Part shown: positions 1 to 50,015 of the stretch, one piece after another
Layout: every line of letters begins with the position of its first letter
Numbering within the stretch: position 1 is the stretch's first letter
NCBI RefSeq assembly: GCF_006345805.1
Contig: NW_021834319.1
Span: forward strand, 1 to 50,015
Source of the DNA: Octopus sinensis
Taxonomy: Eukaryota
Direction: 5' to 3'
DNA length: 50,015 bases
Translations under genes and position numbers: made by a program
Notes under the pieces: model-generated
Told to the model about the DNA's origin: nothing
What the model saw: the letters and a program-made list of their open reading frames with translations, nothing else
Databases searched by the model: none

Positions 1-316
1 GCGCGTGCATATGTGCCTGCGTGCACGTATGTGTGTATGTTGTGTGTGTGTGTGTGTGTGTGTATGTGTGTGTGTGTGTGTGTGTATGTGTGTGTGTATG
101 TGTACATGTATATATATATATATATACATATATACACACACACACACACACACGTGTGTGTGTGTGCATGTGTGTGTCTCTATATATTGTATAAATTATA
201 ATTATAATATATATATATATAAATATAATTATATATATATATAATAAATACAATTATATATATATTACAGACTCACATTATTATTTTACATAGATGTACA
301 AATATATATATGTATA

Positions 317-400
<84 letters not shown>

Positions 401-470
401 CATAAATAAACATATATAATATGTATATAATAAGCATATAAGTATGTGTATATACCTGTTCGTATACATA
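1..470. repeat. Compound dinucleotide microsatellite (TG)n/(TA)n/(CA)n
   Basis: Directly visible. The ORFs 5..244, 13..201, 273..506 and 281..532 are its low-complexity translations. Confidence 0.95.
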
Positions 471-482
471 CATATATAACCA

Positions 483-1550
483 GTTGTTGGCCACGTTGAG
501 GTCCAAATATTCTCACAGTTCACTGGTCCCACTCACGAAGTATACTCTCCCACAAACAACTAGACTCCTCCCTCTCCATTGTCCAATCCTTCAATTCTGC
601 CCTCGAATTCTCTACCACTATCTCTAACTCTTCCGTCGAATTTCTCGACATTTCTGTCAGCACAACCACTCTGTCCTCACTACCGCCATCCACTACAAAC
701 ACACTGACTCACATTCCTACTTTAATTTCTCCTCCTCCCAACCTACCCACACCAAGCTCTCCATCCCCTACTCCAATTCCTCCGCCTGCGCAAGCTCTGC
801 AATGACAACCATGATTTTAAGACTCAGTCTCATCTCATGGCTCTACCCTTAATCCTTCGTGGATATCCTCTCACCACTACCCACACTGCCCTTGCCAGGG
901 TACGATCTGTGGACCGTACCTCTGTTCTTTCTCCTCGCACCCGCCCCGCTAATACCCTAACCCCTACCATTCATCCACTCTGCCCCGCCAACACATCATT
1001 CTCCAAGCTTTCTGGCGACTCCAGTCCGAACCCTCCACCTCACACATCTTCCCCGACCTACTCCTTCCTTCCTGCAAATGAGCCCGTAACCTGCATGAAC
1101 TCCTGCTCCACAATTCCTTCCCTAACTCCACCTCCCAGCCTGGCTCGTTCCTCTACTCCCGCCCTTGCTGTTGCACCTGCCCCTACCTCTCCAAAATCAC
1201 TATCCTCACTGGTACCCATCATCGTCCCTACCACATCATCGACTTCTTTACCTGCACTTCTAGTAACGTCATTTACTGCATCTCCTGCTGTCTCTGTCCT
1301 TCTCTGTACACCGGTTAAACGGGACGCCGCTTGGCTGACCGGTTCGCGGAGCACTCCTGTGACATCAGATTCGGCAATGACACCCCGGCCTCGCGCCATT
1401 TCCGCTCTACCTGTCATTCGCTACATCTCTCTGTGTTTGGATTATCTTTGCATAGGAGCCACGGACTCCCACCTTTACCGTGAACAGGAATTCAACTTCT
1501 CTCTTCATTCCTTTGCGCCACATGGGCTCAACTCACCTCATCTCCTCATT
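483..1550 (+). mobile_element. Penelope-like retroelement remnant: RT C-terminal half/thumb plus GIY-YIG endonuclease, degenerate
   Basis: Frame-hopping translation gives VVGHVEVQIFSQFTGP.., QLDSSLSIVQSFNSALEFSTTISNSSVEFLDISV, HYKHTDSHSYFNFSSS.PTHTKLSIPYS, LRKLCND..RGYP, ARNLHELLLH, PGSF..RPCC.TCPY. At 1247-1352 it reads FTCTSSNVIYCISCCLCPSLYTG*TGRRLADRFAEH, a PLE-type GIY-YIG with TAA at 1316 where Glu is expected. The YxDD region appears deleted. Confidence 0.9.
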
Positions 1551-1926
1551 TGACACCAACCCTACATCACTCCACACACACTAGTACTGACCATCGTCCA
1601 CACACCCACACACTATCTTCAATAGCATCACCACAAATACCACTATATGGGCGGCCACACACACTGTTTAACTTAGTACACACGCCACACACCATCATGC
1701 ACACTCCTATACCCACACAAGCACATAATACCTGAATGCAGACTATATATACACATACACACGCAACATACATACACACACACGTACACACACATACACA
1801 CACATGTGCACACACCACATGAAAAATCACACATCAACTGCTACACAAAGCACACACGTTACTGACGCATACACGCGCGCGCGCGTTAGTCACTCGCCCC
1901 TATTCCACCACCCTGCATATATATAT

Positions 1927-1985
<59 letters not shown>

Positions 1986-2211
1986 ATATATAATTAGAAA
2001 TATTGAATTCTAAATGTCTCAGAGAGACATAAGCGGTGGTGAAGCGATATAGTGGTCGTATACTGTCAACTCAATGTGACAGTCCCGTAAGGGAATTACA
2101 CCACCGCCATTAGCCCTAGGAAACATCGACGTCTCCTGTCGGCTTTGACACATTTTCTGTGTCCTTATATTGCAAGGGGAGGCAATCAACCCCGCAGGCC
2201 GGGACAAGGCA

Positions 2212-2257
2212 CCTGAAGACATATGTTTCTGAGTGTATTGCTCATCGTCAGTTCAGG
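2212..2257 (-). ncRNA. Type I hammerhead ribozyme motif (mirror copy)
   Basis: Exact reverse complement of 2318-2363. Confidence 0.85.
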
Positions 2258-2317
2258 GTAGCTGCCTCGCTCGCTGAGATGACTGCAACCTCTCTGCAAG
2301 CGAGCGAGGCAGGCTAC

Positions 2318-2363
2318 CCTGAACTGACGATGAGCAATACACTCAGAAACATATGTCTTCAGG
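2318..2363 (+). ncRNA. Type I hammerhead ribozyme motif
   Basis: CCTGAA-CTGACGA-TGAG(CAATACA)CTCA-GAAAC-ATAT-GTC-TTCAGG. The core is complete, stem I is CCUGAA/UUCAGG, stem III is the palindrome ACAUAUGU, and the predicted site is GUC after 2357. Confidence 0.85.
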
Positions 2364-2523
2364 TGCCTTGTCCCGGCCTGCGGGGGTGATTGTCTCCCCT
2401 ATGCAAATATAAGGACACAGAAAATGTGTCAAAGCCGACAGGAGACGTCGATGTTTCCTAGGGCTAAATGGCGGTGGTGTAATTCCCTTACGGGACTGTC
2501 ACATTGAGTTGACAGTATAAGAC

Positions 2524-2558
<35 letters not shown>

Positions 2559-2560
<2 letters not shown>

Positions 2561-2796
2561 TATATTTCGGAATGGTCATATTGCCAGTTTAGTCAATAAA
2601 AACACACGCACTATATATTTGGTGTTATTTTGCTTCAGTGATATTTATTTTTTACATTAATCTTAATCTTATTTCGGCCGAAATAAGATTAAGATTAATG
2701 TAAAAAATAAATATCACTGAAGCAAAATAACACCAAATATATAGTGCGTGTGTTTTTATTGGCTAAACTGGCAATATGACCATTCCGAAATATAAC
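2559..2796. repeat. 238-bp spacerless palindrome centred on CGG|CCG (2677/2678)
   Basis: The 119-bp arms showed one mismatch on inspection (AGTC vs GGCT). Confidence 0.95.
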
Positions 2797-3356
2797 AATA
2801 TCTGTTTCAACACACGACTTCACATAAAAAATCTTGCACAACAAATATTTAAACGTATATATATATATGCATATATATATTCACATGCAAGGACAAGATG
2901 CGACTTCGTTGAAACAGTCCTTCCCGCAAAGCAAATTAAATAAAATTTGGGATTTTTTGCGGAGGGTGAAAGTGGTAACAAGACCAGGACAGTGAGAACA
3001 AAACAGTAAAAACAAACGGTGAGGGTTTTTAAGCCAAGACGATAGAAAAATTATTATGAACGCTTACGAAAGTAGTGGGCAGAAAGATAGATTCTCTTTC
3101 GTCACGTGTCAGCGACGAGAGAGTCGAGGAGGAAGAGTGAGAGAGAGGGAACGGTGAAGAGGAGAGGTGAAAAATAGGGAGGGTTGGGACAGAAAACCAG
3201 AAAAGATGAAGAACAAGAGAGAGAGAGAGATAGACAGAGAAGAGATAGTAAAGATAGAAGAGTGCGCATCGTAATTATTAAGATAAAACTTACTTGGGAA
3301 AGGATGCGTGTATACATACATGTATATGTATATACATGTATGTATACATATGTATA

Positions 3357-3414
<58 letters not shown>

Positions 3415-4005
3415 TGATTGCTGTCCACTCGTGACCGAGGAAGACCATCACTGAATATTAGGAATACTGAACACTCAAACTAACTTACGAATTACATTTG
3501 TGTCTCTGTTGGCGACCAATGGACCAAAACTTTGATCGACATTACACGCTCATAGATATTAAAGGCAATTATTCAGATCCCTGTTCTCATAATGAACACC
3601 GTAAGTTAGTTGTTCAAATTTAAAACAAACCCTTCCACACAAGAAGACGTGATCTCGTGAAACTCTCGTCTATAAAATATCGTAAGAGATTGCAAGACAA
3701 TCTAATATATTTACAGGACATCGAGACGAGAGAAAACGAGTAACGATGAAGTAAGCAGGCAGTTGGCAGTCTTGGAATTCATCGAAGAAGAAATGTATTT
3801 GAGTGCAACAAACTTTCCACAAATCTTTCCCGCCTTCTACTTAGAACAGGTCATTTTACAAGACATTTTTTTATTTGTATTTAGGTATTTATTCAAACCT
3901 TTTTCACATTTTCTGCCTCAAACATATATATATATATGTGTGTGTGTGTGTATATATATATATATACATATATATGCATATATATAGATATATATATACA
4001 TACAG

Positions 4006-4064
<59 letters not shown>

Positions 4065-4149
4065 CATCCACATACATATATATATATGCGCGTGTTTATG
4101 TGTGTGTGTGCATATATATGCATGTATGCGTGTCTATGTATTTGTATGT

Positions 4150-4217
<68 letters not shown>

Positions 4218-4259
4218 ATCAATATGTATGTATGTATCTATCTATCTACACAAACTTAC

Positions 4260-4316
<57 letters not shown>

Positions 4317-4654
4317 GTCTCTAGTTCTTTGAAATAAATGAAAGAGAAGTTAAGAGTCAACGAAGCATGTCTACTCCAAAAGTCATGCTTGTGAATTTTC
4401 TGAATTTTCTGAAGAAATTCATGTCTGTTGTAAATGCCACCCACAACGCCCAAAGCGCGCTCGCGCGCACACACACAACACACACACACACACACACCAC
4501 TCATCATATAAATTCGATTGATAGATGGAGCTGTGGTTCTTCCTCTCTCTGTCACCTAAAACAACGGCCCATCCTTCACGTTCTGACCTTCTTTATTCTC
4601 GATACTCTTCCTTTTGCATATAACTACTTGTATATATTTTAGCCGCTCAATGAA

Positions 4655-4755
4655 TTGGCAGAAGCGCTAGAACGTTAGCGAAAGCATCTTGCTGTACTCA
4701 TCCCAAGACTCTGCTTCCTGAGTTCAAATCCTGCCGAAGGAAACTTTTCCTTTCT
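4655..4755 (+). mobile_element. Degenerate SINE fragment, family M (CTGAGTTCAAATTC / Meta-like domain family)
   Basis: TTGGCAGAAGCGCTAG head and CTGAGTTCAAATCCTGCCGAAGG match the better copies at 15063 and 48033. Confidence 0.55.
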
Positions 4756-4962
4756 CTTTCTAAATCCGTATTTTTTCTTTTCCCCCTGGACTGTATTTGG
4801 GATTCAAATGTGATACTAACTCGCCCTGAGAATTCCGTTAGTGTTCACAGGAGTACTCACTTGCTAACACGTTAATTCCATGAACAAAACTTTGGGTAGA
4901 TTTGTGTATACACACACACACACACACACGCGCGCATACATACACACACACGCACGCACACG

Positions 4963-5260
4963 CAGCCGCGGCTGTGTAGTTAAGAAGTGCGCTTGCTAAC
5001 CACGTGCTTTCAGGTTCAATCCTCCACTGTCTCATGAGTGAAATTGGCGAGTAGAAACTGAAAGAAGCCTGTCATAGTGCTTAGGGTATTAGGCACACAT
5101 GGTTTCGTTTCGTGGACCGGGCGTCACGTTGTGTCTTTGAGCAAGGCACTTCATTTTATATTATCCGACCAGTTCCATTGTAAATTAATAGCAGCCACTT
5201 GTCGGAGTAGCTCTGCTTCCCTTCAGCTGCCATATTGGATGTTCGGTTGGACTGAGGCTG
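4963..5260 (+). mobile_element. Two adjacent degenerate tRNA-SINE fragments
   Basis: GGCTGTGTAGTTAAG..GGTTCAATCC..GAAACTGAAAGAAGCC matches the family O head. It is followed by GTTGTGTCTTTGAGCAAGGCACTT, the same domain as the 6103 and 9925 copies. Confidence 0.6.
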
Positions 5261-5952
5261 CAAGGACCCAGCTTCTGTCTTTGTCTGCTTACGATTAAAC
5301 AAGAAACTAAAACGATTCGAGAAAGTGTGGCACACACTACCAGGTCTTAATCGCTTGTGTGTGATCGTCAGTGTGTGTATGTGCGTATTTACGCCTTCAT
5401 TCTTTGAAATTCAAAAACATCGAGCGATGTTGGTGTTGTTATTTCTACCAGCAAATCGTCTGATCGCTTTGTTCCTTCGAGGAATTGTGAAATATATAGA
5501 TCTCATTCTTAAGAAATAGACAAGGTTTAACGATTGTAAGACAATGACTCGATAATGTATTCACCTAACCCATGTTAGCAAGGAAAAATGAAGGTAAAGC
5601 CGAACTAATTTATATATATTCTTTCTCTTTCATTTTACCTTTCTCTCTTCTAACACACACAAGACGCCTCCCCACCACACACGTGTAGATTCACGTTAAA
5701 TTCAACTGAGTGAAAAATTCTGGCCCAATTTCAAAGAAAAGTAAGGAAAGAGAAGGAGAGAAGGAGAGTGAGAGGGGGAGAGAGAATGATAGAGACAGAA
5801 ATATGAGCGGAAAATGAAGAAATATGTATATGCACACACTTTTGGTCTTTCCCTCTCCCTGACTCTTTCACAAACAAATGCATAAATACATGCTCACATG
5901 TATACACATACACACACATACGTATTTATATAGATAGGTATAAATGCGTGCG

Positions 5953-6022
<70 letters not shown>

Positions 6023-6036
6023 ATATATATATACTT

Positions 6037-6080
<44 letters not shown>

Positions 6081-6102
6081 ATATATAATATATATATATA
6101 TA

Positions 6103-6448
6103 TAAAGGGTAAAGACCCCCTTCGGTCATGAATGACCATGGGATTGCACCTAGAAAGTTACCCTCCTAGACACAAGTGTGGGCAAGGTTGTTTTTATGGA
6201 AGGCCAGCAGTCGCCCATGCATACCGGCCTCCCCTCTCCACGCCGCCAGTGTCATCCAAGGGAAAGACAAAGGTCGATACAGCTTGGCACCAGTGACGTC
6301 GCAACTCATTTCTACAGCTGAGTGAACTGGAGCAACGTGAAATAAAGTGCCTTGCTCAAGAACACAACACGCAGCCCGGTCCGGGATTCGAGCTCACAAC
6401 CTCACGATCGTAAGCTCGACGCTCTAACCACTGAGCCATGCGCCTTCA
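6103..6448 (-). mobile_element. Full-length tRNA-derived SINE
   Basis: The minus strand starts GAAGGCGCATGGCTCAGTGGTTAGAGCG..GAGCTCGAATCCCGG (box A/B-like). It continues GTTGTGTTCTTGAGCAAGGCACTT..CAGCTGTAGAAATGAGT and ends in CCCTTTA next to (TA)n. Confidence 0.85.
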
Positions 6449-8555
6449 CTATATATATATATATATACACACATACATATATATGCATGTAGATATGTAT
6501 GTATATACACATATGCACATGAACGTGATGGTATTACGATTTTTATTATACATTTTTCTTCATTTCATACATAAAGTAAACTTTAGAGAAATCCTACGAA
6601 AAGAAACAGCTCCGTCATTTTACAATTATCTCATACTTTTAAATAAATGTATCAAACATTATTTCCTGTTTTTTCTTGGGAATCTAACACGTGATCAGCC
6701 GGAACAGTTCCTTTTAGCAGAATGGTAAGCCTCATCAGTCAACAAGTGATGCTAGCTAAATAATTCAGGCGCCTCTAACAGGCCATAATATTTAGTATCT
6801 TTCAACAAATATTTAGAAAAGAACTCCTTAAGCAATCTTGGATTATGTTCTTATTTCTACAGACCAAACATATTTGTTATCTCATATTTGTTTAACAGAT
6901 CTTGTCAAATTGAAAGTACGAAACTAACGCTGCTGGCTTGAATTTTGGTTGTTTTTTTTATTGTGTATTTAATACGAATTCATTTTTTATGAGTTAGTCA
7001 CCGGATGATGTAGGAGTGTTTATGTCCTATTTTACCTCTTATACACGGGACAGATTGAATATATTTATGTACATTGTTTAGTACATCTCTCCTTAATATA
7101 TTTTATCCAAGTTTTTTGGTTCATTTGAGTTGTTTCTCTGGGTTCATTCAATTTTTGTCTTTTTAATTTAGTGACATTCTTGGGTGTCCTCCCAAATAGA
7201 AGTAGCTTCTAGGTGGAGCGGTTCACCGTCTTCCGTTCCTTCCAATATCGTATTTCCGTCACCTTTTCTTTACTAGAAACCTACATTTCTTTCATTTTCT
7301 ACTTCCCGATTCTTGCATTATTTTCTTCCCTCTTCGTTCATCTCGCATACTTCTTGCAGCATCTCTCTCCCTTTTTCTCCCTTCATAAGCCACACACCCC
7401 ACATCTATAAGTTGAAAATTTCCTGTGTACCGTTTTTCATAAGTGTTTTTAAAAAGTTGTATTGATATGGTTAATCTTTCCTTCCCTTCCTCTTGTTTGC
7501 TGTTTCTCTCCTCTTCCTCCTTTCTGGAACGTAAAATCCTTGCACTAAATATTGGCTCTTTTTACTTTCCATCTCCAATTCTATCTTCCTGCTTCGCTCA
7601 CCTCGTATCCCAGACGTTTGATCCTCCCTCCCCCCACATCAACCCCAAACACCATACCTCTTCCATTTCTTTATCATTTATTTCTCCACAACCGAAGTAA
7701 CAATATCACACACAGACGCACGCACACAGAGTTTATGTATTTAATTCCTGACGAATAGCAAACTTACGAAACGTCATCTTCAATTTTTGTAACAAAAAAA
7801 CTTATAGAGTTCTCACATGACCCATCCTATGCATAAACTGTTACCAACACAAACAAACAATCATTCATCGCGTTCTAGATTTTACCATAAATGTATTTAG
7901 CATTTTGACTTTAATTTTTACGTTCTGAATTTAAAGTCAACGGTTCCAATTTGTTTTAAACCATTCTGTAGGAACTGAAAAGTAAAGATGGTGCTGATGA
8001 CTCATTATACCGTTGGAATTGTTAGTTTGGCCCCCTTACAGTCTGAGTTAAAATTCTGCCCAGATCAACTTTTCACCATTCTGGGGTTCATAAGTAGCAA
8101 CAAATTAGAAGTATTGATTTAAAAATCGATAAGTCAATGATAGAAACTAATATCTCACATTTAGACGGTGGGGTTAGAGATATTAGTAGAGTAGTGATTA
8201 CGTTCCACTATGTTTCGAGTTCAAATTCTGCCACAGACTATTTTGATATATATCTTTCCAAGAAAAACGATTAAATAAATAACAAAAATAAACTGGAGTC
8301 CATTAAGTACAGCCTACCTTTACCAGGTACCATGCTTAATAATACGTCATACCCATTGTACCATAGTTACCAATAGAACAAACCCATTCCTTGCACCGAT
8401 GGTGCAACCATCGTATGGGTTCCCTCCCCACGTCTCGTATTAATCACATCACCCTGTCCTTCTCCCACATTTCCCTCCACTGCTTATGAGCAAATTAATT
8501 TCCCCTTTCCTCCAGACCAGAACGTCATTAATTATCATTTCCTGTAGACTAAACC

Positions 8556-8611
<56 letters not shown>

Positions 8612-9547
8612 TAATAATAATAATCAAAGCTGCAGGTGAAAATTCAATCAGCAAATGTTAGAAAATATGAAGCAGCCTCCCCACTAATGTGAGACTTGGT
8701 AAATAAATTAAAATGTTGCTTTTAAATAATCGTGTCTTCTTACTAAATACTGTCTTTGTAGAAAAAAAAATTTCCAAACAAATTTTTTGTTTTCCAATTC
8801 TGGTTGAAAATAACATTAAAGAAACACAATAAAATTAAGTAATTCTGTTATTTTTATGTTCAAACTCACAATGTTTATTAAAACTAAAAACTATGTTGAG
8901 TAATACATTTTATTTATCAACTTTGCTTTAATTTTCATTAATTGTTTATCTAGTATCATTAGAAGACGTGTTCAATTAATTTTAAATGAGAGCAAAACTT
9001 TGTTTAAAGCAATCAGTTTTTAATGACTTGTATCGTTCCACAACGTTTTATCCTTTTTATACTAAAATTTAATACATAATATTACTTTTTAACTTAATTA
9101 TATTTATCATATAATTAATAGTGATGAATTAATCGTATAATTAATAGAAGAAATTAAAATAATTTCAAAGCCTGGACTTTTTAAATCTCTTCTCTTTGTA
9201 TGACACTATACGTACATACATGCATACAAATATATATACATATACATATATATGCATATATGTACACACGCACACACACACACACACACACACATCTATC
9301 CACATATATATACACACTAACAAATATCTATCTATCTATATACATACACCGCTCTTTCTCATACGCGAGCTCACACACACATACACACACAGATAAATAG
9401 ATAGGTAAAGAAATAGACAGATAAAGAGATAGGTAGATAGACAGACAGATACACAGATTGATTGAGAGATAGATAGGTTCACCAGTTAACCCGCAGAGTC
9501 AGGCAAACAACCATCGTTTTTATGTATATATATGTACATATTCACAG

Positions 9548-9582
<35 letters not shown>

Positions 9583-9675
9583 CGCGTGTGTGTGTGTATA
9601 TAGATATATACATATATATATGTGTGTGTGTATATACATACATATATACATATATATGTATATAATGTGTGTGTG

Positions 9676-9709
<34 letters not shown>

Positions 9710-9924
9710 TAATATATAATATATATATATATATGTATATATAAATGTATATATATGAGTGTGTGTGCGTACCTGATTGAGTGTATGCGCGCGATTGTGT
9801 ATATGTGTGTGTACAGTTAAATGTATAGCTCACCCCAGAGTTAGGTGTCGGTGAGGCGTATATGTTAACCCGGTTTCGTCCCAAGTTGAGCAATTTCACA
9901 TTCCTGTAGTCTATCGTTTAAAGT

Positions 9925-10218
9925 TTATGTTTGTAACTACTACTACTGACACACCATCGGTGACAACGACGACGGTTCTAGGTGATCCGATCAACGGAAC
10001 AGCCAGTCTCGTGAAATTAACGTGCAAGCGGCTGACCATTTCATAGACACGCGTACGTAGTTTTCGGGAAGATTCAGCGTGACATAGTCGGCAACAAGGC
10101 TGGCCTCCTTTGAAATACAGGTACAACTCATTTTTGCCAGCAGAGTGGACTGAGGTAATGTGAAAATACAGTGTCTTCCTCAAGGACACAACACGCCGCA
10201 GGAATCGAACTCACGACG
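9925..10218 (-). mobile_element. tRNA-derived SINE (shares central domain with 6103 copy, different tail)
   Basis: Minus strand GTGAGTTCGATTCC..GTTGTGTCCTTGAGGAAGACAC..CTGGCAAAAATGAGTTGTACC. Confidence 0.75.
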
Positions 10219-11304
10219 TGTGTGTGTGTGTGTATGTGACGTGTGCATGTTCACTAAACTGTGAAATATAATTACACTGCAATGAGAAAAGTACACCGAA
10301 GCGGGACCAAAACTAAACTTCTAGTGGGATCCCTTCGATTCATTAGCTTCTTCAGATCTTCATACACAAATTTAATTGAATCATTGATTCATAAAGAAAA
10401 AACACATTTAATAGATGGAGACAAGCTTCATGAAATACACACGCCTACGTCAAGTCTATGGTTCATTCCCCCAGGCTCACTGATACGAGTCTTAACAGTT
10501 ATAGATGACATTTTAACTTTACGAGAACACTACAGTGTCTCACATTATGTATTGAATCCATAATATATAAATATATTCAAGAAGTTAATTTTCTTTAATT
10601 CGTATGAGAAACCGTGAAAATGGTGGGAAAATATGAACAGACATAAAACTGTCACTTGGGTTGTTGTGTACTTGTGTGATAGTGGTGATTTTAATAAGCG
10701 ATTTAGGTATGTCGATATAAATACCTGCAGGCATGATTCTAGAGCCATTTAAATAACCAACAGACAATAAACCAGTCTAAATACCGACAGACAATATGAT
10801 CAATCACGTGATCAATAGATTATAGATGTGGATTAATTAAAAAATGTTGGTTAAGGGAAGGGCATGAGATATATATATGAAGTTTGCCTATCTATATGTA
10901 ATGTTTGAAAATTATAGGAAAATATTCCAAATGCAAAAAAAGAAATAAAAGATGGTAAAAAGGAATTAAAGAAGGTTAATGAACAACAATAGCACAAGTG
11001 AAGAATCAGTAGAACATAAAGTGAGATTTTTAGTGAGAACTGAACCTTATAAATGTGTGTTATAAATCCTTATTCATCTGTTTACTCTAAGATGGAAAAC
11101 AGAGCAGTAAAAATGGAATGTCTGACTAATACCAGCTGATTTCACAGGCAAAAGAGACCTCGAATTTCGCAGAGGGCTGTCCATTGGTACTTTTGTGGAA
11201 CTCGGCAAGATTTCAGCTCAAAAAGTTATAACTAAAATAAATTAAAGCAGCATTTTGTCTGACGCAAACAAAAGATTTTCAAACATGGCACCTCTAGTAT
11301 CGAA

Positions 11305-11708
11305 CGAAATGCTTAGCAGTATTGCTTCCGGTCCTTTACATTCTGAGTTCAAGCTCCACCAAGGTCAACTTTGCCTTTCATCTCTCCTAGGTCGATAAAA
11401 TAAAGTACCAGCCATGAATTGCAGACTAACTCCACTCCTGAAAAATCTCTGACTTTAAGCTTCAATCAGAGATTATTTGAGGCAGTGAAATGGCAGAATC
11501 GTTAGAACGACTGAAAAAGTGCTTTTCAACAGTGCTTTAGGCTCTTTACGGTCTGAGTTCAAATAACAGTGAGGTCAACTTTACTTTTCATCCTTTCGGG
11601 GTCGATCAAATAAAATATTAGTCATGTACTAGGTTTCATGTAATTGAATAGCCACTTCCTCTCAGAATTGGAGGCCTTGTGCCAAAATTAGAAACCATTA
11701 TTATTATT
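11305..11708 (+). mobile_element. Two tandem degenerate family M SINE copies
   Basis: TTCTGAGTTCAAG..GGTCAACTTTGCCTTTCATC..GTCGATAAAATAAAGTACCAG, and a second copy with CATCCTTTCGGGGTCGAT ending in (ATT)n. Confidence 0.75.
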
Positions 11709-12594
11709 GTCGAGAAGAAAATCTTGCCGTAAAAAAGAAAGACGAGAAACTCAAAGAATTAAGAGAAAAAGGTAAAAAAGAAAGAAAGAAAGAATTGCAA
11801 TGCAAGAAAGAAATCTCCGTAACTGTATTGACTTTGTATAATTGACGGAAAAATTGTTCAGTTCATATGGAATTTCTCCATGAAATTTACTTTCAGATCG
11901 CATTATTCACTTTTTTTTTGCAAGATTGTTTTTCTTTCTTTTGCAATTCTAATTTCCTCCCGAGTTGAGCAAACATAAACGATTCATATGTAGCGGGATT
12001 TATTTCAATGTTCGGTTTATTCCGACAAATCATTCCTCAGCTGAAATGCTTATATTTATATGATAAACTAGCTCAAGTCGACGACAGGATAACATGTAAA
12101 CAATATCTAACATTAAACAGAACATTGGTGTATAAATACATCAATGTTGGTTTTTAGATACATTTTTGCAGACCTTGGCAGCCGTCTCTGAGAGTAGGCC
12201 GCCACCTGCTTCGAGCAAAATATTTGGATTGTGCATTATTGTTTGACAAACAGTGGAAGGAAGCAGTTCCATAAGAGAGCAAGTTAAGCATGAACAAATA
12301 CCTTCATTTTACTAGCATCATAGTTACTAGAAAATTTCTTAAGTGAATAGAAAGAAATGATAGAAAACATAAATAAAGACGAAAATAAAGTAAATTCAAT
12401 AACAAGTTGGAGAGAGGTTTGTAAAAGAGAAAGACAGGAATGATAGATTCCGGTTCGAAAGTAACTCAATTATTTGGAAATTCTTCTTTTCTTTTGTGGC
12501 GTTGACGATGAGAAAGTTGGGATACGATTTACTTTCTTCGTTTTTCAACTTCAAAAGTGGATTTGATTGACGTTTTACTAATTTAAGAACAAAA

Positions 12595-12890
12595 ACCACC
12601 AGCAGCACCAGCACCAGCACCACCAACACCACAACTACCCCTACAACCATCATCATCATCGTCAGCATCACCATTACTACCATCACCGCCACCACCGTCA
12701 CCGTCTGCACTACCACCACCACCATCATCCCCTCCACCCCCCACCACTACTTCTCCCCTCCCTCATCATCATTACGACGACAACCACCAACACCACCATC
12801 ACCACCAGCATCATCACGCATACAAACCCTTGAGTAACAACAGCAACGTCAGCAATAGTAACGACAATATCAACAGCAATAACAACAACC
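12595..12890. repeat. Degenerate CAC/CAT/CAA/CAG triplet mosaic
   Basis: Directly visible; source of the Val-rich ORF 12396..12737. Confidence 0.8.
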
Positions 12891-25586: not shown

Positions 25587-28500
25587 TTATCCATTAATAT
25601 CTTTTTGCTAGTCTATTTTGTCCCTCTGTCTTATCTCATGGCGCGATATGAACATTTTAGGTAGTTTTTAGAGTCAGGGTTTGACTGGTAATGCGGCATG
25701 GTGGTGTCTCTCAGATACCCTTATTTATAGTTATATATATATATATATATATATGAACCAATTTCGACGGATTTCTCCCAAATTTGACGTCGATGTTACT
25801 TAGTTTGGTTTGAAATAAAGAACTTGATTAGCTTAACAATCTTAACTTAATCTCGGGCAAAGCCGCGTTATACTGCTAGTCTACATCTAAACATGTTTTG
25901 TAAACTTAAGTTTAACAAGTTTCGTATAGTGACTGTATGGACCTTCATGACCAATAAAGAATGGATTGCTATTATTGGTGTCGTTGTTTAAGTCGAATGG
26001 ATGCCAGTTACAACTACCGAGAAACTGGAGTTTACCTTGTTTTAGTTTATGAAGAATTTTTTCTTTTGCCAAAAAGTGCACTTTGAACATCTACTCCATT
26101 ATTCTAGGATAATAGGGCAAACACTGAAATTATTTCTTCTTTATTTTGGGATAAAAAACAAACTTTGATTTAAGACTTATATTTTTATAAACATAGTTTG
26201 TTTATGAATGGTTGTATCGAGAGGTGCTGGAAGAGTTGCTAGCTATAGAGTAGGAGCAATGAACATTCTAGAAAAGCTTTTGAACAATTTATAAGAAAAA
26301 GTTGTATAAAAAAATAAACAAAAAATGTCAATTCAAAAAAGACACTTCGACAACTGAAAATGCAAACATCGCTTAAAGACCGACAACAATGGTAGTTCAC
26401 CTTTTGCTAGCGTTGTGAGCCAAAAGCAGAAATATTGAAAATAGTTTTACCATTGAAAACACGCAAAAAAAAAGTAAAAACAGAAGACATGAGTCACAAA
26501 GGCAGAGCCTCCTTTCCTGACGGAACCGAAGCCACCGAGAAAAGAGTAAAGGGAAAGTGATTTTTATTTTAAAAAAACTGAAGCAGGCTTCTATGGTCTC
26601 TCGAAGAAGGATTGCCTGTGTAATACAAAATATGCCTGGAATAGGACGCATGGAAAAGTGAACCTGATCTTTAAAATCGAGGATAAAGAGAGAAAAGAGG
26701 CGGAATTGGTGCTTCTCCAAACTCTCCATCCACAAGATGATGCCACAATATATGAGGAAACAGAACAAAAGGACGACGACCATAGACAGAGGCTGACATC
26801 TGGTGCAACGGGTGCAGTATGAGCAGGTGGTGAGCATGGAGGTAATACACCGTCATATGAGCTCGAGTACCATCTGTCGATAGCTTGAGTGGAAGGGAGT
26901 GCTCTCACCAAGGACTAGCGAAAAGGCAGAGTACCAAGAAACAGAGGGTAAGGTCTCCTACATGGAGTGGGCTAATAGTGTCACTCTACCATCTTTTGAG
27001 AATGATAAGGGGGTAAGGGAACTGTTAGCAAAGAAAAAATAAAACAAACACAGAATAAATATAAGGTGGTGAGGTTTTTGCAAACAAACTTTGGACCGCT
27101 TTGAATTCATGATTGTCTGAATCGTCAAAGAATTCCCGATGTCGAATCGATTCCAGTTCAGCATTCAAAGAAGTAGGGCAGAAAGTACCCCCGCCATATT
27201 CAATAGAAAAGAAAGGATTTAACAGGGAGTAAACAGGAAAAAATAAAATGAATTTAGTGTCCCAGTAGACTACATTTGGCAACCAGGAAAAGGTAATGTT
27301 TGTAGGACAGAAAACTTTATTTTGAACAATTTGAGCCACACGATTGAAAATAACATCGACAACAATTGTATTTAGATACTAGTTTTGCTAAACGGAGACT
27401 GGAATAGCTTTTTTTTTCGCTCAGTTCAAACTTTCCGCCAATTTGCTTGACAAATGAAAGCGATGTAGAAAGCAATTCCAACCGTTTTTCGTTGAAAGTT
27501 ACGATCTATCGAAGAATCCCAAATAAGGAATATCTGGCGGGGAGAAGGACTTCCCTAGCAGAAATAGGAGACAAAGGAAGATGCATCCGTACCTTAATGC
27601 CTTATCGAACGGTGACAAGAAAAAAACCCACGTTTTTGTATCTCGAAATACAGAAGATCCTATTTCAGCATCTTGCTTTTCGAAGAAAGGACAAAACGTT
27701 GGTTGTAGGTGAGTAAATTATAAAAAAATTGAAGTAATGTGGGGGTGGGCAGTGATGAGAAAGGCCGAGAGGGGTGTTGTGAGAAGGTAATCAAAAGAAA
27801 AACGTGGGAGGATGAAACTAGAATTGGAGAGAGAAGATCGAAAAAGTGAACAACATGATGAAACTGTAATCTCTTTGAACAGTTTACAAAACAATATTTG
27901 CAGTGAAAAGTTAAAAAGACTCAAACTTTAAAATAATAGAAATCATATTACGATGAAGAAGATGATGTTTCCAGCATAAATCGTCACAACAATTGCCTAA
28001 GTAAGAATTTGAACACGTTTCCTTTTGAATCTCAGAAATTATATAGATTCAGCGTGAATATATTAAGGTATCCATGTTTAACACATCAACCTCTGCTTAT
28101 GCCAGCAAATTAAATGTTAAAATATTCCACTTATGGTTTGTACGTTCACTTAAACACCTCATCATTAACCTTCTCCCATCATTACATTGATCTGCTCTTT
28201 CAGAAATTCTTAGTAATTACTGGGAGCAGCACTTATTTTTCTCATGGCTTTCGAAAACTCGTTACATTACTGCATTTCTTTTGAAGTCGACAAAAATCAA
28301 TTAATCGATGCCGTTTTGCTTTACTGAATATGTTATCAATATTTGTACAAATAAAAAAACAAAATTTCTCTTACGGTAGAAAATTTCTGATCGAACTTCT
28401 TAAAGACGTAAAAAGAAATAATGTCGAGAAATAGGATCACTTGAAAAGAAGCAACTTCCCTACACAAGCAATTATATTCAACTTTCTTTTCCATTTCTAT

Positions 28501-29429
28501 ATTAAAGATAAATTTTTACACAAAAACCTTTTAGGGGTTGTTTTATAGTTTTTATCTATCCAGTTATTGTTTTGTAAAGTAGCAATATTTTAATGTTCCA
28601 TGTATTTTAAACACAATAAGCCTTTTTTTATTATTAAAACGAATCAAGATGGCGTCAATGTTTTTAAGTGAGCAGAACTTCCTGTCAGTACCTTCCTGAT
28701 GTCACCAACCTCACAGATAGAAGTAAAACCCATTAAATAGGAGATGATGTGCATAAAAATGAAGAAATAAATGATGGTGTCAGAAATGAGAAGCAGAAAC
28801 AATTATTGGATTTATAAAGTGATACTTGTTTGACAGACGTTGCTCGGGTCCAACTAGATAGGGGGTGGGGTGGGGGTGTAAGGGTAACAATAGGGAGTAG
28901 CATAAATAATGGATGGAAAAAAAAGTCTGAGATTTAACGTTCGGGGAGAAATAGTGAATGCTATATCAATTTCGTGTGCTGGCTTACTCTGGAGGCTATT
29001 TGTTCCTGAATAAGATTAAAAAGGGTCAAATATATATTTGTATGTTTTGCTAGGGGATACCAAGGTACAGTTATAGATACAGAAGTATTGGGCCCACAAG
29101 AACTCCACGTCTTCGGACCTGTAGACTTATATGGAACCACTGCTATTTCTAGTGGAATCGAGCAGCTTTTACACAAGTCCATTGTAAAAGCAAAGCTACC
29201 CTGTTATTATCTTCTGAAAATACAAATAATGAAATTAAGGTTTTCTCAGCAACAAAGATGGTTCATTGAAAAATATTTTCATTATTTTTCTCGAATATGC
29301 TTTGAAAAGTGATCAGTGGAAATGAGAGAAATCTTTGTTTAAATATTGTTGTTCAGCTCCAGTAAAATCCTACTGACAAAGACATTCCAGCCATGGCCGC
29401 TCCTTCCAGAATATTGAGCGATCATTGTA

Positions 29430-29620
29430 AGGGCGAATGATTAGCAGAGTCATTTGAATCAAGTACAAAATACGGTTAGCTGAGTTCAAATCTAACTGAG
29501 GTTAACGTCATCTTGACTCTTTCAGTGTCGATAAAGAGAAACACCAATTAAAAACGGCATCGATTTACTCAAGTAGCCCTACACAACAAAGTTTGCGATT
29601 TTCTACCAATATTACAATCG
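29430..29620 (+). mobile_element. Degenerate family M SINE ending in (AAT)n
   Basis: CTGAGTTCAAATCTAACTGAGG..TTTCAGTGTCGATAAAG..ATCGATTTACT. Confidence 0.6.
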
Positions 29621-29679
29621 AATAATAATAATAATAATAATGATAATAATAATAATAATATAATAATAATAATAATAAT

Positions 29680-30118
29680 TATAAAGATCTTGAAATAGAA
29701 ATCAGCAAAATGTGGAAGCTGAAGACTAAAACAATACCTGTTGTCATAGGTGCCCTGGGAATGATAGCGAAAGGGACTGATTGCTACCTAACTCAGATAC
29801 CAGGAAACCCCAAAATGGCAGAAATTCAAAAGATAGTGCTCATAGGAACTGCTCATATCCTACGCAAAATACTCTCTATGTAATCCCAAGGTTTAAAACA
29901 AACTTTTATTTATTTATTTATTTTATTTTATTTTATTTTATTTTATTTTTAAAAAATTTTATTTTTATGTATTAGACATTCACTAGTACAACACCAAAAA
30001 AACCCCCCCAAAAAACCCCCGAATATATGGCACAGAACTTCCAACCTGCTGTCTCTTGAGGTCTCTGGGTGAGACTTGGAGCCAACTTGTACAGACATAA
30101 AGCAAAAGTCAAACGTAG
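29680..30118 (+). mobile_element. 5'-truncated R4/Dong-like RLE-type LINE (C-terminal 67 codons plus 3' UTR) in an (AAT)n tract
   Basis: 29680-29883 reads YKDLEIEISKMWKLKTKTIPVVIGALGMIAKGTDCYLTQIPGNPKMAEIQKIVLIGTAHILRKILSM*, the typical end of restriction-like endonuclease domains. It is flanked by (AAT)n on both sides. Confidence 0.85.
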
Positions 30119-30139
30119 AATAATAATAATAATGATGAT

Positions 30140-30685
30140 GCAGTACCAGGCAGTGGCTCTCATGGCTTCTGATCTTAACTGATTGGAAGTGTTATCATGT
30201 ACATTGTTTTGTCTTGGTATAAAAGATGGGCTACAGCAAATATTCTGCTCAATACCACAGATTTGCTTGTCAGTTGTTTGACCTTAACCAGTTGAGCATG
30301 TCCCTTAGTGGCTGACGATATGTGCATCTCTGATCACGAGCAGAAGTAGTGGGGGAGCATCATAGCCATGTGTTGAGAGGGATTCTTTGGGGTTTGAATA
30401 ATTCACCTCTGGAAACATGGGTGGTTCTTTCAACATCCTTAAACAACCCTTATTCAGGGACCTTTTGAGCGGGATGGGCTACTCAACCTGAAGAAAATCC
30501 TAACTGGGCCCCACCTGCAAGGTCATGTGCTGTTTATCTTGATATGAGATCACCATGTCGCGCACATATGGTTGTGATGCATGTGCCTGGTGTACCCTTA
30601 TCAGACGGGTAGTCATGATGGGTATATTGGGCTTCGTATATTTTACCCCAGTGTCACTTTGATGGCATGAACTGCTCTCTCACTC
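30140..30685 (+). mobile_element. ~550-bp non-coding interspersed element X embedded in (AAT)n
   Basis: A second copy lies at 48897-49363 on the opposite strand. Both are bounded by AAT repeats in the same relative orientation. Confidence 0.8.
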
Positions 30686-30749
<64 letters not shown>

Positions 30750-30752
<3 letters not shown>

Positions 30753-31103
30753 GCTTCAGATTTTGCCACAAGGGCACCAATTTTGGGAGAGGGGATGAGT
30801 CGATTACAGTATTTATTTTCTCTGCCGCTACGTTCTGAGTTTAAATTCCGCCGAGGTCGACTTTGCCTTTCATCCTTTCGGGGTCGAATAAGTGAGTACC
30901 AGTTACGCACTTGGGTCGATATAATCTACTTAATCCGTTTGTCTGTCCTTGTTTGTCCTCTCTGTGTTTAGCCCCTTGTAGGTAGTAAAAAAATAGGTAT
31001 TTATTTTATCGGCCCCGAAAGGATGAAAGGTAAAGTCGACCTCAGCGGAATTTGAACTAAGCATTTCGTCAAGCGTGCTAACGATTCCGTCAACTCGCCG
31101 CCT

Positions 31104-31177
<74 letters not shown>

Positions 31178-31390
31178 ATAATAATAATAATAATAATCCT
31201 TTCTACTTTAGGCACAAGGCCTGAAATTCGGGGGAGGGTGTAAGTCGATTACATCGACTCCAGTACTCAACTGGTACTTATTTTACCGACGCCAAAAGGA
31301 TGAAAGACTAAGATGGAATTTGAACTCAGAACGTAAAGACGGACGAAATGCCGCTAAGCTTTTCGTCTATCACGGTAACGATTCTACCAA
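30750..31390. mobile_element. Cluster of family M SINE pieces in both orientations, separated by (ACT)n/(AAT)n
   Basis: The plus copy at 30826-30992 has GAGGTCGACTTTGCCTTTCATCCTTTCGGGGTCGA. Minus copies lie at about 30995-31102 and 31195-31390. Confidence 0.8.
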
Positions 31391-31553
31391 TAATAATTGC
31401 TCATTATTAGTGGGATTGAAGAATTTCCAAAGATTATTTAGAAATCTAAGAAAACAGCAATTGCACTGTCCCAAGTAAAAGAGAGTTTGCGTTAACGGTT
31501 GACTGGTTAAAGTAGTAATGTTTAAGAAGATTGTTACTAAACTTACGAGATCC

Positions 31554-31603
<50 letters not shown>

Positions 31604-33492
31604 AAGAGAGAGAGAGAACAAAGAAGAAGATGATGATGATGATGATGATGAGATCAGTGATATAAATTACATCTTAGGATATCTTATCTCCAATGAAGCA
31701 TCGGTTTTGTCCCATGAATGGACGGTGAATGTTGTGTCCAATAATTGCTAAAAATTAAAGTTCATATTTGAATAATTTGTATTTAATCATGGAAAGAGTC
31801 TGCAATACAATCCTTATCCTTCTTCCACACCACCTTCTACTTTCACCTTTATTGCTCTCCCCCAGTTACCCTCTACCCTCTACTTTCTAACTTCCAGAAG
31901 AAGTGAAGAATTCATGAATACTTGCATGTAATGTTTGTTTGGAACGAGAAAGAAATGGTGGAATTAGAGATGAGAAAATAAAAGAAAGAAAGAAAGAAGG
32001 TAAGAAAGCGGGATTGTGAAGTAAAAAGAAAAGAATGCAAAGAGGAGAAAGAAAGAAAGAAATCGAGAAATAATAAAGAAGTGTAGACATGAAGATACAG
32101 TGAAAGAAAGTATAGACTGAATGTGTGTGTGTGTGGACGGCAGTAGTTGGAGAGTTGTAGAAAGGTTGGCAAAAACGTTGTTGTCTCATTTTTGGATCGC
32201 TTCGGGGAATATTCCGACTCAATTTCTCGATGCATAATTTCGCACATGAATTGAATTGGTCATCTTGATATCTCATCTTTCCCTTTATATTGAAACACGG
32301 ATTTGGAGTTGCAATAAATGTAAGAATATTAACAGGTACGATGGTTTACAGAACGAACGCCAAAGACAGCCATTGCTATCTACGAAATATATTTTGTTTG
32401 GCACTACTTTCTTTGAAAAACAAAGAAAAAGTTTCTACTTTCAAAGAATATTAACAGAAACTTTTATGTTGGATGCAATTTGATATTTGGTTCAAATTAC
32501 AGGACAAAATACTTTCTTGAGAAATGGCACAAAGCCATTTTCTGTAAAGAGATAGTTATTTGATTCCTTAGACATTGAGAATATTTTGGTCAACAGAGTT
32601 AAAGTCATACTGGAGCAATATACTCAGAGTTGAATGTTGTTTAAATTCTGTGTTCTTTCAGTGTATATTCGGTGGTTCTAATTCTTTCCTCATCCATCTG
32701 TCTAACATCGCCAATAAATGGCTAAACGAATTAGGGAAGATGTCTCAGATTGTAACATTTTGGTTAATCAGGGGGACTGGAGAGACAGTAATCGAGGTAC
32801 TATTTAAAAGGTACTTGTATGTGTGAATGTTTATATGTGTATGTGTGAAGATATGTGAGTGTGTGAATCCATCGGTCAGTGAGTGATGTTATCGCAGAAT
32901 GAGAATAATTAATATCAGTTTAAGGAACTTTACTGAATTCTCTTATCAATAGTCCTGCGAGGAATATCAAGCCATTCCCTTTTATCACCGCAAGACATTT
33001 TCTTCTCCCTTATAGACTACTCATACTCCCTAATGGCTGTTATAGACCATCATCCCTAGTTTCGTTAGATCCCACTTATCATCATCGTCACAATTCAGTG
33101 ACTAATCACTGTAAGCCCTCTTCCTATTTACCAAAGATTGGAACTCATTCCCTGATAAATTTCCAGAAGAACTGATCCCTCTTTTCCTGTTTACAATTGT
33201 TCTGTGTATACAGTTCAGTTTAATTTGCACACACAATGTTGGATAAAAAAAAAAGTGTGTGTACATTATAGCGTAGACTGTAGACAACAGTTGGCATTTG
33301 AGCAAATATTTTTGGTAAAATGAAATTTTTGATAGATTAGATATAAAATCATTCCGCTTCACACGATCCAAATAATTCTAAGTTTTATCGAAAATATCCC
33401 GAATAATGTTTCTTTCAACCGAAATGTTGTTTCTACATCATATATATAAATATATATATATATGTATGTGTGTGTGTATGTGTATATACGTG

Positions 33493-33554
<62 letters not shown>

Positions 33555-36294
33555 GTATATATATACATATATACGTATATATATATGCACATACACACAC
33601 ACACATATATATATATACATACACATACCTCGTATATACATATATATGTGTGTGTGTGTGTGTGTATATGTGTGCGTATATGTGCATGTGTGTTTGTTTA
33701 CATATACACACACATACATACATACATACACACATACATACATACATACATATATCAAATGTTTATTTTTCTCCACCCCACAAACTGTTCCACACAAACC
33801 CCTGTTTTAGGACAGGAAGGAGATTGTCTCACAACACAATATTTTATTGGAGCTAATTTTATAACCTAAGATAACAGTAAACTGGCCGCAGGCATGATCG
33901 TTGACGACTAAAGTTATTTAACTAAAGGCATGGCTACGCGGTTAAGAAGTTCGCTTTGTAACTATGTTGTTTCGAGTTCAATGCCATTGCACGGCAGCTT
34001 GGCCATTTGATTTCTTCCCCAGCATCAGATCTCCTAAAGTTCTGTCAGTGGAATATGGCGAGGAAGACTGTTAGAGAAACTGTTCTGGTTCGCTTGTGGT
34101 AGACTGCATGTATCGCCTGCTTTCATTCCTCTCCCCCACACACCAGGGACCTCTTTAGCAGTTCTGGGTTACCTTCAGTAAGACCCTCTCTGTTACAAGT
34201 GTTATGGCCAGGTCTCCTGAAAAGGAAGGGTTAGGTATGTTGCCCGGCTTCATTAGCCCGAATGAGATGTCACAAAATATTTTGCCATATTCTTGGTGTC
34301 AGGTATTTAAGGGGCGTTAGTGAATGAGCGGCACCATCTCGACGTCCTGTGTTATTTGTAAGGTAAGGGAAATGTTAAACATATGAAAAAAAGCTTAGAA
34401 TTGGAATAAAAGATGGGAAATATGAGCAGAAACGGTAGCATGTATCATCATCATCATCATCACCACCATCATCATCGTCGTCGTCGTCGTCGTCATCATT
34501 ATCTCCATCTGAAAGAATCTCCAGAAATAACAGCACCGCCTGTGAAAGTACTCCAGTGCCATTATTCTTCCTGTGATCCTCATTGCAAAAAACACAAATC
34601 TTTCTTAACAGACTGTCTTCTACTCATACTGAAAACAACTTTATATAACAACAAACGTAAGGAATAGCGGGATCTCGCTTAAAGAATCCCAGGTCAGCTA
34701 AAAATACGAAGGGAACATTGAGTAATGTAGTTCTTGGCAGGGCGGTCACTCTTGGACCGGTTTTGAACCAAGAACAGGGCCGACTTAGGATTAAACAAGA
34801 ACATCAGGCAGAAAAAGAAAAAGAAAAATAACAACACTAAGAGCGAAAGAATTGTAAAACATCGTAGAATACATCAGAGATGGAACTGGTGAAATTTTAA
34901 ATGTAAAAGGAAACGAATCACAGAAAACATCCCCAAAAAGAAGACGATATAAAGAGTTAAGAGTAATACGACAGTTGCATTTATATAAGATCAGTTATAT
35001 CTTGTAGTTAGGTCAGGTTTACTTATAAATCCTCCAGCCGCAAGCCAGAAATATTGTGATGTTTCATTTCTATTAAAACAACTCAACTATACAAGGCTTC
35101 TACCATTCACCTTCGTTCTACTTCTTTGTGTCTTCTTCCCGGAATTATTGATATGTGAAACCCAACTGTACCCAATACAACTATTGTTTCATTTAAAGAA
35201 GTATTTCCTTTATTGTGTTTGGTTGTCTTGCAGTAATTACTATCTCCATTGGATCTGTTAAACCTAAATAAAATCAACTTGATGTGTTGAGAGATCAATT
35301 TCAGCGAAGTCAACAATGGACGTCAATTTTGTTTGACGAAATTCTAGTAAGTGGGGAAACAGATATCTCCCCCTGTCACTAAATTATGTTAGCAGTTGGT
35401 GGTTCGCCAGTGGAGGCTTTTGAATCCTTATCACTATGTTGAGAGATAGAGGCGTATAGACATAGACATGTGACAGATAGCTGAAAAACTGCCAAACTCC
35501 ATAGATAGAGACTATCGATCAGTATCTTCCTCTATTGAATTGCAATTTTTATTTCAGCGAAGCCCATTAAATAAGAATTTTGTCGAATGTATCAATGTTG
35601 GCGCTTAACCAACATAATACGGTAAGGCTGACATGTAGTTGACAAGGTTCCACACATTATCAGAGCGATCACTTCGTCCTGTATGAGGCAAAATTATTGC
35701 ATGGTGGACATAGAAACAATAATTCACATTGCTAACGTGAAAACAACTCGACTCGAGTCATTAACCATGCATACGAAATAATTATCGTGGAAATTGCAAA
35801 TTAATTGTTGCATTAAGTTGTGAGAGAATAGTTCTGTAATCTGAAGAGTTTTTAACGAGAAACTAAGATTTACTGGCCAGAAATGTGAACGGGGTGGATT
35901 GGTGGGGTTAAACTGATATGAAAATGTGACATTTATGTATTTTCTCCTGGCATCTGAGACTTCAATAAGGAAATGGAACTCTAACTGGGGATTGAACACA
36001 AGACAAGGCGGTCTGGGGCTGTCAAAGACACCACAGCAACACCATAACACGCATAACGAGACAAACTACATAATTTGCTGGACCATAATTAATGCTGTAT
36101 TTACTGTTTACAATATTAAAACTATATTTTAGAACGGTGGAAACGACTGAGATTCAGTGCTTAGTTGGACGAAATTTCTTCAATACTCCAAATATCTCGG
36201 TTCTGAATTCAAAGTCTGTCGGAATTCCAGTATATATATATATATATATATAATATATATATATAATATATATATATATATATGTGTGTGTGTG

Positions 36295-36401
<107 letters not shown>

Positions 36402-36624
36402 CATTCTCAAGAAAGCAAATCTTCAACCCTGAAGAAAGAAAATTAGTAGAGTCGTTCAGAGAATGCCTTGTGATATTAGATCCATAACGGATCCACCCCT
36501 GCGACCTGAATTAAAATCCAATAAAATAAATGTACTCAACATTTCAAATATATTGAGTCCAATATTGAATTGTGACTCACATAATTATCATATGATTAAG
36601 TAAATCTGAGATATGCTTAGATAA

Positions 36625-36875
36625 GCCATGACTTACTTAATAGCACCACCTGGTAAAGACATTTAATGATGTTTCAGTCATTCTTTAGGCACCATTAATC
36701 GATTAATGATTTATTAATCGATTAATGATTTATTGTTTGCATCATATTCAGGTGTAGGCAATTTATTTGGAATCTGTTGGAGATATTCGTCAAGGAACTG
36801 TTGGAATGTTATGTGACATTTTTCTTCTTTTATGTGTCTTGGCATGATGTAAAAATGAACAGGGCCAGTTGAGGT
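36625..36875 (-). mobile_element. Old 3' fragment of the same CR1-clade family as 37259-41771
   Basis: TSTGPVHFYIMPRHIKEEKCHITFQQFLDEYLQQIPNKLPTPEYDANNKSLID aligns with TSIGPALFNITPKHIKTETDPIGFKKSLDRFLQEIPDKPPTPGYVSVNNNSLLE. The 3' UTR motif ACCAGGTGGTGCTATTAAGT is shared. Confidence 0.8.
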
Positions 36876-37100
36876 GATACGCGCGTGTGTGTACCGGTGG
36901 GAGAGAGCGAAATTCAATGGGTCGAACGAATATGCAATGAGCTATTTAAATCTTCGCAGTTGATTGATTTTGTCCCTCATCATCACTCCTGTCCGAATCC
37001 GATCAAACAATTCTTGTTTTGATTTTTAACCGATACACAATACATATATAAATAAATAAAATCATGACAAATGGTACCCAAGTATATATATATATACATA

Positions 37101-37258
37101 GGCGCAGGCGTAGCTGTGTGATAAATAGCTTGCTTGCCAACCACATGGTTCCGGGCTCTGTTTCACTGCGTGGCACCTTGGCTAAGAGTATTCTACTATA
37201 GCCTCGGGCTGACCAAAGCCTTGTGAGTGGATTTGGTCGACGGAAACTGAAAGAAGCC
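37101..37258 (+). mobile_element. 5' half of a family O (tRNA/CORE-like) SINE, split by the CR1 insertion
   Basis: GGCGCAGGCGTAGCTGTGTG..CACTGCGTGGCACCTTGG..GGAAACTGAAAGAAGCC matches the intact copies at 45322 and 46441. Confidence 0.85.
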
Positions 37259-37359
37259 AAATAATCATAAACCAAATAATCATAAACAACCAAATAATCA
37301 TAAACAACCAAATAATCATGAAACAACCAAATAATCAGAAACAACCAAATAATCAAAAA
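37257..37359 (+). repeat. Six copies of a 15-19-bp unit CCAAATAATCATAAACAA at the LINE 5' end
   Basis: Units start at 37257, 37272, 37290, 37308, 37327 and 37345. Confidence 0.9.
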
Positions 37360-37468
37360 CTCACACCCTTAAGAGAGAACATTTATATATATACACTTCT
37401 TTAACTCCCAAGAAAGAATATATATATTTTCAAAAATCAAAAGAAAAACAAACAAAAGAAAAACAAAC

Positions 37469-38419
37469 ATGACTAACTTGCAGGCCTGCAACAGACGAAA
37501 TTGGTCTGATAACGAAATTGATGTTTTAATAAACACATGGCTCTCTCTTTCCCAAACAGAAAATCTAAATGTCTTGTGTTTGAATGAGATTGCCGAAAAA
37601 ACATCACAAGTGGTCAACACACGATCCGTCAAACAGATTCGTAGCAAGTTGAAACATATCGAAGTATCTTTCAAACTGATAAGAGGCCATTATGAAAAGC
37701 TTCTACATATTTTCACAGTTCAAGAACAACAACAGCTAGAAAATCAGCAGCCACAACAACAACAACAACAGAATGAGCCACTCCTGGTTCCCAGCACAAT
37801 GGCTGACATCGGTCAGGCACAACAACAACAACAACAGCCACAGCAACAAGAACAACAACAGCCACTCCTCAACTCTAGCTTACTAGACAATTCACTAAAT
37901 GCCAGTATCTTTTCACCGCTCTCACAGCAACCACCACAATTATCATCATCATCATCACCACCGCTGCCACCATCGTCTTCTATCACCAAAAATACCAACA
38001 GAAAACCAAATAAGAAACCACTGCCCTCTTCCCCCACATCACCACCTCAATACTACTGCAGTAACAAAAACTTAAAGAAACATAGGAAGCAGAATGCGCC
38101 CCCCACGGCTCAAACAAGAAATCCCCAAATATGCCGCTATTCACTGCGCCAGAGACTCTGCACAAATAGTGACTGCATCTTCACGCATCTACCCGGCACT
38201 AGACGCACTACCGGCCAAGGCCAAAGCACGCATCCCACAATAACATCAACACCACCAAATAGTAAATCGAAATTCAAAACACACACAACTCGGAGTCCCA
38301 AAATCTGCCGGTATTCCCAACGTGAGAGAACATGTCTACTGAGTGACTGTCCCTTCACTCATCTTCCAGGGACCCGACGCACAAACAGAAACGGGGCCTC
38401 AAGCCACACACAAACCTGA
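37469..38419 (+). CDS. LINE ORF1, 316 aa: N-terminal Myb/SANT(trihelix)-like segment, polyQ/S/P linker, two C-x8-C-x4-C-x3-H zinc fingers
   Basis: RRNWSDNEIDVLINTW..IAEK..TRSVKQIRSKLKHI at the N-terminus; CRYSLRQRLCTNSDCIFTH (38132-38188) and CRYSQRERTCLLSDCPFTH (38306-38362). It lies directly upstream of the APE-RT ORF. Confidence 0.8.
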   Translation: MTNLQACNRRNWSDNEIDVLINTWLSLSQTENLNVLCLNEIAEKTSQVVNTRSVKQIRSKLKHIEVSFKLIRGHYEKLLHIFTVQEQQQLENQQPQQQQQQNEPLLVPSTMADIGQAQQQQQQPQQQEQQQPLLNSSLLDNSLNASIFSPLSQQPPQLSSSSSPPLPPSSSITKNTNRKPNKKPLPSSPTSPPQYYCSNKNLKKHRKQNAPPTAQTRNPQICRYSLRQRLCTNSDCIFTHLPGTRRTTGQGQSTHPTITSTPPNSKSKFKTHTTRSPKICRYSQRERTCLLSDCPFTHLPGTRRTNRNGASSHTQT

Positions 38420-38655
38420 ATAACAAAAAATAGAAACACACCATGCTGCAGTAATGCTGGTCCAGTCTTTTCAGGAAGACACAAAAACAACACAACAAAA
38501 GTGGAAACTACAACCTATCCAACAGTGCAACCACACCTCCAGCCAAAAACTGCTCCCTAAGCAGGAAAATTCTTTTTTAGCCATGTTGAACATGGCAAAA
38601 AGATACACAAAAACATTCTAGCCATCACTCAACACCATCCTATGCTATTACCCCA

Positions 38656-41600
38656 GTGCACCAATTCCCCACATTGCTGCCACTAACACACACAAAAAAT
38701 CCAAGCCCCCTGCAACAGTCAAAACCAGCCACTACACTAACCTCCACATTCCTACTCAATGCACAAGGTGTCAGCCCTTCCATCAATGCACAAAAATGGA
38801 AGGTCCAATTCATTGAAGACTGGTTGGTAACCATTCACACCACATCCCTTTCTTCATTCTCACTGAGACCCACCTTGACAACTCCCACTTGGAAGCCGAA
38901 GTGAGAGTGAAGAATTTCACAACCATCCGCGCGGATCGTATCGGCAGGAGGAAGGGTGGAACTGCCATTTTCCTGCATGATTCATTTACGGCAGATGGAA
39001 ATAGTATATTCTCCAACGGCTACTGTGAATCAGTCACCGTGCACAACAAAGCCAATGACCTGACAGTAATTGGGCTCTATAGGCCGCCCCAAACACCCAT
39101 ACTGTGCTTTAAAGAATGCCTCAACAGCATTAAGTGCTTTATTCAACAGTGCCATTCTAGCAACATACTCATGATGGGAGACTTCAATCTACCCTGTGTT
39201 GACTGGACTACAAACTGTTTGAAACCAAGCACTCCCGCCTCAACCGCTGACAAAGAAGCAGCAGAGTCACTTTTCGACTTTACGAATGAGTTTTTCTTGT
39301 CCCAACTTGTCCTTGCACCAACAAGACATCAGAACATTTTGGACCTAGTGTTTAGTAACCACACTAACACTATACATAACGTTACAGTGGAAAAACCCTT
39401 CTTTCAGACCATGACATGGTTCTCTGTAACATGAAATTCCACCAGCCGAAAGCTAATCCTAGTGACCTTCCTCCAGCCCACCCATTTGACAACATGGATC
39501 TCCATAAAGCCAACTGGGATGCAATCAGGAACGAGCTATCAAATGTTGACTGGTCCTTTACACATACACACATCTCCACCACCATAAAACATCTTGGCAG
39601 ATCTTTGTAGACACCGTCACAGACATATGTGCAAAACACTCCCCACCAAGACCTGTGAACAAAAAGTGCAGAATCCCCCAAAACAGAAAAACCATTATCA
39701 GAAAAATAAAAAGAACAAACAAAAAAATTAACAAACTAAAGTACTGCCAACAGCAACACACACATTCGACGGCTATCGCACTGCTTGAATCCAAAAAATA
39801 ACCTCCAACAATGCATGAAGACCCTCATCAATAACCAAAGATCAGCTGAGGAGAAGTGGGCCATTGAAAAAATCAAACTCAACCCCAAAGTGTTCTTTTC
39901 ATTTGCGAGGAAACGCAGGGTCACTGTCTCCACTGTAGGCCCTCTAATTGACGAAACTGGCACTCTCCAAGATAATGCAAATCCATGGCCGAGATACTGC
40001 AGAAACAATACTGCTCTGTTTTCAGCAATCCTGATATGGCCGATCTGGGCTGTATCAGTGATGTCAACCCCCAACACACTATATCGGACATAACGTTTAG
40101 TGCCCCTGATGTCTTAGCGGCGATAAACGAAATAAAACACAATTCAGCAGTAGGCCCCGATAGGTTCCCTGCTTGTGTCCTGAAGGTGTGTCGACACCAA
40201 CTTGCATCTCCCCTTGCTAATCTGTGGAGAAACTCACTGGATGCTGGCTATATTCCAAAAAACCTTCTGTCCCAGTCTGTTGTCCCAGTTTTCAAAAAGG
40301 GAAACAAGTCCCTTGCAGTGAATTACCGTCCGATCTCACTCACCTCTCATATCATCAAGGTATTTGAGAGGGTGGTGAGATCTCGAATAACCCAATTTCT
40401 GGAAAGCAACAGACGGCTGATCTCCAACCAACATGGGTTCCGTAATGGAAGGGACTGCCTAACGCAGCTCCTGCATCACTTTGAGGACATTTTGAGAGCT
40501 TTGGGAGAGGGCTCCAACACCGATGTCATCTACCTTGATTTCAGTAAGGCCTTCGACAGGGTCGATCACAAGATCCTATTGAAAAAACTATCCAACATTG
40601 GTGTCTCTGGAAAGTTACTGAAATGGATTAAGTGTTTCCTGACAGACAGATCTCAACATGTTGTAGTTGAAGGGGTAAAATCAAGCCCAGCCAAAGTCAG
40701 TAGTGGCGTTCCGCAAGGCACTGTGCTGGGCCCACTTCTTTTCATCATTTACATTAATGACATTAATGACATCATCAAGCACAGCAACATAAAAATCTTT
40801 GCAGATGACTCCAAGCTACAGAAGGTCATAAATGAGGCGAGTGACCGGACATGCCTTCAGTCAGATCTACTGGCTGTTATCCAATGGGCATAAAAAAACA
40901 ATATGCTGCTGAACGAGGATAAATTTGAGCTAATCCACTTTGGAAAAGAGGATGCCCTGAAACTCCCATACTCCCTTCCTTCAGGTGAAACTCTCGCGGC
41001 GTCCAACAACATCAGAGACTTGGGAGTAATTGTGGACAACAACGTAAGCTGGGCCACTCATATAAACACCAAAGTTGACATGGCCCGCAGAATGTGTTCC
41101 TGGATTCTCAGAACTTTCCAGTCGAGAGATATCCACACCATTATCCTTCTCTTCTCCACTTTTGCCCGACCCCACCTTGAATACTGTTGTCCACTGTGGT
41201 CTCCCCACACAATACAAGGTATCATAAAAGTTGAAGCACCTCAAAGGGCAATCACAAAAAGATAGATGGCATGACAGGCCTCGACTATTGGGGTCGACTA
41301 GAAAAGCTAAACTCTATTCTCTCCAACGTCGTCGTGAGCGCTACATCATCTGCATGATGTGGAAAATATTCCATCAGCATTGCCCAAATGATGTTGGCAT
41401 CACCTTTAGGTACATCCAAGGCTTGGGCCCCGTGCCATCCGCCCAAAAACAAATCGCACTCTCATCTCATAACAACATACGGCACAATTATTTCACCTCA
41501 ATTGGCCCCGCTCTCTTTAACATTACACCAAAACACATTAAAACAGAAACTGACCCTATAGGGTTCAAGAAGTCTTTGGACAGATTCCTTCAAGAAATCC

Positions 41601-41680
41601 CGGATAAACCCCCTACACCCGGATATGTCTCTGTAAACAATAACTCTCTACTTGAGTGGGCCATAGTGCCCAAATTCTGA
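38656..41680 (+). pseudogene. LINE ORF2 (AP endonuclease + reverse transcriptase), frameshifted with one nonsense codon
   Basis: APE motifs: LLNAQG, ILTETHL, RADR..RKGGTA, GLYRPP, MGDFNLP, PTRHQNILDLVF, SDH. RT motifs: NYRPISLTS, QHGFRNGRDCLTQL, YLDFSKAFDRVDH, SGVPQGTVLGPLLF, IFADDSK, RDLGV, RPHLEYC, YSLQRRRERY. TAA at 40891. Confidence 0.92.
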
Positions 41681-41771
41681 CTTGAAAGACTTCACCAGGT
41701 GGTGCTATTAAGTTAGACATGGCCTGGGCCAATAATGGCCGAAACCTATCAAAGTATCAAAGTATCAAAAG

Positions 41772-41803
41772 TATATATATATATATATATATATACATAT
41801 ATA

Positions 41804-41842
<39 letters not shown>

Positions 41843-42050
41843 ATATGTTTGTGTGCCTGTGTTTGGCCCTTAACATCGCTTGATAACCGGTGCAGGTGTG
41901 TTTATGTCTCCGTAACTTAGCGTTTCGGAAAGGGACCGATAGAATAAGTTCTGGGGTCGATTTGTTCGACTAAAGGCGGTGCTCCAGCATGGCCGCAGTC
42001 AATTAATTGAAACAAATAAAAGAATAAGAGAATAGAATAAAAGAATATAT
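41772..42050 (+). mobile_element. Internal microsatellite and 3' half of the family O SINE begun at 37101
   Basis: CATCGCTTGATAACCG..GGGGTCGATTTGTTCGACTAAAGGCGGTGCTCCAGCATGGCCGCAGTC. Confidence 0.85.
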
Positions 42051-42206
42051 ATATATATATATATATATATAACGGACATATAAATGTATATGTATATATA
42101 TATATATATATGTATGTGTATATATACATACATGCACACACACACACACGCATATATATATATATACATACATACATACATACATACATACATACATACA
42201 TACATA

Positions 42207-42766
42207 CCTGGTGGCTGCCCCCTCGTTATCGAGTATGGCCATTGCACGAAGCTTAATCAATGTTGTTATCGTGCAATGCCTGTGCAAGAAGATTTTTTTA
42301 AAGTGAGGAAAGGTTGTGCACTGAGTCAATCCCACTCACTAAGCAACAGCAGCCATAATCCGAAAAGAAGAACAAGTCAACATCATCGGTAACCACTGAG
42401 CCGCAGGTTTTATGTCGGAGTTATCCCAGTTACCTGAGTTACCTTCTCCTAGAAGGATGCCCTAACAAAGGCTAGGAGTCCTTCACTCCCAATGGTTTAA
42501 CCGCGCGATCGGGTATTCAGTCCGATTATTTCTATGTCCGCACGCATGATACAGCCTTAAGACATTTATTGGATGGCCGTTGACTCTCAAGAGTTCCTCC
42601 GCCCTTTGACGGGTTTTGTTTTTCATCCCGCACGGTGTCCAATAAACACCCCCCTCACCAAGCAAGGTTGGTGGGGTAGCCGGTTTAGTCGCCGACGACT
42701 TGACCATGCAACAGGTTGTACTGGGTTACATGTTACCAGTAGCACTCGAAAGTAACCTGACATACT
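42207..42766 (-). mobile_element. Non-coding retroposon body, RTE-5'UTR-like, with a (TATG)n 3' tail
   Basis: The minus strand contains GGCGACTAAACC and GGGCATCCTTCTAGGAGAAGGTAACTC..TAAAACC, which resemble RTE 5' UTR motifs as recalled. It ends GGGCAGCCACCAGG followed by (TATG)n. Confidence 0.55.
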
Positions 42767-42865
42767 CGTTCGAGGTGTCGATGTTCACTGAGTCCTACAA
42801 TTCGCATAAGTTCACGCGGATAGCTGCGCTCTTCATCGACGGACGAGCCGAGTGATCCCGCCCAA
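42767..42865 (-). rRNA. 5.8S rRNA-derived fragment (5' ~100 nt; not an rDNA unit)
   Basis: Minus strand GGATCACTCGGCTCGTCCGTCGATGAAGAGCGCAGCTATCCGCGTGAACTTATGCGAATTGTAGGACTCAGTGAACATCGACACCTCGAACG is ungapped against metazoan 5.8S as recalled (about 13 substitutions in ~91 nt versus the vertebrate sequence). There is no flanking ITS, 18S or 28S. Confidence 0.9.
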
Positions 42866-42886
42866 CATACATACATACATACATAC

Positions 42887-42917
<31 letters not shown>

Positions 42918-42923
42918 CATACA

Positions 42924-42987
<64 letters not shown>

Positions 42988-43041
42988 TATGTATACATAC
43001 ATACATACATACATACATACATACATACATACATACATACA

Positions 43042-43075
<34 letters not shown>

Positions 43076-44088
43076 CATCCACACATGCATACATACATGC
43101 ATATATAAATATATATATTTCAGAAATAAAATATTGAGAAACCTCAGCATTGTTTATTTGGTATGATATCAGCCTCTATCGCAACACAGTTCGTTGTTTG
43201 AAGGGTATAAGCGCCGCCCTATACCCCAGTATATTCGTGATTAATCGATACTAATTCTGTCATTCAAACAGAAAACTTTTGATTGAAGCTCATTAGTTTT
43301 TTTTTAGTCAAAACAATATAATGATATAAATACGATGATTAAAAATTGTAGTTATGATTGAAAAAAACAGACTATACAAACCAATTGCCGATATTGTATT
43401 TTGCTCTTTTTGTCTATTTACTTGATAGATTTTTCATCTTCAGCCATTCGTTGTCGTCTTATATGTTTGTTTTTTGATAAAAGGAATCTGTTATTTTCTT
43501 TTTTCAAATGCCATGATCGCTTTTCTTCCAGTTGGCCTCTCAATTTGCCTCCGTAGTAGAAACATTTCAACAATCTTCATCAAGCCATCTTTTTCGTCGC
43601 CTAAGGGTGGAGAGATTCTAGTACAGGCCTGCCTCACTAGCCATGCGTAGTCAATGTAAATTGGAAAAGTGCGCTGGATATCATTCACTCATGACAGAAT
43701 TAAAACATGACTGTAAATGACTATTCCTTGAGGCTGACGGAAAGTTTAATGAATTATAAGAGAGACAAAAATATACAAATAATAAGAAAAGAAAGGAAAC
43801 TGCTGCTGAATTGTGGGAAAAGTCCATTGGAGCTGATCAAGGAGCGAAATAAAACAACAACACAAAAAGAACAAGCGAATATTTATATATATTCTACTTG
43901 ATTTGGGGTGTAGTTCAGGAAAATAGAAATAAAAATCTTACTGAGAAGGGGGGGGCGGTCGGCGTTGTTGGAAAGACATTGTTTTAGCAAAAAAGAAAGT
44001 TGTATATCTTTATGACAATGAGGTAGATATCAAGTCTATGTCTTTCACTATGGTTACATATAGAAATTTAGGTGAACACACGCGCACG

Positions 44089-44141
<53 letters not shown>

Positions 44142-44204
44142 GCACGCGCACACACACACGCGCACACGCGCACGCATACACACACACACACACAAACATG
44201 TAGG

Positions 44205-44535
44205 TATCAGTTTCATATACTTCCCCGGTTACTTGGTTTATATATAAACATGCGGATATATAAACATGTAGACACATAAGCGTCTAGATTTCACTGTGTA
44301 ATGATATGTATCTGTATTTCGCTGGTCACTAGTTTGTATTATAAACAGGTAAGTATATAAACATGTGGATATGTACATGTGTCGATGTTTTACACATGTA
44401 GCTGTATAAACATGTAATATCAGCGTTATATATTTCACTGGTTTATATACGTGGATATATAAACATGTAGTTATGCAAACATGTAAAATCAGCTTCATGT
44501 ATTTCACAGGTTTATAAATAAACATGTATATTAAA
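44205..44535. repeat. Degenerate minisatellite (ATCAG..TATTTCACTGGTTTATA..TAAACATGT units)
   Basis: About four decayed units, echoed in the ORF 44238..44579 as repeated YKPVKY. Confidence 0.55.
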
Positions 44536-45055
44536 GCAGGCGAATAGCTGTGAGGTTTAGAAATTGGTTTTGCAGCCATGTGGCTCCGTGCGATTCGACT
44601 GTGTGGTATCCTGGGAATATATATTATTTGGTATCTTGGACATGTAGCCTAGAATTGCCAAATGTTGGTAGAGCGGAGTTTGCTAAATGGACTTTCGTGT
44701 GTGTGTATATGCAAGCATGTGTGTGCGTGGGTGCATACACACGCACACAGATAAAGCCATTTACACAGACAGAGACAGACAGACAGACAAGCATAGAAAC
44801 ATACACACACACTGAAAAATATGTTCCATATGAAGGACATTGTAACATATGAACACAAACTGTAAGAAACAGTAAAATGATGCACATGCGCAATGATGCA
44901 GACAAGCTCCCCATCAGTTATCGACTAAATATCATCATAATTTCGATACTTTTAGACGATTTGGCTCAACTTAGCCACGACAACATAAGCTTCTGGTGTG
45001 TAAACGAGTAGATGCGATAGCATACATACAAACACACACACATACACATACACAT

Positions 45056-45283
45056 TCTTTATTCTCTTGTTTCAGTCATTTGACTGCGGCCATGCTGGAG
45101 CACTACTTTTAGTCGAACAAATCGATTCCAGGACTTATTCTTTGTAAGCTTAGTACTTATTCTATGGTTCTCGTTTTGCCGAATCGCTAAGTGACGGGAA
45201 TGTAAACACACCAGCATCGGTTGTCAAACGATGGTGGTGGTGGTGGGGGAGACAAACACAGACAGAAATAGTAAATAGATATG

Positions 45284-45323
<40 letters not shown>

Positions 45324-45688
45324 TCTTTACTCTTTTACTCTTTTACTTGTTTCAGTCATTTGACTGCGGCCATGCTGGAGCACCACCTTTTAGTACTTAT
45401 TCTATCGGTCTCTTTTTGCCGAACCGCTAAGTGACGGGGACCTAAACACACCAGCATCGGTTGTCAAGCAATGCTAGGGGGACAACACAGACACACAAAC
45501 ACACGCATACATATATATACATATATACGACAGGCTTCTTTCAGTTTCCGTCTACCAAATCCACTCACAAGGCATTGGTCGGCCGGGGCTATAGCAGAAG
45601 ACACTTGCCCAAGATGCCACGCAGTGGGACTGAACCCGCAACCGTGTGGTTGGTTAGCAAGCTACTTACCACACAGCCACTCCTGCGC

Positions 45689-45743
<55 letters not shown>

Positions 45744-45888
45744 TACGACGGGCTTCTTTCAGTTTCCATCAACCAAATCACTCACAAGGCTTCTATAGTA
45801 GAAGACATTGCCCAAGGTACCACGCAGTGGGACTGAACCCGGAACCATGTTGTTGTGAAGCAAGCTTTTTACCACACAGCCACTCCTA
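45056..45888 (-). mobile_element. Family O SINE (head 45746-45888, tail 45056-45262) with a second complete copy (45322-45689) nested in its internal microsatellite
   Basis: Order on the minus strand: head, (TA)n, complete SINE, (TA)n, tail. Confidence 0.8.
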
Positions 45889-45889
45889 C

Positions 45890-45997
<108 letters not shown>

Positions 45998-46098
45998 ATT
46001 ATATATATATATATAATATAATTATAAATATTAGGGAATAAATCCAAACTTACAGGGAAAAATCAGATTTAGGATGAATCCAATTTATAGTAAAATAT

Positions 46099-46439
46099 TA
46101 TATTATACAAATTAGAGACAAAACCACTATTATGCAAATCAAACAAAGAAAGACTTAATCCAATACATAAATTAATTTATATTATTTAGTAATTTAACAA
46201 TTATTAATATCCACTACGATCGTTTCATGTCTTCTTTTCATCACATCTTTGAGTAGTAGACATTCTTCAGGTGGTTTCAAATATTCTTGGCGTGTGATGA
46301 AAAGAAGACATGAAACGATCGTAGTGGATATTAATAATTGTTAAATTACTAAATAATATAAATTAATTTATGTATTGGATTAAGTCTTTCTTTGTTTGAT
46401 TTGCATAATAGTGGTTTTGTCTCTAATTTGTATAATATA
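46099..46439. repeat. Perfect 147-bp inverted repeat (46099-46245 / 46293-46439) with a 47-nt spacer
   Basis: No mismatch was found on base-by-base comparison. Confidence 0.95.
46206..46285 (-). ncRNA. Type I hammerhead ribozyme motif spanning the spacer and left arm
   Basis: Minus strand AATAT-TTGAAA-CCAC-CTGAAGA-ATGTCT(25 nt)AGACAT-GAAAC-GATC-GTA-GTGG-ATATT. The core is complete, stem III is the palindrome ACGAUCGU, and the GUA site lies between 46215 and 46214. Confidence 0.8.
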
Positions 46440-46440
46440 T

Positions 46441-46630
46441 ACTTTACTCTTTTACTTGTTTCAGTCATTTGACTGCGGCCATGCTGGAGCACCGCCTTTA
46501 GTCGAGCAAATCGACCCCGGGACTTATTCTTTGTAAGCCCAGCACTTATTCTATCGGTCTCTTTTGCCGAACCGTCAGGTGACGGGGACGTAAACACACC
46601 AGCATAGGTTGTCAAGCAATGCTAGGGGGA

Positions 46631-46724
<94 letters not shown>

Positions 46725-46895
46725 CATATATACGACAGGCTTCTTTCAGTTTCTGTCTATAAAATCCACTCACAAGGCATTGGTCGGCCCGGGGCTATAG
46801 CAGAAGATACTTGCCCAAGATGCCACGCAGTGGGACTGAACCCGGAACCATGTGGTTGGTTAGCAAGCTATTTACCACACAGCCACTCCTGCGCC
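46441..46895 (-). mobile_element. Complete family O SINE
   Basis: Head GGCGCAGGAGTGGCTGTGTGGTAA..GGTTCAGTCCCAC, CORE-like TCTTGGGCAAGTATCTT, internal microsatellite, tail ..GAAACAAGTAAAAGAGT. Confidence 0.9.
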
Positions 46896-46920
46896 TATAT
46901 ATATATATATATATTTATTT

Positions 46921-47403
46921 ATTTATGGTGAACTCAACTCTACTAAGCGACTACCACATAAGCCGAGCAAAAGGTATAAAGACCGTGTGAAGGAAAACCT
47001 GAAGAAATCAGATATGAACAAAAGTGATTGGGAAGAAGATGTTCTAGATGGGAACAAGTGGAGTGGTGCTGTTAGGACTGGTTTCAATGCCTAGAAGGAA
47101 AAGATGATTGAGCACTCTAGAGTTAAAAGGGCCTGTCGCAAAGGAACAATTGGGACTGGAATCAACAGTGAACATTGGATATGTATTATATGTGGCCATG
47201 TTCTGTTGTCAAAAGCAGGATATGTGAATCATATGAAGTCACATAAAAATCGTAATGCCCAGATAGGTAATGATCTTGGACACCAACCACCTCTCACGGC
47301 TTGTGGACTTAAAAGACATATGCTGGTTCGCAAAAACACTCCTTCAGAATCAGGTTCCAAAGGGCAAAGATATAGAATAAACTTAAATAATATTAGTCAC
47401 TAG
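46921..47403 (+). mobile_element. RTE-clade LINE 3' fragment with a C-terminal C2H2-type finger
   Basis: IYGELNSTKRLPHKPSKRYKDRVKENLKK..WEEDVLDGNKWSGAV..F.A*..CIICGHVLLSKAGYVNHMKSH in one frame with TAG at 47092, plus a decayed second GLKRHM motif. Confidence 0.8.
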
Positions 47404-48032
47404 TGTTTTAAACCATGCCAGTCATGTAAGGGCTCATCAACGGTGTGATGGGGTGGTGCGTGTATGTGTGTGTGTGTGTGTGTTGATGGGACGGCTATCA
47501 TCTGTCAAGATGAAACAATCATCATATATACACATAGACATACATACACATACATCTATTCACATACACCCAAATAAATACATGCATATATATTTGTGTA
47601 TGCATGTATGCTTTGGTATTGTTTATCAGTTTGTAGAATCATCTAAATTTTTATCAATTGTGGTATTCTATATATTTAGTAAAGTAAAATATATTTCTTA
47701 TTTTGAATTTTGCCTCCTCGGTTTCTTTAAACAAGTGGAATAAGCCACATCGACTGGTTTGAATTAATTTGTTAAGCAAGACGATAAGGCGTGTGAGGGG
47801 GATGTTTACTATATACCGTTTCCCTGTTTGTGTTGATACAGCTTTATTTTGGGAACCATGCATTAGCGGTTCGACAATTATAGACTGATAAGATATGAAC
47901 CAGGCTAAAACATGTACTGGAGACGAGATGATCGACTACAGGCCCTTGTAGTAGGTGCTCCAATCAGGTCGCAGTCCAATGTCAAACTAGTAAAAGAATA
48001 ACATAGAAATTATTTTTCAGACCATATACATA

Positions 48033-48256
48033 GTGAGGTGAGCTGGCGGAATCGTCAGCTCGCCGGGCAAAAGGCTTGGCGGTATATTGTCCGTCCTTAC
48101 TCTCTGAGCTCAAATTCCGCAGAGGTCGACTTTGCTTTTCATCCTTTCGGGGTCGATAAATTAAGTATCATTTTAGTACTGGGGTCGATATAATCGACTA
48201 CTCCCTCCCACCAAATTTCAGGCCTTGTGCCTATAGTAGAAAGGATTATTATTATT
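48033..48256 (+). mobile_element. Near-complete family M SINE
   Basis: GGTGAGCTGGCGGAATCG..GAGGTCGACTTTGCTTTTCATCCTTTCGGGGTCGATAAATTAAGTA..GGCCTTGTGCC..(ATT)n. Confidence 0.85.
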
Positions 48257-48415
48257 TCTTTTTATCTCAGGTTTTGTTAGAGCTCCTGGAGTCTCGCATG
48301 CGTAGCGGGCTTGTTGCCAGTGGCTTACGGTACCATGTTATCTGTTCTACTGTCTCCAAGGATTCAGCAATAATTGGCACTATCTTCACTTTTCCAAAGC
48401 CGGGCTATTTCGTAC

Positions 48416-48417
<2 letters not shown>
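48257..48417 (-). mobile_element. Highly decayed R4/Dong-like 3' fragment
   Basis: Minus strand KYEIARLWK / VKIVPIIAESLETV (one frameshift) resembles the E..R.WK....P...GALG.. motif. It is bounded by AAT repeats. Confidence 0.5.
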
Positions 48418-48508
<91 letters not shown>

Positions 48509-48547
48509 GATCATCATCATCATCATCATCATTATTATTATTATTAT

Positions 48548-48855
48548 TCAGTAGTTTTATTTTTATTTTTATAGCGTGCTTTCACTTCACTACCGAGCGC
48601 AGCTCTGTGTGCCTTGGGTATGTGCTGTGATTTGTTGTGATGCTCTGATGGTTATTGTATGGAAAGTGTTCTGCGTAGGATGTGTGCAGTGCCTAGTAGT
48701 GCAATTTTCTGTATGTTATATGTGTTTGTAAGTCCTGGTGTTTTTGTTATGTATTTGTCTGAATATTTTTTTATCATGCCTAATGCACCTACTATGATAG
48801 GAATTGTTTCTGTTTTCAGATTCCACATTCTAGTTACCTCTATTTCCAGGTCTTT

Positions 48856-48858
<3 letters not shown>
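48548..48858 (-). mobile_element. 5'-truncated R4/Dong-like LINE (C-terminal 68 codons plus 3' UTR) in (AAT)n
   Basis: 48858->48652 reads YKDLEIEVTRMWNLKTETIPIIVGALGMIKKYSDKYITKTPGLTNTYNIQKIALLGTAHILRRTLSIQ*. Its 3' UTR differs from the 29680 copy. Confidence 0.85.
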
Positions 48859-48896
<38 letters not shown>

Positions 48897-49363
48897 GAGC
48901 GACAGAACAACACACCATCAAAGTGACGCTGGGGTACAAATATGTGAAGCCCAATATACCCAACAGGATTACCCTCTGATAAGGGTACACCAGGCAAATG
49001 CATCACAACCATATGTGCACGACATAGTGACCTTATATCAAGATAAACAGCGCATGACCTTGAATACGGCTTGTTTAATGATGATGAATGAAATACCCAT
49101 TCTTCCAGGGGTGAATTATTCAATTCCCCTCAACATATGGTTATATTTCACCCCACCCACTACTCTTGCCCGTGATCATAGATGCACTAAGGGACATGTT
49201 CAACTGATTAAGGTCAACCAATAGACAAGTAAATCTGTGGTACTGAGCAGAATATTTGCTGTAGGCTACCTTTTACACCAAGATAAAACAATGTACATGA
49301 TAACACTTCCAATCGGTTATGATCAAACGCCATGAGAGCCACTGCCTGGTATTGCCTCAGGGC
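48897..49363 (-). mobile_element. Second copy of non-coding element X (internally deleted)
   Basis: Reverse complement of 30140-30685 over most of its length, lacking part of the central segment. It is flanked by (AAT)n. Confidence 0.8.
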
Positions 49364-49365
49364 TT

Positions 49366-49426
<61 letters not shown>

Positions 49427-50015
49427 CTAATTTTAATGGCTAAAAATAGTTGAAAACCATCGATCCACTGAAAGTTTATACCAAGTATATGAAATAAATT
49501 TATCGATTAAAAAAAGTAAATAGTTTTTATAATTTTCTATTCAAATTTATAATTATAAAATATTTAATTTTCTCTTTCTTTTAGTTCCTTTGTTTTTGCT
49601 TCTTTTGTTCTTTGCTGCATTAAACTAATTCATTGTTCTCTATAAAACTTATTTCAAGATTCAAAATGTTAATTTAATCTCCGATTAAACATATTGCAAA
49701 AAAAATAAACTCCAAAGAGATCCAGAACTCTAATATGGCTTCATTCCAATTCTTTCCTTAAATTTATTTTTACGTTAAAAAAATGGATTCCAAACCAAAA
49801 TTCAAATAGAAAAAACTGGTTCCTTTCAATTTCTGGTCGGTTGTTTGGTAACGATTGATAAAACTCCAACGAAAGATGAGACATGTTTATAAGTTTTAAT
49901 GATTTTAAATGAAATATCATTTCATGATGAAAGTTTTGCAAAGCTCGACTTTTTTTTTCTAAGGTTTTTGCGCTGAGGTGGGAGAGCAGCGTTTAGGATT
50001 CCTTACAAGGTCTCT

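What the first reader, a model, noticed from the sequence alone, without database searches (positions are those of the whole stretch)
42165..42870. 5.8S-rRNA head fused to an RTE-like body: candidate 5.8S-derived SINE or rRNA chimera
Seen: on the minus strand, (TATG)n is followed by ~99 nt of 5.8S starting within a few bases of the mature 5' end. It is joined via AG to a ~560-bp non-coding body ending in a (TATG)n tail. No ITS1, ITS2 or other rDNA is present. Established: SINE heads are known from tRNA, 7SL, 5S, snRNA and 28S fragments, and non-autonomous RTE derivatives often supply SINE bodies and tandem-repeat tails. I know of no described 5.8S-headed family. Inference: the start near the mature 5' end points to an RNA template, either a template switch onto 5.8S during reverse transcription or a propagating family. 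Only one copy is in this window.
Basis: partly seen in the sequence, partly recalled or inferred. Interest (0 to 1): 0.8.

Follow-up and report, generated by a model that had tools for sequence, protein, structure and literature searches.

The report
Lone 5.8S rRNA–retroposon chimera
About 100 bases of the animal's own 5.8S ribosomal RNA are fused to a non-coding, retroposon-like repeat inside a (TATG)n microsatellite, most likely as a one-off by-product of reverse transcription and not a new family of mobile elements.

Summary
On the minus strand, window 42864-42767 is a sense copy of 5.8S rRNA nt 6-105 (Rfam 70 bits, E 2e-15). It is 94/98 identical to genuine 5.8S in complete rDNA units fetched from public assemblies. 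A 7-nt AGTATGT follows, then a 552-nt non-coding body (42759-42208). (TATG)n lies on both sides, and no other rDNA is in the window.

The RTE label for the body has no support. Its only relative found is a 160-nt non-coding core, 80% identical (E 1e-34), on a 630-nt metagenome contig that carries no 5.8S. The body does end in a 10-bp stem-loop and a microsatellite tail, as LINE-dependent retroposons do.

The head has no Pol III promoter boxes. No second copy exists in the 50 kb window. No junction match turned up in any collection I could search, but none of them holds the host genome, so the decisive copy count could not be run.

Best reading (about 0.5): one retroposition event in which the reverse transcriptase switched from the body RNA to 5.8S rRNA, as in U6/L1 chimeras. 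Rivals are a propagating 5.8S-headed SINE (about 0.17) and two separate insertions (about 0.15).

The parts
42867..43115 (-). 5' flank: compound microsatellite, (TATG)n interrupted by (TG)n(TA)n; either the target tract or its remainder
   Evidence: TRF period 4, 62 copies, 42865-43115; sequence read
42767..42864 (-). 5.8S rRNA-derived head: sense copy of 5.8S nt 6-105, lacking the 3' third (G+C-rich helix and the 28S-pairing end)
   Evidence: Rfam RF00002, 70 bits, E 2e-15; 94/98 identical to genuine 5.8S of L001/L002 and sharing their lineage-specific GGCTATCCGCGTGAAC variant
42760..42766 (-). Junction filler AGTATGT; GTATGT equals 1.5 units of the flanking microsatellite
   Evidence: Read directly. 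A microsatellite-phase 6-mer within 3 nt of a junction is expected by chance about 0.7% of the time
42208..42759 (-). Non-coding body, 552 nt, 48% G+C; unique within the window
   Evidence: No second copy in 50 kb; no ORF over 80 codons, no Pfam or Rfam hit; no similarity to ETS, ITS, 18S or 28S of six rDNA loci
42570..42729 (-). Conserved core of the body, shared with an unrelated contig (L007 304-468)
   Evidence: 80% identity over 166 columns, E 1e-34. Mismatches are spread evenly over codon positions, 11/6/8, so it is non-coding. Found through the spurious ORF P0012
42222..42278 (-). 3'-terminal perfect 10-bp stem with 19-nt loop (42240-42278) plus a 4-bp hairpin (42222-42233), 15-33 nt upstream of the tail
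   Evidence: RNA fold of the last 93 nt: -23.7 kcal/mol, z = -2.55, 1 of 200 shuffles as stable
42120..42207 (-). 3' tail or flank: 11 perfect GTAT units (42164-42207), running into (AT)n, (GT)n and a short imperfect stretch of the repeat
   Evidence: TRF period 4, 22 copies; sequence

Best explanation
This is a single chimeric retrocopy.

Proposed sequence of events:
1. A non-coding, SINE-like or 5'-truncated retroposon RNA was copied by a host LINE reverse transcriptase. This is the body: a conserved core, a 3' stem-loop and a (GUAU)n tail.
2. The cDNA was primed on a nick inside a (TATG)n microsatellite. Such tracts cover about 5% of this window and can pair with the tail.
3. When the enzyme reached the 5' end of that RNA, it did not finish. 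It jumped onto 5.8S rRNA, one of the most abundant RNAs in the cell.
4. It landed just upstream of the stable G+C-rich helix, at about nt 105, and copied to within a few bases of the mature 5' end.
5. The product was joined to the upstream microsatellite.

Shown: the anatomy, the orientation, the ends of the 5.8S piece, its close identity to genuine 5.8S, the non-coding repeat nature of the body, and the absence of a promoter-like head.

Inferred: the template switch itself, retroposition of the body, and the singleness of the event.

The 5.8S piece has no function here. It is a molecular fossil of reverse-transcriptase template jumping.
For: - The 5.8S piece is in the same orientation as the body. 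It begins at nt 6 of the mature RNA, with no ITS1 upstream and no ITS2, 18S or 28S anywhere in the window. That is what a copy of processed rRNA looks like, not a copy of rDNA.
- It ends at nt 105, immediately before the G+C-rich hairpin.
- It is 94/98 identical to the nearest genuine 5.8S found and shares its lineage-specific variant, so it is a fairly young copy of a real rRNA.
- The body behaves as a repeat. A 160-nt non-coding core recurs at 80% identity on an independent contig, and many of the differences are CpG-to-TpG/CpA changes on the L007 side.
- The body ends in a strong stem-loop followed by a microsatellite tail. The element sits inside the same microsatellite. Octopus RTE has a microsatellite directly after its ORF (PMC9115989), and the 3' microsatellite-like repeats of RTE-related SINEs correlate with their target-site profile (PMC6007223).
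- There is no Pol III A or B box in the head, and a TTTT run lies inside the body.
- No second copy is in the window. No junction-spanning ORF or DNA was found elsewhere. The core homologue has no 5.8S.
Against: - The host genome could not be searched, so 'single copy' is not shown.
- Classical template-switch chimeras (U6/L1; from my own knowledge) carry the small RNA up to its 3' end. Here the 5.8S is cut at nt 105.
- The 7-nt AGTATGT between head and body is not predicted by a simple jump. It needs a donor RNA that began in a microsatellite flank, or filler synthesis.
- No target-site duplication can be read, because both flanks are repeats.
- That the body is a retroposon rests only on its tail, its stem-loop and its repeat nature. 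No partner LINE was identified. The L007 relative sits next to palindromic, foldback-like DNA.
Confidence: 0.5

Rival explanations
1. It is a member of a propagating 5.8S-headed SINE family. A chimera like the one described became a master copy and spread, mobilised by a LINE that recognises its 3' stem-loop and (TATG)n tail.
For: - The layout is that of a SINE: a ~100-nt small-RNA head, a body with a conserved central core of about 160-175 nt, a 3' stem-loop and a repeat tail, about 660 nt in all, and non-coding.
- Mollusc SINE superfamilies are defined by such central domains joined to varying heads and tails, and heads not derived from tRNA exist (LINE-derived heads, PMC4758252; snRNA-derived heads, PMC4494074).
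- The head is only about 4% diverged from genuine 5.8S.
Against: - 5.8S is made by Pol I within the pre-rRNA and has no internal promoter. No A or B box is in the head, and a TTTT lies in the body.
- Only one copy is present in 50 kb of a repeat-rich genome.
- The core homologue lacks 5.8S.
- No junction-spanning ORF occurs among 5.8 billion protein clusters. All ten hits are genuine rDNA.
- A search of 1.84 billion representatives with the body ORF found a single relative.
- No 5.8S-derived SINE was found in the open literature searched.
Confidence: 0.17
2. Two separate events occurred in one fragile microsatellite. The body element inserted into (TATG)n. Independently, a 5.8S cDNA fragment was inserted or captured during break repair 6-7 nt upstream of it.
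For: - The 5.8S piece is bounded on both sides by microsatellite sequence: (GTAT)nGT on the 5' side and GTATGT on the 3' side. This is as expected if it landed inside the tract.
- (ACAT)n tracts are abundant here, 2.5 kb of 50 kb, and long microsatellites are break-prone (my own knowledge).
Against: - It needs a second rare event within 7 nt of the first element's 5' end, in a tract of about 340 nt, and in the same orientation. That is roughly 1% a priori.
- 5.8S RNA has no GUAU run next to nt 105 to pair with an (ATAC)n primer.
Confidence: 0.15
3. It is a DNA-level rearrangement or rDNA orphon. A piece of an rDNA unit, or of a 5.8S gene interrupted by a mobile element at nt 105 and co-transcribed with it, was moved into the microsatellite.
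For: - rDNA-specific retroelements that are co-transcribed with rRNA, and their non-autonomous derivatives, are known (PMC3414825).
- The body is richer in G+C (48%) than the window (37%).
Against: - The body has no similarity to ETS, ITS1, ITS2, 18S, 28S or IGS in six related rDNA loci. Spacers diverge fast, though, so only the host's own rDNA would settle this.
- The core recurs in a non-rDNA context.
- No ribozyme was detected.
- The tail and both flanks point to a microsatellite target, not a 5.8S target.
Confidence: 0.08

Closest known systems
Bipartite chimeric retrocopies made by LINE reverse-transcriptase template switching (U6/L1, U3, U5, 7SL and 5S rRNA chimeras of mammals; template jumping of R2 reverse transcriptase). 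From my own knowledge; not retrieved here.
   Same: A sense copy of an abundant small structural RNA, reaching its 5' end, is fused in the same orientation to the 5' side of a retroposed sequence that carries the 3' tail. There is no promoter logic, and such products are usually single copies.
   Different: The partner is 5.8S rRNA, for which I found no described case. It is truncated internally at nt 105 instead of being copied from its 3' end. The host is apparently a cephalopod. The tail is a (TATG)n microsatellite, not poly(A). A 7-nt microsatellite-like filler sits at the junction.
SINEs with unusual heads: 5S-derived SINE3, snRNA-derived SINEU (PMC4494074), 28S-derived SINE28, and LINE-promoter 'LP-SINEs' of molluscs (PMC4758252)
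   Same: Modular head, conserved core and tail; a non-coding element of about 0.66 kb; a head taken from a structural RNA.
   Different: Those are families with many copies and a head that drives, or is thought to drive, transcription. Here only one copy is known, and the head has no promoter boxes.
Microsatellite-tailed retroposons mobilised by RTE, CR1/L2 or Dong-R4-type LINEs (octopus RTE-2_OV, PMC9115989; RTE-related SINEs, PMC6007223; RTE-generated microsatellite families, PMC2887409)
   Same: A tandem-repeat 3' tail, and insertion next to or inside the same repeat. A 3' stem-loop upstream of the tail also fits LINE-dependent retroposons (my own knowledge).
   Different: No sequence similarity to any LINE 3' end could be shown. 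The only LINE near it in the window, a CR1/L2-like element at 37373-41770, has a different 3' end and a (GTATCAAA)n tail.
rDNA-specific retroelements and their non-autonomous derivatives (R2 and R2 SIDEs; PMC3414825)
   Same: An rRNA sequence lies directly upstream of a non-coding retroelement body.
   Different: Those sit inside 28S or 18S genes in the rDNA array and process their 5' end with a ribozyme. This element is outside rDNA, inside a microsatellite, and no ribozyme was detected.

Membership tests
SINE (propagating family with a small-RNA-derived head) | Many dispersed copies sharing the same head/body junction with different flanks | not testable with these tools
   The host genome is in none of the collections. 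One copy in the window. Junction pattern: 0 hits in metagenome, prokaryote-genome and viral contigs. Junction ORF: only genuine rDNA hits.
SINE (propagating family with a small-RNA-derived head) | A head that carries an internal Pol III promoter (A and B boxes, or a 5S-type control region) | tested here: not met
   No A or B box within 2 mismatches in the first 105 nt. One A-box-like site at element nt 464 without a B box. TTTT at nt 501. 5.8S is a Pol I product (established knowledge).
SINE (propagating family with a small-RNA-derived head) | A short non-coding element with a 3' end shared with a partner LINE | tested here: inconclusive
   Non-coding and 659 nt long. Stem-loop plus microsatellite tail present. 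No LINE with the same 3' end in the window. No repeat library was available.
RTE-derived non-autonomous element | Body or 3' end homologous to an RTE-clade LINE | not testable with these tools
   No Repbase or Dfam library was on hand. No similarity to anything in the window. No Pfam hit in any frame. The stored part of the octopus transcriptome supplement has no match to core k-mers.
RTE-derived non-autonomous element | Microsatellite-like 3' tail | tested here: met
   (GTAT)n tail at 42120-42207. This feature is shared with CR1/L2 and R4/Dong-type elements, so it does not discriminate.
Template-switch chimeric retrocopy (U6/L1 type) | The 5' part is a sense copy of an abundant small RNA reaching its mature 5' end, without flanking gene or spacer sequence | tested here: met
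   5.8S nt 6-105, with no ITS1 or other rDNA.
Template-switch chimeric retrocopy (U6/L1 type) | The small RNA is copied from its own 3' end (full length) | tested here: not met
   The copy stops at nt 105 of 159; the 3' helix and end are absent.
Template-switch chimeric retrocopy (U6/L1 type) | The whole chimera is flanked by one target-site duplication, and the 3' part carries the retroposon tail | tested here: inconclusive
   The tail is present. Both flanks are the same microsatellite, so a duplication cannot be read.
Functional 5.8S rRNA gene / rDNA unit | Full-length 5.8S (about 155-160 nt) between ITS1 and ITS2, next to 18S and 28S | tested here: not met
   Only nt 6-105 are present. No SSU or LSU hit in the window. 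Genuine units L001-L006 show the full arrangement.
Retroelement with a 5' HDV-like self-cleaving ribozyme | Nested double-pseudoknot ribozyme at the 5' end of the element | tested here: not met
   No ribozyme family at E up to 10 in 41500-43600. My own loose topology scan gave one AU-rich mid-body hit per strand against 0.28 expected in shuffles (maximum 3), and none at the 5' end. That scan was not validated on a positive control.

The most novel reading that the evidence does not exclude
The element is a copy, or the founder, of a SINE family whose head derives from 5.8S rRNA. That head class has not been described. It would have been born when a core-bearing mollusc SINE body lost its tRNA head and gained a 5.8S head by template switching. 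It would then be transcribed from outside, or from a cryptic promoter such as TATA-like microsatellite sequence upstream.
Probability: 0.15. Interest if true: 0.7.

Novelty: new member of a known kind. Interest (0 to 1): 0.3.

Why it matters
If it is a one-off, it is a clean natural record of reverse-transcriptase template jumping onto 5.8S rRNA in a cephalopod-type genome. It adds 5.8S to the small RNAs known to be caught this way. It also shows that microsatellite-tailed LINE machinery in molluscs makes the same kind of chimeras as mammalian L1. That is useful for annotation, because such pieces trigger false rRNA gene calls, but it is not surprising.

If the junction recurs across the genome, it would be the first 5.8S-headed SINE. 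It would then pose a real question: how does a head without a Pol III promoter get transcribed?

Tried and rejected
1. Other copies in the window: BLAST with word size 7 found none beyond chance.

2. Other copies through spurious ORFs:
- The 74-aa body ORF gave no candidate.
- The antisense ORF over the 3' end gave nothing.
- The junction ORF returned only genuine rDNA.
- The full HMMER search gave one true relative, P0012 on contig L007. The other three hits (P0011, P0013, P0014) look like compositional or repeat matches.

3. Exact DNA scans with the junction, the 3' end plus tail, and the conserved core: 0 hits in metagenome, prokaryote-genome and viral collections. The first two metagenome scans used window-specific strings before I knew which part is conserved. 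In hindsight a core pattern would have been the better use of that cap.

4. Body as rDNA spacer: no similarity to six rDNA loci. This is not decisive, because spacers evolve fast.

5. Body as coding remnant: no Pfam hit in ten stop-free segments and no codon-position bias in the core.

6. tRNA-like or ribozyme content: ARAGORN found none, Rfam found none, and my own HDV-like topology scan was at chance level.

7. Terminal inverted repeats in the body: none.

8. Same 3' end at the other (ACAT)n tract borders in the window: none.

9. Identity of L001 (GCA_024449705.1): not found in the literature.

10. Core k-mers in paper texts and in the stored part of the octopus transcriptome supplement: none.

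11. Host genome in the protein collection: none of ten window ORFs is there. An orthologous empty-site test was therefore impossible.

Full report
**What is there**

Read on the minus strand, the region is as follows:
- a compound (TATG)n microsatellite, 43115-42867
- a 5.8S-like stretch, 42864-42767
- seven bases, AGTATGT, 42766-42760
- a 552-nt unique sequence, 42759-42208
- eleven perfect GTAT units that run into (AT)n, (GT)n and a short imperfect stretch of the repeat, 42207-42120

Rfam's 5.8S model is the only family in the whole window that passes its gathering score: 70 bits against 42, E 2e-15. A permissive rescan of 41500-43600 adds only microsatellite-driven miRNA look-alikes, all far below their cut-offs. 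There is no 18S, 28S or tRNA in the window.

**The head is a copy of a real 5.8S**

I searched the ORF that happens to run through the head and junction against the protein collection. It returned ten spurious ORFs that all lie on genuine rDNA. Their contigs carry complete 18S-5.8S-28S units.

The head is 96.8% identical over 93 nt to the 5.8S of L001 (NCBI GCA_024449705.1) and L002 (a Logan assembly). It is 93.5% identical to four marine-metagenome units. It shares with L001/L002 the variant GGCTATCCGCGTGAAC, where the others have GGCCAGCCGCGAGAAC.

A local alignment places it on 5.8S nt 6-105 of 159, with four mismatches and one 2-nt gap. So it starts a few bases inside the mature 5' end. 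It stops at ...CTCGAACG, just before the G+C-rich helix. The Rfam alignment over the last third is gaps and chance matches.

These rDNA units have expanded 18S (2.1-2.9 kb) and a 5.2-kb 28S. From memory, that fits coleoid cephalopods. Also from memory, the SINE at 41845-42010 is the common octopus SINE. I therefore take the host to be an octopod and the head to come from its own rRNA. Both points are inference, not tool results.

**The body**

It is non-coding:
- The longest stop-free frame is 80 codons.
- Ten such segments have no Pfam match even at E 10.

It has no second copy in the window. It has no terminal inverted repeats. It resembles no ETS, ITS, 18S, 28S or IGS of the six rDNA loci.

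An exhaustive HMMER search of 1.84 billion representative proteins with the 80-codon frame gave one true relative. This is P0012, a spurious 152-aa ORF on a 630-nt ENA metagenome contig (L007).

At the DNA level, element nt 138-297 (window 42729-42570) matches L007 304-468 at 80% identity, E 1e-34. Mismatches fall evenly on the three codon positions, 11/6/8. Many of the differences are CpG-to-TpG/CpA changes on the L007 side. This is therefore a non-coding repeat core, not a gene.

L007 has no 5.8S. Upstream of the core it carries a 50-nt direct repeat and a 106-nt palindrome. Outside the core the two sequences are unrelated.

The body ends with a perfect 10-bp stem and 19-nt loop, then a 4-bp hairpin, 15-33 nt before the tail. 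The fold has z = -2.55, with 1 of 200 shuffles as stable.

A conserved core, a 3' stem-loop and a repeat tail are the modules of LINE-dependent short retroposons. Mollusc SINE superfamilies are defined by central domains of 45-150 bp combined with different heads and tails (PMC4758252). I could not compare the core with the named domains, because no repeat library was on hand.

**'RTE-like' is not shown**

The tail fits RTE. The octopus RTE-2_OV has a microsatellite starting at the end of its ORF (PMC9115989), and RTE-related SINEs show a link between their 3' microsatellite-like repeats and their target-site profile (PMC6007223).

Repeat tails also occur in CR1/L2 and R4/Dong-type elements (my own knowledge). 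Dong-R4, CR1, RTE and L1-Tx1 are all listed as recently active in O. vulgaris (PMC13282606).

The one LINE next to the element, at 37373-41770 on the plus strand, has an endonuclease and a reverse transcriptase, a Myb/SANT-like first ORF, and a (GTATCAAA)n tail. Its 3' end is different.

**Family or one-off**

The decisive test is a count of this junction in the host genome. It cannot be run here. None of ten window ORFs is in the 15-billion-protein collection, and the DNA collections hold prokaryotes, viruses and JGI metagenomes. Exact scans with the junction, the 3' end and the core found nothing.

The indirect evidence leans against a family:
- There is one copy in 50 kb of repeat-rich DNA.
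- No A or B box lies in the head, and a TTTT lies in the body. 5.8S is transcribed by Pol I as part of the precursor, so the head brings no promoter.
- The only homologue of the body has no 5.8S.
- No junction-spanning ORF was found among 5.8 billion protein clusters, although rDNA ORFs from unannotated eukaryote assemblies are present there.

The literature I could search holds no 5.8S-derived SINE.

**Mechanism**

The head is sense-oriented, has no spacer, and reaches almost to the mature 5' end. This points to processed rRNA as the template.

The simplest path is target-primed reverse transcription of the body RNA on a nick in the (TATG)n tract. Perfect tracts of this repeat cover 2,492 nt of the window, all in one orientation. 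A template switch at the 5' end of that RNA onto 5.8S rRNA would follow.

This is the known route to U6/L1 and 5S/L1 chimeras, and R2 reverse transcriptase performs it in vitro (my own knowledge).

Two features do not fit the textbook case:
- The 5.8S is entered internally, at nt 105. I attribute this to the stable helix just downstream or to a 5.8S fragment.
- The junction carries GTATGT, expected by chance about 0.7% of the time. One explanation is a donor RNA that began in the microsatellite flank of its parent copy, which is what a microsatellite-targeting family would have. The other is two separate insertions.

The two-insertion reading needs a second rare event within 7 nt of the first and in the same orientation, so I rank it lower.

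I found no ribozyme: Rfam gave nothing and my own unvalidated topology scan was at chance level. An active 5' ribozyme would in any case have removed the head.

**Verdict**

The 'RTE' label is unsupported. The '5.8S-derived SINE' reading remains possible, at about 0.15-0.2, but has no positive evidence.

As it stands, this is a new example of a known kind of event and of modest interest. One BLAST against the source genome would settle it.

Noticed in passing
window 37373-41770 (+): A degenerate LINE broken into several frames. It has a first ORF with a Myb/SANT-like domain and CCCH fingers (37469-38419), an AP-endonuclease (38889-39434), a reverse transcriptase (39985-40893), a C-terminal ORF (41231-41680) and a (GTATCAAA)n-like tail ending about 41770. 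It looks CR1/L2-like and is unrelated to the finding.
   Followed up: partly
window 41845-42010 (-), tail 41772-41840: A SINE copy (…GACTGCGGCCATGCTGGAGCACCGCC…). From memory I recognise it as the very abundant octopus SINE. Its (CA)n(TA)n tail abuts the tail of the LINE on the other strand. This is my basis for calling the host an octopod.
   Followed up: no
window 17130-19847: A 2.7-kb (ATAC)n array of 684 units. Across the window, perfect (ACAT)n tracts total 2,492 nt on the plus strand against 46 nt in the opposite orientation, a striking strand bias.
   Followed up: partly
window 37006-37368 (-), 45435-45833 (+), 46626-46990 (+): Three copies of another short repeat, with shared translations such as …PRCHAVGLNPEPCGWLASYLPHSHS…. 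Each lies next to (TA)n and is probably a second SINE family.
   Followed up: no
window 46930-47390 (+): A 5'-truncated LINE 3' end. It has a C-terminal motif typical of LINE ORF2 tails, followed by a C2H2-like finger (…CIICGHVLLSKAGYVNHMKSH…). No (TATG)n tail.
   Followed up: no
window 16820-16883: A G+C-rich 11-nt tandem repeat, (GTGACGGTCGC) x 5.8, in otherwise A+T-rich DNA.
   Followed up: no
L007 1-315: The metagenome contig that shares the core has a 106-nt palindrome (arms 4-109 and 114-219, 88% complementary). It also has a 50-nt exact direct repeat (1-50 and 266-315) whose last 13 nt are also present just upstream of the core in the window element. It looks foldback- or MITE-like.
   Followed up: partly
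L001 1080-3944; L003 3242-5839 and 6982-12223; L004 3219-5337: The rDNA units with the matching 5.8S type have strongly expanded rRNAs: 18S of 2.1-2.9 kb and 28S of 5.2 kb. L003 also has a 28S fragment in inverted orientation in its spacer, at 1390-1552.
   Followed up: no
P0011 (Dreissena polymorpha KAH3700261.1): The best-scoring hit of the representative search is a 770-aa hypothetical protein made of about a dozen tandem repeat units of roughly 50 aa. It is 29% identical to the body ORF over 12 stretches. This is probably a compositional or repeat artefact, but it was not examined at the DNA level.
   Followed up: no
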